A stretch of DNA of 32,000 nucleotides from Halogeometricum borinquense DSM 11551. GTDB lineage: Archaea > Halobacteriota > Halobacteria > Halobacteriales > Haloferacaceae. The stretch lies in assembly GCF_000172995.2 (NCBI RefSeq), contig NC_014729.1, positions 1,860,001 through 1,892,000 of the forward strand. The letters are read 5' to 3'. Every line of letters starts with the position of its first letter. The stretch's first letter is position 1. Positions 1 through 32,000 of this stretch are shown in pieces. Under the pieces are notes generated by a model that was given only the letters and a program-made list of their open reading frames with translations, had not been told where the DNA came from and ran no database searches. The position numbers and the translations under genes were made by a program.

Positions 1-90
1 CGGCGGGCCGTACTGCATCCCCACCGCCCCTGCCCCAACGGCCCCAACAGCCGCGAGAGCGGCCACTGCGTCTCGCCGCGTCAGTTTCAC
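1..90 (-). CDS. N-terminal fragment of a Tat-exported protein (gene continues past the left window edge)
   Basis: Not in the ORF track because it is open at the edge. Minus-strand GTG at 88-90 is followed by KLTRRDAVAALAAVGAVGAGAVGMQYGPP: a twin-arginine motif plus an Ala/Val/Gly hydrophobic region. Confidence 0.4.
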   Translation of the reverse strand, partial: MKLTRRDAVAALAAVGAVGAGAVGMQYGPP

Positions 91-135
91 GAATTCGGAT
101 TAGGGGAACCTAAACTTAGGGGTTGTCCTTCGGCT

Positions 136-522
136 TCACCACGTCTTCGCGGCGAAACTCACGGCGACAAAGACGGCGGTAGCCGGGAGGACAAAGAGGG
201 AGACATCCACTCCGAACCCAAGATTCCACGCGAGGACGACACCCTGCACGTACGCGAGGAACAGAGCGAGAGCGAACCCGTACGATCCCGAGACACCACC
301 GGTTTCCTTCATCTCGGAGACGGAGCGGAGAAGGACGATGGTCACGATACCGATTGCGGGAAGCAGGAAGAGACCGACGGGTGTCGAGACGAAAGAGTCC
401 GCACCGTCCATCCCGAAGTGGATCGCAAACTGGTCGGGAAGCGACGGGAGGAAGACGAGGCCGACGAGTGCAGTGGCCCCGAGGACAGCGATACCCACGA
501 TGTCTGCTCGAGTCAGACGCAT
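136..522 (-). CDS. Small integral membrane protein (about 4 TM segments), function unknown
   Basis: 128-aa ORF with alternating hydrophobic stretches (IVGIAVLGATALVGLVFL, GLFLLPAIGIVTIVLL, GFALALFLAYVQGVVLAW, LFVLPATAVFVAVSF). The overlapping ORFs in other frames are Arg/Pro-rich shadows. Confidence 0.7.
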   Translation of the reverse strand: MRLTRADIVGIAVLGATALVGLVFLPSLPDQFAIHFGMDGADSFVSTPVGLFLLPAIGIVTIVLLRSVSEMKETGGVSGSYGFALALFLAYVQGVVLAWNLGFGVDVSLFVLPATAVFVAVSFAAKTW

Positions 523-600
523 ACTCGATCCTTCTCCGTCCCGGGGTAAGTGTTCTGTTACGTGAACGAGGTGACAACCGAGACGAAAAACGGCAGCAGT

Positions 601-1335
601 TCACTCAGCCGAGCGCACGTCGTGTTCGAGGACGCCGACACCTTCGACCTCGACCGCTACGTGGTCTCCATCCGAAAGCGGGCCGACGCCTTCTGGCGTT
701 CCCGTCGAGACGACATCCCCGGGTTCGAGCGTCAGGTACGTCGTTATCTCTTCGATGAGATCTGGGACGGAGAACATCATATAGTCACGCGAGGACGACT
801 GCTTCGTCTCGCCGTTGACGCGGAGTTCGACGCTCGCATCGTCCGGCACTTCGTCGGGGGTAGCAAGAACGGGCCCAAGCGGTGCCGAGTTGTCGAACGC
901 CTTCCCGCGCACCCAGTTTTGTTCTTTGTTCTGGTCGTCGCGGTTCGACACGTCGTTCATGCAGGTGAACCCGGCCACGTAGTCCATCGCGTCTTCGGCG
1001 GCCACGTTCCGCGCCTGCGTTCCGATGACGACCGCGAGTTCGGCTTCCCAATCGACCCGCTCTTTCCCGGCCGGGAGCGTCACGGTGTCACCGTGGGCGG
1101 CGAGCGTGTTCGGCGGTTTGAGAAACAGGAGCGGTCTGTCCGGCACGTCGTTGTCCAACTCGGCCGCGTGGTCAGCGTAGTTGCGACCGATACAGACGAT
1201 TTTCGTCGGTTCGCACGGCGGGAGGATCTCTACCTCCGCAAGAGAGTACGTCTCGCCGCCGAACGAGACGTGGTCGTCGTGCCACTGTCCGGTTCGGACA
1301 GAGCCTGCGGGGTCGCGGAAGCGAACGCGGTGCAT
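601..1335 (-). CDS. Fumarylacetoacetate hydrolase (FAH) family protein (2-keto-4-pentenoate hydratase / oxaloacetate decarboxylase-like)
   Basis: 244 aa. Contains KIVCIGRNYADHAAE...PLLFLKPPNTL...VDWEAELAVVIG...GFTCMNDVSNRD...GDVVSTGTPEGVG, the typical FAH-fold motif series. Confidence 0.9.
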   Translation of the reverse strand: MHRVRFRDPAGSVRTGQWHDDHVSFGGETYSLAEVEILPPCEPTKIVCIGRNYADHAAELDNDVPDRPLLFLKPPNTLAAHGDTVTLPAGKERVDWEAELAVVIGTQARNVAAEDAMDYVAGFTCMNDVSNRDDQNKEQNWVRGKAFDNSAPLGPVLATPDEVPDDASVELRVNGETKQSSSRDYMMFSVPDLIEEITTYLTLEPGDVVSTGTPEGVGPLSDGDHVAVEVEGVGVLEHDVRSAE

Positions 1336-1445
1336 GGGCGGTGTGTCAGCCTGTGACGGTTTCGTTCTTTCCTTCGCGGAAAAGTGACCGTCCTGTCTGA
1401 ATCCTCTTAGATTTAAGCGACCGACGCGAGTAGTACGAGGCGGCT

Positions 1446-2168
1446 ATGACGATGGAACTCACCTGGCACGGCCACTCTACGTGGCACGTCGATGTAGACG
1501 GCACAACGTTCCTCATCGACCCGTTCTTCGACAACCCGTTCACGGATCTGTCGCCGTCGGACGTGGAAGACCCCGACTACCTCCTGTTGACGCACGGACA
1601 CGCCGACCACATCTCAGACGCCGGTGCGTTCACCGATGCGACGGTCGTCGGCGTCCCCGAGATGACGGGATACATGGAGGCGGAAGTCGGCTTCACCGAC
1701 AGTATCGGCATGAATCTCGGTGGCACCGTCGAGTGCGGTAATGCGTTCGTGACGATGCATCGGGCAGACCACACGAACGGTCTCAACACGGGCTACGAAC
1801 ACGACATCGGGATGCCAGCGGGCTTCATCATCAGCGACAAAAAGCCCACGCAGGAGGCCGACGAGGACGCGACGACGTTCTACCATGCGGGCGACACGGC
1901 TTTGATGTCCGAGATGAAGGATGTCATCGCACAGTATCTCGAACCCGACGCGGCCGCCGTCCCGTGCGGCGACCATTTCACGATGGGACCGGTGCAGGCC
2001 GCCATCGCCGTCGATTGGTTGAACGTAGACCATGCGTTCCCCATGCACTACGATACGTTCCCGCCGGTGGAGATAGATATCGACGACTTCGAGCGTGAAG
2101 TGAACGCAACTGGATCCACCGCAGAAGTCCACGTTCTCGACGGTGACGAGTCGTTCACGCTGGAATAG
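1446..2168 (+). CDS. UPF0173-type metal-dependent hydrolase (metallo-beta-lactamase fold)
   Basis: 240 aa. [11 protein letters not shown]...FLIDPFF...[12 protein letters not shown] (HxHxDH metal motif). Acidic composition. Confidence 0.9.
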
Positions 2169-2239
2169 ACGGCTCGATTGACCTCCCCTCCTCCCGCGCC
2201 TGAAGACGCGGGAATCAGCAGGCTCACTCTCGATCCGGC

Positions 2240-2245
2240 TTTTTT
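2240..2245 (+). terminator. Possible oligo-T transcription terminator downstream of the hydrolase gene
   Basis: T6 run (ggcTTTTTTccg) about 72 nt after the stop at 2166-2168. Archaeal termination commonly uses oligo-T tracts. Confidence 0.25.
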
Positions 2246-2274
2246 CCGTTGTCACCAGTGTATCCGTCGTCGCC

Positions 2275-2311
2275 AACACAGTGTTACCATCGTCATCACT
2301 AACACGGTGTT
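2275..2311. promoter_or_regulatory. Pair of 11-bp palindromes AACAC-N-GTGTT (candidate operator) upstream of the OsmC gene
   Basis: aacacagtgtt at 2275-2285 and aacacggtgtt at 2301-2311, 26 bp centre to centre. Each is flanked by ccgtcgtcg. Located 100-140 nt upstream of the ATG at 2413. Confidence 0.25.
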
Positions 2312-2412
2312 TCCGTCGTCGTCACCGTTCTCACGGCTTACTCTCGCTGGACCGGTGTGGGGTTTCCGGAGTAAGCAACTTTTAGGGAGACGGCCTCCGA
2401 CCAACTGAACGC

Positions 2413-2811
2413 ATGAGCGACATCGAAACTTCCACTGTCAGCGAAGAAGGATTCGCATCTACGAGCCAAGTCGGCGACTTCGAACTTACGATCGACGCCA
2501 CCGACGAACAGGGACCGAACCCGAACGCGGTCCTCGTCGCAGACTACGCCTCCTGCTTCCTCCCCGCCTTCCGCGTCGGTGGGCAGCAGCGCGGTCACGA
2601 CGATCTCGGCAAGATTCAGATCGACGCCGACGCCGACCTCGACGGTGACGACGACCTGTCGGGAGTTCGCTTCTCCATCCACGTAGAGGCCGACCTCGGC
2701 GACGACGAGTTCGACGAAATCGTCGCCCGCGCCGAGGACATCTGCCACGTCCACGCCGCACTCCGCGAGGAACTCCACGCGGAAGTTGACGTTCACGGCG
2801 GCGCGTTCTAA
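2413..2811 (+). CDS. OsmC/Ohr family protein (peroxiredoxin-like)
   Basis: 132 aa. ...GPNPNAVLVADYASCFLPAF...ARAEDICHVHAAL: the size and two-Cys layout typical of the OsmC family. Confidence 0.8.
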   Translation: MSDIETSTVSEEGFASTSQVGDFELTIDATDEQGPNPNAVLVADYASCFLPAFRVGGQQRGHDDLGKIQIDADADLDGDDDLSGVRFSIHVEADLGDDEFDEIVARAEDICHVHAALREELHAEVDVHGGAF

Positions 2812-2902
2812 CGCCGAAACACTCCACGTTCTTTTTACTTGTCAGTTAGTGAGCAACAGCAATCCGAACTGGAGATGTCCCGGGAAATCCGGGACAGGAG
2901 TG

Positions 2903-3073
2903 TCAGCGTCGGTGGTACGCCCGGTAACTCATGGCCTCCCCCTCTACGATGACGACCTCCCGCTCTTCTGTATCGTAGCTCCGGGTTTCTTCAACTTCGT
3001 TCCATAAGACGTGCGGTCCACGGTCTTCAACATCTCCGCCGAAGACGTATGGGCTGTTCGGCTGACCTTCCAT
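2903..3073 (-). CDS. Small acidic hypothetical protein (56 aa), likely from a leaderless transcript
   Basis: Below the ORF-track cutoff. Minus-strand ATG at 3073 to TGA at 2903-2905 gives MEGQPNSPYVFGGDVEDRGPHVLWNEVEETRSYDTEEREVVIVEGEAMSYRAYHRR. Acidic halophile-like composition. A TTTATA box lies about 27 nt upstream. Confidence 0.5.
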   Translation of the reverse strand: MEGQPNSPYVFGGDVEDRGPHVLWNEVEETRSYDTEEREVVIVEGEAMSYRAYHRR

Positions 3074-3097
3074 GTTACAACCTACCGCGCTATTGGG

Positions 3098-3103
3098 TAT
3101 AAA
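3098..3103 (-). promoter_or_regulatory. TATA box (TTTATA on the minus strand) for the 56-aa ORF
   Basis: The plus-strand tataaa at 3098-3103 is centred about 27 nt upstream of the ATG at 3073. This is the standard spacing for haloarchaeal leaderless mRNAs. Confidence 0.4.
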
Positions 3104-3159
3104 CCTTTGTCAGACATTCTCATTTATGGGAATTACACGCACAGCTTGCAGCTGTGAGT

Positions 3160-3759
3160 TCAGTCGTCGGCTGTGGCGACCTCCGTCTCTGTAATCTCCG
3201 TTCCGAGGAGTTCGAGGAACTTCGCCAGCCACTCGGGGTGGTCCGGCCACGCCTGCGCGGTGACGAGGTTCTTGTCTACGGTCACTTCATCCACCCACGA
3301 ACATCCTGCCGCCTCCACCTCAGCCCGAACTGCGGGGTATGCGGTCATTTCGTAGCCGTCGAGGACACCCGCCGCCGCGAGAATCTGCGGGCCGTGGCAG
3401 ACGGCCGCGACTGGTTTCCCTTCGTCGAAGAAGTGACGGACAGTGTCGAGTACTTCCTCGTACGTGCGCAGGTACTCCGGCGCACGCCCACCGGGAACGA
3501 CGAGCGCATCGTATTCTGCGGGGTCGATCTCATCGAATGTGGCGTTTACCTCGAAGTCGTGCCCGCGTTCCTCAAGATACGTCTGGTCACCGCGGAAGTC
3601 GTGGATGGCTGTCTTCACCGTCTCTCCTGCCGATTTATCGGGACAAACGGCGTCTACCTCGTGCCCGACCATCTGGAGCGCTTGGAACGGCACCATCGTC
3701 TCGTAATCCTCTCCGAAGTCGCCGACGATCATCAGTATCTTCTTGCCCATTGGTGTCAC
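3160..3759 (-). CDS. DJ-1/PfpI family intracellular protease/deglycase
   Basis: 199 aa. [15 protein letters not shown]...[15 protein letters not shown]...[17 protein letters not shown] (nucleophile-elbow Cys-His). The start may instead be the internal MGKK. Confidence 0.9.
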
Positions 3760-3802
3760 CCATCAAAAACTGGGCCGGGAGACACCTTAACGATTTGTAC
3801 GG

Positions 3803-4597
3803 TTACACGGTCTGCTCGGTCAACACTTTGCTCACGTCGCCCAACGAGTCGAGAACGTAGTCCGGTGTTATTGACGACGCGGCGAGCGTCTCTTCGTCGG
3901 TGACGCCGGTTTTGACGAGTGCCGTCGTCATCCCCGCACGTTCTCCGAGCGCGATGTCGGTGTCGAGTCTGTCGCCGACGACGAGAACGGACTCGGCGGG
4001 GACGCCGAGATGCTCCAGTGCCATGTCGCGGGCGGTGTCTGACGGTTTGCCCAGAACCACATCAGGGTCGCGCTCGGCAACGCCCGCGATAGCGTTGATA
4101 ATCGCGCCGGAGCCCGGAACATCGCGTTCGGCGGCCGGGATGACAGTGTCGGGGTCGGTTCCGATGAACGCCACACCGTCATCCGAAAGCGTCCACAGGG
4201 CCTCACAGAGCGAATCGTAGTCAAACTCCTCGTCCACAGAGGCGACGAGTGTATCCGGCGAGTCGTCGGCTTCGACAACGGACAGCCCCGCGTCGGTGAG
4301 GATATCGACCAATCCCGACTCGCCGACGACGAACAGGTCGTCGTCGGGGCGTTCTTCGCGGAGATATCGAGCGGTAACTGTCCCGGCGGTAATCACCTCC
4401 GACGCCGCCATCTCGAATCCGGCACGAGCGAACCGTTCGACGTACGCTGCGGGACGCTTCGTTGGGTTATTTGAGACGAACACGCGTTCGAGTCCGGCCG
4501 CATCGATGGCGTCTAATCCGTCACCTGATCCCGGTATCGGTTCGTCGCCACGCACTACGGTTCCATCCACGTCGAGGATGACGCCTCGGTAAGTCAT
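3803..4597 (-). CDS. HAD superfamily hydrolase, subfamily IIA (NagD-like sugar phosphatase)
   Basis: 264 aa. GVILDVDGTVVRG (DxDGT motif I)...FVSNNPT...GKPS...LVVGDRLDTDI (motif IV). Confidence 0.9.
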   Translation of the reverse strand: MTYRGVILDVDGTVVRGDEPIPGSGDGLDAIDAAGLERVFVSNNPTKRPAAYVERFARAGFEMAASEVITAGTVTARYLREERPDDDLFVVGESGLVDILTDAGLSVVEADDSPDTLVASVDEEFDYDSLCEALWTLSDDGVAFIGTDPDTVIPAAERDVPGSGAIINAIAGVAERDPDVVLGKPSDTARDMALEHLGVPAESVLVVGDRLDTDIALGERAGMTTALVKTGVTDEETLAASSITPDYVLDSLGDVSKVLTEQTV

Positions 4598-4680
4598 CGG
4601 TTCGGAGTACGGTCAGCCCAGTGTTGAAACGCTCGGCGCTCGGGGGACATATCTATGGTCATTGCTACCAATGTTCATAT

Positions 4681-4971
4681 ATGGTCGTTTTCCTCACCCG
4701 GTCTGATCAGTCCGAATCGGATGGGTTCCACCCCAAAACGGCACGAAACCACTATGTGTTCGGCATCATCGGACTCGGAATCACGATTCTCTCCGTCTTT
4801 CTCACGTACTCGCTTCTCGTCGGGATTGTGAGCCTTGTTCCACTCCTCTCAACGACGGCCATCGCTTTCGTCGGCGTCGTGACGTGGGTCGTGGTGTGGC
4901 TACTGCTCGACCTCGCCTACGAACACTACGTCCGCCAGCGGTCCACGAGTAGCGAGACGTATCCCGAATGA
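4681..4971 (+). CDS. Small hypothetical membrane protein (2-3 TM)
   Basis: ATG at 4681 (the ORF-track start at 4621 is a GTG). Hydrophobic core: YVFGIIGLGITILSVFLTYSLLVGIVSLVPLLSTTAIAFVGVVTWVVVWLLL. No recognisable family. Confidence 0.45.
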   Translation: MVVFLTRSDQSESDGFHPKTARNHYVFGIIGLGITILSVFLTYSLLVGIVSLVPLLSTTAIAFVGVVTWVVVWLLLDLAYEHYVRQRSTSSETYPE

Positions 4972-5105
4972 CGGACAGCCTCGCGTATCCGATGGGCAGA
5001 CAACATCGAGCTGTGGACACCGACCGGGTATGGTACATGCCACAGATAGCGGCGCTCAAACGTGGAACCAAAGGAACGATATGCTCGAATCCCGTCGTGT
5101 CGGGT

Positions 5106-5891
5106 GTGACGAACACGCAGCTCTCGCTCATTCAGATAGACAACTACGGCCCGTGGACGGTGACACCGGAGCCACGCCGGGAGATGGACCTTCAAACGCT
5201 CCAGTCTCGACTGTTCGCGGACCTCGCGCAGTTCGTCGGCAGCCGTGACGGCTACGTCTTTTTCACCCGCTTCGACAACATGGTCGCTGTCACGAACGGC
5301 CTCGACGAAGCGGACCACGAACTGCTCCAAGAGTCTATTGCGAACCGGTATCCGGTGACGATTAGCCTCGGCATCGGTGTGGATTCCTCGCCCATCGAAG
5401 CTCTCGAAGCGGGGACTGCGGGCCTCCAGCACGCTGGAAGCGCTCAGGACGGCGACCGCCGTGAGGTACTCGCTGGCGACGCACTTCCTGTGTCTGATCG
5501 AACTGACGAAGACCTACAGATCGCTCACTTCGACGTAAACGACGCGACGGGCAAGTACACCGACCGACTCAACGAGTTCGACTCGTTCATCCACATCGAG
5601 CAGGGGTACGCGACGCTGATGCGCTATCTCCGCGAGGAGTACGGCGGGCTGTCCTTCTTCGTCGGTGGCGACAACATCATCTCCGTCTGCCCGAACATGG
5701 GCGAAGCGGGGTACCGAGACGCGATTCGCCACGTCGAACAGGAGGCGGGCGTGGAACTCAAAGTCGGCGTCGGGACCGGACGAACTGCACACGAAGCCGG
5801 ATTCGCGGCCAAACACGCCCTCGAAGTGTGCCGCGAACACGGCACCGATGTCGAGTTCGACCGCGTCTACGCTGAAGTCGCCAACGACTGA
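5106..5891 (+). CDS. gch3: GTP cyclohydrolase III (archaeal FAPy-forming enzyme)
   Basis: TNTQLSLIQIDNYGPWTVTPEPRREMDLQTLQSRLFADL...FFTRFDNMVAVTNGLD...FFVGGDNIISVCP matches the archaeal Gch3 family. I place the start at GTG 5106 (M/V-TNTQ). The upstream in-frame extension from ATG 4968 is basic and unlike a halophile protein. Confidence 0.85.
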   Translation: MTNTQLSLIQIDNYGPWTVTPEPRREMDLQTLQSRLFADLAQFVGSRDGYVFFTRFDNMVAVTNGLDEADHELLQESIANRYPVTISLGIGVDSSPIEALEAGTAGLQHAGSAQDGDRREVLAGDALPVSDRTDEDLQIAHFDVNDATGKYTDRLNEFDSFIHIEQGYATLMRYLREEYGGLSFFVGGDNIISVCPNMGEAGYRDAIRHVEQEAGVELKVGVGTGRTAHEAGFAAKHALEVCREHGTDVEFDRVYAEVAND

Positions 5892-6070
5892 ATGCGGTCG
5901 GACGGTCCAACTGTCCGCTAAACCGAATATTCTCATTACTCTTGATTTCGGCGTATCAGGCCTTGAGACGCAATAATAACCATTATGGCCGTCCGGAAAT
6001 GGTATTCAGTTGAACGGCTATTCCATCCGTGAACTCGCGGCGTTGTTCGCGGGCGGAGCCTGCAGGTGGG

Positions 6071-6079
6071 TATATAAAA
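6071..6079 (+). promoter_or_regulatory. TATA-like box (TATATAAAA)
   Basis: tatataaaa at 6071-6079, upstream of the HalOD1 ORF. It argues against ATG 6081 and for ATG 6144 as the start. Confidence 0.3.
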
Positions 6080-6143
6080 GATGGGACGGACTACGTCAGC
6101 AACGACAAAACGTTGCACAGATATTGTATCGAACCCGGAACGA

Positions 6144-6365
6144 ATGACGGTCGAAATCGTCTCCCTTGTCACGGATGTAAAAGGGTGTCAACCGATGGAC
6201 CTCGAACCGCTCTCGAACGTTACGGATCCGGATGCACTGGAAAACTTGATTCGAGAAACGGCGGCAGGCGAGTTCGAGATCGGATTTGACTACGAAGGCG
6301 GACGGCTCTCAATTTCGTCGGATGGAACTATCGAGTTCGACCTGTCTGTGGACCGCTCGACCTAA
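6144..6365 (+). CDS. Stand-alone HalOD1 (halobacterial output domain 1) protein
   Basis: MTVEIVSLVTDVKGCQPMDLEPLSNVTDPDALENLIRE...FEIGFDYEGGRLSISSDGTIEF: the characteristic HalOD1 pattern (xxELPPLyxxvDPDALdxLf ... F.y.g..v.v). The ORF is open from 6081. Confidence 0.7.
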   Translation: MTVEIVSLVTDVKGCQPMDLEPLSNVTDPDALENLIRETAAGEFEIGFDYEGGRLSISSDGTIEFDLSVDRST

Positions 6366-6486
6366 CGTTTCGTCCTGACTGATTCTGTTCGGACGTTCAC
6401 AAAGGATATCGAACGCTGAACGCACAGTTTGCGGAGTGCGCTGCGACCGAGCAGTTTCTTCGTCCCTGCGCTATTGGGACGGTGAT

Positions 6487-6888
6487 CTACGGCTCATAAT
6501 GGCTGACGTGCTCCGGTTTGATCGAGATCATTACGCGTTCGGTCTGGATGGGGTTGGGATACTCGTCTTTCCCCATATACCGCTTTGACATCTCGTCGAT
6601 CTGCTCGCGTGCGCCTTCTGTGGTCATCTCGTCAACCTCTCCCTGAACTGAAAGCATCCGGTAGGGATTGTCCGGATCTGTCATACTGATGGCGACTCGC
6701 GGGTCGTTTCGGATGTTTTTCTCTTTTCGGCGGCCGCGTTCGGTGTTCACTAACAGCCGGTCCGCGTCGACGTCGTAATCGATCCACACTGGCGTCACGT
6801 GTGGGCTTCCATCCGGCAACAGCGTCGATAGATGCGCAAATGTCTGTTTCTCGAACAAATCTTGGAAGTCTGCCGGGATTGATGCCAT
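6487..6888 (-). CDS. Pyridoxamine 5'-phosphate oxidase (PPOX) family / F420-dependent-like protein
   Basis: 133 aa. FAHLSTLLPDGSPHVTPVWIDYD...LLVNTERGRRKEKNIRNDPRVAISMTDPDNPYRMLSVQGEV. Confidence 0.8.
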   Translation of the reverse strand: MASIPADFQDLFEKQTFAHLSTLLPDGSPHVTPVWIDYDVDADRLLVNTERGRRKEKNIRNDPRVAISMTDPDNPYRMLSVQGEVDEMTTEGAREQIDEMSKRYMGKDEYPNPIQTERVMISIKPEHVSHYEP

Positions 6889-7103
6889 AGTGAATATAGG
6901 TGTGAAAGCTACTAATACGCACTTACAGCATTCTGGTAACTACATTCGGGGTTGGATTCGTGGGAGGATCTATTTCGTTCGCAGAGTATTATTTTCTCGA
7001 CGGTTTGGTGCCCATCTTCTCTGTTTACTCGATCCGAACACACGCGACGCGGTACTTGTCAGTCGTAGTTTCGGAGTCGTATAAGGCGGAGAGGTTGTGA
7101 ATT

Positions 7104-7187
7104 ACGGTCGGAGCAAGCTCCTCTCTAGCTCAACTCCTCCTTGTGAACGTCATACTGAACTCACGCGGTACGCGAGCGACAGAGCGC
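7104..7187 (+). repeat. Left direct repeat (attL-like)
   Basis: acggtcggagcaagctcctctctagctcaactcctccttgtgaacgtcatactgaactcacgcGgtacgcgagcgacagagcgc. It matches 10212-10295 except G/T at one position. It is preceded by a degenerate copy (7086-7103) of the tRNA-3'-like stub seen at 10190-10211. Confidence 0.9.
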
Positions 7188-7211
7188 GGACGCTTTCGGA
7201 GTTGGTGCATC

Positions 7212-7511
7212 GTGAGTCTGCTCGACCGACTTCATGAGGAGTACGAGTCCGATGGTTCGCTCGTCCTGTTCCGCTGTACCGAGTGTGGACAGACAGCGAT
7301 GAGTCTCGGTTCACTTCACGCGCACTGCGAGCAGCACCGCGGCTACACGCGCTTTGGTTTCCAGATACCGTTCACGAGAACCTCACCAGCGAACTTTGAT
7401 CAGCTCATGGAGTTAACGGAGGTACTGCGAGTTGAGGAGACGTCCACGATTTCGCTCGCGGACGTGGAGGGGTTGCAGAATACCAAACCGTACGTTTCAT
7501 TCGCGGGCTGA
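7212..7511 (+). CDS. Small C2H2 zinc-finger protein
   Basis: FRCTECGQTAMSLGSLHAHCEQH fits F-x-C-x2-C-x12-H-x3-H, including the conserved Leu. The ORF is open from 7143 (inside the repeat). GTG 7212 (VSLLDRLHEE) is the likelier start, but this is uncertain. Confidence 0.55.
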   Translation: MSLLDRLHEEYESDGSLVLFRCTECGQTAMSLGSLHAHCEQHRGYTRFGFQIPFTRTSPANFDQLMELTEVLRVEETSTISLADVEGLQNTKPYVSFAG

Positions 7512-7657
7512 TCAGGCTCCATTTTCAACGACTATATCAACCCTCAATATAGATACGACAAATAGATATTATTCCATATTCACTAACCAATGTTAATTGA
7601 TTTCATTTCGGTATTTATTTATCCTGACATTTAGTCATCTAGTTGGTACTCTGATAT
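7512..7657 (+). promoter_or_regulatory. Strongly AT-rich intergenic/promoter region in front of the four-gene cassette
   Basis: About one-third G+C by eye. Contains several TATA-like strings (tatttattta at 7612-7621, catttag at 7628-7634) 25-45 nt before ATG 7658. Confidence 0.35.
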
Positions 7658-8113
7658 ATGAGTGATCTAACGAGAAGAAATGTGCTGAGTATTATGGGAA
7701 CAACCGGACTCCTGACGATGGGCACTGGAATCGGTGCTGCGAAGCCCGACACCTATCCTACCGTTGACGATCTCGGTCCCTTCGAAGACATGACGGTCGA
7801 TCAAATGGCTGCTGGTGCTGCGAAACATCCTAATCAGGACCGTATCGCTATCGTCACCGCAGCGTTTGGTGACGGCATTCAGCTCTACATCGCAGACGGC
7901 ACTCGAAATCTCAGTGACACGCCCGAGACAGTCTACCAGATCACCCAGGACGCTGTGGCTGGCGTGTACGAGCCAGAGTGGAAAGACGGGAATCGGCTCG
8001 AATACGTCATGGACTTCACGCGATACACGCGGAAGATAACCCCATCGTACGTTGTTCTGGATCACAAAACTGTGACGGAGAATGTCCTTGACGAAGAGGA
8101 GGGGGATGACTAA
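7658..8113 (+). CDS. Tat-secreted hypothetical protein (151 aa)
   Basis: MSDLTRRNVLSIMGTTGLLTMGTGIGAAKP is a twin-arginine signal. The mature part is acidic with a C-terminal EEEGDD. No family recognised. Confidence 0.65.
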   Translation: MSDLTRRNVLSIMGTTGLLTMGTGIGAAKPDTYPTVDDLGPFEDMTVDQMAAGAAKHPNQDRIAIVTAAFGDGIQLYIADGTRNLSDTPETVYQITQDAVAGVYEPEWKDGNRLEYVMDFTRYTRKITPSYVVLDHKTVTENVLDEEEGDD

Positions 8114-8595
8114 TGGCGTCTCTCCCATTCCCCGTTCCGAGTGGATTCCCTTTCGACCTGTGTACACCAACCCCCAATGGAACACAACTGTGCGTTCAGA
8201 CCGGCAGTATTCAAGAGAACATTGGCGAACCGCGAGACTGTAACGATGGTCAGACTCCCCCACTTGTCTCAGTCGATCTAACCTACCAGGAGAAGACTAT
8301 CTCACTCGGTGACGCTGAGGTACTCGTCGAGAATTCCATATGGATCGGTATCGAAGAGGACCTGAATGCAGTGTGGGTGGGTGAACCGAAGAGTGGCTCC
8401 TGCTACCGCCATAACTTGAATAATATTGATCCTACCGCTGCTCTCGATACTGTACTTAAGAAGGCGGGGGATGCAGCAGACGCCAGTGTCAGAGACCTTG
8501 GTATGAACCCCAACAGCGGCCCTGGCCAAGTCTTGGCACTAATCATCATGGTGGTTCTATTCCTCATAGCTGACGGGGCCCCAGATCCGGTTTGA
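8113..8595 (+). CDS. Hypothetical Cys-containing protein with a C-terminal TM anchor (160 aa)
   Basis: The start overlaps the upstream stop (TAATG at 8111-8115). Contains 4 Cys. The C-terminal hydrophobic segment VLALIIMVVLFLIA is followed by DGAPDPV. No N-terminal signal peptide is seen. Confidence 0.55.
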   Translation: MASLPFPVPSGFPFDLCTPTPNGTQLCVQTGSIQENIGEPRDCNDGQTPPLVSVDLTYQEKTISLGDAEVLVENSIWIGIEEDLNAVWVGEPKSGSCYRHNLNNIDPTAALDTVLKKAGDAADASVRDLGMNPNSGPGQVLALIIMVVLFLIADGAPDPV

Positions 8596-8642
8596 GATCT
8601 GGAGCATAGGCTTTAGATATATTCACAGCTATTTTACATTCA

Positions 8643-8960
8643 ATGGCACTGCTTCGAAATCTCAAGCCAAAAGAAATTGGTGGGTTGATTCTCGCATTGT
8701 TCGGACTGTTACTTTTGCTCTTGGGATCGAACTCACTACTGATGCAAAGTACACTGGTGTTTCTAGGGTTGGTAGGCTTCGCATCGCTACTGGACTTGCC
8801 GTTTCCTCGGCACCATCTTCTTGCCCCTCTGTCACTGGGGGCAGTGGCTTTCGCTATCGTCTCATACCTTCAAGTGGGACTTACTGTGGGGGGAACGGCA
8901 ATCGCTATCCTTGGGATCGCCATTGCATTCATGTATGGACGGAGACAGGAGTTCCTATGA
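8643..8960 (+). CDS. Hypothetical small membrane protein (105 aa, about 3 TM)
   Basis: IGGLILALFGLLLLLLG / LVFLGLVGFASLL / LSLGAVAFAIVSYL...AILGIAIAFMY. A hand-counted 60-nt sample at the 5' end is 43% GC. Confidence 0.6.
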   Translation: MALLRNLKPKEIGGLILALFGLLLLLLGSNSLLMQSTLVFLGLVGFASLLDLPFPRHHLLAPLSLGAVAFAIVSYLQVGLTVGGTAIAILGIAIAFMYGRRQEFL

Positions 8961-9367
8961 CATCGTATCCAGATACTGGATCACGATGGTGGTACGGTGT
9001 TGCGCTCCAGTTGGTAGTCGTAGGAGCGGTCTGGATTGCGTGGGGGACGGTTTGGTTGCTCGGTGTCGAAAGTGCCGGTACCCCTCCGTCGCTCCTGCCT
9101 GCTAACGACGCTGTTGAGATTCCATTTCTCCTAGCGAGTGTCTCCACGGTGTTGTTGATCTTTGCACACTACGTCTTGACACCTGTCTTCAGTATGGGCT
9201 TGTATCTCGACAGCAAGCACGTATCTGCGAACAATGGTGGCAGGTCCCTATTTCGATGGATGTACGCGGCGGTGAGCGTGATACATTTGCTCTCGTTGCT
9301 CCTGCCGGTGATCCAATTCGTGACGCTTCCCGCAGGCGGAGTGTACTTAATTAACAGACACAAATGA
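8957..9367 (+). CDS. Hypothetical small membrane protein (136 aa, about 4 TM)
   Basis: ATGA start/stop overlap with the preceding gene (8957-8960). Hydrophobic segments: WWYGVALQLVVVGAVWIAWGTVWLLGV, FLLASVSTVLLIFAHYVLTPVF, MYAAVSVIHLLSLLLPVIQFV. Confidence 0.6.
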   Translation: MTSYPDTGSRWWYGVALQLVVVGAVWIAWGTVWLLGVESAGTPPSLLPANDAVEIPFLLASVSTVLLIFAHYVLTPVFSMGLYLDSKHVSANNGGRSLFRWMYAAVSVIHLLSLLLPVIQFVTLPAGGVYLINRHK

Positions 9368-9517
9368 GAAACCACAATCAAATGGACATCTCCCTTTTGT
9401 ACTCCGGGAGCCGACTCCCAAGCTGTGTGCCGCCCCGACAGTACGTTACCAATCGCGGCACCTCACTGTTCTCAGAATAACTCGGAGGAACTTCCGAGAA
9501 GAGCCTACTTCCGGTGG

Positions 9518-10140
9518 CTATAGCGAAACCTCTCTCATCGACCTGATGATGCTCTCTTCTGACGGTGCTGCGAGGTAGGGCTCGATTGCGTCGTAACTGC
9601 TCCAACCGCCGCGGGCCATCACGATCCGTGGTGAAATTCTCCCCTCGACGAGCAGGTGGTGCGCCCAGCAGCGGCAGAGATCGTGACTGGAGATGCGCCG
9701 GTAGCCCTGATCGCCTGTATAGTCTGCGGCGGCATCGGCAGCGCGGTCAACCTACGTCTGGACGGTCCGCTTCGAGCGTTGGGCGATAGAGTCAGTCGGT
9801 CCGATCTCGTTGTCGGTGTTCTGGACGTAGCGGTTGATCTGCGCCTCGAGGTTGATCGGGTGCCAGGTGTCACGCTGCTTCCCCCGCTCTGACTGGTCGT
9901 GTCTTTTCCCGCGGTGACTTCGAGTTTGTAGTGACGGCTGTCGGTTCGTCGAGAGATGTCGTTGGGTGTAGGTGTAACGTCGACAACTTCGGCGTCGCAG
10001 TGTTCGGCTTCCGAGTCCGGAACGTACCGGAGGCCGTCAACAAGCTGGTGAACGGCGGATTCAGCGGCGTTACCCCCGCGCTTGGACGGCGCGAGGCTCA
10101 CGCGCAGCACCTCTGCTGGCGGGGCGGTAACGTGAGATAA
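9518..10140 (-). pseudogene. Tyrosine recombinase/integrase pseudogene (N-terminally truncated, one frameshift and one in-frame stop)
   Basis: The C-terminal frame reads KQRDTWHPINLEAQINRYV...RSKRTVQT*VDRAADAAADYTGDQGYRRISSHDLCRCWAHHLLVEGRISPRIVMARGGWSSYDAIEPYL (HxxR box, GGW...Y catalytic Tyr region). TAG at 9752-9754 sits where Trp is expected. The upstream part (...AEVVDVTPTPNDISRRTDSRHYKLEVTAGKDTTSQSGG) is in a different frame, with the junction at 9878-9886. No SAM-like N-terminal domain remains. Confidence 0.75.
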
Positions 10141-10189
10141 GCGTAGAGGTGTCCCTATATATAGGGTGCCGAAGGAATTAAATTCGGAG

Positions 10190-10211
10190 TGAGGTCGGAG
10201 GGATTTGAACC
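10190..10211 (-). other. tRNA 3'-end-like stub (T-loop/acceptor look-alike), not a functional tRNA
   Basis: tgaggtcggagggatttgaacc is near-identical to the 3' end of tRNA-Trp (tggggtcggagggatttgaacc at 10324-10345). The T-stem does not pair and there is no 5' acceptor strand. Confidence 0.6.
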
Positions 10212-10295
10212 ACGGTCGGAGCAAGCTCCTCTCTAGCTCAACTCCTCCTTGTGAACGTCATACTGAACTCACGCTGTACGCGAGCGACAGAGCGC
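10212..10295 (+). repeat. Right direct repeat (attR-like)
   Basis: 83/84 identical to 7104-7187. Confidence 0.9.
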
Positions 10296-10315
10296 TCGCT
10301 CGTTGGTGAGTTCAG
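10263..10315. other. Two-tier hairpin just downstream of the tRNA-Trp 3' end
   Basis: Outer 10-bp stem ctgaactcac (10263-10272) / gtgagttcag (10306-10315). Inner 7-bp stem gcgagcg (10280-10286) / cgctcgc (10293-10299) with loop acagag. It straddles the right repeat boundary. Only the left arm is present in the 7104-7187 copy. Confidence 0.6.
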
Positions 10316-10323
10316 AGTAGAAG

Positions 10324-10501
10324 TGGGGTCGGAGGGATTTGAACCCCCGATCGACTGATATCTCCGGTGTGCGCCTCGGAACTCCAGAGGGTCGTCAACA
10401 CGACCGATGATCAGTCAGTCGCTCAGTATATCAGTCTGGAGTTTCGTCCCGGGCGCGTTGCCTCTGGAGTCAGTCGCCATGCCGGGCTTGGCCACGACCC
10501 C
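10324..10501 (-). tRNA. tRNA-Trp (anticodon CCA) interrupted by a 104-nt intron
   Basis: The reverse complement folds as GGGGTCG-TG-GCCA-AGCCCGGCA-TGGC-G-ACTGA-CTCCAG / 104 nt / A-TCAGT-CGATC-GGGGG-TTCAAAT-CCCTC-CGACCCC-A. This is a complete cloverleaf (74 nt mature) with no encoded CCA. A long intron in tRNA-Trp is a known haloarchaeal feature. Confidence 0.9.
10360..10463 (-). ncRNA. tRNA-Trp intron with C/D-box-type guide elements for 2'-O-methylation of C34 and U39
   Basis: GACTGATAT-A-CTGA is complementary to ATATCAGTC at the intron/3'-exon junction, and the 5th nt upstream of CUGA pairs with U39. TGACGA-CCCTCTGGAGTT-CCGA is complementary to GACUCCAGAGG, and the 5th nt upstream of CCGA pairs with C34. 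The C-type boxes are degenerate (GGGACGA, UUGACGA). Splice junctions are good to +/-2 nt. Confidence 0.7.
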
Positions 10502-10556
10502 GCTCTGCATCTCTTCGTATGGCGATTCGGCATAAAGGAATTTCGATTGGGAGTCG

Positions 10557-10781
10557 TCAGTCGCGGTCGGTCTCGGCCCACTCGCAGTCCTGGCATTTGT
10601 AGGCCGTGACGAACTCCGTGACGCTCGGCATGTAGCCCACCGAGATGACGTTGCCGTCGCACTCCGGGCAGTCCCGGTCTGCATCCTCGATAGACTCGGC
10701 TTCGAGCGGTTTCTCGCCTTCGACGAGTTCAGCCAGTCGTTTGGGCGTCACCATCCGTCCTTCGACGACGCGGTTACTCAT
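10557..10781 (-). CDS. Small zinc-ribbon protein (CPxC...CxxC), 74 aa
   Basis: MSNRVVEGRMVTPKRLAELVEGEKPLEAESIEDADRDCPECDGNVISVGYMPSVTEFVTAYKCQDCEWAETDRD. Four Cys in two CxxC pairs. Acidic. Confidence 0.65.
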   Translation of the reverse strand: MSNRVVEGRMVTPKRLAELVEGEKPLEAESIEDADRDCPECDGNVISVGYMPSVTEFVTAYKCQDCEWAETDRD

Positions 10782-10866
10782 ACGTCCGTGAATGGCAGGG
10801 ATCGTGGTAAGTCCTCCGCGTCACGCGTCGGAGGCTGAAGTCAGTAAGAGAGAAACGAACGTCGGG

Positions 10867-11880
10867 TTAGAGCCACGGCGCACGCGAGTCCTTCTCGGCG
10901 GGGTAGCCGTAGCCCGCATCCCCGGATTCGTCGTCCGGTTGGCTCTGGTTTTGGTTCTGACGCTGGCTCTGGTTCCCATCGTCCGACACGGATGCTGACC
11001 CGTCGCGGTTGCCGCCGTCAGCGACGGCTGCTGGTGCGGACGCGTCGTCCGATTCCTGTTCGTACGTATCCGGATCGTCCGATTCGTGCGAATCTTCCGA
11101 TTCGATGCCGTTCGTGTCCGCATCCAGTTCGGCGTCTTCGGCCGGATCGTCCGCGGCGGGATCGTAGGCGAACAACGCCGTCACGCCGAGGACGCCCAGC
11201 GCGATGGGCCGGTCGGTGGGGAGGACGCCCAACACGTCGATGGCGAGCATGCCGAGTGCGACGGAGCTGCCGAAGCGGAACAGGTTGATATCAACCACAC
11301 CACGGAGACGCGGGCCGAGCATGGCGACGACGAGGGCGAATCCGACGCCCGTCCCGGCCGCCGCGACAGCGTGCAGGATGATCGTCGGATCGGGGTTCGT
11401 TTTCAACTGCGCGTTCGCGGGGTTGAAACTGGCGACCAGCCCGAGGGCGATGATGATGCTCGGGGAGGGAAGCTTCTCGCCCACTTCGGAAGACGCCGTC
11501 TTCGCCGCGACGGCCAAGATGACCAGTCCGGCGAAGCGGTGGAACGTATGGAAGTCCAGCAGCGTCTTGATCGTTGGTGCGAACGCCGCCTCTAACCCGG
11601 CGATGGGGAGCAAAACCACACCGAGGATGAGGACTGACGTCATCTGCTCGCGACGCGTCCCTTCCATCTCTGCGAGGATGACCGCAACGGTCGCGGATCC
11701 GCCGAAGATGAGCAGTCCGGTCTGGATGATATCGACTGGGGTGCTCAGCGCCCCGGCGATGACGAGTGCGGGGAAGATACCGTCTACGAGCGGCAGCGCC
11801 ATGACCGTGGCGAGGAGGCGCGTTGCCCCACCTACCTGTTGCTCTAAGCGAAGCGCGACTGGGTGTTGAGAGACGCTCAT
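10867..11880 (-). CDS. Polytopic membrane protein (haloarchaeal DUF-type) with a ~90-aa acidic/Q-N low-complexity C-terminal tail
   Basis: 337 aa with about 7 hydrophobic segments, followed by DPAADDPAEDAELDADTNGIESEDSHESDDPDTYEQESDD...GNQSQRQNQNQSQPDDESGDAGYGYPAEKDSRAPWL. Confidence 0.75.
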   Translation of the reverse strand: MSVSQHPVALRLEQQVGGATRLLATVMALPLVDGIFPALVIAGALSTPVDIIQTGLLIFGGSATVAVILAEMEGTRREQMTSVLILGVVLLPIAGLEAAFAPTIKTLLDFHTFHRFAGLVILAVAAKTASSEVGEKLPSPSIIIALGLVASFNPANAQLKTNPDPTIILHAVAAAGTGVGFALVVAMLGPRLRGVVDINLFRFGSSVALGMLAIDVLGVLPTDRPIALGVLGVTALFAYDPAADDPAEDAELDADTNGIESEDSHESDDPDTYEQESDDASAPAAVADGGNRDGSASVSDDGNQSQRQNQNQSQPDDESGDAGYGYPAEKDSRAPWL

Positions 11881-11968
11881 TCCGTGTTAGCGGCCGTCAC
11901 CTTCGGCCAAACGGCGATACGGACGCAAACCACGCTCGTCGGTGGATCGTCCGAGTACTCCAAGCATC

Positions 11969-11995
11969 GGAAGATTCGGGAGATTCGGAAGATTC
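11969..11995. repeat. Tandem 9-mer x3 (GGAAGATTC / GGGAGATTC / GGAAGATTC)
   Basis: Read directly at 11969-11977, 11978-11986 and 11987-11995. Lies 90-115 nt upstream of the minus-strand start at 11880, inside a ~420-nt non-coding gap. Confidence 0.8.
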
Positions 11996-12302
11996 CGTTT
12001 CCCAAATTTAAGTGTTCGCCACATCGCTGTAATCATAAAGAGATTGCCGGAGTCGAAGGTCGTCTGACCGGCGATACGCGATGCAGCGGGACACTCGGAG
12101 TCCATACTCGTACAAAACCATACGGAACTATTAAAATTTGTGTGAGAAGTGGCGGCATGGGACTAGATACCTTTCGGGGTGGTTTTTAAATGAGCCTATG
12201 ATGCCTCGGATTTGGAGCAGAGAATTCAAGAATTGTTCGCTGAGTGCCCGTTAATCGAGTGAAAATTGCACGAAGATTCAGTATTAGATTTTGCGAGGAG
12301 AC

Positions 12303-12626
12303 TCACTTCCACGGATTCGAGACTAACTCGGCTTGGACCCCCGGCCCGATTTCGATCCGGCAATCGGTCCGTGGGCGAGCGATACAGCACAAGACGTAGC
12401 CCGATTCGATATGTCGGGTCTTCAGCGCACGCGGTGGGCGGTCGTAGCTGATGTTCCCATCGATCAGTCGGCCGACGCAGGTCGCACATGCGCCCGTTCG
12501 ACATCCGAACGGGAGGCTGATATCTGCCGATTCGGCAGCTTCGAGGATTGTCTCGTCCTCGCTTGCTCGTGTCGTCTCTTCGCGGCCGCTCCGCCGCGTG
12601 AGCGTGAGAGTGTGACGGGAGGCCAT
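12303..12626 (-). CDS. Plant-type [2Fe-2S] ferredoxin (107 aa)
   Basis: Start at ATG 12626 (MASRHTL...). CRTGACATC (C-x4-C-x2-C) plus the downstream YVLCCIARP Cys. The ORF-track 143-aa version extends into the upstream gene and is not used. Confidence 0.85.
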   Translation of the reverse strand: MASRHTLTLTRRSGREETTRASEDETILEAAESADISLPFGCRTGACATCVGRLIDGNISYDRPPRALKTRHIESGYVLCCIARPRTDCRIEIGPGVQAELVSNPWK

Positions 12627-12630
12627 CGCG

Positions 12631-14025
12631 CTACTGCCAGACGTCGCTGGTACAGTCGCCGTCCGGCCAGCGAATCTCGTGGGCGCGCGCCGGTCCCGTG
12701 GCGACCTCGCCGAAGTCAACCAAGAAGTCCTCATCGAGAGTCAACGTCCCTTTGCGCGGGTTGACGTCGGCTTTCAGCATTACCGATCCCTTCTCGGCCA
12801 TTTCGGGGAAGAACTGGTTATCCCACGAGGAGTACAGCGATGTGGTCCAGTAGAGGCGCTCGCCGTCCAGCGAAAGCTGTAACATCTGTGGCCCAGCGAC
12901 CAACTCCCGGTCTTGGACCGTGCGGATATCGCCGAAGTATCCGCCAATCGAAATCGAGTCAGCGCGGCGCGGCGACTTCGGATCGGAGATATCGTACATC
13001 CAGACCTCGCCGTGAAGCCAACTCCCACCGAACAGGTAGCGGTCGTCCATCGAGATGAGAATGTCAGTCGGCAGCGCCGGAACGGGCATGTCCCAGTCGT
13101 CGAGTTCGCGGCTCTCGAAATCGATGACCTTCTCGGCGTGATACCGGTCGTTTTCCTCCCAGAAGTGGAAGATATTCGATGAGAGCGCGGCGTTGACGTA
13201 GCCGTGGGTCGATTCCGGTGTGTGCAGAAAGCGCGTTTCCAGTGGGATGAGCCCTTCCTCGCCGAGATCAATCGTCTGTTCGAGTTCGTGTTCTTCCCAG
13301 TTCCAGAAGTTGAGTCGGTGGCCATACTTTCCTTCTTCGACATCCTCCATATCGAATCCGGGTTGGTAGGTCGCAGGTGCGGCCCATTCCGAGGAGACCA
13401 TCACGTTATGCCGGGGTTGATACCAGAAGTCGTAGTTGAAGTCGATCTCGTTCGGTGGATCCCATCGCCCCTTGATCTCCAAATCATCGCCCAGTTCCAG
13501 AAATCCGCCGGGTAACTCCCCGTCGGCGTTCCCCAGCATGCTGATGACGATATCACCGTCGGGAATACAGTGGGTGGTGTGCGGCGCTGAAAGATCGTAT
13601 TCGTGAACGGCATCAGGTTCGATCACGCGCTCGATCTGCGGATTCCGACGATTCTTCGTGTCGATCACGTGCAGGCGTGAGGAACGGTTGCCGGGGACGA
13701 TGAGGTACCGGCGCTCCAGACCGCCGATATGACACGATGAGGAGCAGGCATTCCAGCCGAAGTGATGGAGTTCGTCGCCCCTATTGGGCATCTCGACGCG
13801 GTTGATGATCTCCTGGTAGGTCTCAGAGTCCGGATCAACGTCCACGACCGCCATGAAATCCGGAGCGTCGATATCTGTCCCGACGTACAGCCCCATTACG
13901 TAGGCGACCGATTCCGGCTCCGATTCTTCGATAGCGGCCTGCGGGGTCGCATACCCCGGTCCTTCGACCTCGTGATGTTCGTGTCCGTGCGCACCTGACT
14001 CTCCCGGTGATTCAGTATCACTCAT
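12631..14025 (-). CDS. Selenium-binding protein (SBP56) family protein / methanethiol-oxidase-like
   Basis: 464 aa from MSDTESPGESGAHGHEHHE. GPGYATPQAAI...VAYVMGLY...DFMAVVDVDP.SETY..I...EMPN.GDELHHFGWNACSS.CH...RRYLIVPG.RSSRLHVIDTK is the hallmark SBP56 N-terminal series. No signal peptide. Confidence 0.85.
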   Translation of the reverse strand: MSDTESPGESGAHGHEHHEVEGPGYATPQAAIEESEPESVAYVMGLYVGTDIDAPDFMAVVDVDPDSETYQEIINRVEMPNRGDELHHFGWNACSSSCHIGGLERRYLIVPGNRSSRLHVIDTKNRRNPQIERVIEPDAVHEYDLSAPHTTHCIPDGDIVISMLGNADGELPGGFLELGDDLEIKGRWDPPNEIDFNYDFWYQPRHNVMVSSEWAAPATYQPGFDMEDVEEGKYGHRLNFWNWEEHELEQTIDLGEEGLIPLETRFLHTPESTHGYVNAALSSNIFHFWEENDRYHAEKVIDFESRELDDWDMPVPALPTDILISMDDRYLFGGSWLHGEVWMYDISDPKSPRRADSISIGGYFGDIRTVQDRELVAGPQMLQLSLDGERLYWTTSLYSSWDNQFFPEMAEKGSVMLKADVNPRKGTLTLDEDFLVDFGEVATGPARAHEIRWPDGDCTSDVWQ

Positions 14026-14363
14026 AGCTACGTTTATGCTATCAATTATCATATACTTTTTGCAGAGGAATCTGATAGAACTCCGATTCAGAACTGTTAG
14101 ATGCTGTAATCTGGCACCAAATACTCATCAACATTTGGGAACTAACTTTCAACTAACAAATTGCTCGAAGGGACGAAACCGGAGTGAACCCCGTCACAGA
14201 TCGTTGCAGTCCTTTCTCGTTGGAAGGCATCCATTTGGGAATCACGACACGTCTCGGAGGACAGATATACTCAAACGTGTATATATGTCTGTTCTGGCTG
14301 GCAATTAGTTACACACCCGTGGTGTCTCGCAACCCTTTTGTCGCAGGAGTTTGGACGGTTTAC

Positions 14364-15863
14364 ATGGCGAACGACGTTTCCGAACGAGAATCCTTCTCCG
14401 AGAAACTGCAGGTACCAGAGGCGCTGACGTTCGACGACGTACTGCTCCGACCGATGGAGAGTCGAGTCGAACCCGACGACGCCGATGTCTCCACGCGCGT
14501 TTCGAAGAACGTTGAACTCAACGTCCCGATCCTCTCGGCGGCGATGGACACCGTCACCGAGAGCGGCATGGCTATCGGGATGGCCCGGGAGGGCGGTCTC
14601 GGCGTTCTGCACCGTAACATGGACATCGAGGCGATGGTGGCCGAGATCGAGCGCGTGAAACGCGCCGACGAACTCGTCATCCGCCGCGAAAACGTCGTGA
14701 CGGCCCGTCCGGGGCAGACGGTCCGCGACGTGGACGAGATGATGGAACGCGAGGGCGTCTCGGGAGCGCCCGTCGTGGACGAGGAGGACGTTGTCCTCGG
14801 TATTATCTCCGGCACCGACATCCGCCCGTATCTCGAAGTCGGCGAGTCCGACGAGGTACGCGAGGCGATGACGGACGAAGTCATCACGGCCGAACGCGAC
14901 GTGACGGCCCGTGATGCGCTCGAACTCATGTACGACCACAAGATCGAGCGCGTGCCCGTTGTGGACGAGGAAGGCCACCTCGTCGGACTGGTCACGATGC
15001 AGGGCATCCTCCAGCGACGTGAACACGAGCACGCCGCGCGCGACGACGACGGTCGTCTGGTTTGCGGTGTCGCCGTCGGTCCGTTCGAGACGGACCGCGC
15101 GGAGGCCGCCGACGAAGCCGGTGCGGACGTTCTCTTCATTGACTGTGCGCACGCGCACAATCTCAACGTCCTCGACAGCGCCCGCGAGATCAAGCAGTCT
15201 GTCGAAGCAGACGTCGTCGTCGGCAACATCGGCACGCGCGAGGCCGCCGAAGAGGCGGTCGATTTCGCTGACGGTCTGAAAGTCGGCATCGGTCCGGGAT
15301 CCATCTGTACGACGCGCGTCGTCTCGGGTGCCGGGATGCCGCAGATTACGGCTGTCGCGGAAGTCGCGGACGTGGCCGCACCAGAGGGCGTGCCCGTCAT
15401 CGCCGACGGTGGAATTCGCTACTCGGGTGACGCCATCAAGGCCGTCGCCGCGGGTGCTGACGCCGTGATGCTCGGATCGTACTTCGCGGGGACTGACGAG
15501 GCCCCCGGCCGCGTCATCACGATGAACGGCAAGAAGTACAAGCAGTACCGCGGCATGGGCTCCGTCGGCGCGATGAAATCCGGCGGCGGCGACCGCTACC
15601 TCAAAGACGCTGACGACGACGAGGAGTTCGTTCCGGAGGGCGTCGAGGCCGCAACGCCGTACAAAGGGACGCTCGCCTCCGAACTGCACCAACTCGTCGG
15701 CGGCATGCGCTCCGGCATGGGCTACGTCGGTGCCGAGACGATTCCGGACTTCAAGGAGCGCGCGGAGTTCGTCCGCGTCTCTAGTGCCGGACAGACGGAA
15801 GGCCACCCCCACGACGTGATGATTACGGACGAAGCGCCGAACTACAGCCCGCAGAACGACTAA
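14364..15863 (+). CDS. guaB: IMP dehydrogenase
   Basis: Start at [19 protein letters not shown]...[28 protein letters not shown], a tandem CBS insert, [11 protein letters not shown] catalytic loop, [14 protein letters not shown]. Confidence 0.95.
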
Positions 15864-16206
15864 GAGGCTCGTTCCGCGTCTCACGCGCGTTCGCCTTTTC
15901 GTCGCGGTACTGGCGTAACTCGACTCTCCCGTTGCTGTCGATGCAGTCTGTAGGCTCACGGGAAGAGCGGCATGTCCAGTCGCCACCACAACCACGACGA
16001 GGGAGAACGCCGACCCGCCGACCGACCGACAGATTTCGGTTCGGCCCTTTCTCGGAATCACTGTTCGTACCGCCTCAGCTACGTCGGCGTGCGTCCGCTT
16101 CGATCAACTGAGAGTGACGTGTATTGTTCACTCACACTGTGTGACACCAGCGGTCGTACAGCTCCGATACAATAATGATTAATGCAGAGTGATTTCCGAT
16201 CAGTAC

Positions 16207-17295
16207 ATGGATTTGGCCGAGTTGCAAGACGCGTTAGAGGATGCCGGGCTTTCCCAGTACCAGGCGGAGGCGTACAACGCACTGCTTCAGTTAGGTGCCG
16301 CAAGTGCGACTGAGTTAGCCGATGCTTGTGCAGTTCCGACTGCACGCATCTACGATGTTCTGAGAGATTTAGAGACAAAAGGGTATATCGAGACGTACGA
16401 GCAGGACAGTCTTCGCGCCCGCGCGTGCGACCCTGAGACGGTACTCGAAGACTTGCGTAGCCGGGCGACGATGCTCGAAGCGGCGGCCGACGAGATCGAA
16501 GACCGGTGGGAAGCGCCCGAGGTTGACCGACACATGCTGAGCATCGTAAAACGCTTCGAGACGGTGTTCCAGCGGGCGGCGTCGATTATTCGGGAGGCAG
16601 AAAACGAGGTCCAACTGTCGGTCACGGCCGATCAGTACGAGGAGTTGAAACCCGCACTCCGCGAGGCATTCGAAAACGGCGCAATAGTCAAAGTCTCGCT
16701 GCACACCGACCCCGAGCGTGACGGTCCGTCGTTCGAATCGATGGACTTCGAGGGTGTCGTCACGGAGGCACGCCACCGGACGCTACCAACGCCGTTCGTT
16801 CTCCTCGTTGACCGGACGCAAACGTGCTTTGCGCCGCACGCCCACTCGTTGAACGAGTACGGCGTTCTCGTGGACGACTACACGCTGACTTACGTCTTTC
16901 ACTGGTACTTCCAAACGTGTCTGTGGGAGGTACTGGACCAAGTCTACTCTGCACGCGACGACGAACCGCCAGTGGTCTATGCCGACGTTCGCCGGTGCGT
17001 CCGCGACATCGAACCGACGCTCTCGGAGGATGCGACGGTGCGAGCGACCGTGACCGGACTCGACACTGGAACGGGAGATCACGTCGAACTGACAGGCGAG
17101 ATCACTGAGGTATACTATTCAGGGATGACCGACACCACTGCTGGGGCGGACAGTACCCCCGCACTGTCACAGTTAGCCGGACAGGTGTGTTTCACGCTTC
17201 GCGCGGGCGAGGAGACGTACACCGTCGGCGGGTGGGGTGCCGTCCTCGAAGATGTCGAGGCGACACGAGTGACCGTAACTAAATTGGAGTTATAG
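16207..17295 (+). CDS. TrmB family transcriptional regulator
   Basis: MDLAELQDALEDAGLSQYQAEAYNALLQLGAASATELADACAVPTARIYDVLRDLETKGYIE (N-terminal TrmB winged-helix) plus a ~250-aa C-terminal effector-type domain. Confidence 0.85.
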   Translation: MDLAELQDALEDAGLSQYQAEAYNALLQLGAASATELADACAVPTARIYDVLRDLETKGYIETYEQDSLRARACDPETVLEDLRSRATMLEAAADEIEDRWEAPEVDRHMLSIVKRFETVFQRAASIIREAENEVQLSVTADQYEELKPALREAFENGAIVKVSLHTDPERDGPSFESMDFEGVVTEARHRTLPTPFVLLVDRTQTCFAPHAHSLNEYGVLVDDYTLTYVFHWYFQTCLWEVLDQVYSARDDEPPVVYADVRRCVRDIEPTLSEDATVRATVTGLDTGTGDHVELTGEITEVYYSGMTDTTAGADSTPALSQLAGQVCFTLRAGEETYTVGGWGAVLEDVEATRVTVTKLEL

Positions 17296-17500
17296 ACCTA
17301 CTTCCCCGTGTAAAAAAAGCGATTACGCTGTATAAGAATTGGGCCGCAACGTATAACTCCCCTCAGTTACCAACCTTTGACAGAAATCGATGAGGATCAG
17401 GAACGCGAACGTTCACGATGAACTGAATAAGGGGTATCTTGATATGGCCCCGTGTTTCATTCGATGACGTGCGTGTTTCCGCAACACCACAACAATACAA

Positions 17501-18103
17501 ATGAGTGCTGACCAGCCGCTCGTGCTCATCGTGGAAGATGAGCCGGACCTCGCCGACCTGTACGCAACCTGGCTCAGGGAGAAATGTCGCGTTCGCGTCG
17601 CATACGGTGGCCGCGAGGCCCTCGACGAACTCGACGACGACGTCGATGTCGTTCTCCTCGACCGCCGGATGCCGGATCTCTCCGGAGACGAAGCCCTCAC
17701 AGAGATACGGAACCGGGGATTCGAATGTCGTGTCGCCATGGTAACAGCTGTCGAACCGGATTTCGACATCGTAGCCATGGGATTCGACGACTATCTCGTA
17801 AAGCCAGTCTCCAAAGAAGCCCTCGAAGAGACCGTCGAAAACCTCCTCCGACGAAACACATACAACGACGGCGTCCAAGAACTGTTCTCGCTTGCCTCGA
17901 AGAAAGCACTGTTGGAGTCCGAGAAGGACCCTGCGACCTTAGAGGACAACGAGGAGTATCAGGAACTCGACGCGCGCCTCTCGAAGCTTCGCGAGGACTT
18001 AGACGAGACTCTCCAACAGTTCGACGAAGAACGGGATATTGCCGCCGTCTACCGGGATCTCGGCGACACCTCTGCCTTCGAGAATCTCGAGAGTTCTGAG
18101 TAA
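17501..18103 (+). CDS. Response regulator (receiver domain) with a C-terminal HalX domain
   Basis: LVLIVEDEPDLADLY...VVLLDRRMPDLSGDE (phospho-acceptor Asp)...DYLVKP, then a coiled helical tail NTYNDGVQELFSLASKKALLESEK...EYQELDARLSKLREDLDE typical of HalX. Confidence 0.85.
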   Translation: MSADQPLVLIVEDEPDLADLYATWLREKCRVRVAYGGREALDELDDDVDVVLLDRRMPDLSGDEALTEIRNRGFECRVAMVTAVEPDFDIVAMGFDDYLVKPVSKEALEETVENLLRRNTYNDGVQELFSLASKKALLESEKDPATLEDNEEYQELDARLSKLREDLDETLQQFDEERDIAAVYRDLGDTSAFENLESSE

Positions 18104-18301
18104 CGAACAGAAATCGATCTGCTTCGACTGAATGACCCGTAGTGACGACGTTCGTCACGTGTGACTAGTCTAACGGACAGTATACCCCGTGTGAAGCGAC
18201 CACAACGTTTATTTGTAAGAAATTATATCTAAATTGAGTTAATTTCATGTTAGATCTTCTAGAAAAAATTAATCTATCTGGGCGTTCTGTGTTCATACGT
18301 C

Positions 18302-18445
18302 ATGTCCGAAACTGACACGAACGCGGTCGCACAGTACCTTGCCGAACACCCCCGCATGATGGGCGTCCTGTTCACGATGCTGCTGCTGCTCTCACAAGCA
18401 GGTTCAGTCGCAGCGGGAAACAACGCCGGTATCTACGGTCCGTAA
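18302..18445 (+). CDS. 47-aa micro-protein: one hydrophobic segment (signal-peptide-like) plus a 9-aa tail
   Basis: Below the ORF-track cutoff. MSETDTNAVAQYLAEHPRMMGVLFTMLLLLSQAGSVAAGNNAGIYGP. An AT-rich TATA-like string (aaaaaattaatc, 18263-18274) lies about 30 nt upstream. I recall similar small haloarchaeal ORFs, but this is unverified. Confidence 0.5.
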   Translation: MSETDTNAVAQYLAEHPRMMGVLFTMLLLLSQAGSVAAGNNAGIYGP

Positions 18446-18449
18446 ATAC

Positions 18450-20612
18450 TCAAAGACTATCTAAGTCCAGATCGTCACTCCACTGAAGTTGACCATTTAC
18501 GAGTAATGGGATGTTTTCCAGATCCAAGAAGTCATTTAGTTCCTCTAAACTGAGTGTAAACGAATCAACCGAACCGGAACCGAGATAATGAGTCTCGACA
18601 CTCGGAAGCAACGGTATTACGAGCCCACACATTCCAACGTGGCTTCCCGGATATACACGATAATCTACATTGAAACCCTCTGTTGTCCGGGTGATGACAC
18701 ACGTGTTAGGATATAAACCGTCACTCTGCGCAACTGCGAGTCCACCGTCACCGAGGACAATATAGCTGTCACCGACGGCGTTCTCACCGCGGACAAGTCC
18801 AAGTGCACTACGAATCGGAAATCCTTGATTCAGCAACCGAGCAAGCATCGAGCCGACCTCTACGGCACTACTGTTCACAACATCTTCGAGCGTGACGATA
18901 CCGGCGATAGCACCCGCGTTGATCAGGTGCATCCCCTGTTCGTACGACCGGCAGGCGTTGAGTAAGAAGGCGTCCATCCCTACATCGGACAGTGTCGAGG
19001 CGTCCAACGTCCCGTCGGAACACTGGAATCCGTCGTTGTCGATGTGGCCGATGTAGTGGAAGAAGTCCGTCTGTGTGGCGAGGGCCTCGCGGAGTTCGTC
19101 TTTCGTCAGTTCGTACTGGACTTGCACGTCGAACGGAAGCTTTTCGCGCGACCCGTACACCGCTTCTACGTCCTCGCGCTCGTCTGCCATCCGCGGGTCG
19201 TTGCAGACGACGGTGATACCGATATCACCCTCCGTCGGCGACCGATACAGACGATTGCGGTACGCTTGCAGGGATGCTTTGCTCGCCCCGATGGGCGTCC
19301 CGTCACCCAACCACGCCTGCTCGAGCGAATCCGTTTTCTCGGGTTGGACGTAGCTTCGTTCGGGTAACGATGCAGACTGCGTCGCGCTCCGCGTAAACCC
19401 GGCGTTGGGGGTCTGCGGCGACGACCGCAGGAAGGCATCGACTGCCTCCGCCTGTGTCGTCGAACCCGCCGACGGTTTCGTGTGTGGCGTCCGAACGATT
19501 GCCAAGTCGTTTGCAACGAACGGAAGCAGTTCGACGTTCCCCGGCGTCGGCGTCACGTGCGTCGTGAGTTTCCACTCGGGAACGTGCCCGGCGACCGTCT
19601 CGTACGGAACCTGTAGGTAGGCTTCGACCTGTTCGGCCGTGGGTCGGTCGTACAACGCGGCAAAGTCGAGATCAAGGTCCGATTCGACCGCTTGCCGTTC
19701 GTGCAACTCGACCTGATAGTAGCCTTCCGTTCGAGTGAGACAGTCGAGGAAGAACGTCTGCTTCAGAACGCGCTCGACTTCCCGCTCGTACCCCGCGGTT
19801 GTATCGAGGTCGTATGTGAATCCGCTGTCAGTGCGAAGTCGCGGCGTGTCGCCTTCCACGACGGTTGCACCGAGATAGTACGCTAACGGTGCCGCCACGT
19901 ACACGTGCCGATACGTCGCCGGCAGTTCGAGCGTGATGCCCGTCTCCGGCGGTGCCAAATCTGGCGGTGCTTTGAACTGCTCGCCGCGTTCGATAAGCGG
20001 CGGATGCCCGCGGAGTGTGGGATACGAGCGTTCGGGCGACGTCGATTTCAATGCGGACCCGAGAAGCGACACCGCGCGCATCATCGAACGCGGGTCGTCG
20101 GGTGTCGTTATCGTCGCTGCCGGTCGCTTGTGGTGTGACCGCGCACCGACGAGAACCTCCGTTTCCTCGTCGAACGAGATGGTCGTCTGCGTCGCATCGG
20201 AAGTTATCGTCACCGGTGCGTTGACGCGTACGTACGTCTTCACCGGGGCGAACAGTTCGAGACTGTACGTCGCGCGCGGGAACGACTCCGAGGCGAAGTG
20301 TTCGGTCTGGCCGAGCATCTGTCCCTCGTCGTCGCGGATGCAAACTGAGACGACCGTCTGGAGTTCGAGCTGATCCGTTTGGAAGCGAACTGCGGCGTCA
20401 GCGGGGAACCAGAACGCACTCGGGTCGGTGGGTTCCGGGTCGATCACCGAAGGTGTCGAAAGTTCGAACTGATGACGCTCTATCGGGTCGGTAACCACGA
20501 CTCCGTCACCCCCGGATGCGGCGTCGAGCGAGAGTTCGAGATACGTCTCTGAACTATCAAATGACGGCGAACTCTCAGAATCCCCGAACCCTTCCATCAT
20601 CTTTTCAGTCAC
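18450..20612 (-). CDS. 720-aa protein: unknown N-terminal ~460 aa plus a C-terminal CHAT (caspase-like cysteine protease) domain
   Basis: GITVVCNDPRMADEREDVEAVYG...LTKDELREALATQTDFFHYIGH(523)IDNDG...GMDAFLLNAC(554)RSYEQG...AGAIAGIVTLEDVVNSSAVEVGSMLARLLNQGFPIRSALGLVR follows the CHAT consensus. His codon at 19044-19046, Cys codon at 18951-18953. Confidence 0.75.
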   Translation of the reverse strand: MTEKMMEGFGDSESSPSFDSSETYLELSLDAASGGDGVVVTDPIERHQFELSTPSVIDPEPTDPSAFWFPADAAVRFQTDQLELQTVVSVCIRDDEGQMLGQTEHFASESFPRATYSLELFAPVKTYVRVNAPVTITSDATQTTISFDEETEVLVGARSHHKRPAATITTPDDPRSMMRAVSLLGSALKSTSPERSYPTLRGHPPLIERGEQFKAPPDLAPPETGITLELPATYRHVYVAAPLAYYLGATVVEGDTPRLRTDSGFTYDLDTTAGYEREVERVLKQTFFLDCLTRTEGYYQVELHERQAVESDLDLDFAALYDRPTAEQVEAYLQVPYETVAGHVPEWKLTTHVTPTPGNVELLPFVANDLAIVRTPHTKPSAGSTTQAEAVDAFLRSSPQTPNAGFTRSATQSASLPERSYVQPEKTDSLEQAWLGDGTPIGASKASLQAYRNRLYRSPTEGDIGITVVCNDPRMADEREDVEAVYGSREKLPFDVQVQYELTKDELREALATQTDFFHYIGHIDNDGFQCSDGTLDASTLSDVGMDAFLLNACRSYEQGMHLINAGAIAGIVTLEDVVNSSAVEVGSMLARLLNQGFPIRSALGLVRGENAVGDSYIVLGDGGLAVAQSDGLYPNTCVITRTTEGFNVDYRVYPGSHVGMCGLVIPLLPSVETHYLGSGSVDSFTLSLEELNDFLDLENIPLLVNGQLQWSDDLDLDSL

Positions 20613-20669
20613 GGTTCACGACTAAAAGCGTGTTGGTAGTTGACAAGTGTCAAATTTGAATAATTTTGG

Positions 20670-21413
20670 TCATCCCAGAACGAGCCAATCTGAAGTTATA
20701 TTGGCATCGCGGAAGTGCCATCGTTGTTGTAGTTCCGTCCCATCCAATCGGAGTTCAACGGTCGCATCAAACAATGGCTCAAGAACGAGTGCAGCGTTAT
20801 CGTCTTTCTCACGCGGAAGCCAGAAGTGAACCATCCCGTTGACAGTACGAACGTGGTTTGCGAGAATATGTGAGAACTGAAACGCTGTTTCGAGATCGTA
20901 CTCCGCGAGAAGAACCGGTAAGCAGTCGAATGCGAGACGAAGCTCCGCAGGAGTCATTCCGCCGGCGATGCTCTCAAACTGCTCTATGATCTTCGTAATC
21001 TCTCGACCGAGTGCGATAATGTCACCATCGACGCGTTGAGCCAACGCGTTCCGCGTGGCCTCTGCGTCCATCGCAGTTTCGAGGTCGGGCGAGGAAATCG
21101 TCGGATTGCTCGCGCTAACCGCCGCAGTGCTCCGGGCAGTCGTCTCGAATTCGATGATACGAGTCCATTCGGGCGTTTGACGCCGAATGGCGTCCAGGCG
21201 GGAGTCCTGCTTACCGTCGGAAACTCCTGTCACGAGAAGGCGGCGTCGCAACTCTCCATCACCGAGCATCCGCGCCGAAGCACGTCGGTATACCTCTGCC
21301 GGAACCGAGCCGACGACAAGAAGTGCGCTTCCACGCTGTTTCAGGTTGTCGAGGGCCGAAGCGAGTTCCGGGGCATCCGACTGGACGGTGTTAGCCCCGT
21401 CTCCCTGATCCAT
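20670..21413 (-). CDS. Haloarchaeal RecA/KaiC-like fold protein lacking a Walker A P-loop (function unknown)
   Basis: 247 aa from MDQGDG. A TATA-like aaagtattattt lies 27-38 nt upstream on the minus strand. GSALLVVGSVPAEV occupies the position of a P-loop but has no GK[ST]. The C-terminal ...ELRLAFDCLPVLLAEYDLETAFQFSHILANHVRTVNGMVHFWLP...LFDATVELRL resembles halobacterial degenerate KaiC-like paralogues. This assignment is from memory. Confidence 0.55.
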   Translation of the reverse strand: MDQGDGANTVQSDAPELASALDNLKQRGSALLVVGSVPAEVYRRASARMLGDGELRRRLLVTGVSDGKQDSRLDAIRRQTPEWTRIIEFETTARSTAAVSASNPTISSPDLETAMDAEATRNALAQRVDGDIIALGREITKIIEQFESIAGGMTPAELRLAFDCLPVLLAEYDLETAFQFSHILANHVRTVNGMVHFWLPREKDDNAALVLEPLFDATVELRLDGTELQQRWHFRDANITSDWLVLG

Positions 21414-21626
21414 TCGTATGTATTCACGGCACCACACCAAATAATACTTTGTGTATCTGATGGGTCTTGTATCTAGAGTATTCGCAACGGCGAAATATGT
21501 CGTTTGGAGAGAACGAACGGCGTTCGTGAGACGAATCGTGGTCTTCTCTGAGTATCACTGTAGATAGTGTCCTATACACGAGTAACCGTCGTCTTCGGCG
21601 GTTGCACTGACATCGTCGACCGACGA

Positions 21627-22193
21627 CTACGGAGACACTGGATGGACAGTCCCGGAGAAATCGTAATAGTCGTGGTGCGTGTGAAGTCGCTGCCGAATCG
21701 CTTCGATATCGCCCGCAGGAATCGACTCGAAGAACGCTCGTGTCCGCTGTAACTTCTGCTGGCACGTCGAGTCGTCACAGTCGGTTTCAGTCTCGACAGC
21801 GTGCGTTGTCTCGACGGCGACGTCAGCACCGAAACACTGGTCGAACGCGTATTTCGCTCTTGGGGCGTGGAAATCGTCGGTCACGAGGCTGAGTTCATCG
21901 ATATCGAGGCCGAGGTTGTCACAGAGGACGCGGGTAAAGTACGCGTTCCCAATCGTGTCGTGGGCAAACGGGTCCAACACGATTCGGTCGGGATCAACGC
22001 CCTGCCGGACCGCATACTCTCCCATCACACCGCACTCCGTTCGGTCGATGTGCTGATTCGTTTGCCCGCCCGAGAAGAATAGAGACGACGCATCAGTAGC
22101 ATTGAACGCCCGTATCCCCGCGTTAACTCGTGCTCGAAGCCGTTCGTGAATCTGTGACGATTCGAGACGATGCCCCAGCACGACGACGATCAT
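21627..22193 (-). CDS. YdcF/ElyC/SanA (DUF218) family protein
   Basis: 188 aa. MIVVVLGHRL...RVNAGIRAF......LFFSGGQTN....TECGVMGEYAVRQGVDPDRIVLDPFAHDTIGNAYF. Confidence 0.75.
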   Translation of the reverse strand: MIVVVLGHRLESSQIHERLRARVNAGIRAFNATDASSLFFSGGQTNQHIDRTECGVMGEYAVRQGVDPDRIVLDPFAHDTIGNAYFTRVLCDNLGLDIDELSLVTDDFHAPRAKYAFDQCFGADVAVETTHAVETETDCDDSTCQQKLQRTRAFFESIPAGDIEAIRQRLHTHHDYYDFSGTVHPVSP

Positions 22194-22387
22194 ACGTCCG
22201 ATAGCATGCTACCAAATATAATATTTTTGTACATTCTTGAGATACTGACTTTCACCGAGTCGCGTACGGAGGCTGATGCTGGCGATTGCCCGGGTCACAC
22301 TCGGTGAATACCTGAATTAGCCTCTCGAACGGCCGTACAAGCCATTGCAGAAGAAGTGAGGCAGAAACGACGAGAGTGCGCCGCCGG

Positions 22388-23644
22388 TTAGTTGTCGCCG
22401 CTGACGATGTCCGCGACTCGCTGGCGGTCGAACAACTGTTCGTCTGCGGGGATTTCCGGATACGGTTCGCCGTTCGTGTAGCCCGGCCACTCGCCGAACT
22501 GGTCGGGATACAGTTGTTTTGCGGTCATTTCGAGTTGGAAGAGATTGAGAAGCGGACCCTGACGCCGGGTCCCTTGGACGTACACTTGTCCCTCTTCGAC
22601 CGCAGTGATTTTCTTGGCGACATCGTGGTCTTCCAGCTTTGCCCTGATGTCGTCGATATTGTGGTACTCTGTCATCGGCCCCAGCACGAGAAGCACGTCC
22701 GGGTCTGCTTCGAGGAGCGTCTCGTAATCCAGCGTGATGTCGTCACCGACGTTCTCGTAGCTGTCTCCGACCGCCTCGGTGAGTGCGTCAGTCGCTCCTA
22801 ACGGCCGAGTGTGGGAGGCGTAGTAGCCGGGTGCGTTGGTTTTGTATCCCCACATGCTATCGTCAGAAGACGAAAACAGGACCATTGCCGCGCTCGGTCG
22901 CTCGCTTTCTGGTGGGAGATTCGCCTCGATTGTGGTCAAAAGCGAGTTGTGAACGTCCGCAAGCGCCTTGTACCGCTCTTCCTCTTGGAACACCTGCGCG
23001 ACCCTCCCGAAGGTTTCCCAGAGCGTGTAATACTCGTAGCCGTCTTGCCACGCCGCCGGTGGCTGCTGGTGGGCGTCGCTGAAGGTGTTCCCGAACCACG
23101 GGGCGACGTTCTCTTTGATTTCCTCGATATCAGATTCGTCCCATCCTTCCGCCGTCGCGACTCTCGCTGGGTCGGCGAGGTGAACGTCACTGTCGAGTTC
23201 GTAGAGTTTCTCCTTGGTGGGCGGCCACGAGGAGTACAGTCCGTCCCAATCGACGGATACGCCGTCGAGGTGATGAGTAAACTTGCTCCACAGCGATTGG
23301 ATGTACCCCGGCGCGTGCATCGCGTTGATGTTGTCGCCGTACCCGAGCGCGAGCGCCATATCAGTGTGGTGGCTCAGTATCGTAAACACGTTCTCAGGAA
23401 CCGACTCGAACTCGACCTCGCCGACCGGAGAGATCGTAGCCGAATATCCCGAGTCGTCTGATTCCGCCTCCGTCGACCCGGTCGCTGTCGATTCAGTCGT
23501 CGTCTCCGACGCGTTTGTCGTGGGCGTTGACGATGCATCCGTGTCGCCCATACAGCCAGCGAGCAGACCCCCAGTGAGAACAGTCCCACCGTACTTCACG
23601 TAGTCCCGTCGAGTCGATTCAGGGCCGTTGTCATTTCCAGACAT
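22388..23644 (-). CDS. ABC transporter substrate-binding lipoprotein (iron-siderophore/cobalamin-type periplasmic binding protein fold), with no transporter partners nearby
   Basis: Tat motif plus lipobox (STRRDYVKYGGTVLTGGLLAGC), a Ser/Thr/Glu-rich linker, then ...PENVFTILSHHTDMALALGYGDNINAM...DPDVLLVLGP.... Confidence 0.7.
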   Translation of the reverse strand: MSGNDNGPESTRRDYVKYGGTVLTGGLLAGCMGDTDASSTPTTNASETTTESTATGSTEAESDDSGYSATISPVGEVEFESVPENVFTILSHHTDMALALGYGDNINAMHAPGYIQSLWSKFTHHLDGVSVDWDGLYSSWPPTKEKLYELDSDVHLADPARVATAEGWDESDIEEIKENVAPWFGNTFSDAHQQPPAAWQDGYEYYTLWETFGRVAQVFQEEERYKALADVHNSLLTTIEANLPPESERPSAAMVLFSSSDDSMWGYKTNAPGYYASHTRPLGATDALTEAVGDSYENVGDDITLDYETLLEADPDVLLVLGPMTEYHNIDDIRAKLEDHDVAKKITAVEEGQVYVQGTRRQGPLLNLFQLEMTAKQLYPDQFGEWPGYTNGEPYPEIPADEQLFDRQRVADIVSGDN

Positions 23645-23861
23645 GCACTTTAGGCTTCCCTAAAAACAAAAAGAGGTTTCGGTTTTCGGACAGAAAACAG
23701 GACCATCGGTTCGCTCAACCCCCGAGACAGCGCGGGTGAACACAAATAAACGCCACGTAGCAACTCGCGTTCGTCACCGGCGTGTCATCGCTGTCGCCCG
23801 ATCCGCCGATCCTCTCAAAAGCCCTTGTCGGGGCGAACGGGTTACAGGTTGTTGCGGCGAT

Positions 23862-25013
23862 TCACTCGCGTACGAACGACTCGATGCGGTTCAGTGCCGT
23901 CTTCAACTCGGACATGCTCGTCGCATAGGACACGCGGAGGTGGCCCTCTCCGCTCTCTCCGAAGACGCGGCCGGGAACGAGCGCGACTTTTTCCTCTTGG
24001 AGGAGGGCTTCCGCGAACGCCTCGTCGTCTTCCCATCCCGGTGGACACTTCGGGAAGACGTAGAACGCGCCCTTCGCCTCGAAGCAGTCCATCCCGATGT
24101 CGTTGAACCGGGAGATGACGAACCGGCGTCGCCGGTCGTAGGCACGGCGCATCTCGTCAACGGCGTCGTCACACGACTCGATGGCTTCGAGGGCGGCGTA
24201 CTGCGCTGTCGTCGGCGCCGAGAGCATCGTGTACTGATGGATCCGGTTCATCGCATCGATGATGGCGGCGGGTCCGAGCGCGTACCCGAGTCGAAGGCCG
24301 GTCATCGCGTAGGCTTTCGAGAACCCGTTGAACACGACGGTCCGTTCGCGCATCCCCGGGAGTGTGGCGATGGAGACGTGGTCGTCCTCGTACCGGAGCG
24401 CCGCGTAGATTTCGTCGGAGAGGACGAACAGATCGTGTTCGCGCGCGAACTCCGCCACGTCAGCGAGTTCGTCGCGGGTCATCACCGCACCGGTCGGATT
24501 ATTCGGGTAGCAGAGGACGAGCACGTCCGCTTCTGCCGCTCCCGCGCGTTCGAGGTCGTCGTACCCGACCGCAAAGTCCGCTTCGGCGCGTGTGGGGACC
24601 GACAAGGCCTCACCGCCCGCGAACGACACCGTCGGTTCGTAGGAGATGTACGACGGTTCGGGGACGGCGACGATATCGCCCGTATCAACGAGTGCGCGCA
24701 TCGCCAGGTCAACGGCTTCGCTCGCACCCGCGGTGACGAGTATCTCGTCGTCAGGGTCGTACTGCTGGTCGTAGCGCTCGACCCGTCCGGCGATGGCCTC
24801 GCGGAGTTCTCGCATCCCCCGATTCGAGGTGTAGGAGGTGCGACCGCGTTCCAGCGAGTCGATAGCGGCGGTTCGTGCGGCCCACGGCGCAGAGAAGTCC
24901 GGTTCTCCGACACCGAGCGAGATGACATCGTCCATCTCCTCTGCGACCTCGAAAAACCGGCGGATACCCGACGGTGGCGTCTCGCGCGCGAGTGTCGAGA
25001 GATAGTCACTCAT
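23862..25013 (-). CDS. Class I/II pyridoxal-phosphate-dependent aminotransferase (aspartate aminotransferase-like)
   Basis: PSGIRRFFE...ISLGVGEPDF..P...Y.SN.G...LR.AI...YPNNPTGAVM...SDEIY...FSKAYAMTGLRLGY (PLP-Lys). Confidence 0.9.
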   Translation of the reverse strand: MSDYLSTLARETPPSGIRRFFEVAEEMDDVISLGVGEPDFSAPWAARTAAIDSLERGRTSYTSNRGMRELREAIAGRVERYDQQYDPDDEILVTAGASEAVDLAMRALVDTGDIVAVPEPSYISYEPTVSFAGGEALSVPTRAEADFAVGYDDLERAGAAEADVLVLCYPNNPTGAVMTRDELADVAEFAREHDLFVLSDEIYAALRYEDDHVSIATLPGMRERTVVFNGFSKAYAMTGLRLGYALGPAAIIDAMNRIHQYTMLSAPTTAQYAALEAIESCDDAVDEMRRAYDRRRRFVISRFNDIGMDCFEAKGAFYVFPKCPPGWEDDEAFAEALLQEEKVALVPGRVFGESGEGHLRVSYATSMSELKTALNRIESFVRE

Positions 25014-25498
25014 GGCGAGAACGTGAGTCGGTCGTCATCATCGCCGTCGCCCATCTCGATGCCGCGGTCCTTGTACGTCTCCATGACGAAGTGTGTGACC
25101 GTCTGCGTCACCTCGGGGATGGGAGCGATGCGTTCGGAGATGAACCTAGATACGTCGTGCATCGAGTCACCTTCGACAGTGAGCGCGAAGTCGTAATCGC
25201 CCGAAACCAAACAGAGCGACGTCACTTCTGGGAACTTGGCGATACGGCGCGAAATCTCCTCGTATCCCGTCTCGCGGTCGAGTTCGACGTTCAACTCGAC
25301 CTGCGCTTGCACGTGTTCTTCGTCCACGCGGTCCCAATCGACGACCGCTTGGTACCCGCGGATGACGCCGTCTTCCTCCAACTCGTCGATGAGTGCTTCG
25401 ACCGCTGCTGCGTCGAGTCCAGTCTGTCGAGCGATGTCTTCTGGGCTCTCACGAGCGTTGCGGAGCAACAGGTCGAGCAGTTCCCGCTTGTCGTCCAT
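25010..25498 (-). CDS. Lrp/AsnC family transcriptional regulator
   Basis: Start at MDDKRELLDLLLRNARESPEDIARQTGLDAAAVEALIDELEEDGVIRGY (HTH), then a RAM/ACT-like domain. ATGA overlap with the aminotransferase start (25010-25013). Confidence 0.85.
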   Translation of the reverse strand: MDDKRELLDLLLRNARESPEDIARQTGLDAAAVEALIDELEEDGVIRGYQAVVDWDRVDEEHVQAQVELNVELDRETGYEEISRRIAKFPEVTSLCLVSGDYDFALTVEGDSMHDVSRFISERIAPIPEVTQTVTHFVMETYKDRGIEMGDGDDDDRLTFSP

Positions 25499-25664
25499 AC
25501 TACCGAGTTGCGGTCCCGGGTAAAATGGTTTGCTCCCGACGCAAGCATGTGTCACCGGCCGAGACACTACACGGGGGACGAAACTGGGAGGCTATAATTC
25601 AACGACGAGACATCCGAGTTCGACGCAATCGTTATCTGACGCCCGCCGAAACAGGGATGTATCT

Positions 25665-26753
25665 ATGTCGAAACATCGGCGCGGGGAACAACGGCAGAAG
25701 TGGAGCCGACTCGCAGGCGGCCGGTCCCGGCGAGCGTTTTTGAAAGCCGGCGGCGCAGCAGGTGTGGCCGCGTTAGCCGGGTGCTCCGGTGTGCAGGATG
25801 GGGGTGGAACCACGACCGGAGCGACGACGGGGACGGCGTCGTCGATGGCCGATTCGCTGACGATATTCCACGCGGGAAGCCTCGAACCGCCGTTCAGCGC
25901 GGCCGAAGCCGCGTTCGAGGAACAGTACGATGTCGAAGTCAATCGCGAGGCGAAGGGGTCGGTGGCATCCACGAAGAAGATCACACAGCAGGGCCGACGC
26001 GCCGACGTACTCGGCGTGTCTGATTTCCGTCTCATCAGAAACCGCGTGCTTCCGGAGTACGGGAAGTGGTACTCCATCTTCACGACGAACTCGATGTCGA
26101 TCCAGTACCGCGAGGACTCCAACGGGGCAGAAGACATCAGTACAGACAACTGGTGGGAAGTGCTCTCGCGGGACGGCGTGACTATCGGGCACAGCGATCC
26201 GGCCGTAGACCCCGGTGGATACCGTGCCGTCATGACCCAACAGTTGGGTGCGAAGTCGTTCGACGGGGCGAAGCTCTACGACCAATCGACGTACGAGAAA
26301 CTGCGGGCGAACTCGGTCGTCCCTACGGGGACCGAGACGAATCTCGAAGGCCAACTAAAGTCGGGCAAACTCGACTACGCCATCTACTACCAGTCGATCA
26401 GTTCGACCTCGGAACTCCCGTACATCGATCTCCAACCGCAAGTGGACCTCTCGAAAGCAACGTCTGAATACGCCGAACACTACGCCAAAGCGACGGTTGA
26501 GACGGACAGCGGGACGTTCACTGGCGCACCCATCGCCTACGGAATTACCGTTCCCGACGTGGCCGACGCGCCGAATCTCGGCGCGAAGTGGGTGGAGTTC
26601 ATGCTCAACGGCGAAGGGCAAAACGCACTCGAAGCAAAAGGTCTCGTCCCGGTCGAACCCGCCGTCGTCCCGAAGTCCGGGGCTGACGCCGTGCCGTCGA
26701 ACGTGATGGAGTACGCGACTGCGAAGTCCACGCTCGGGCCGATGGAACTGTAA
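25665..26753 (+). CDS. Molybdate/tungstate-type ABC transporter substrate-binding lipoprotein (WtpA/ModA-like)
   Basis: Start at MSKHRRG. Tat motif plus lipobox (SRRAFLKAGGAAGVAALAGC). LTIFHAGSLEPPF...EAKGSVAS.KKI.....ADVLGVSD...GHSDPAVDPGGYRAVM. Confidence 0.8.
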   Translation: MSKHRRGEQRQKWSRLAGGRSRRAFLKAGGAAGVAALAGCSGVQDGGGTTTGATTGTASSMADSLTIFHAGSLEPPFSAAEAAFEEQYDVEVNREAKGSVASTKKITQQGRRADVLGVSDFRLIRNRVLPEYGKWYSIFTTNSMSIQYREDSNGAEDISTDNWWEVLSRDGVTIGHSDPAVDPGGYRAVMTQQLGAKSFDGAKLYDQSTYEKLRANSVVPTGTETNLEGQLKSGKLDYAIYYQSISSTSELPYIDLQPQVDLSKATSEYAEHYAKATVETDSGTFTGAPIAYGITVPDVADAPNLGAKWVEFMLNGEGQNALEAKGLVPVEPAVVPKSGADAVPSNVMEYATAKSTLGPMEL

Positions 26754-26771
26754 CCACAGTTCAGCGAATCC

Positions 26772-27770
26772 ATGTCCGCACCACCAACGGCAGATGTAGG
26801 CACCGGGCGGAGCAGTGCGTTCGAGACGCTTCCACGCGGGTCGCTCGTGGTGGCGTTCGCCGTCGTCCAACTCGTCGCGTTCGCGGCGACATACACCGCT
26901 GGAATACCGACTGTGTACGCGGGGTTTGCGCTGTTGAGCGTCTTCGGCGCGGCCGTCGCCGCCAACGAAGGCGTGTTCGGCGTGACTATCGCCGTCCTCG
27001 GGAGCGTTCTTCTGTTGGCCGTCGGGTTGCCGCTTGCGATGTTCGTCGCCCGTCAGCGACCGTCGCTCATCCTCGAACGTGCGCTTGATCCCGATGTCCA
27101 CCGGATGTTGTACCTCTCCGTGTACGCTCCCTTACTCGCGGCGCTCGTGAGCGTCATCTTCGGTGTTCCGCTCGCACTCGCACTCTCGCGGGGGTTCCCC
27201 GGCCGGACGCTCGTCGCAAGTCTCGTCGATCTACCGCTCGTCGTTCCGCACTCCGCGGCGGGCATTATCGTCCTGTTCGGTTTCGGACGAGGCGGCGCGT
27301 TCCCGCAGTTAACTGTCCTCGGGACGGTAACCGGGATGGTGCTGGCGATGGTGTTCGTCAGCGCGCCGTACGCGGTCAACAGCGCCCGCGAAGCGTTCGA
27401 GGCGGTAGACGACCGTCTGGAGTACGCCTCGCGGATTCACGGTGCGAGTCGCTTCGAGACGTTCCGGCGGGTGACGGGACCGCTGGCCGTTCGCGGCATC
27501 GTGACCGGCGGCGTGCTGGCGTGGGCGCGGTCGGTCTCGGAGTTCGGTGCGGTGGCTATCGTCGCCTACAGCGTTCGATTCTTCTACCCGCCCGCGGGAC
27601 GTGAGGTGACGAGCCAGCACGCCCCCGTGTTCATCCGGAAGGCGTACCTGACCGGCGGTCTCGATCAGAGCGGCGCGGTCACGTTCCTTTTGCTGCTCGT
27701 CTCGACGGCCGTCTTCCTCATCATCCGATGGCTCGCCGCCGATACGACCAGAACGGGAGGGATTCGATGA
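26772..27770 (+). CDS. ABC transporter permease (ModB/WtpB-like)
   Basis: 332 aa, polytopic. EAA-type loop SAREAFEAVDDRLEYASRIHGASRFETFRRVTGPL. Has a longer N-terminal hydrophobic extension than typical ModB. Confidence 0.85.
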   Translation: MSAPPTADVGTGRSSAFETLPRGSLVVAFAVVQLVAFAATYTAGIPTVYAGFALLSVFGAAVAANEGVFGVTIAVLGSVLLLAVGLPLAMFVARQRPSLILERALDPDVHRMLYLSVYAPLLAALVSVIFGVPLALALSRGFPGRTLVASLVDLPLVVPHSAAGIIVLFGFGRGGAFPQLTVLGTVTGMVLAMVFVSAPYAVNSAREAFEAVDDRLEYASRIHGASRFETFRRVTGPLAVRGIVTGGVLAWARSVSEFGAVAIVAYSVRFFYPPAGREVTSQHAPVFIRKAYLTGGLDQSGAVTFLLLLVSTAVFLIIRWLAADTTRTGGIR

Positions 27771-28726
27771 CGCTCTCGGTCGATGTCGAGGCGACGTTCA
27801 CCGCGCGCGGAGCGGACCCGTTCACCACGGCCGCGGCGTTCGAAGTCAAGCGCGGTGAGACAGCGGTCGTTCTCGGCCCCAGTGGAAGCGGGAAGTCGCT
27901 CCTCCTTGAGACAGTCGCGGGGTTCCACTCACACGATGGGTCCGTCGCTCTCGACGGCACCGACCTCACGCCTAAGGCACCCGAAAACCGCCGGTTCGGA
28001 TTCGTGTTCCAGAACTACATGCTGTTTCCGAACATGACCGTCGCGGAAAACGTTCGGTACGGCGACCGCTATCACGAGACGACGGGCGACGCGGCGGAAC
28101 TGCTGGCCGAACTCGGAATTAGCGATCTTGCGGATCGGTACCCATCGACATTGTCCGGCGGCGAGAAACAGCGGGTCGCACTCGCGCGTTCGCTGTACGT
28201 TCGCCCGGATGTTCTCCTCTTGGACGAACCGCTCTCGGCGCTCGACGTGCCGACGCAGACACGACTCAGACAGGACATGCTCGATGTCCTCGATGGCGTC
28301 ACCGCGGTCTACGTCACGCACGACCGGACGACGGCCCGAACGCTCGCCGACCGGATACTGGTGATGAACGAGGGGCGTATCGTCCAGCGCGGAACGCCCG
28401 ACGCCGTCTTCGACCGTCCGACATCGCAGTTCGTCGCGCAGTTTACCGGAAGTAACTGTGTCCCCCTCGACACCGACGATCTCCGCAGTGCCGTTGATGG
28501 GTCGGGAAACGCCGAATATCTCGCTGTCCGTCCGGAAAACGTCCGACTCGACAACGGATCGGGCGACGTTACGGCGAGAGTCGAACGAGTCGTCCGTGAG
28601 GATGCCGTGTTCCGCGTGACCCTCGCTGTCAGCGACCACCGGATCGATGCCTACACTACTGATCCGCCCGCGCCCGGATCTTCCGTCGGCGTTTCGTTCG
28701 AGGAGTCCGCAAGTACGTTGCTCTGA
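27767..28726 (+). CDS. ABC transporter ATP-binding protein with a C-terminal TOBE/MOP-like domain
   Basis: Start at MTLSVDVE (ATGA overlap with the permease stop). Walker A GPSGSGKS, signature LSGGEKQRV, Walker B LLLDEP. Confidence 0.9.
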   Translation: MTLSVDVEATFTARGADPFTTAAAFEVKRGETAVVLGPSGSGKSLLLETVAGFHSHDGSVALDGTDLTPKAPENRRFGFVFQNYMLFPNMTVAENVRYGDRYHETTGDAAELLAELGISDLADRYPSTLSGGEKQRVALARSLYVRPDVLLLDEPLSALDVPTQTRLRQDMLDVLDGVTAVYVTHDRTTARTLADRILVMNEGRIVQRGTPDAVFDRPTSQFVAQFTGSNCVPLDTDDLRSAVDGSGNAEYLAVRPENVRLDNGSGDVTARVERVVREDAVFRVTLAVSDHRIDAYTTDPPAPGSSVGVSFEESASTLL

Positions 28727-28741
28727 GAGCGAGAAAACGAT

Positions 28742-28957
28742 TCACTCGGTAGTTGTCGTCCGAATTTCGTAGGCTAATACCACTAGCGTAGCGAGTAACA
28801 GCAACATGAGGGCGACTTCGTCGAACGTATCGACGACTGACGGGCCCTCGGTGGCGATTCCACGGAGCGTTTCCCATTGGATGGACACCCAAACGAGACT
28901 GACCAAGAACAGAGAGAGCGCACCACTCCAGCGTTTAACGTGATGGGTGAGCTTCAT
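28742..28957 (-). CDS. Small hypothetical membrane protein (71 aa, 2 TM)
   Basis: MKLTHHVKRWSGALSLFLVSLVWVSIQW...ALMLLLLATLVVLAYEIR. The longer 186-aa track ORF would overlap the divergent VWA gene start and is not used. Confidence 0.45.
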   Translation of the reverse strand: MKLTHHVKRWSGALSLFLVSLVWVSIQWETLRGIATEGPSVVDTFDEVALMLLLLATLVVLAYEIRTTTTE

Positions 28958-29098
28958 ATGTGGGTGAACTCGAGAGACACGGTTGAAATATCTGTGTTCT
29001 AATGATACCAATCGAATAGGTATGGATTCGAGACTGTTCCTTGCATCCACCGACGTATTGGAAAAGACACAATAGGCGTGCGAACACCAACTCTGTCG

Positions 29099-30895
29099 AT
29101 GGCCCTCTCTGACGTCTTTCTCACCCCGCTGGGATTCGCCGCCCTTGCCGCCGCGATTCCCATCCTCATTCTGTATCTGGTTCGCCCCGATCCGCGGCGG
29201 ATTCAGTTCCCGACGTACCAGTTCCTCACAGAGGACCAACGAGAGAACGAGTCGAACCCGGTATTCGAACGACTCAAACGAAGTACGCTGTTGCTGTTGC
29301 AACTGCTGGTGATTCTCCTGCTCGCCACGGCGCTGTCCACGCCGTACGTGTCTACTTCGCAGTCCGAAACCGTCGAGGAGACGGTCTTAGTCGTGGATGC
29401 AAGCGCCAGCATGAACGTTCAGTCCGACGGCGGGACGCGATTCTCGCGTGCTGTCTCCGAGGCGCAGGATGCCGTCACCGGCACTACCTCTATCGTCGTC
29501 GCCGGTGCGGAGCCACGTGTCGAACTCCGGAGCGGGCCGGCGGACGATGCGAAGTCGGTTCTCACGGGTCTGTCGCCCACTGACGCACCCGGTGATTTAC
29601 GCTCGGCCATCTCTACAGCGGCATCTATCGCGGGTGAAGGATCCCGAATCGTCGTCGTAAGCGACTTCGCCGATGACAGTGCGTGGCGGGACGCGGTCCG
29701 CGTTGCCCGCGCTCGCGGTCTGTCGGTCGAACTCCGCCAGTTCAATGGCGGCGGGGCAGGCAACGTTGGTATCGTCAGCCGGTCGTTTTCGGGCACCGAG
29801 GTGACGGTGTCGCTGAAGAACTACGGCAACGATTCCGTGACGCGAAGCGTCTCGCTCGGCGGCACACAGAAGTCGCTGTCGCTCGGCCCGGGCGACGTTC
29901 GTTCGGTGACGTTCCAGATTCCGGCGAGCGGCGGGACGGTCACACTTTCGCCCGGCGATGACTTCCCGACGGACGACACCGCTTCGGTCGCCGCACCGCC
30001 GGACGCCGTCGTGGACGTTCTCGTCGTGACGAACGACGAGAACAACTACCTCACGACCGCGCTCTCGGTCATCGATAGCGTCAAACTCACGGTGAAGAAC
30101 CCGCCGACGCCGACGGACGGCAACTACGACGTGGTCGTCTACTCGAACGTGGAGGGCGAACGACTCCTCGCGGGCAACCTGCAGGCGGGACGTGACGCAA
30201 TCAAGAACGGCGGCGGCGTCGTGATTCAGGCGCAGTCACCCATGCCGAAGCGGTACGACGATCTGCTTTTGCTCTCCCCCAACGGAACGGGGACGAACCC
30301 GACGCTCACCTCGCCCGCAAAGACGGAACTGATGCGGAACATCAACTTCCCACCGCCGGAGCTGTACCTCCAAGGCGAACTCCGCGAGGGGAAGGCGCTC
30401 TTGAAAACGGCAGATGGTACGCCGATGATCGCAACCGCCCAGCGCGGTTCCGGCCAGATACTCTACTACGGCTACATCGAGTCGGACTCGTCGTTCAAGT
30501 ACAACTACCAGTATCCGGTGTTCTGGAAGCGCGCTGTCTACGACCTCGCCGGACGGCCGCCGCTCTCGGCGTTGAACGAGCAGACCGGCACGCGCCTGTC
30601 GTTCGAGAACGAGACGAGCATTACGACGCCCGAGGGTGCGGTCACCGCGTCGTCTGTCCGTCTCGACGATTCCGGGTTCTACGAAGTTGACGGCACGCGA
30701 TACAGCGCGTCGCTGTTGAGTGAATCCGAGTCCGCCGTCGTCGCGTCCGACATCGGCGCCACAGATAACGAGAGCGTGGCGTCGCGCGAGGAAGAGAAAA
30801 CCGCTCCGGACCCGCTGACCGAATGGGTCGCACTCGCCGCTATCGGTGGCGTCGTCCTCGAAGTCGCCTACCTCCGCCGACGAGGTGATCTCTAA
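29099..30895 (+). CDS. BatA-like membrane protein: N-terminal double-TM aerotolerance-regulator-type domain plus VWA domain plus C-terminal TM
   Basis: FLTPLGFAALAAAIPILILYLVRPDPRRIQFPTYQFL (BatA N-terminal motif). VLVVDASASM (DxSxS MIDAS). C-terminal EWVALAAIGGVVLEVAYLRRRG. ATG 29099 is preferred to GTG 29078. Confidence 0.8.
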   Translation: MALSDVFLTPLGFAALAAAIPILILYLVRPDPRRIQFPTYQFLTEDQRENESNPVFERLKRSTLLLLQLLVILLLATALSTPYVSTSQSETVEETVLVVDASASMNVQSDGGTRFSRAVSEAQDAVTGTTSIVVAGAEPRVELRSGPADDAKSVLTGLSPTDAPGDLRSAISTAASIAGEGSRIVVVSDFADDSAWRDAVRVARARGLSVELRQFNGGGAGNVGIVSRSFSGTEVTVSLKNYGNDSVTRSVSLGGTQKSLSLGPGDVRSVTFQIPASGGTVTLSPGDDFPTDDTASVAAPPDAVVDVLVVTNDENNYLTTALSVIDSVKLTVKNPPTPTDGNYDVVVYSNVEGERLLAGNLQAGRDAIKNGGGVVIQAQSPMPKRYDDLLLLSPNGTGTNPTLTSPAKTELMRNINFPPPELYLQGELREGKALLKTADGTPMIATAQRGSGQILYYGYIESDSSFKYNYQYPVFWKRAVYDLAGRPPLSALNEQTGTRLSFENETSITTPEGAVTASSVRLDDSGFYEVDGTRYSASLLSESESAVVASDIGATDNESVASREEEKTAPDPLTEWVALAAIGGVVLEVAYLRRRGDL

Positions 30896-32000
30896 TGGTC
30901 GGCTTCGAGCTCCCAACGGGCATGACTGTCGGCGTAGAGCGGCCGCTGTTCCTCCTCGCTTTGCCCATCGGGGTCATCCTCCTGTGGGCGTTCGTGTGGT
31001 ACAGAGCGGACGGAACGGCGTCAAATCGGAGTCGGCAGTGGTTCTTCGTCGTGCGCATCCTCACCGTCGTCCTCCTCGTCGTTTCCGCCGCCGGACCGTA
31101 CACGGCCCAGTCAACCGAGACCTTGGGGGAACCGAAGGTGACACTCCTCGTAGATCGCTCTGATAGTACGACTGTCGCGCCCCAACGCGCCGACAAAGTT
31201 GCGTCGGCTATCGAGAAAGCGGGTGTTCCGGTGGCGACGACGACGATTGCCAGCGGCGGCTCCTCGCCTATCGGCGACGGTGTGGCCGCGAACCTCCGCG
31301 AGAACGGGAGCGTCCTCCTCCTTTCGGATGGCAGGGTGACAGAGGGACGGTCGCTTTCCGAGGTAACGGAACTCGCTCGGTCGCTGAACACCACCGTCTC
31401 CACCGTTTCGCCCGAACCCAACACGAAAGAACGGTATGTGTCGGTTAACGGTCCCTCGAAGACGAGCGTCGGCGTCGAAAGCACGTTCCTCGTCAGCGTC
31501 GGCGGCGTCGAAATAAACACGCCGGCCAAAGTGACCGTCGCGGTAGACGGCGAGCAAGTGTTGGAGACGACGATTCAGAACGCCACCGACGCCCGCGAGT
31601 TCACGCACACGTTCTCGGAGACGGGGACGCATCGAATCACCGCGGAGATGGAATCGACCGACAAGTTCGAACAAAACGACGTGTTCCGCAAGACGGTCCG
31701 CGCCGTAGACCGGCCGAAGATTCTGTACGTCTCCGAGCGGGGCTACCCGTTCGAGAGTTACCTCCGCAACGTGTACAACGTCGAAAAGCGGTCGTCAGTT
31801 CCCGAAGACCTCTCGCCGTACTACGCCGTCGTCGTGCAGGATATGCCCGCGAGCCGTATCGGCAACGTGGACGCTCTCCAAGAGTACGTCATCGATGGCA
31901 ACGGACTGCTTGTCGTCGGCGGACCGAACTCGTTCGAGAACGGTAACTACGAGAGTTCCTCGCTGGCGTCGATGCTCCCGGTGACCACCGGCGACGGGAG
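30895..32000 (+). CDS. Second BatA/BatB-like VWA membrane protein with a GATase1-like C-terminal region (partial, runs off the right edge)
   Basis: Not in the ORF track because there is no stop in the window. I translated it by hand and it is open from ATG 30895 (TAATG overlap with the upstream stop) to 32000. LFLLALPIGVILLWAFVWY...TLLVDRSDST (MIDAS)...PKILYVSERGY...YYAVVVQDMP...LLVVGGPNSF. Confidence 0.75.
   Translation, partial: MVGFELPTGMTVGVERPLFLLALPIGVILLWAFVWYRADGTASNRSRQWFFVVRILTVVLLVVSAAGPYTAQSTETLGEPKVTLLVDRSDSTTVAPQRADKVASAIEKAGVPVATTTIASGGSSPIGDGVAANLRENGSVLLLSDGRVTEGRSLSEVTELARSLNTTVSTVSPEPNTKERYVSVNGPSKTSVGVESTFLVSVGGVEINTPAKVTVAVDGEQVLETTIQNATDAREFTHTFSETGTHRITAEMESTDKFEQNDVFRKTVRAVDRPKILYVSERGYPFESYLRNVYNVEKRSSVPEDLSPYYAVVVQDMPASRIGNVDALQEYVIDGNGLLVVGGPNSFENGNYESSSLASMLPVTTGDG

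Follow-up and report, generated by a model that had tools for sequence, protein, structure and literature searches.

Downstream of a tRNA-Trp gene of Halogeometricum borinquense DSM 11551, the remnant of a tyrosine integrase gene lies between two nearly identical 84-bp direct repeats, which raises the question of whether these repeats are the att sites of an integrative element, as proposed in a preliminary description of this locus, or have a different origin. The window that we analyzed is the entire stretch of 32,000 nucleotides at positions 1,860,001–1,892,000 of contig NC_014729.1, and all coordinates below refer to it. With a probability of about 0.7 in our estimate, site-specific insertions at the T-loop and 3′ terminus of tRNA-Trp have accumulated here one after another in a stack, in which the gene-carrying insert, denoted E, is old and dead, and the 84-mers are the centers of short hairpin units, denoted U.

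The left (7104–7187) and right (10212–10295) repeats are identical at 83 of the 84 positions, the single mismatch being G at 7167 and T at 10275, precisely as originally described, and 100 shuffles yielded no comparable repeat match; at 95% identity, the repeat stretches to 95 nt (7093–7187 and 10201–10295). As likewise noted before, 28 nt separate the right repeat from the 3′ end of tRNA-Trp(CCA) (10324–10501, minus strand), which is intact: it matches Rfam family RF00005 over the full length (1–71; 45.7 bits), contains an intron of about 108 nt, and is 98% identical to the counterparts in H. pallidum and H. limi. The anticodon was taken directly from the sequence, and ARAGORN did not detect this tRNA because of the intron.

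Each of the 84-bp repeats is the middle of a two-hairpin unit of about 135 bp that ends in a copy of the tRNA 3′ end. The unit next to the tRNA, U(a) (10188–10323, minus strand), consists of a 28-nt spacer, the right repeat as the central part, and a copy of the tRNA 3′ end (core copy 2, below). Its two hairpins (roughly 10263–10315 and 10190–10260) fold at −52.1 kcal/mol, and the CM match covers 10197–10250 (57.6 bits). The right repeat itself comprises the 3′ half of the first hairpin, a T-arm copy that is inverted and decayed (GGAGGAGTTGAGCT), and an inner hairpin (GGAGCTTGCTCC), and terminates in GACCGT. The distal unit, U(b) (7080–7221, minus strand), is present in all four H. borinquense genomes and is composed of a diverged spacer (7188–7221), the left repeat as its central part, and a decayed core copy 3; here, the CM match (7088–7142) scores 30.9 bits (E = 1e-4).

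The recombination scars at this locus are not the 84-mers but the repeated terminal 24 nt of tRNA-Trp, present in three copies, of which the third is decayed. Core copy 1 (10322–10345, minus strand; 24-nt direct repeat D4) consists of the final 22 nt of the tRNA, from G52/53, followed by CT, and is the sequence that the insertions actually duplicate; a search with the core pattern produced 2 matches against 0 expected. Core copy 2 (10188–10211, minus strand), identical to the tRNA 3′ end at 23 of 24 positions, forms the proximal junction of E (...GACCTCACT/CCGAATTT, the slash marking the junction) and directly abuts the right 84-bp repeat, but was overlooked in the preliminary description. Core copy 3 (7080–7103, minus strand) is a displaced, decayed old tRNA 3′ end that retains 12 of the 24 nucleotides without gaps and is 79% identical, with one gap, to the Halopelagius copy. 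Beyond 7080, the flank resembles the sequence native to the 3′ side of tRNA-Trp in other genera, and an older trailer or hairpin remnant at 7035–7077 (minus strand; 81% identity over 43 nt, E = 1e-8) is homologous to the sequence immediately following tRNA-Trp in Halopelagius and Haloferax.

Were the repeats attL and attR, a single element of about 3.1 kb would have integrated via an att site of 84–95 bp located 28 nt downstream of tRNA-Trp. Such an integration would readily account for the 83/84 identity and the sharp ends of the repeats, the integrase beside one of them, and the reach of the repeat 11 nt into the tRNA-like core; moreover, a host with a pre-existing solitary U and recombination within the U-core tract would present an identical picture. 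Comparison of strains and species nevertheless disfavors this reading, which we regard as quite improbable. In two other H. borinquense genomes, CP048739.1 and JAXCMF01, E is present along with the integrase lesions (compared in JAXCMF01), yet there is one copy of the 84-mer: exactly 134 bp between two 24-nt cores, that is, U(a), are missing, and the tRNA is joined straight to the integrase leader. The junctions duplicate the last 24 nt of the tRNA instead of the 84-mer. The empty site expected under the att reading would hold a single 84-bp copy, whereas H. limi has at least two copies and no element, and H. pallidum has none, so that the pattern of two copies with the element and one at the empty site does not hold. 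Behind the tRNA-Trp genes of H. limi, Haloferax marinum, Halorubrum and others, the unit that contains the 84-mer is found with no element.

The age of the similarity between the repeats points in the same direction. Both window copies carry the derived substitutions CACAA and GGAGTTG, which are private to this lineage, younger than the strain split, and found neither in U(b) of the other strains nor in H. limi, so the near-identity reflects recent copying or gene conversion that is younger than the integration; this argument is based on two clearly derived shared positions. An integration that predates the strain divergence of about 3–5% should have left several differences between attL and attR, and U(b) itself differs by 7–11% between strains. 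On this reading, the 84-bp repeats are the centers of U(a) and U(b), two members of a single repeat family between which sequence was recently exchanged, whether through gene conversion or local copying, in the lineage of DSM 11551. U(a) may have been gained in the DSM lineage or may be ancestral and have been lost in the other strains; H. limi carries a collinear, 90% identical unit in the first position after the tRNA.

Beyond the anatomy, strain polymorphism, empty sites and pseudogene lesions, which are direct observations, we infer a sequence of insertion events in which each insertion would bring a new tRNA 3′ end and displace the older one downstream. Read along the tRNA strand, the resulting order would be tRNA, U(a) (134 bp), tRNA 3′-end copy, E, U(b), decayed 3′-end copy, and older trailer remnant, with the short tyrosine recombinase gene of E placed directly behind the tRNA 3′-end copy and five low-GC cargo genes beyond it on the opposite strand. 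U(b) might have been the distal arm of E and come in with it, or E might have landed within an existing U array. Local alignment of the stretch joining E and U(b) gave no match to the tRNA 3′ end above the level of shuffled sequence (p = 0.47); for E to be cleanly flanked by a core on either side, U(b) would have to be included in it.

U units are not limited to this locus or to the company of E. Among 80 related species, 12 have them behind tRNA-Trp as clean insertions of 102–134 bp that stand alone. In Halorubrum, a clean filled/empty pair differs by 102 bp, and in H. limi, the tRNA is followed by 2.3 tandem units without genes. In a CM search of 1.54 Mb encompassing the 80 species loci, all U matches were confined to the region just 3′ of tRNA-Trp. 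Related units follow tRNA-Leu, tRNA-Thr, tRNA-Gly and tRNA-Asp genes in metagenomes, and the U center is alike behind these unrelated tRNAs, each unit carrying the cognate 3′ end. The preliminary description held that dispersal of the repeat over many unrelated loci would mark it as generic, and the findings come close to this, inasmuch as the unit recurs elsewhere and at other tRNAs; in every case, however, it adjoins the 3′ end of a tRNA.

The placement of the units solely and directly 3′ of tRNA genes is also what would be expected if U were a host structured RNA, or an element of tRNA-trailer processing or termination that is co-transcribed with the tRNA and multiplied by unequal crossing-over, E having inserted between two copies. 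The tRNA-sense strand folds better by 2–10 kcal/mol in 24 of 25 canonical units, the differences in the arms are mostly G-U-compatible transitions, the inner stems covary (for example, GCGGAC/GTCCGC vs GAGGAC/GTCCTC), and the tRNA-end copies are near-perfect across genera. We nonetheless consider this explanation unlikely: U follows tRNA-Trp in only about 15% of the species, close relatives differ by clean presence or absence, the distal copies in arrays (at locus L100 and in the window) are progressively decayed, the inverted arm is decayed in the window copies, and the same center combined with each cognate 3′ end at unrelated tRNAs is typical of insertion. Nor is there an Rfam family for U; in a search of the window with Rfam 15, the tRNA at 10324–10501 was the only match, with none for U at E <= 1.

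Alternatively, two full-length elements could have integrated in tandem, with most of the proximal copy subsequently deleted and its last 110 bp left as U(a). Tandem integration at tRNA genes is indeed common (reviewed in PMC8371274), and U(a) is nearly identical to the distal end of E, but the 28-nt spacer of U(a) is unlike the sequence that precedes the left repeat, the H. limi unit, which comes without genes, is collinear with U(a), and repeated exact deletions would not yield uniform units of 102–134 bp at many independent sites. This scenario therefore seems to us very improbable, and we return to the stack of successive insertions.

What kind of entity U represents within this stack is a more tentative matter. 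Integron attC sites and the CTX-phi attP(+) hairpin, a substrate of XerCD, are folded single-strand recombination sites. U similarly is an imperfect palindrome with conserved outer arms that reproduce the duplex target, in this case the T-arm, and a variable, covarying but structurally conserved center; it also shares strand asymmetry, a bulged base, the joint location of the inverted arm, loop and hybrid site at one end after integration, and tandem arrays. Unlike the known sites, the arms are those of a tRNA T-arm and not R′/R″ or dif. This shared hairpin design suggests that U may recombine as a single folded strand through a tyrosine recombinase acting in trans, for which the better folding of the sense strand in 24 of 25 units would be indirect evidence. 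It is thus possible, although we would not favor it on the comparisons made here, that U units are undescribed, gene-less miniature units of Halobacteria (about 100–135 bp) that insert into the T-loops of tRNA-Trp, tRNA-Leu, tRNA-Thr and probably tRNA-Gly and tRNA-Asp, rebuild the 3′ end, and have an inverted T-arm that pairs with the duplicated T-arm, E being either a cargo-loaded relative or a lodger. The family appears to be undescribed in the literature that could be searched, and U had no match in virus or plasmid collections.

Two other classes of elements invite comparison. With MITEs and REPINs, U shares the size of about 100 bp, inverted arms, non-coding nature, multiple copies and presence/absence polymorphism, but differs in being strictly site-specific, always at a tRNA T-loop, and in making a duplication of 22–24 nt with a fixed sequence, that of the tRNA 3′ end, where those elements have short and variable target duplications. 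The duplicated T-arm, which is the target itself, serves as one of the inverted 15-nt arms, and with site and duplication fixed, we rejected assignment of U to the MITEs. The CIMEs in the ICE accretion arrays of Streptococcus thermophilus are kilobase-sized deletion derivatives of ICEs. Those arrays resemble the present locus in the succession of three att-type copies, in the tandem placement of a recombinase-bearing element and an att-flanked unit that has no recombinase, and in the loss of one unit in some strains via recombination between att copies, whereas U differs from CIMEs in its size of 102–134 bp, fixed two-hairpin design, and occurrence at several different tRNAs.

The locus teaches that long, near-perfect direct repeats around an integrase need not be att sites: here, the 84-mers mark a separate repeat family that recent copying has kept uniform, and the scars proper are short copies of the tRNA 3′ end. 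The U family is possibly worth pursuing, with its uniform two-hairpin units, which follow tRNAs of no fewer than five species in numerous genera of haloarchaea and in metagenomes. If mobile, U would be the smallest archaeal site-specific integrating unit known and a tractable system for the use of hairpin sites by archaeal tyrosine recombinases or another enzyme; if the units are RNAs, they would make up a new class of tRNA-trailer elements.

E (7222–10187; about 2.97 kb) encompasses a recombinase gene and five small cargo ORFs on the opposite strand. The proposed integrase remnant is real: a pseudogene of a short tyrosine recombinase that consists of the catalytic domain only (201–203 aa) was located by tblastn at 9521–10100 (minus strand), with 61–62% identity over 121–123 aa to annotated 201-aa site-specific integrases (E = 8e-47 for one query, two segments combined, and 9e-45 for the other), interrupted by one frameshift and one in-frame stop. 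The match of the remnant to Pfam PF00589 (E = 3e-4) is under the cut-off, and nearly all of the 205 homologues contain this domain. The reading frames were aligned for the window strain and JAXCMF01. An N-terminal deletion of about 20 aa and an insertion of 10–12 aa are common to both; a frameshift near 9885, a Trp-to-stop change and the replacement of the catalytic Arg (HDLRR to HDLCR) are specific to the window copy, and the JAXCMF01 copy has lost the catalytic Tyr. Judging from these lesions, the recombinase is predicted to be inactive, and excision or integration is no longer expected. The leader (10101–10187, minus strand), which contains the CCGAATTT..TTCGG motif and the palindrome CCCTATATATAGGG (10153–10166) that looks like a TATA box, is collinear with the sequences that precede intact members of the family, but carries the tRNA core where these have their palindromic site and about 31 nt. 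A Halogranum element at tRNA-Trp encodes a recombinase that is 74% identical and has the same junction position (...CCCCACT/). Among the homologues, six other family members with surroundings examined all have the conserved upstream palindrome and no T-arm, and the fetched flanks included a tRNA gene for Halogranum only. The role of the short recombinase as the integrase of E is therefore putative.

E is an ordinary integrative element of about 3 kb, dead, old and immobile; as such, it is one more decayed haloarchaeal tRNA-gene element, helpful for annotation but unsurprising. The idea of a horizontally acquired insert at the 3′ end of tRNA-Trp with a dead tyrosine recombinase held up, with sites lacking E in related species: the tRNA-Trp gene is 593 nt from the GCH_III gene in H. 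pallidum vs 4432 nt in the window, and E, PNPOx and the cargo are all missing between the two genes in both H. pallidum and H. limi. As in classical (non-split) archaeal tRNA elements, a tyrosine recombinase is encoded, relatives have an empty site, and insertion in the 3′ part of the tRNA is accompanied by a distal 3′-end repeat, but U(b) lies between E and that repeat. Comparable small tRNA-integrated elements or defective proviruses are divSEG15, divSEG30 and the 3.2-kb divSEG14 of Halobacterium salinarum (PMC7002104), and insertions at tRNA-Ala and tRNA-His with tRNA repeats of 22–43 nt are present in Haloquadratum walsbyi (PMC3119063). E shares with the haloarchaeal elements strain- or species-specific insertion at a tRNA 3′ end, a tyrosine-recombinase gene beside the tRNA, a distal border marked by a 22–27-nt repeat of the tRNA 3′ end, a few uncharacterized genes and atypical GC content; it differs in the catalytic-domain-only recombinase of about 200 aa, which elsewhere is found beside its own palindromic site and not at tRNAs, in being enclosed by an additional hairpin unit on either side, and in the heavy decay of the distal tRNA copy. 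An SSV-type 'suicidal' integrase was considered and rejected: both ends of int, the start region and the C-terminus, are proximal, the repeat has in-frame stops, and no N-terminal part of int was found near 7188–7500. The suggested virus links were not borne out, as neither pleolipoviruses nor any deposited haloarchaeal virus show similarity. A pleolipovirus, SNJ2-type or other known haloarchaeal provirus was likewise dismissed for lack of similarity to virus genomes or to virion and replication genes; blastn against 50,697 phage records returned no match to the element, PHROGs matched the integrase only, and IMG/VR had no relatives of the recombinase.

The interior had been described as AT-richer than the flanks, and this applies to the cargo (7222–9520; 51.6% GC vs 59.1% for the window) but not to the integrase part (60.7%), and the low-GC zone runs on to the left of the left repeat (52.2% at 5892–7079). 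The putative C2H2 zinc-finger gene corresponds to an existing ORF (7212–7511, plus strand) that starts with a GTG inside the diverged spacer of U(b); its C2H2 matches are weak (E = 0.005–0.01), below the cut-offs, and it shows 73% DNA identity to an 88-aa ORF of a Natrinema megaplasmid. All four of the reported hypothetical genes were recovered on the plus strand, none of them assigned to a family: c151 (7658–8113), with an N-terminal TRRNVL that resembles a Tat signal; c160 (8113–8595), with a hydrophobic C-terminus; c105 (8643–8960), a predicted membrane protein; and c136 (8957–9367), a predicted membrane protein with 98% amino acid identity in JAXCMF01. At the DNA level, c160 is 67% identical to a segment of the DL31 megaplasmid that sits between IS4 copies, and the c160 homologue there is followed by an ORF similar in size to c105.

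The window matches contig AOHT01000051.1 (GCA_000337855.1) at 100% identity, and the encoded proteins have C499_ locus tags, those of Halogeometricum borinquense DSM 11551. The two 84-bp direct repeats on which the preliminary description was based (positions 7104–7187 and 10212–10295 of the window) are identical at 83 of the 84 positions, the only difference being G at 7167 vs T at 10275, and the repeat found zero matches in shuffled sequence. The neighboring tRNA-Trp is indeed intact (10324–10501, minus strand; Rfam) and contains a ~108-nt insertion, which is the intron of the intron-containing form of this tRNA typical of haloarchaea. Because of the intron, the gene is missed by ARAGORN, which returned no tRNA for the window and none for 12 tRNA-Trp loci, and Rfam was therefore used in its place for tRNA-Trp detection. 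The right repeat is separated from the tRNA by 28 nt, as reported. What went unseen is that both repeats adjoin copies of the 24-nt tRNA-Trp 3' end: a core at 10188–10211 that directly abuts the right repeat and is 23/24 identical to the 3' end of the gene itself (10322–10345), and a decayed core next to the left repeat (7080–7103). Each repeat is embedded in a ~135-bp two-hairpin unit, denoted U here, the right one in U(a) (10188–10323) and the left one in U(b) (7080–7221). Thus, the original observation is confirmed, and its interpretation is partly right: the decayed integrative element at tRNA-Trp is real, whereas the att architecture is wrong. Derivation of the 84-mer from a diverged tRNA-Trp intron was rejected given that, as read from the sequence, it bears no likeness to the intron or to the tRNA body.

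Syntenic loci were collected for 80 species, one genome per species, by scanning with the neighboring DUF5795 protein; tRNA-Trp lies just downstream in nearly all of these loci. In H. pallidum, the site lacks the element, the PNPOx gene, and the repeat, and the distance from tRNA-Trp to the GCH_III gene is 593 nt vs 4432 nt in the window. In H. limi, the tRNA is followed by 2.3 tandem copies of a block consisting of the spacer, the 84-mer homolog, and the tRNA 3'-end copy, with no genes in between, and the first of these blocks is collinear with the tRNA and U(a) of the window (90% identity). Beyond the decayed core, positions 7077–7035 are 81% identical to the direct 3' flank of tRNA-Trp in Halopelagius and Haloferax, indicating that the whole of 7104–10345 is inserted relative to the older tRNA 3' end. 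Of a third, wholly decayed unit to the left of 7080, only the hairpin-1 part is recognizable. The PNPOx gene, encoding a PNPOx/PPOX-class F420-dependent oxidoreductase (6487–6888, minus strand) from the same 90%-identity cluster as a Haloferax mediterranei protein, lies in DNA with 52% GC; neither H. limi nor H. pallidum has it between tRNA-Trp and GCH_III. The gene probably belongs to a layer of older horizontal acquisitions at the tRNA-Trp hot spot. The nearby HalOD1-domain ORF (6081–6365, plus strand) scores 54.6 bits against the NCBIfam profile of DdfA (disk-determining factor), under the 70-bit cut-off, and has a 55%-identical homolog at the equivalent position in H. limi.

The proposal that the 84-mers are an att duplication produced at integration does not hold up when strains of the H. 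borinquense group are compared. Strain RZHH01 (99.8% identical) shares the layout of the window; an apparent 127-bp deletion of its left repeat was rejected, the gap being a 10-N scaffold run. In JAXCMF01 and CP048739.1 (~95–97% identical), which carry the element and cargo as in the window, the integrase leader follows straight on the tRNA: both strains lack the 134 bp that separate the two 24-nt cores and have a single 84-mer, located at the far end. When all copies are aligned, the two window repeats have derived states in common, CACAA for CACGA and GGAGTTG for GGATTTG, that occur neither in the one copy present in the other strains nor in H. limi; the near-identity of the repeats therefore arose after the strain split. 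By six-frame translation and tblastn, a short tyrosine recombinase was identified in the element as a near full-length pseudogene on the minus strand (~10100 to 9521). Its lesions are a frameshift close to position 9885, a Trp codon turned into a stop, and HDLRR converted to HDLCR; in the JAXCMF01 copy, a different frameshift has eliminated the catalytic Tyr. Both copies share a ~20-aa N-terminal deletion and a 10–12-aa insertion, so the gene was already damaged in their common ancestor, and by these shared lesions the element is older than the split that the repeat identity postdates. The 28-nt spacer ahead of the right repeat has no counterpart in the sequence that precedes the left one. A young near-identity within an older element is the hallmark of two repeat-family members that have undergone gene conversion or local copying, as opposed to an att duplication made at integration. 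The locus is still eroding: CP048739.1 has two further deletions, one of 84 bp (window 7003–7086) that took out what was left of the old trailer plus some of the decayed core, and one of 271 bp (7385–7655) in which the zinc-finger ORF lost its 3' portion. In JAXCMF01, a gene for IS605 OrfB/TnpB (Cas12f-like; 11713–12510 of the fetched locus) that is not in the window is located between PNPOx and HalOD1.

The element itself (~2.97 kb, 7222–10187) starts right after ...GACCTCACT of the core at 10188–10211 and ends at the start of the diverged spacer of U(b), inside which the zinc-finger ORF has its GTG start. No core copy is detectable between the element and U(b), that is, at the distal junction. 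The element and U(b) might have arrived as one unit, a 'loaded' U, or the element might have landed in a pre-existing U array, as in H. limi, the junction having since eroded. For the five cargo ORFs, no match to Pfam, PHROGs, NCBIfam, or PADLOC passed the threshold; by sequence, one has a Tat-signal-like motif, two are predicted membrane proteins, and one is C2H2-like. Homologs of c151, c160, and probably c105 are located between IS4 copies in the DL31 megaplasmid, and a homolog of the zinc-finger ORF in a Natrinema megaplasmid, a distribution that fits horizontally moving cargo. In blastn searches with the whole segment, there were zero phage matches, and plasmid matches were limited to the integrase and short cargo stretches; a scan for bacterial-type promoters and terminators was uninformative. 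The AT-richness ascribed to the interior holds for the cargo (51.6% GC) but not for the integrase part (60.7%), and low GC persists to the left of the left repeat (5892–7079, 52.2%). Haloarchaeal tRNA genes are well-documented sites of small integrase-bearing inserts (PMC7002104, PMC3119063, PMC8371274), and the segment is an ordinary member of this known kind, a decayed integrative element at tRNA-Trp. Elsewhere in the window, GC dips at 18001–19000 (50%) and 12000–12250 (52%), and short degenerate repeats (CGGATCGTCCGATTCG, 4 copies) occur at 11041–11158, within the acidic C-terminal part of the DUF5794 gene.

The C-terminal 121–123 aa of the recombinase pseudogene are 61–62% identical to 201-aa 'site-specific integrases' of Haladaptatus and Actinarchaeum plasmids. 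The protein database contains 205 homologs, nearly all of 201–203 aa with PF00589, the nearest being those of Haloferax volcanii DSM 14919 (77%) and Halogranum (74%); the sole NCBIfam match, a weak one, is with the catalytic half of archaeal XerA, and IMG/VR contains no relatives. An SSV-type split integrase was rejected for the element at tRNA-Trp. The sequence upstream of the gene in intact family members runs collinear with the integrase leader, with a CCGAAWWTCGG motif followed by the promoter region, and the tRNA core in the window replaces the conserved palindrome (TTGCACGnTTnTATAGAAACGTGCAA) of the relatives together with the following ~31 nt. This 10-6-10 palindrome is present ~100–130 nt upstream of the start codon in all six intact family members examined (L010, 6696–6721; L011, 6700–6725; L014, 7867–7892; L016, 7866–7891; L097, 7865–7890; L098, 7871–7895) and resembles either an operator or a cognate site of the lox/dif type. 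In some family members, a second, similar palindrome is found just ahead of the ATG, for example, at 7971–7997 in L014 (H. volcanii DSM 14919). In Halogranum (L016), an unrelated, larger element occupies the identical tRNA-Trp junction, immediately after ...CCCCACT, and encodes the 74%-identical recombinase 7.7 kb inside, which loosely ties this family to tRNA-Trp insertions. None of the other five family members examined has a tRNA gene within the fetched flanks, so the recombinase is only the putative integrase of the element; no second att copy was found within the fetched flanks of the Halogranum and Haloferax relatives. A 16-nt tRNA-Trp stretch from the intron/exon region (CCTCTGGAGTACCGAG) at 243–258 of L016 has a perfect inverted copy 140 nt downstream (399–414), just inside the inserted DNA. 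The short recombinase gene of L014 (8001–8612) ends ~110 nt before a CRISPR array of 55-plus repeats (8724–12468; Rfam CRISPR-DR24) that adjoins cas6/cas8/cas7, and the same locus contains a perfect 101-bp tandem duplication (4083–4284) upstream of a DUF7845 gene.

The part of the locus that deserves attention is the U family, for which we found no description in the searchable literature, although absence there is not proof. Read on the tRNA strand, U begins with a hairpin, which in the window consists of CTGAACTCAC...GTGAGTTCAG and has GCGAGCG/CGCTCGC as its inner stem; then come an inverted T-arm copy, whose consensus is GGAGGATTTGAAYC, a short center of the form (A)GGGAGC-variable hairpin-GCGACCGT, and a direct tRNA copy extending from G52/53 to the discriminator base. 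Hrr. tebenquichense and Hrr. tropicale provide a clean filled/empty pair, with a 102-bp insertion between 22–23-bp tRNA-end repeats and the same native trailer, located behind the tRNA in one of the two and behind the unit in its partner. Searched across 1.54 Mb, a covariance model derived from 25 units matches only just 3' of tRNA-Trp, in 12 of the 80 species loci and in the H. borinquense copies; eroded copies are also present in Hrr. coriense and strain Atlit-26R. A pattern scan of metagenomes identified 34 loci (L100–L133), with U-design units located behind tRNA-Leu(CAA) in at least 14 of these and also behind tRNA-Leu(UAA), tRNA-Thr(CGU), tRNA-Gly(GCC), tRNA-Asp(GUC), and tRNA-Trp. The direct copy in the Trp, Leu, and Thr units bears the acceptor strand of its own tRNA, and the metagenomic centers fall into two classes, one with AGGGAGC...GCGACCGT and the other with a GAGGAC/GTCCTC-type stem of greater length. 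Four loci (L102, L103, L112, and L113) have an inverted arm that reproduces a different tRNA 3' end (GGTTCGAATCCCTCCGCGTCCGG) in reverse, perfectly over 23 nt. L100 has two different units behind tRNA-Trp, the distal tRNA-end copy being the more eroded, as would be expected if units had inserted at the tRNA one after another. The U pattern has 0 matches in IMG/VR, no Rfam family matches U, and in plasmid and phage collections only the tRNA-like 22–25 nt of the consensus were matched. Halorubrum tailed virus 25 (MZ334521.1/NC_062759.1, 31085–31109) contains a 25-nt match (92%) to CGT plus the tRNA-Trp 3' end, possibly an attP-type fragment or a tRNA gene.

The sense (tRNA) strand folds better than the antisense strand by 2–10 kcal/mol in 24 of the 25 canonical units. 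These units are related to one another in sequence, and most of the energy gap traces to a conserved G-rich motif that contains tandem G-A. Where the inverted and direct arms differ, the changes are mostly G-U-compatible, 14 of the 25 units having U-G at one position, and the inner stems covary. The strand bias, the arm changes, and the covariation are suggestive of a folded sense strand, which could be either RNA or single-stranded DNA.

Follow-up and report, generated by a model that had tools for sequence, protein, structure and literature searches.

Four tightly packed open reading frames, p1 to p4, occupy the forward (+) strand at positions 7658–9367 of the window (the whole 32-kb stretch of Halogeometricum borinquense DSM 11551 DNA that was analysed, to which all coordinates refer), exactly as an earlier note had described them in number and size. 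The first, p1 (7658–8113), encodes an acidic protein of 151 aa with a twin-arginine signal at residues 1 to about 29 and a predicted all-beta core at residues 31–131. Its stop codon (TAA, 8111–8113) overlaps the start codon of p2 (ATG, 8113–8115), and a Shine–Dalgarno-like GGAGG (8098–8102, + strand) sits within the end of p1, 10 nt 5′ of that ATG; the motif and the TAATG overlap together suggest that p1 and p2 are translationally coupled. p2 (8113–8595, + strand; ADQ67514/C499_18674) is a 160-aa protein with a beta-rich domain that holds four conserved cysteines, an amphipathic helix and a C-terminal membrane helix. p3 (8643–8960, + strand) encodes a basic 105-aa protein with four transmembrane helices; its public record (Hbor_19480), at 72 aa, is too short. 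The ATG of p4 (8957–8959), preceded by AGGAG at 8947–8951, overlaps the TGA of p3 (8958–8960), and p4 itself (8957–9367, + strand) encodes a 136-aa membrane protein of three to four helices. Both overlaps, at 8113 and 8957, and the protein types had been read correctly in the earlier note: p1 acidic with a Tat signal, p2 with four cysteines and a C-terminal transmembrane (TM) segment, p3 and p4 polytopic.

Ahead of p1 lies a 146-bp spacer (7512–7657, + strand) of 30.8% GC, the AT-rich region of about 146 bp previously pointed out, with TATA-like boxes TATTTATTTAT (7612–7622) and TTTAGTCA (7630–7637); it is probably the p1 promoter region, with a predicted transcription start at about 7645–7658. 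The p2–p3 spacer (8596–8642, + strand; 34% GC) holds TTTAGATA at 8612–8619, centred about 27 nt 5′ of the p3 ATG, which is a possible internal promoter for p3 and p4, with a predicted start at about 8643. Such a promoter would fit one related lineage (L001), in which p4 is inverted upstream of the cassette and has separate transcription. An oligo-T run (9395–9398, + strand), 28 nt 3′ of the p4 stop codon, may be an archaeal terminator. The cassette (52.3% GC, versus 59.1% for the window) lies in the 1.7 kb with the lowest GC content anywhere in the 32 kb, and its genes have a GC3 of 0.51–0.61, versus 0.70–0.78 for guaB, GTP cyclohydrolase III and TrmB. A GC content of 43% had been counted by hand for 8643–8702 and is 43.3% when computed. 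The GC contrast drawn from that count stands as far as the low GC of the cassette is concerned, whereas the 55% quoted for the start of guaB becomes 51.7% from the ORF start used here, a minor discrepancy.

The suggestion that the four genes are island cargo agrees with their surroundings: on its flanks the cassette has a tRNA-Trp gene, direct repeats and a decayed integrase gene. The left end of the islet (7083–7187) consists of a degenerate copy of the tRNA-Trp 3′ end (about 7083–7104) and an 83-bp direct repeat (7105–7187), and the right end (10188–10295) of a 24-nt copy of the tRNA-Trp 3′ end (10188–10211) and the second 83-bp repeat (10213–10295). In pairwise alignment, the repeat copies are identical at 82 of 83 positions from 7105 and 10213, and about 70% identical further left. 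The tRNA-Trp(CCA) gene (10324–10501, − strand; Rfam RF00005, 45.7 bits; anticodon from sequence) contains an intron of about 108 nt and was missed by ARAGORN. Judged from these sequences, it is the integration target. An origin of the 83-bp repeat as a fragment of the tRNA intron was rejected, because the repeat has no similarity to the tRNA-Trp intron.

The tyrosine-integrase pseudogene (9518–10120, − strand) is of the short, about 200-aa type, and its three-frame translation (...HDLCRCWAHHLL...GGWSSYDAIEPYL) is broken by a frameshift and an in-frame stop. Its identity to genes labelled ‘site-specific integrase’ on haloarchaeal plasmids is 46–66%, and the integrase of strain L011 carries a different frameshift, which implies independent decay in two strains. 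The 134-bp block of right-end repeats, with the adjacent 26 nt, is missing from two other strains. A putative 122-aa ORF (7143–7511, + strand) starts within the direct repeat, has a weak match to Pfam zf-C2H2 (E 0.005–0.01, below the cut-off) and occurs only in H. borinquense (tblastn matches in L010 and L011 alone). The islet is 3.1 kb long, has a GC content of 52–54% (versus 59% for the window) and holds no replication or NTPase gene; with a tRNA gene, repeats that include the tRNA 3′ end, an integrase (as a pseudogene) and deviant GC, it has the hallmarks of a tRNA-targeted element.

Recurrence of the cassette on mobile DNA

All four cassette ORFs are real genes. Close pairs of homologues give dN/dS values of 0.12–0.18 for p1, the most conserved protein of the set, 0.16–0.23 for p2, 0.35–0.43 for p3 and 0.18–0.29 for p4, and the cassette recurs in at least eight haloarchaeal lineages, with its gene order kept in unrelated replicons. 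Relatives are few: 6 of p1, 11 of p2 and 2 of p4 among 5.8 billion proteins. A p2 profile search of 1.84 billion representatives (clusters at 50% identity) returned 42 matches, marking a rare family, and a metagenome scan found only six loci, all of known types.

The cassette moves between replicons. The order p1–p2–p3–p4 is conserved on the DL31 megaplasmid and in Halorubrum sp. Atlit-28R, which have in common only a 1,869-bp block, 94.9% identical, that runs from the promoter to 17 bp past p4. Copies elsewhere lie on megaplasmids, in ICE-like regions and in plain chromosomal contexts. Integrases occur near the cassette in two lineages (L021 and L027), one of which (L021) also has T4SS-pilin-like genes, and there are IS-flanked loci on plasmids. 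The p1–p2–p3 triad moves among chromosomes, megaplasmids and ICE-like elements, and the Deep Lake high-identity regions are among its locations. We rejected the cassette as a core gene set of the pR1SE plasmid vesicles, as the pR1SE2 copy is IS-truncated passenger DNA (PMC10818511).

It is very unlikely, in our judgement, that the cassette is functionless, decaying passenger DNA of a dead element. A 1-nt deletion shifts the frame of p1 in one of three H. borinquense strains (CP048739), so the cassette is dispensable in that strain, and the independent decay of the integrase in two strains, the truncation of the pR1SE2 copy and the extreme rarity of the family would all suit decay. Against this, each of the four genes has a dN/dS well below 1, at short and long distances alike, all four frames are intact in DSM 11551 and L011 although the neighbouring integrase is broken, and the order p1–p2–p3 is kept across lineages that are only 12–60% identical. 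Pseudogenisation in homologues, which the earlier note had named, together with absent expression, as a counter-indication, is seen in part in the frameshifted p1. The frameshifts at L002–L005 do not mark genuine pseudogenes, as the four loci are noisy copies of DL31 phalar01, whose genes are intact.

That none of the four proteins is recognisable still holds after database searches. Pfam, NCBIfam, PHROGs and PADLOC gave only noise with p1–p4, such as PglZ (E 0.003) and DUF6653 (E 0.07); there was no match in sequenced viruses or IMG/VR, and sequence profiles of p1 and p2 found no PDB match. A literature search by locus tags and pR1SE2 returned no paper mentioning these genes. New here are two protein families without a database model (p1 and p2) and the conserved p1–p2–p3 triad.

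The envelope gene block of haloarchaeal pleomorphic viruses consists of a small polytopic membrane protein and a C-terminally anchored spike. By this likeness, the cassette could be the remnant of a membrane-containing (pleolipovirus-like) provirus, in which a spike or envelope protein would be split into p1 and p2, and p3 and p4 would be virion membrane proteins, possibly kept for superinfection exclusion. The signal-bearing, C-anchored and small polytopic proteins do resemble such a block, the cassette adjoins an integrase in an islet with direct repeats at a tRNA gene, and its GC content is low. However, the cassette proteins are far smaller than known spikes, and no viral match was found in PHROGs, among sequenced viruses at E ≤ 1 (INPHARED tblastn), in IMG/VR or, for p1, among BFVD folds; a search for the cassette in viromes and plasmids, as proposed earlier, came back empty from IMG/VR and found copies on plasmids. 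The lack of a replication or NTPase gene in the 3.1-kb islet, the relatives of the integrase (on plasmids, none in viruses), the other copies on megaplasmids, in ICE-like regions and in plain chromosomal contexts, and the passenger status of the truncated pR1SE2 copy also weigh against a provirus, which we regard as highly improbable.

Architectures of the four proteins

The N terminus of p1 (pI 4.3) reads T-R-R-N-V-L and continues with 21 uncharged residues. This agrees with the sequence pattern used here for Tat substrates (an N-terminal S/T-R-R-x-hydrophobic-L motif, then an uncharged stretch of at least 13 residues), and p1 is predicted from the motif to be such a substrate. The twin arginine is kept in all p1 homologues, as KR in L030, and the motif FGDGIQLYIA is invariant. 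An AF2 model of p1 has a core of nine strands (pLDDT 76–90). Foldseek gives weak local matches to two-blade beta-propeller fragments (E ≥ 0.1, and 0.3–0.4 or weaker for propeller blades; probability up to 0.96), the best of which are 2ojh (probability 0.96), 3kif (target-normalised TM 0.53) and Ph1500; with query-length normalisation, no TM-score exceeds 0.39. Like TolB/PD40-type and tachylectin-2-type blades, p1 has an all-beta, nine-strand core, and its motif DRIA-VT-AFGDGIQLYIADG is similar to a PD40 blade. No match to p1 came from the Pfam PD40 model, and a PDB profile search with p1, including broadened alignments, found nothing. With a length of about 100 residues, the core is too short to close into a propeller unless it oligomerises or p2 contributes.

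In p2 (pI 4.05; four cysteines), the sole hydrophobic segment spans residues 133–160; neither an N-terminal hydrophobic segment nor a signal peptide is present. The C-terminal tail is short, rich in proline and glycine and devoid of basic residues. A PGF-CTERM or other archaeosortase-type sorting signal was not found in this tail, which has no NCBIfam match and no basic cluster. The structure model is poor (pLDDT 51) and gave only meaningless Foldseek matches; a PDB profile search found nothing, and the broadest p2 alignment retrieved only low-complexity helical matches. All 42 representatives of the family have the C-terminal TM helix, and Pfam matched none of the 38 members searched. The cysteine count is even in 30 of 38 family domains and varies in pairs (4, 6 or 8), which fits disulfides and an outside location of the domain. 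The spacing in p2, C-x9-C-x15-C-x53-C, together with this pairwise variation, does not fit an Fe–S motif.

The p2 family takes several forms. At least ten members carry their own RR signal. Two, P0021 and P0026 (WP_139210801, Natrinema salaciae), are RR-p1-p2-TM fusions, p1 and p2 forming a single RR-signal protein in N. salaciae and in one metagenome protein. Long forms (P0036, P0038, P0039 and P0044) have no recognisable signal. The p2 domain has the look of a general-purpose anchor or stalk for the display of variable heads, whether p1, an 860-aa jelly-roll-repeat protein or other N-terminal domains.

A four-helix protein of 104–109 aa (p3) lies 3′ of p2 in eight lineages. Its four hydrophobic peaks are nearly co-positioned across the seven lineages for which hydropathy profiles were computed (the eighth, L030, with 108 aa, was judged by eye only), while sequence identity between lineages falls to 12–37%. 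p4, with three to four hydrophobic peaks, occurs only in the clade of H. borinquense, DL31, Atlit and L001 (tblastn, 38–42% identity) and is absent from L008, L021, L023, L024 and L027. In four lineages outside this clade, a gene for an M48 metalloprotease lies beside or near the cassette. We considered p4 as a degenerate M48 protease and ruled this out, as it has neither similarity to the protease nor a HEXXH motif.

Signal–partner complementarity

In all eight readable contexts of a short, signal-less p2 (the window, L001, L006/L012, L008, L024, L027 and L030), the gene before it is a p1 with an RR or KR signal. The long p2 of L023 also lies 3′ of p1, which is cut by the contig end so that its signal region falls outside the contig. 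RR-type p2 genes (L025 and L026) have no p1. The two genes thus show the arrangement of Tat ‘hitchhikers’, with the signal on one subunit and a signal-less partner that has a single C-terminal TM helix. Together with this complementarity, the fused relatives (RR-p1-p2) suggest that the anchored p2 is exported by way of the twin-arginine signal of its partner.

We tentatively favour the reading that the products of the cassette form a small complex, anchored to the cytoplasmic membrane on its outer face, and that the cassette itself is mobile-element cargo, although this reading could well be wrong. A single message would yield p1 and p2 by coupled translation, and the all-beta core of p1 (possibly two propeller-like blades) would bind the cysteine-rich domain of p2 in the cytoplasm. 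The Tat translocase would then export the pair by the signal of p1, with p2 as the hitchhiker; the C-terminal helix of p2 would stay in the membrane and tether the complex outside, where its four cysteines would form two disulfides. p3 would be an obligate four-helix partner of the p2 anchor, and p4 a clade-specific extra membrane subunit, with the M48 metalloprotease gene present instead in four sister lineages. A physical p1–p2 complex, to which the RR-p1-p2 fusions point indirectly, and its co-export by Tat are inferred, and the disulfides and the p2–p3 contact are likewise predictions. One point against this reading is that N-out/C-in anchors typically have basic residues in the tail, and p2 has none there.

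It is quite unlikely that no such complex is exported and that p1 alone leaves the cell, with p2 a tail-anchored protein whose cysteine-rich domain stays in the cytoplasm, perhaps to bind metal. The missing signal peptide of p2 and its short tail without positive charges, as in classical tail-anchored proteins, would agree with a cytoplasmic domain. So would a Haladaptatus plasmid, on which an 860-aa multi-domain protein with a C-terminal p1-like domain is followed by p2 as the next gene and neither protein has a recognisable signal; with the long signal-less forms of p2, this pair indicates that hitchhiking on the RR signal of p1 is not the whole story. But at least ten family members have the same domain behind their own RR signal and two have it fused behind RR-p1, and one domain is unlikely to work on both sides of the membrane. 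The shift of cysteine numbers in pairs is also that expected for disulfides.

The proposed exported, tethered complex has a precedent in Escherichia coli formate dehydrogenase-N (FdnG/FdnH), in which one subunit bears the Tat signal and its untagged partner the C-tail (PMC10924467). As in FdnG/FdnH, the twin-arginine signal is on p1 only, the adjacent signal-less p2 has a single C-terminal membrane helix, the genes adjoin and are predicted to be co-translated, and there are relatives with signal and C-tail on one polypeptide. Unlike FdnG/FdnH, p1 and p2 are free of redox cofactor motifs (no Pfam or NCBIfam redox domain) and have a small four-helix protein in the place of a cytochrome b subunit. 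They share no sequence or fold similarity with that pair, and are archaeal and borne on mobile elements. Bioinformatics has difficulty in finding signal-less C-tail proteins that are exported with a Tat-dependent partner, according to a survey of Tat-inserted tail-anchored proteins, and none adjoined a Tat substrate among the Streptomyces coelicolor candidates that it examined (PMC10924467).

The earlier note had read the layout as a halocin-like toxin/immunity system or as a virus envelope or exclusion module; the gene unit, its exported and membrane products and its status as element cargo stand, whereas neither system gained positive evidence. As a toxin system, p1 would be a Tat-secreted toxin (or toxin domain), and p2, alone or with p3 and p4, a membrane immunity factor that sequesters p1 at the surface of the producer. 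p1 is small, acidic and predicted to be Tat-exported, with membrane proteins directly 3′ of it, and the Haladaptatus arrangement (a p1-like C-terminal module with p2 as the next gene) is that of polymorphic toxins. The p1–p2 fusions are also compatible, as halocin C8 is made as a Tat-exported immunity–toxin fusion that is cleaved later (bioRxiv 10.64898/2026.07.27.741052), and the M48 protease beside or near the cassette in four lineages could process a precursor. Like the halocin C8 precursor ProC8 (HalI + HalC8), the pair is haloarchaeal, with predicted Tat export of p1, can be encoded in one polypeptide, has a cysteine-rich part and is patchily distributed in association with mobile DNA.

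Unlike in ProC8, however, the cysteine-rich part is membrane-anchored and has about 100 residues (versus a 76-residue peptide), the cassette has no halR, halT or halU neighbours, and the sequences are conserved rather than diversifying. No hal-type ABC exporter or regulator genes lie nearby. Neither halocin C8 nor HalI nor any toxin family was matched; halocin_C8_dom (TIGR04449) and HalC8_like_N (PF22862) gave no match at E ≤ 0.1 for p1–p4 and none in 38 p2-family members. The strong purifying selection on p1 (dN/dS 0.12–0.18) and p2 is unlike that on diversifying toxin/immunity pairs, p1 and p2 also occur fused as one membrane-anchored protein, and RR-type p2 proteins exist without any p1. 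We judge a toxin system to be unlikely.

For the tethered complex, the likeness of p2 to a generic anchor of variable heads favours surface recognition, adhesion or entry exclusion for the benefit of the element over a diffusible toxin. This is the least certain step, taken from architecture alone. If the module does affect surface recognition or exclusion, it bears on the spread of haloarchaeal mobile elements; if it does nothing detectable, it is just a rare orphan cassette. A bolder and rather doubtful proposal is that p2 and p3 constitute an undescribed modular membrane anchor of haloarchaeal mobile elements with interchangeable heads, the split p1/p2 form being exported by cofactor-independent Tat hitchhiking with the anchor on the passenger. 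If so, it would be the first of its kind in archaea, and the module may serve cell–cell recognition or entry exclusion in plasmid or ICE transfer. The split, fused and own-signal forms of p2 provide a natural three-way comparison in cultivable haloarchaea, which makes cofactor-independent hitchhiking directly testable.

A cassette of four short genes in a low-GC stretch

Four forward-strand ORFs make up the cassette: p1 (7658–8113, 151 amino acids), p2 (8113–8595, 160 amino acids), p3 (8643–8960, 105 amino acids) and p4 (8957–9367, 136 amino acids). They lie where the earlier note had placed them, and the TAATG (p1/p2) and ATGA (p3/p4) overlaps that it described can both be read in the sequence. 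Its description of the products also held. The p1 protein is acidic (pI 4.3) with a Tat-type signal, twin arginines in the N terminus MSDLTRRNVLS preceding 21 uncharged residues; p2 (pI 4.05) has four cysteines and a single hydrophobic segment, the C-terminal anchor at residues 133–160, with none at the N terminus by hydropathy; and p3 and p4, both basic, are small polytopic membrane proteins. The cassette (52.3% GC versus 59.1% for the window) falls in the part of the 32 kb where GC is lowest, and GC3 is 0.51–0.61 in its genes versus 0.70–0.78 in housekeeping genes. The 146 bp upstream of p1 are AT-rich, as proposed (30.8% GC), and a hand count of 43% GC for 8643–8702 was reproduced by computation (43.3%).

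Shine–Dalgarno-like motifs 5′ of p2 and p4, together with TATA-like boxes about 25–28 nt 5′ of p1 and p3 (sequence inspection), suggest two bicistronic units. This agrees with a metagenome contig (L001) in which p4 is placed separately, inverted and upstream of p1–p2–p3. Public DSM 11551 records contain identical hypothetical proteins for p2 (ADQ67514/C499_18674), p3 (C499_18669) and p4 (Hbor_19490). A second annotation of p3 has only 72 amino acids (Hbor_19480), and an automatic call of p1 (P0001, 143 amino acids) begins 3′ of the twin-arginine codons; for both genes the longer start is backed by conservation.

The tRNA-Trp islet and its cargo

The proposal that the cassette is island cargo is borne out by its surroundings. 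The Rfam tRNA model places a tRNA-Trp(CCA) gene, interrupted by an intron of some 108 nt, at 10324–10501 on the reverse strand; ARAGORN missed it. In haloarchaea, the introns of tRNA-Trp genes are known to harbour a box C/D guide RNA. Repeat comparison found a 24-nt copy of the tRNA 3′ end at 10188–10211 and a degenerate copy at about 7083–7104, and alignment gave an 83-bp direct repeat (82/83 identical) at 7105–7187 and 10213–10295. The repeats enclose a zinc-finger ORF of doubtful status, the cassette and a reverse-strand tyrosine-integrase gene (about 9518–10120) that is disrupted by a frameshift plus an in-frame stop codon. The integrase is decaying, because another H. borinquense strain (L011, 10577–11143) has a different frameshift, just before the catalytic tyrosine region. 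Its relatives are ‘site-specific integrase’ genes (46–66% identical) on haloarchaeal plasmids, some annotated intact at 201 amino acids, and none was found in the virus collection. Intact relatives on Haladaptatus plasmids, of about 201 amino acids, are of the short, catalytic-domain-only type. We conclude that the cassette is genuine mobile cargo.

The same islet is present in two further H. borinquense strains. DSM 11551 has 134 bp of repeat array (10188–10321) that is missing in CP048739 and JAXCMF01; this segment is made up of an additional copy of the tRNA 3′ end, one 83-bp repeat and a further 26 nt, and it may have been left by a second integration in tandem or have arisen by local duplication. 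Left of the islet, a low-GC stretch holds a HalOD1-domain gene (6081–6365, forward strand) for which the NCBIfam ‘DdfA disk-determining factor’ model gives 54.6 bits, short of its 70-bit cut-off. In L011, an inserted IS605 OrfB/TnpB-type gene (6634–7431 of that locus), absent from the window, separates the HalOD1 gene from the PPOX gene.

Pseudogenisation in homologues, which the earlier note had named, together with absence of expression, as a sign against its reading, was found in part. DSM 11551 and L011 have all four genes intact. The third strain (L010) has intact p2, p3 and p4, and a p1 broken by a 1-nt deletion in the His57 codon, outside any homopolymer (about 8872 of CP048739.1, equivalent to about 7828 of the window); this could be true decay or an assembly error. 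Pure decay of the cassette would account for the broken p1 and is very unlikely, being at odds with purifying selection: in two close pairs, dN/dS is 0.12–0.18 for p1, 0.16–0.23 for p2, 0.35–0.43 for p3 and 0.18–0.29 for p4.

The order p1–p2–p3–p4 is kept on megaplasmid phalar01 of halophilic archaeon DL31, in noisy metagenome copies of phalar01 and in Halorubrum sp. Atlit-28R. What is shared between the DL31 and Atlit loci is confined to a 1,869-bp block (94.9% identity) that begins about 120 bp before p1 and stops 17 bp after p4. An IS truncates the copy on Halorubrum lacusprofundi pR1SE2, in agreement with a report that pR1SE captures host DNA (PMC10818511). Another metagenome locus (L008, 9468–10855) has p1–p2–p3 without p4; these genes are strikingly Lys/Ile/Asn-rich (AT-rich) inside a GC-rich chromosome, with TctA on one side and CorA on the other, and no integrase is visible there.

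As the earlier note had stated, none of the four proteins is recognizable: there was no match in Pfam, NCBIfam, PHROGs, PADLOC, PDB sequence-profile searches, sequenced viruses (even at E ≤ 1) or IMG/VR. Two GTDB contig scans also gave none, and likewise did not return the source species itself; a metagenome scan of 241 million records gave six loci. In its AlphaFold2 model, p1 has an all-beta core predicted with confidence (residues 31–131, pLDDT 76–90) and no significant Foldseek match, the best local, non-significant matches being two-blade beta-propeller fragments (TolB 2ojh, tachylectin-2 fragments 3kif, S9 peptidases and Ph1500); p2 was modelled poorly (pLDDT 51). The suggested virus envelope or superinfection-exclusion module found no counterpart in PHROGs, sequenced viruses, IMG/VR or a BFVD fold search with p1, and a provirus envelope remnant, lacking homology support, is highly improbable.

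A proposed p1–p2 unit and a putative anchor module

A p2 profile search gave 42 matches among 1.84 billion representatives, with no Pfam domain in the 38 members scanned. All family members end in a C-terminal membrane helix and a short Pro/Gly tail. Four architectures occur: short, signal-less and p2-like; with an own RR signal and an 85–100-amino-acid spacer (at least 10 members); RR–p1–p2 fusions (P0021 and P0026, the latter WP_139210801 of Natrinema salaciae); and long, signal-less. Cysteine counts in the p2 domain are even in 30 of the 38, mostly four or six, which fits disulfides and an extracytoplasmic domain. The RR-type spacers of P0035, P0042, P0045, P0047, P0049, P0050, P0058 and P0060 have in common a D/E-x-E/D-W motif resembling EPEW of p1 (residues 104–108), the Trp of which is invariant across the p1 family; the spacer motif might be a minimal vestige of p1, in contact with p2.

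In every readable context, signal-less short p2 sits beside a signal-bearing p1, and p1 is missing where p2 carries a signal itself. Together with the fused forms, this sequence pattern argues that the p2 domain is located outside the cell and that p1 works together with p2 as a single unit. A cytoplasmic, tail-anchored p2 is quite unlikely, as it is at odds with the RR-bearing relatives. The simplest mechanism would be Tat co-export of p1 together with an untagged p2 that bears the anchor, as in E. coli formate dehydrogenase, in which the untagged subunit also carries the membrane anchor (PMC10924467). The Haladaptatus p1-like/p2 pair and the long p2 forms have no signal at all and fall outside this account.

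Because the p2 domain is always C-terminal and membrane-proximal and the N-terminal parts vary, p2 and p3 may form an anchor module that displays different heads. We tentatively favour a role in surface recognition, adhesion or exclusion for the carrying element. The halocin-like toxin/immunity layout proposed earlier is unlikely: ProC8, a toxin and immunity protein in one Tat-exported fusion (bioRxiv 10.64898/2026.07.27.741052), offers a precedent for the p1–p2 fusions, and the Haladaptatus layout is polymorphic-toxin-like, but no homology backs it, and p1 is better conserved than any other component. What is new here, and testable, is the p1–p2–p3 triad and, as a likely mechanism, export of an anchored passenger by cofactor-independent Tat hitchhiking.

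Neighbourhoods of p2 relatives and remaining ORFs

The p3-like proteins (104–109 amino acids) are only 12–37% identical, with four hydrophobic peaks at nearly identical positions in the seven profiled; an eighth (L030, p1(KR)–p2–p3-like) was inspected by eye only. A Peptidase_M48 gene is near the p1–p2–p3 module in four independent lineages. It directly follows p3 in L024 (p1(RR)–p2–p3-like, M48 at 1839–2987), L027 (the same order after an integrase, M48 at 2937–3992) and Natrinema L021 (integrase, small wHTH, fusion, p3-like, M48 at 9381–10436, with T4SS-pilin-like genes nearby). In L023 it lies a few genes downstream (4216–5088), after a p1 with its 5′ end cut by the contig, a long p2 and membrane proteins. 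In the window clade, p4 rather than M48 directly follows p3. This recurrence suggests that M48 is functionally linked to the cassette, perhaps by processing the anchored protein or controlling its quality.

On the Haladaptatus plasmid, an 860-amino-acid protein with SO2946-like jelly-roll repeats and a terminal p1-like domain precedes p2 and a small membrane protein. L025 and L026 have an RR-type p2 followed by a polytopic membrane protein, with neither p1 nor M48. About 5 kb downstream in L026, a 141-amino-acid protein (12346–12771) weakly matches HalC8_like_N, the halocin C8 immunity domain, probably by coincidence.

Elsewhere in the window, two ORFs have no Pfam match at E ≤ 1e-5: one of 720 amino acids (18450–20612, reverse strand), called as a gene in L010 and L011, and one of 486 amino acids (23736–25196, forward strand), which may be a shadow ORF.

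Follow-up and report, generated by a model that had tools for sequence, protein, structure and literature searches.

In bacteria, the SAVED-CHAT protein (8tl0) and the Craspase protease TPR-CHAT/Csx29 (7y84, 8d9h) have in common a caspase/CHAT fold with a His-Cys dyad. Both are switched on by an attached or bound sensor, the protease domain being coupled to a module that confers specificity or senses a signal. The eukaryotic separase (C50; 5fby, 7nj1) has a helical-repeat N-terminus, and its large non-catalytic region is followed by a CHAT-like protease. Separase activity is held in check by the binding of a small partner, the pseudo-substrate securin.

Variable peptides are a feature of other systems. 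In agr (AgrB-AgrD-AgrC) and comQXP of Firmicutes, a sharply bounded hypervariable segment runs over part of an enzyme together with the peptide, and anciently diverged alleles are exchanged by recombination. The Phr and AimP pro-peptides of the Rap-Phr and AimR-AimP (RRNPP) systems have the format of a signal-type leader followed by a short C-terminal peptide, and multi-core precursors are represented by yeast alpha-factor and cyanobactin PatE. Except for plant cyclotide maturation by legumains, we know of no clan-CD protease in RRNPP or multi-core precursor systems.

A locus of the haloarchaeon Halogeometricum borinquense DSM 11551 resembles each of these systems in part. It lies within the window, the whole stretch of 32,000 nucleotides analysed here, and is an undescribed module of three genes: a caspase-like protease (CHAT720), a KaiC-like protein without a P-loop (DUF7504) and a tiny peptide gene (DUF7503). 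No paper describing the module or the CHAT/DUF7504 pairing was found in the literature. The module is confined to the class Halobacteria and spread over these salt-loving archaea. A preliminary description had reported two co-directional minus-strand genes 57 nt apart, and both ORFs are as it gave them. The observation itself is confirmed and its interpretation partly supported: the two genes are indeed paired, but a third gene, DUF7503, and a hypervariable cassette had been overlooked. The features of the locus are as follows.

17501-18103, plus strand: REC-HalX response regulator, a neighbour (Pfam; tblastn across loci)
18302-18445, plus strand: DUF7503 micro-protein gene, 47 aa, stop codon included (Pfam PF24335)
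18416-18442, plus strand: codons of the nonapeptide GNNAGIYGP, the tail of DUF7503 (positional entropy; repeats in Haloplanus)
18412-18885, spanning both coding strands: hypervariable cassette (strain comparison, close pairs, dS)
18450-20612, minus strand: CHAT720 protease gene, 720 aa, soluble (ORF, GTG start)
18753-19220, minus strand: predicted CHAT/caspase-fold catalytic domain, residues ~465-620 (AF2 model, Foldseek, dyad)
18951-18953 and 19044-19046, minus strand: codons of Cys554 and His523, the putative catalytic dyad, invariant
19221-19517, minus strand: variable, low-confidence linker of CHAT720, residues ~366-464 (pLDDT <50; indel-rich alignment)
19578-20540, minus strand: conserved N-terminal region of CHAT720, residues ~25-345 (AF2 pLDDT mostly ~80-90; invariant columns)
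20613-20669, minus strand: spacer of 57 nt between DUF7504 and protease, AT-rich with TATA-like stretches, as read from the sequence
20670-21413, minus strand: DUF7504 protein gene, 247 aa (from an ATG; TTG at 21440 is an alternative start)

The AF2 model of CHAT720 residues 440-720 (pLDDT 86, pTM 0.86) is matched in Foldseek by SAVED-CHAT 8tl0 (E 1.7e-7), by separase 5fby (E 8e-7) and by Craspase TPR-CHAT (E 2.4e-4). The top 27 PDB matches at E<=1e-3 all belong to clan CD (SAVED-CHAT, separase, gingipains, DdvA and Craspase), caspases fall just below this cut-off, and separase, among the best structural matches, is aligned over ~200 columns. On this model, the C-terminal third of CHAT720 is a clan-CD CHAT/separase-like domain with the caspase-haemoglobinase alpha/beta fold. 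His523 (in HYIGH) and then Cys554 (in LNAC, followed by INAGAIAGIV) stand at strand ends 31 residues apart, and neither varies across alignments of 18 and 139 homologues; the His-Cys protease domain looks active. These motifs, including AGA, and the assignment of a C-terminal CHAT/caspase-fold protease had been read correctly in the preliminary description. The Pfam CHAT threshold (PF12770) is missed by CHAT720 itself (14.2 bits against a cut-off of 24; E 0.03) and 7 of 18 family members match the profile (best E 6.5e-5), while the family profile finds no match among PDB sequences.

The N-terminal region of CHAT720 is composed of a beta-sandwich and an alpha/beta part and carries invariant motifs, for example ERSYPTLRGHPP; no relatives of it were found by Pfam or PDB sequences, and none that were significant by Foldseek. 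It had been described as sensor-sized, but conservation within the protein is highest here, and the variable, sensor-like part is a beta-rich C-terminal domain of ~120 residues that follows the protease domain. No transmembrane-grade hydrophobic stretch was found in CHAT720. Homologues number more than 1,800; those with a named source all come from Halobacteria, and the whole set makes up a closed family of 896 clusters at 50% identity (1.84 billion representatives searched), of which the best 150 are nearly all full-length, at ~700 aa. Strong purifying selection acts on the protein core, with omega at 0.03-0.17.

Like SAVED-CHAT and Craspase, CHAT720 combines its protease domain with a module for specificity or sensing. 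By contrast with them, its variable module is the C-terminal beta-rich domain, it is accompanied by no SAVED, TPR, gRAMP or CRISPR component, and a ribosomal micro-peptide takes the place of a nucleotide signal or RNA-guided complex as its partner. The bacterial systems also differ in setting from this module, which is archaeal and chromosomal and has a housekeeping context. With separase, CHAT720 shares the order of a large non-catalytic region and a CHAT-like protease, but the two have no relation at the sequence level, and the partner in this case is a protein of 43-48 aa with a hypervariable tail.

The upstream protein (identical to ADQ67528.1) matches Pfam DUF7504 (PF24336) with an E-value of 4.2e-54 over all 179 profile positions. 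Residues 28-41 read GSALLVVGSVPAEV, in which the Walker A position is occupied by GSALLVVGSVP (GSALLVVGxVP in orthologues), and an alignment of 30 orthologues contains no conserved GK[ST] of the Walker A motif GxxxxGK[ST]. Since the conserved Walker A Lys-Ser/Thr is absent, the protein is not expected to be an active member of the KaiC/RecA ATPases; judged from its sequence, it is most likely an inactivated KaiC/RecA-like pseudo-ATPase. Secondary matches of the 30 sequences are to DUF7090 (17/30) and, weakly, to PAXNEB/Elp4 (9/30, best E 1.8e-3), some members are named 'KaiC/GvpD/RAD55 RecA-like ATPase' in UniRef, and no match was obtained among PDB sequences.

In two plasmid paralogues (L084 and L085), a HalOD1-DUF7504 fusion lies directly upstream of the protease. 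The fusions match the HalOD1-iKaiC architecture that Galperin et al. 2018 (PMC5847659) list for haloarchaea, citing Makarova et al. 2017. From this common architecture we infer that DUF7504 probably corresponds to the published iKaiC/arCOG02452. DUF7504 resembles iKaiC in the missing Walker A motif, in its weak similarity to RecA-fold pseudo-ATPases such as PAXNEB/Elp4 and in the HalOD1 fusion of its paralogues. The preliminary reading of a KaiC/RecA-type protein without a P-loop holds. The iKaiC type had already been described computationally, so the upstream family has been characterised in part; a link to a protease or micro-peptide is not reported in the passages of PMC5847659 on HalOD1 and KaiC.

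What does the third gene encode? Its product (identical to ADQ67526.1) matches Pfam DUF7503 (E 1.2e-23; 82.9 bits against a cut-off of 27) and consists of MSETDTNAVAQYLAEHPRMMGVLFTMLLLLSQAGSVAA followed by GNNAGIYGP. The leader, present in most lineages, has a constant layout in all 30 sequences (a basic residue, an apolar run of exactly 13 and QAGxxAA), and in 25 of them it is followed by a peptide of 8-9 residues at the extreme C-terminus. Positional entropy is 2.4-3.0 bits in the tail, and the C-terminal Gly-Pro is conserved at 95%; the typical unit is ~9 residues of the form G-N-x5-G-P, with many tails lacking the Asn. By inspection, the canonical leader resembles a signal peptide with n-h-c layout, and its hydrophobic stretch scores as borderline for a transmembrane segment (Kyte-Doolittle 19-residue mean 1.73). 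In Haloplanus and Halococcus, variants of the small gene without a hydrophobic segment are found in the same position. We propose that DUF7503 is the precursor of a short peptide. In its canonical form it would share with RRNPP systems a pro-peptide of ~45 aa with a signal-like N-terminus, encoded beside the cognate protein, and a short C-terminal peptide in which variable positions precede constant terminal residues. CHAT720, with its beta-rich variable domain, gave no match to a TPR receptor by Pfam or Foldseek.

The nonamer GNxxxxSGP of Haloplanus occurs either in a normal DUF7503, as in the canonical single-copy precursor of H. halobius, or as 2-14 tandem copies, with copy numbers of 2, 6, 13 and 14. 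Several Haloplanus species have a short acidic leader followed by repeated units with x-T/N-A-D spacers. The array DNA has a period of 39 bp (5.7 copies, 98% match), and an array gene of 202 aa was called independently in the NCBI assembly. These precursors have the layout of a leader and a repeated core conserved at the peptide level (RiPP-like multi-core), and the arrays resemble yeast alpha-factor and PatE. They differ from RRNPP and multi-core systems in that the array forms have no export signal and modification enzymes are absent; none is conserved in the neighbourhood of the module. In Haloplanus, residues of the protease C-terminal domain segregate with the peptide variant.

DUF7503 is the tightest partner of CHAT720, and the pairing is obligate. 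The small gene is convergent with the protease and adjacent to it in 80 of 87 protease-seeded genome loci, at -20 to +19 nt from the protease stop in 58 of the 80; in H. borinquense its last stop base is 4 nt from the CHAT720 stop. In metagenomes, 68 of 73 DUF7503-seeded loci (93%) contain the protease. Where a canonical DUF7503 is absent, its place against the protease stop is taken by a small ORF that likewise ends in GP, and the pair is retained in families where every other neighbour differs. DUF7504 lies beside the pair in 50-63% of loci, roughly between half and two-thirds, and is absent in ~40-50%: it adjoins the protease in 52/83 genome loci by cluster count, in 50/80 by tblastn and in 19/39 metagenome loci with enough flank, so that the pairing of CHAT with DUF7504 noted at the outset does recur in other genomes. 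The three plasmid paralogues inspected, with proteases that share 42-45% identity with CHAT720, all have DUF7504 next to the protease gene. Megaplasmids of Halorussus and Haladaptatus carry several paralogous cassettes per genome. One plasmid paralogue adjoins an integrase, and another a restriction-modification pair.

Between H. borinquense DSM 11551 and strain CP048739, identity is 97-100% across 15 kb except at 18412-18885, where it falls to ~50% with 200 mismatches. On one strand this cassette encodes CHAT720 residues ~576-720, which comprise the last CHAT helix and strand and then the beta-rich C-terminal domain; on the other strand it encodes the DUF7503 tail, GNNAGIYGP in one strain and GNHVGISGP in the other. 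The same trough of identity recurred in each of the seven other close pairs (Haloferax, Haloarcula and uncultured Halobacteriales). The dS of the C-terminal domain is 3-15-fold above that of the core in 5 of 8 pairs with finite estimates, at an omega of ~0.1-0.2, which points to old alleles moved by recombination. A hypervariable segment over part of a protease and a peptide, with old recombined alleles, recalls agr and comQXP. Those proteins are unrelated to the module (AgrB is a membrane protease, ComQ an isoprenyl transferase), and the archaeal locus has no linked receptor kinase and implies no thiolactone or prenylation chemistry.

Similarity of the tail is correlated with that of the C-terminal domain within Haloferax (r=0.38, p=0.0014) and Haloarcula (r=0.48, p=0.0006), and in close pairs it follows the C-terminal domain (rho 0.78) more closely than the protein core (0.39). 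A partial Mantel test over all loci gave no significant correlation (r=0.03, p=0.32), and physical linkage alone would make the two co-vary.

The module looks like a peptide-processing or peptide-signalling system, and the best reading is that of a short-peptide precursor, a cognate CHAT protease acting as maturase or receptor, and a KaiC-like scaffold. In the form that we favour, tentatively and at somewhat less than an even chance, the protease recognises and cuts its cognate precursor and DUF7504 serves as scaffold. The functional element of the precursor would be the ~9-residue C-terminal unit, and the variable C-terminal domain of CHAT720 would recognise the cognate unit. The protease might then cut between A-(A/D) and G-N, possibly also after G-P, to release the nonapeptide. 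DUF7504 would be a non-catalytic scaffold or regulator that ties the module to haloarchaeal signalling. Several observations argue against this reading. P1 specificity is usually strict in clan-CD proteases, but the putative junctions differ, being A-A before G in canonical forms and A-D before G in the arrays. If the leader is a true Sec signal, signal peptidase would cut outside the cell, beyond the reach of a cytoplasmic protease. The convergent genes are not co-transcribed, and H. volcanii carries a frameshift in its protease gene but intact copies of both partner genes.

Could the peptide control the protease and not be its product? By the logic of Rap-Phr and AimR-AimP, an exported precursor would be trimmed by other enzymes and the free nonapeptide re-imported, and the variable C-terminal domain would be a receptor that switches CHAT720 on or off against other substrates, which the conserved N-terminal region could bind. 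The module would then be a quorum-sensing or kin-recognition device with proteolytic output. The canonical n-h-c layout with its C-terminal peptide, a peptide adjacent to and co-varying with a receptor-like domain, old allele classes shuffled by recombination, and the paralogous cassettes on megaplasmids, a multi-copy distribution similar to that of Rap-Phr cassettes, are all in its favour. We hold this mode of action to be unlikely. The Haloplanus arrays and the Halococcus variant lack a hydrophobic export signal, the module has no linked importer of oligopeptides, the C-terminal domain has a fold not known from peptide receptors, and the neighbourhood offers no further conserved candidate for a substrate. 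The small protein could also be no precursor at all, but a securin-like pseudo-substrate or a tail-anchored membrane tether whose variable tail docks on the variable domain. The structural match to separase, the borderline transmembrane score and the strict protease-small gene adjacency would fit such a role. It is distinctly unlikely, given that variants without any hydrophobic segment take the same position, that the apolar run has only 13 residues before an invariant Gln, and that neither an anchor nor a 1:1 inhibitor would readily account for a 9-mer amplified to 14 tandem copies.

The preliminary description had placed the genes in a defence context. Here the KaiC-like sensor would free a CHAT effector against viruses or plasmids, or in abortive infection, and hypervariability would reflect an arms race. 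SAVED-CHAT and Craspase do use CHAT proteases as effectors, and a hypervariable cassette and plasmid-borne paralogues typically mark conflict systems; an integrase adjoins one of the paralogues and a restriction-modification pair another. The wider evidence does not bear this context out: PADLOC returned no match for either CHAT720 or DUF7504, the two proteins submitted to it, IMG/VR had no relatives in 2.9 million viral contigs, and the chromosomal copy sits among housekeeping genes in a block syntenic across Haloferacaceae. With the protein core under strong purifying selection, no nucleotide-sensor, CRISPR or NTPase partner, and no gRAMP/Cas7-11, SAVED or cyclase neighbours in the window or in the related loci inspected, a defence function is quite improbable. 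Finally, the genes might be neighbours by inheritance only, the variable block being a recombination hot spot at convergent 3' ends with no coupling. Much of the DUF7504 adjacency does lie inside one Haloferacaceae syntenic block, linkage can account for within-clade co-variation and the global Mantel test is not significant. Against this stand the persistence of the protease-micropeptide pair where all other neighbours differ, in plasmid paralogues with proteases only 42-45% identical and in 93% of small-gene-seeded loci, and the altered small genes that still abut the protease stop and end in GP; mere inheritance is very improbable.

Compared with these alternatives, processing of the precursor by its cognate protease is the reading retained here. 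The surrounding chromosomal block runs aminotransferase, DUF7504, CHAT720, DUF7503, HalX and IMPDH, an order kept across Haloferacaceae genera, and TrmB precedes IMPDH in 18 loci of the block. Of the 80 genome loci searched, 33 have REC-HalX close to the module; most of these are from Haloferacaceae, and its nearness may be lineage-specific synteny only. Alternative starts of CHAT720 at ATG 20600 and ATG 20597 would give proteins of 716 and 715 aa, respectively.

The locus was first described as a gene pair, a KaiC-like protein without a P-loop followed by a CHAT protease, perhaps serving in defence. An ORF check found both minus-strand reading frames, 57 nt apart, and the motifs quoted for them (HYIGH with H523, LNAC with C554, INAGAIAGIV and GSALLVVGSVPAEV) are all present in the sequence. 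The arrangement includes a third, convergent gene and a hypervariable block:

20670-21413, minus strand: 247-aa DUF7504 protein, an exact match to ADQ67528.1; start uncertain (ATG 21413 or TTG 21440)
18450-20612, minus strand: 720-aa protease, here CHAT720; start uncertain (GTG 20612 or ATG 20600/20597)
18302-18445, plus strand: 47-aa DUF7503 micro-protein, an exact match to ADQ67526.1 (Pfam E 1.2e-23); convergent with and downstream of the protease gene, its last stop base 4 nt from the protease stop
18412-18885: hypervariable cassette

Is CHAT720 a caspase-like protease? The CHAT domain is barely visible to sequence methods. Profile-HMM searches matched the upstream protein to DUF7504 and left CHAT720 below threshold, at 14.2 bits against a Pfam CHAT cut-off of 24; seven of 18 family members match this profile, with a best E of 6.5e-5. 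PDB sequence searches with CHAT720 alone or with a 139-sequence profile returned only noise, and NCBIfam and PADLOC gave nothing useful for CHAT720 or the DUF7504 protein. The fold proposed for the C-terminus is settled by the predicted structure. A full-length AF2 model from 18 sequences (pLDDT 58) was poor in the catalytic part and C-terminal half, and Foldseek matched it weakly to receiver domains and caspases at E~1e-2. Its replacement, covering residues 440-720 and drawing on 139 homologues (pLDDT 86, pTM 0.86), has only clan-CD proteases among its best PDB matches: SAVED-CHAT 8tl0 (E 1.7e-7) and separase 5fby (8e-7), together with gingipains, the CHAT anti-sigma factor DdvA and Craspase TPR-CHAT, then caspases. 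H523 and C554 are invariant across the 139 homologues.

The CHAT720 family is large but closed. Its homologues number more than 1,800, each one with a named source coming from Halobacteria, and a profile search of 1.84 billion representatives gave 896 clusters, nearly all of the best 150 listed being full-length at ~700 aa. The most conserved part is residues ~25-345, with motifs such as ERSYPTLRGHPP, which AF2 models confidently as a beta-sandwich and an alpha/beta part; Pfam, PDB sequence and Foldseek searches found no significant relatives of it. A scan of CHAT720 for hydrophobic stretches of transmembrane grade found none.

The upstream protein was correctly recognised as KaiC/RecA-like without a P-loop. 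It belongs to Pfam DUF7504 as a full-length member (E 4e-54), and 30 orthologues conserve the strand GSALLVVG at the P-loop site with no GK[ST] after it. Secondary Pfam matches of these orthologues are to DUF7090 (17/30) and PAXNEB/Elp4 (9/30, best E 1.8e-3); Elp4 is a RecA-fold protein lacking ATPase motifs. PDB sequence searches with the protein and its family profile yielded only noise. Some database names for family members read "KaiC/GvpD/RAD55 RecA-like ATPase". In Natronosalvus/Haladaptatus plasmid paralogues of the module, DUF7504 carries HalOD1 as an N-terminal fusion, and the fusion gene lies immediately upstream of that for the protease:

Locus L084, 2901-4010, plus strand: HalOD1-DUF7504 fusion
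Locus L085, 3040-3876, plus strand: HalOD1-DUF7504 fusion

The inactivated-KaiC type was described computationally earlier: the relevant passages of Galperin et al. 2018 list a HalOD1-iKaiC architecture, iKaiC being a divergent, possibly inactivated KaiC-superfamily domain, and those passages link it to no protease (PMC5847659). The DUF7504 gene of Haloplanus ruber is split into two ORFs ~480 nt apart (L017 4795-5292 and 5776-5922), which could reflect a disruption or an insertion.

DUF7504 adjoins the protease in 52 of 83 genome loci by cluster count (50 of the first 80 by tblastn), mostly directly upstream and co-directional, sometimes divergent. Much of this adjacency falls inside a Haloferacaceae block of aminotransferase, DUF7504, CHAT720, HalX regulator and IMPDH, in that order, 18 loci having TrmB ahead of IMPDH; taken alone, this weakens the argument. 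The pair is also found without the block in Halorussus, Halalkalicoccus, Halocatena, Halodesulfurarchaeum and uncultured Halobacteriales, and in all three of the megaplasmid paralogues inspected, where the protease shares 42-45% identity with the query. Adjacent DUF7504 is absent at the chromosomal loci of Haloarcula, Halococcus and Haladaptatus. At loci without it, the ORFs directly upstream of the protease match no Pfam family except for one Usp protein, and no alternative conserved partner emerged.

DUF7503 is a tighter partner of the protease than DUF7504. An ORF of this type is present in 80 of 87 genome loci, lying -20 to +19 nt from the protease stop in 58 of the 80. When a metagenome scan was seeded on DUF7503, a convergent CHAT720 gene was found in 68 of the 73 loci with room for one, with one further at 735 nt; DUF7504 occurs in 19 of 39 loci of the DUF7503-seeded set. 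The micro-protein begins with a short acidic N-terminus, followed by Y-L-x-x-[HN]-P-[RK], exactly 13 apolar residues (30/30) and Q-A-G-x-x-A-A. It ends in 8-9 highly variable residues (25/30), but the C-terminal Gly-Pro is invariant. Between the HalX regulator gene and DUF7503 lie 198 AT-rich nucleotides (18104-18301, G+C about 0.5 or less), likely the promoter of a leaderless DUF7503 transcript because TATA-like runs occur ~27-40 nt upstream of the ATG.

Micro-protein and protease share the hypervariable cassette. Compared with a second H. borinquense strain (CP048739), the DNA of the window, from Halogeometricum borinquense DSM 11551, is 97-100% identical over 15 kb except for the sharply bounded block 18412-18885, which carries 200 mismatches and is about 50% identical. 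On one strand it covers CHAT720 residues ~576-720, where the catalytic fold finishes and a beta-rich C-terminal domain follows; on the other it covers the DUF7503 tail, GNNAGIYGP in DSM 11551 and GNHVGISGP in CP048739. The DUF7503 body and the whole of DUF7504 are unchanged between the two strains. Other close pairs have core and C-terminal-domain identities of 0.99/0.44, 0.94/0.47 and 0.93/0.47, and the same local trough recurs in seven further close pairs, which come from Haloferax, Haloarcula and uncultured Halobacteriales. Haloarcula pairs (L075/L080, L078/L079 and L064/L060) also show another short dip in identity, between about -2240 and -2180 relative to the protease stop, where the protease gene begins or slightly ahead of it.

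How did the block diverge? Of eight pairs with finite estimates, five have a dS 3-15-fold higher in the block than in the core; dN rises too, and omega is ~0.1-0.2 in both. In-situ positive selection was therefore rejected, and old alleles moved in by recombination are the explanation that fits. Among close pairs, tail similarity correlates with the C-terminal domain at rho 0.78, as against 0.39 with the protein core. Partial Mantel tests of tail against C-terminal domain are significant within clades (Haloferax, r=0.38, p=0.0014; Haloarcula, r=0.48, p=0.0006), but not globally across all loci (r=0.03, p=0.32). The within-clade signal could arise from physical linkage alone.

Variant precursors are found at the same position. 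In Haloplanus, the gene in the DUF7503 position encodes a short acidic leader, without a hydrophobic one, and then tandem copies of A-D-G-N-x-G-x-x-S-G-P-x-T, ending exactly in ...SGP. Copy number varies among Haloplanus species from 2 to 14:

MAG: 2 copies
H. litoreus: 6 copies (39-bp DNA period, 98% match)
H. ruber: 13 copies
H. rubicundus: 14 copies (202-aa gene called in the NCBI assembly)
H. vescus: many copies; the repeat breaks the assembly (run of N)

Array precursor genes were located at five of the loci compared:

L025, 8067-8363, minus strand
L017, 8094-8660, minus strand
L013, 3744-3881, minus strand
L173, 4621-5229, minus strand
L174, 4621-5275, minus strand

H. halobius has a normal DUF7503 ending in GNSGAISGP, so the same nonamer is either encoded once, after a hydrophobic leader, or repeated with no such leader. 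Residues of the Haloplanus protease C-terminal domain segregate with the peptide variant. A Halococcus paralogue has a Cys-rich 41-aa ORF, MSDSQQQSSEAESPSESIQFTVACCGVTDVSGASACTYSGP, on the minus strand (L046 8019-8144; L052 8070-8195). It ends in SGP, lacks a Pfam match and a hydrophobic segment, and may be a modified-peptide precursor. All loci with readable sequence and no canonical DUF7503 have an abutting small ORF ending in GP.

What does the module do? The predicted nonapeptide is very probably a released product, and the adjacent protease is its putative natural cognate, with a variable domain that, judged from the alleles compared, travels with the peptide. The favoured reading is that CHAT720 would mature the precursor to the nonapeptide, to which we give not quite an even chance. 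The main rival, which we regard as unlikely, casts the C-terminal domain of the protease as a receptor for free peptide. Less likely again is a small protein acting as regulator or anchor: a membrane anchor as its general role was rejected, since some variants lack a hydrophobic segment. Pure coincidence of the three genes is likewise less likely.

The suggested defence cassette is also among the less likely explanations: PADLOC has no match for CHAT720 or DUF7504, an IMG/VR scan found no relatives, and the neighbours are housekeeping genes. A role in conflict or recognition is favoured by the allelic hypervariability and by protease paralogues on 27 haloarchaeal megaplasmids (12 Halorussus, 5 Haladaptatus; up to several per genome), some beside an integrase or restriction-modification pair. 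One plasmid cassette adjoins a tyrosine recombinase, and the L086 cassette has a DNA methylase and a SacI-type restriction enzyme nearby. Two protease copies occur on some chromosomes (Halococcus morrhuae and a Halobacteriaceae isolate).

The module has parallels in agr/comQXP pherotype cassettes, Phr/AimP pro-peptides and multi-core precursors, and the putative cut site x-T-A-D|G resembles caspase-type tetrapeptide sites; these are analogies and not membership. Among the closest known systems compared, none combines a clan-CD protease with a micro-peptide except plant cyclotide maturation by legumains. Peptide cell-cell signalling is well established in bacteria, and we know of no ribosomal peptide signal in archaea. 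That the module represents the first system in Archaea for communication or recognition by a ribosomal peptide, its GN...GP nonapeptide matured and/or sensed by a caspase-like protease, is a doubtful proposition. If true, DUF7503 or the multi-copy arrays would be the source of a hypervariable GN...GP nonapeptide, and the cognate specificity domain of the protease would be inherited with it as a pherotype-like cassette; signalling specific to a strain, or discrimination of kin, would follow, with proteolysis as the output.

Haloferax volcanii has a quorum signal that has yet to be identified (PMC13464002). In this species, DUF7504 and DUF7503 are intact and the protease gene carries a 2-bp deletion in a GCGCGCGC / (GC)n run, which shifts the reading frame near residue 272. 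This deletion is visible in NCBI assembly GCA_033550185.1 (locus L088, 6560-6600) by comparison with H. gibbonsii and H. prahovense; three independent run assemblies (L089, L091, L092) have the same 418-aa C-terminal ORF called and no full-length gene. H. volcanii may be a natural mutant of the module, or the repeat may be a switch. A broken copy in the main model organism may also explain why the module escaped study.

None of the parts is new in kind; the novelty lies in the three-part module, in the cassette that is shared and in the multi-copy peptides. In the library searched, no paper mentions DUF7503 or DUF7504 and none ties a CHAT protease to haloarchaea, the only one with both 'CHAT domain' and 'precursor peptide' being an unrelated Pseudomonas genome study. 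Nor do CHAT, caspase, tandem or Haloplanus appear in a survey of archaeal RiPPs (PMC12144867). The locus is a concrete and easily tested candidate: its 9-residue product is predictable from sequence, its dedicated protease has a clear catalytic dyad, alleles are naturally swapped between strains of one species, and precursors occur in nature in both single-copy and multi-copy form. Two Pfam families of unknown function, DUF7503 and DUF7504, acquire a functional context here, as do the haloarchaeal "inactivated KaiC" proteins. Whether or not the signalling idea is right, the swapping of a protease domain and a micro-peptide tail as one 0.47-kb cassette is an unusual genetic design.

Elsewhere in the window, G+C falls to 0.51-0.53 at 6000-9000, against about 0.60 in the remainder, and this part may be foreign DNA. 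The ORFs at 7658-8113 and 8113-8595 and, just outside, 9619-10224 have no Pfam match. Another haloarchaeal protein composed mostly of DUF-type domains is encoded further along:

29078-30895, plus strand: 605-aa protein with BatA, VWA, DUF7406, DUF7407 and DUF7408

Follow-up and report, generated by a model that had tools for sequence, protein, structure and literature searches.

A CHAT-type protease and a convergent DUF7503 microprotein gene as a candidate peptide system of Halobacteria

The window, a 32,000-nt stretch of the Halogeometricum borinquense DSM 11551 genome (NC_014729.1, positions 1,860,001 to 1,892,000), harbors two minus-strand genes separated by 57 nt: one encoding a 720-residue protein (18450–20612, open from a GTG) and, upstream of it, one encoding a 247-residue protein of the DUF7504 family (20670–21413, open from an ATG). 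Both open reading frames had been singled out in a sequence-only reading as an undescribed two-gene module; they are real, conserved genes and are covered by RNA-seq contigs, and the literature searched contains no paper naming either family. A third gene, encoding a DUF7503 microprotein of 47 residues (18302–18445, plus strand), faces the 720-residue protein gene, and a HalX-type response regulator gene (17501–18103, plus strand; Pfam Response_reg and HalX) precedes it. Other neighbors in the window are IMPDH, TrmB, DUF218 and transport genes. The start of the 720-residue protein is probably the ATG at 20600, which is used in close relatives. The DUF7504 frame is extendable to a TTG at 21440, and the start at 21413 is backed by a 99%-identical database protein of 247 residues and fits RNA-seq contigs that end at 21401–21405. 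The contigs stem from the same organism; each of the three genes is covered, and the junction between the 720-residue protein and DUF7503 is bridged as well. Those that run across the DUF7503 gene begin at 18278.

The 720-residue protein is predicted to be a cytoplasmic CHAT-family (clan CD, caspase-fold) cysteine protease. It is acidic, has neither a transmembrane segment nor a signal peptide, and its more than 1800 homologues (53–90% identical) are without exception haloarchaeal. The catalytic domain (residues ~449–625; 18738–19268, minus strand) retrieves SAVED-CHAT as the best Foldseek match (8tl0, E 1.4e-7), followed by separase, gingipain, MALT1 and caspases (caspase-3/7). In VIA-align, residues 446–624 superpose on DdvA (Z 15.0), separase (5fc2, Z 14.2), SAVED-CHAT (Z 13.5) and Csx29 (Z 13.3), and a CHAT cluster of the ESM Atlas is matched with a TM score of 0.59. 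The strings HYIGH and LLNAC, proposed earlier to hold the catalytic residues, are present: in the model His523 (codon 19044–19046, minus strand) follows the strand 515–521 and Cys554 (codon 18951–18953, minus strand) follows the strand 546–552. Both residues are invariant in 35 homologues from many genera, as are His519, Gly522 and Asn552. Thus the CHAT/caspase assignment holds for structure and for the dyad, but it fails at the level of the profile, where Pfam CHAT (PF12770) scores 14.2 bits against a gathering cut-off of 24 (E 0.03) and only 7 of 35 family members are found at E ≤ 0.01. On the models, the family is a divergent CHAT branch that is recognised mainly by structure.

The N-terminal domain of the protease (residues 25–345; 19578–20540, minus strand) is highly conserved, modeled mostly at pLDDT 85–95, and contains the invariant motifs RSYPTLRGHPP and KQTFFLDCLTRTEGYY. 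It is an orphan, as had been supposed: only archaeal hypothetical-protein clusters resemble it, and the best PDB match is a generic beta-sandwich that covers only residues 26–165 (Z 7.8). The C-terminal part (residues ~575–720; 18453–18890, minus strand) consists of the last helices of the catalytic domain and a small beta-rich C-terminal domain, and is hypervariable.

The DUF7504 protein (E 4.7e-54; 184 bits, with the cut-off at 27; AF2 model at pLDDT 84.5) adopts a KaiC/RecA fold. KaiC CI is matched in a fold search (E 1.4e-6), and residues 14–247 align with PH0284 (Z 15.9), SSO2452 (Z 15.6) and KaiC (Z 15.2); the similarity to these proteins, to KaiC CI (Z 14.3) and to ArlH/FlaH (Z 13.3) extends over the whole length. 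In contrast to these relatives, the Walker A loop is replaced by S-V-P, placed between a strand (29–34) and a helix (39–50). The string quoted for this position, GSALLVVGSVPAEV, is present, and the P-loop-less stretch is kept in 30 homologues. Because none of 120 homologues carries GxxxxGK[ST], or a GK[ST] at the Walker A position, ATP binding of the usual kind is unlikely, and the protein is probably a non-catalytic accessory subunit. Its gene adjoins the protease gene in 55 of 80 loci, co-directionally or divergently, and these loci fall to either side of the protease tree's midpoint root; on this point, synteny supports the sequence-only reading of the two genes as a pair. In the other 25 loci, including all those of Haloarcula and Halococcus, DUF7504 is absent within 5 kb and DUF7503 is retained. 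Co-folding of the two proteins gave an ipSAE of 0.41 (best of three controls, 0.01), with at least 51% of contacts agreeing between runs and a partner pLDDT of at least 74. This passes a mark that 58 of 80 solved complexes attain, as do 2 of 110 mismatched pairs. Both of those mismatches scored 0.60 or less, and only 7 of the 80 solved complexes did, so the score gives weak support to a contact.

The most tightly linked partner of the protease gene is DUF7503, which had gone unnoticed in the sequence-only reading. The microprotein (E 1.2e-23; 82.9 bits, with the cut-off at 27) consists of an acidic N-terminus, the motif YLxxHPR, a single hydrophobic stretch close to the C-terminus that ends in SQAG, the sequence [NST][VA]AA[GA]N, an uncharged core that varies and a C-terminal Gly-Pro that is invariant. 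In 71 of 80 loci, from many families, a canonical DUF7503 gene lies convergent and stop-to-stop with the protease gene, at a median gap of 0 nt (0 in 26 loci, a 4-nt overlap in 9). Five of the other nine loci carry, in this place, small divergent ORFs that also end in Gly-Pro; a sixth has a canonical tail that is partly N-masked, and the last three are masked, truncated or interrupted by the end of a contig. Where a genome has two or three protease paralogues, each is accompanied by a DUF7503 gene, and one genome carries three such pairs. Of 20 Halobacteria genomes that lack the protease (94–99% complete), none yielded DUF7503, as against 8 of 10 genomes with the protease (Fisher p ~8e-6, related genomes not being independent). 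The two genes therefore form a near-universal, tightly linked, co-duplicated and co-absent pair, although their convergent orientation means that they cannot be co-transcribed. In layout the locus resembles peptide-pheromone or RiPP-type maturation loci: a small precursor-type gene lies next to a peptidase gene, and its product has a variable core framed by constant segments.

A hypervariable cassette (18420–18890), likewise overlooked before, spans the tail-to-tail junction. It takes in the final 8 codons of DUF7503, 4 nt of spacer and the final ~146 codons of the protease. Comparison of the window with a second H. borinquense strain gives 95–100% DNA identity on both sides and 49–80% inside; this 470-bp block is the only diverged stretch between the two strains, and it covers exactly the variable ends of both genes. 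At the protein level, the C-terminal part of the protease is 45% identical between the strains and the first 600 residues 99%. Comparable dips occur in four other species pairs (Haloferax, Haloarcula, Halogeometricum), and in independent genera the borders fall where the conserved part of either gene stops. GC content is 0.486 in the C-terminal part and 0.612 in the rest of the protease gene, and the variable part is 9–20 points lower in every species checked. In close pairs from several genera with differing peptide tails, the C-region has diverged 2.3 to more than 100 times as much as the N-region (C-region divergence 0.15–0.56), whereas pairs with identical tails show C-region values of 0.08 or less that match the N-region, with one exception at 0.26. 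Judged from these comparisons, the protease C-terminus and the DUF7503 tail appear to be exchanged together between strains. The peptide core and part of the enzyme are thus jointly hypervariable in close pairs; class-wide, a partial Mantel test of tail against C-region given N-region is weak and not significant (r 0.07, p 0.10). Physical linkage in a single recombination block could by itself account for the co-variation in close relatives.

The small gene of Haloplanus retains the MSE-DS N-terminus and has no hydrophobic stretch; it encodes 2, 6 or ~14 tandem 13-residue units, ADGN(G/S)G(A/G)(V/I)SGP(Y/F)T, the last ending in GP. The units begin with Gly, are bounded by Asp/Asn and match the tail of canonical relatives (e.g., GNSGAISGP in Haloplanus halobius). 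Such tandem repetition is a typical mark of precursors from which small peptides are processed, and these multi-copy forms lend indirect support to a processed peptide. Because the forms without a hydrophobic segment, in Haloplanus and Halococcus, keep or multiply the tail, it is the tail that seems indispensable and not the anchor. Caspase-fold enzymes cut at Asp-containing sites, and each Haloplanus unit is preceded by T-A-D. In canonical DUF7503, P1 at the candidate site is Ala, Gly or Asn, residues that are unusual at this position for clan CD enzymes, legumains (Asn) excepted. The sole basic residue of canonical DUF7503 lies N-terminal to the hydrophobic stretch, so the tail should face outwards, which would conflict with a protease that has no signal peptide or transmembrane segment.

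Taken together, these features point to an undescribed peptide-making or peptide-sensing system rather than a two-gene defence module. The reading we favor, at a probability of about 0.5, is a lineage-wide haloarchaeal system that couples a protease to a micro-precursor peptide, with recognition depending on the allele. The cytoplasmic protease (His523/Cys554) would act on, or be controlled by, the convergent 47-residue product, whose functional part would be the short uncharged C-terminal peptide, roughly [GA]-N-x5-G-P. Physical recognition of this peptide would involve the variable C-terminal ~146 residues of the enzyme. If DUF7503 is cleaved, the cut would most likely fall at the conserved junction immediately ahead of the variable core, [VT]-A-[AD] | [GA]-N, or directly behind the Asn, giving a peptide of 7–9 residues ending in Gly-Pro, which might be released as a signal, a kin marker or a regulator. 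Since the two specificity segments lie back to back on the DNA, they would be inherited and exchanged as one cassette, and this could give rise to strain-specific enzyme/peptide pairs. In many lineages, the P-loop-less DUF7504 protein may assist the protease as an accessory subunit without ATPase function. The HalX regulator, which adjoins DUF7503 in 37 of 80 loci, all within the Haloferacaceae clade, may be part of the same circuit there, as an output or an input. Another DUF7504 paralogue of the same genome likewise adjoins a HalX regulator.

In a model built on the sequence-only reading, the two genes would be a self-contained conflict or defence module: the KaiC-like protein, itself inactivated, would sense a signal and turn on the CHAT effector protease, and DUF7503 would be an unrelated neighbor. 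Both folds are confirmed, the DUF7504 adjacency occurs in two orientations and the co-fold passes weakly; CHAT proteases are also effectors in known defence systems, as the matches 8tl0, 7zoq and 7y84 echo. However, the protease family is present in 277 of 301 Halobacteria genomes (72 of 80 genera), a distribution that is neither patchy nor island-like, and in Haloferacaceae its locus has a conserved housekeeping synteny with IMPDH, TrmB and the HalX regulator. PADLOC matched no family for either protein, viral contigs of IMG/VR contain no relative of the protease, and no SAVED, cyclase, gRAMP/TPR sensor or signal-generating genes are among the neighbors. A defence cassette among unrelated genes was rejected on these grounds. 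The module itself is improbable: DUF7504 is missing from many loci in which DUF7503 stays and lies outside the variable cassette, while DUF7503 is duplicated and lost with the protease. It is more improbable still that the three genes are neighbors merely by descent and the variable block a hot spot of recombination or mutation at gene ends, with no meaning for specificity. Much of the broader synteny (IMPDH, TrmB, HalX regulator) is indeed restricted to one family and clearly inherited, and the class-wide correlation of tail and C-region is not significant; yet the tail-to-tail abutment is kept across families while every other neighbor changes, each paralogue keeps its own small gene, both genes are absent together from all 20 protease-lacking genomes, and the block ends where the conserved parts end in independent genera.

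An alternative that is unlikely, though less so than these two, retains the protease/DUF7503 link and gives the microprotein another role. DUF7503 would be a tail-anchored (in some genera soluble) tether or pseudosubstrate that docks on and inhibits the protease as securin does separase; the real substrates would lie elsewhere and the variability would reflect an arms race, for instance against viruses aiming at the exposed tail or imitating the inhibitor. The single hydrophobic segment near the C-terminus would suit such an anchor, and this stretch and YLxxHPR are strongly conserved class-wide, unlike ordinary leaders; the stretch is far better conserved than ordinary signal peptides, which suggests a function of its own. 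Separase and the anti-sigma factor DdvA, two of the top fold matches, are each under the control of a bound partner, and low GC with allele replacement in the variable region is common for conflict-driven loci. Against this stand the Haloplanus and Halococcus forms described above, the lack of PADLOC and IMG/VR matches, and a near-universal vertical inheritance that is unlike that of accessory conflict genes.

Several known systems resemble the locus in part. SAVED-CHAT (CBASS/type III CRISPR), Csx29/TPR-CHAT (type III-E Craspase) and DdvA, the best structural matches, share the caspase/hemoglobinase fold and the His-Cys dyad with the haloarchaeal enzyme, and in all of them the catalytic part is joined to large non-catalytic regions, which are controlling in the known systems. 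In contrast, the locus described here has no SAVED, TPR, gRAMP, cyclase or sigma-factor context and no PADLOC match, its N-terminal domain is an orphan, the family is vertically inherited in nearly all members of one archaeal class, and the constant partner is a 47-residue gene product instead of a nucleotide sensor. Separase, also a CHAT-type protease, is governed by a small partner, securin, which acts as a pseudosubstrate in the substrate site. Securin is not membrane-associated, we know of no cassette-wise co-variation with separase, and the archaeal locus shows no link to chromosome segregation genes.

In anatomy, the locus is like the peptide-pheromone loci with pherotypes, staphylococcal agrB/agrD/agrC and Bacillus comQXP. 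In these systems a precursor of ~46 residues lies beside a cysteine peptidase that trims it, and a hypervariable block with sharp borders and conserved flanks, comprising the peptide core and only a portion of the neighboring gene(s), gives rise to strain-specific groups. There is no homology, however: AgrB is an integral-membrane peptidase of another fold and the enzyme here is soluble and caspase-fold, the genes are convergent, and no receptor kinase is linked. The tandem Haloplanus units recall the multi-core precursors of plant cyclotides (kalata-type), which asparaginyl endopeptidases such as butelase and OaAEP1 mature, and other multi-copy RiPP precursors, with short cores between constant recognition residues. 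Asparaginyl endopeptidases belong to the same clan CD as the haloarchaeal enzyme (OaAEP1, 5h0i, Z 8.9; legumain, Z 9.1), but the latter is of CHAT type and not of the C13 legumain family, and most of its putative precursors are single-copy with Gly-Pro as the natural end. Cyclisation of a DUF7503-derived peptide is pure speculation.

Carried furthest, and in this form tentative and on balance doubtful, the proposal is a peptide system of the whole class, in which a CHAT protease would mature, and perhaps cyclise, an uncharged Gly-Pro peptide of 7–13 residues, with alleles exchanged as a cassette and strains falling into specificity groups. If true, the pherotype signalling or kin discrimination of bacteria would have a counterpart in these archaea. 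'Caspase-like' activities have been reported in haloarchaea, which are said to have no caspase homologues, and the protease family could then be the missing gene for these activities.

The two co-directional minus-strand ORFs on which the sequence-only reading was built, at 18450-20612 (720 aa) and 20670-21413 (247 aa, extendable up to a TTG at 21440), are present as claimed, with their 57-nt spacing and the quoted motifs; the dyad codons were checked in the sequence and lie at 19044-19046 (His523) and 18951-18953 (Cys554). The stretch corresponds to C1:1860001-1892000 of the 3.94-Mb genome, and the best database matches of the two proteins are H. borinquense proteins (90% and 99% identical). 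The CHAT/caspase fold proposed for the larger product holds by structure but not by Pfam profile, where the CHAT match scores 14.2 bits against a cut-off of 24; CHAT is matched at E ≤ 0.01 in only 7 of 35 homologues. NCBIfam gives no match, and PDB sequence profiles yield weak, non-significant matches only (GspG pseudopilins over residues 612-673, E 0.24-0.5; glycerol-1-phosphate dehydrogenase, E 1). The AlphaFold2 model, built from 35 homologues (mean pLDDT 66.7), begins with an N-domain predicted with confidence (residues ~25-345), followed by a linker that is disordered (346-448), an alpha/beta domain of moderate confidence (~449-625) and a small, poorly modelled C-terminal domain. Its top Foldseek match is the SAVED-CHAT structure 8tl0 (E 1.4e-7), followed by separase, gingipain, MALT1, caspase-3/7, DdvA and the Craspase TPR-CHAT. 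An independent all-against-all aligner recovers DdvA (Z 15.0, rmsd 2.6, 157 aligned residues), separase (Z 14.2), SAVED-CHAT (Z 13.5) and Csx29 (Z 13.3), all over residues 446-624, and an ESM Atlas search returns CHAT clusters (TM 0.59). His523 and Cys554 each follow a core strand in the model and are invariant among homologues, as are His519, Gly522 and Asn552. By its modelled structure, the enzyme is predicted to be a divergent CHAT protease. Being acidic and without a hydrophobic segment, it is predicted to be cytoplasmic. The most conserved motifs of the entire protein lie in the N-domain, for which whole-model searches, their results filled by the CHAT domain, found no recognisable relatives.

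The two-gene module first proposed had missed a third gene. In public contigs of three distant genera, the protease gene is followed at once, on the other strand, by a gene for a protein of 44-47 aa (DUF7503); in the window this small gene occupies 18302-18445 (+), with a Pfam E of 1.2e-23. Among 80 loci, one genome per species, the canonical form stands at the 3' end of the protease gene in 71, with a median stop-to-stop distance of 0 nt (gap 0 in 26 loci, 4-nt overlap in 9). In five of the nine other loci (three Haloplanus, two Halococcus) the place is taken by a divergent small ORF with Gly-Pro at its end; one has a canonical tail partly N-masked, and the last three are affected by masking, truncation or the end of a contig. 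Protease paralogues each have their own DUF7503, as in one genome (G029) with three pairs, each tail-to-tail. DUF7503 was found in none of 20 protease-less Halobacteria genomes (94-99% complete, from at least nine genera) and in 8 of 10 protease-positive ones, the two exceptions having distant paralogues only; this co-absence gives a Fisher p of ~8e-6, related genomes not being independent. The consensus starts with M-S-[ED]-x(3-8)-Y-L-x-[EDQ]-[HN]-P-[RK]-M-x-G-[VA]-L-F-T and continues as x-x-L-L-L-[ST]-Q-A-G-[NST]-[VA]-A-A-[GA]-N-x5-G-P-stop. The protein has a single hydrophobic stretch, and its variable part consists of about five residues, hardly any of them charged, ahead of the invariant Gly-Pro.

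These few residues vary together with the end of the protease. Compared with a second H. borinquense strain (L095), the window protease is 99% identical over residues 1-600 and 45% from 600 to the end, and the two DUF7503 proteins share 40 identical residues followed by the tails NNAGIYGP and NHVGISGP, respectively. The DNA is 95-100% identical over 17340-21540 except at 18420-18890 (49-80%), a block made up of the last 8 DUF7503 codons, the spacer and the last ~146 protease codons. In this C-terminal region the window protease is nearer to the H. rufum protein (67%; tail NNTGIYGP) than to its conspecific, and the protein of the second strain has its nearest match in H. luteum (65%; identical tail), a pattern in which allele classes cross species borders. 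The same local dip is seen between Haloferax gibbonsii and H. prahovense, Haloferax larsenii and H. elongans, Haloarcula amylolytica and H. vallismortis, and two other Halogeometricum species. Among close pairs (distance below 0.14 over the rest of the protease), identical tails go with C-terminal distances of at most 0.08, with one exception at 0.26, and different tails with distances of 0.15-0.56. Linkage alone could lie behind this close-range association. Across 71 loci, a partial Mantel test of tail against C-terminal region given the rest of the protease is not significant (r 0.07, p 0.10); at this depth the tails are saturated. The variable part of the protease gene has a GC content 9-20 points below the rest in all eight genomes checked, which accounts for the GC dip at 18001-19000 of the window. 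Two more stretches are strongly diverged between two Haloarcula species (L082 and L087): locus positions 4800-4920 and 7380-7800, with 21-28% and 55-76% identity. The protease gene has one of them immediately upstream, and the other lies past the small gene.

In three Haloplanus genomes, the small gene has a homologous N-terminus (MS-x-RDS...), lacks the hydrophobic stretch and carries tandem 13-aa units, ADGN(G/S)G(A/G)(V/I)SGP(Y/F)T, the last of which ends in GP beside the protease stop codon. The arrays have a 39-nt period and comprise ~14 copies in Haloplanus ruber, at 7095-7600 of locus L031 (TRF: 13 copies, 83% matches), 6 at 7074-7297 of L038 (TRF: 5.7 copies of 39 nt, 98% matches) and 2 at 3747-3962 of L027, so that the number of tail units varies among species within the genus. 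Haloplanus halobius has a canonical single-copy DUF7503 with the tail GNSGAISGP, which identifies the repeat unit as the tail. Two Halococcus loci have another form without the hydrophobic stretch (...GVTD-VSGASACTYSGP). From the Haloplanus and Halococcus forms it follows that the tail is the part kept and amplified, and an amplified short unit is typical of small processed peptide precursors. In these two genera the putative precursor must be cytoplasmic, like the protease. T-A-D precedes each Haloplanus unit and aligns with [VT]-A-A of the canonical forms; an Asp in this position fits the habits of caspase-fold enzymes and marks a putative cut site.

The 247-aa protein belongs to Pfam DUF7504 (E 4.7e-54). 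Its model (pLDDT 84.5, pTM 0.81) matches the KaiC CI domain (E 1.4e-6) and the single-domain archaeal RecA-superfamily proteins PH0284 (Z 15.9) and SSO2452 (Z 15.6), with further fold matches to KaiC (Z 15.2), RAD51 paralogues and ArlH/FlaH; NCBIfam and PDB sequence profiles give chance matches only (RecX and coiled coils, respectively). At the P-loop position, a strand (29-34) is followed by S-V-P, and GxxxxGK[ST] occurs in 0 of 120 homologues, which bears out the earlier description of a RecA/KaiC-like protein without a P-loop. By its modelled structure, DUF7504 is probably a degenerate KaiC-like accessory protein. The proposed pairing with the protease gene is found in 55 of the 80 loci (50 co-directional, 5 divergent) and on both sides of the midpoint root of the protease tree, but in the other 25, including all Haloarcula and Halococcus loci, no DUF7504 gene was found within 5 kb. 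Co-folding gives an ipSAE of 0.41 (runs 0.38, 0.41, 0.44; best control 0.01), with contacts agreeing at 51% or more between runs and a partner pLDDT of at least 74. In calibration, 58 of 80 solved complexes reached the ipSAE mark, as did 2 of 110 mismatched pairs, and values up to 0.60 hold just 7 of those 80 complexes yet both passing mismatches; for this reason the co-fold lends weak support to a predicted protease-DUF7504 contact.

The window's own genome encodes six DUF7504 paralogues. In two regions of contig C2 (L007, C2:228600-232127; L009, C2:246450-249941), one is transcribed divergently from the gene of a second HalX response regulator, adjoining a gene for a 441-aa coiled-coil protein, and another adjoins an RdfA-family (rod-determining factor) gene; this hints at joint action of the family with HalX regulators and cell-shape genes. 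DUF7504 was considered as the Haloferax disk-determining factor DdfA, since a paralogue adjoins the RdfA gene, and rejected because DdfA carries a HalOD1 domain (PMC10869688). In Halalkalicoccus jeotgali (L001, 3186-5041), the divergent DUF7504 gene has genes for an Exosortase_EpsH-family exosortase/archaeosortase and a PGF-CTERM protein on its immediate upstream side.

RNA-seq contigs of the same organism (four runs of one sample in one study; strandless, so silent on convergent transcript overlap) extend over the HalX regulator as far as 18200, break off and resume at 18278, 24 nt before the DUF7503 ATG; coverage then crosses the junction with the protease gene, and a single contig spans 18278-21266. 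The bare, AT-rich intergenic segment between the HalX regulator and DUF7503 (18201-18277) is the sole uncovered part of 17400-21400 in the two best runs, both of which have contigs beginning exactly at 18278. In H. volcanii the order is HVO_1268 (DUF7504), HVO_1269 (protease position), HVO_1270 (DUF7503) and HVO_1271 (HalX regulator), and published proteome tables contain HVO_1268 and HVO_1271 and lack HVO_1269 and HVO_1270 (PMC10869688 supplements). The protease ORF of H. volcanii GCA_033550185.1 (L005, 8747-10889) is frameshifted near codon 278, with no gene called there; an intact protease of 709 aa is encoded in a second genome under the H. volcanii label. In H. mediterranei and H. gibbonsii the locus is intact. 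The tail peptide is unlikely to be the Haloferax disk-forming quorum signal, which is proteinase K-resistant and for which the authors favour a non-peptide small molecule (10.1101/2025.01.14.633064). Identity with QarABC is rejected, as that locus is HVO_1356-1358.

The protease family occurs in 277 of 301 sampled Halobacteria genomes and 72 of 80 genera, often in 2-4 copies, and a profile search of 1.84 billion representative proteins returned only 903 clusters, those listed being essentially full-length; judged by these sequences, the family is compact and class-specific. PADLOC has no match for the proteins, and IMG/VR viral contigs contain no relative of the protease family. The neighbours in the window are IMPDH, a TrmB regulator, a HalX response regulator, DUF218 and transport genes, and the IMPDH, TrmB and HalX block is kept throughout Haloferacaceae (37 of the 80 loci). 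The surroundings are not those of a defence island. The sequence-only reading had seen in the two genes the setting of a defence or regulated-proteolysis cassette; the near-universal distribution, the conserved synteny, the empty PADLOC result and the missing viral relatives all speak against the defence claim, and the two-gene defence model now appears quite improbable. The second protease paralogue of the same genome (L013, C1:1289145-1290623; 31% identity) has retained HYIGH and LNAC; over the final ~100 residues it seems to be degenerate or out of frame, and no DUF7503-like neighbour was found beside it. At 29078-30895 the window encodes a BatA/VWA protein with DUF7406, DUF7407 and DUF7408; Haloplanus and Haloferax have this gene in the vicinity of the locus too, a long-range conserved synteny. 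Between 6001 and 9000 the GC content drops to 0.51-0.52 from ~0.60 on both flanks; the segment, with an ORF at 7667-8263 (-) that has no Pfam match, may be a foreign or variable island.

In the best-supported reading, the protease and the DUF7503 micro-precursor would form a pair with allele-specific recognition, with DUF7504 as a putative accessory that is no ATPase. A probability of about 0.5 is given to binding or processing of the DUF7503 tail by the protease by means of the enzyme's variable C-terminal region; that a released peptide then serves as a signal or kin marker is about half as probable, and so tentative. The hydrophobic stretch of canonical DUF7503 would suit a tail anchor and equally a signal peptide, for which an A-x-A-like site stands immediately ahead of the variable core. 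According to the main rival, DUF7503 is a cognate tether or pseudosubstrate, the protease acts on other targets and the variation is conflict-driven; with the tail amplified in forms that have no hydrophobic stretch, this explanation is considered unlikely, if less so than the defence model. For the pair with allele-specific recognition, the convergent zero-spacing layout may be a way of holding two co-adapted variable segments linked.

In the searchable literature, no paper names DUF7503 or DUF7504, none combines 'CHAT domain' with Haloferax, and no comparable archaeal system is described. The nearest functional analogues are the pherotype loci agrBDC and comQXP and the multi-core precursors cut by clan CD endopeptidases, in both cases with enzymes not homologous to the protease. 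To our knowledge, archaea offer hardly any examples of peptide communication or of peptide natural products that a dedicated protease makes. Caspase-like activity has been reported in Haloferax, and archaeal genomes have been said to 'lack clear homologues' (PMC3615174). A caspase-fold family in about nine of ten Halobacteria genomes offers concrete genes for this question, and it is a concrete candidate for the Haloferax activity, provided that HVO_1269 is intact in the strain used in laboratories. The key partner is a 47-codon gene that was invisible at first reading, a lesson in the weight of microproteins. The cassette and the multi-copy precursors together lead to a precise prediction, that of a GN...GP peptide with allele-specific recognition. 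If this is true, the pairs of variable domain and peptide would amount to a naturally occurring set of orthogonal modules for protease-peptide recognition, working at high salt.
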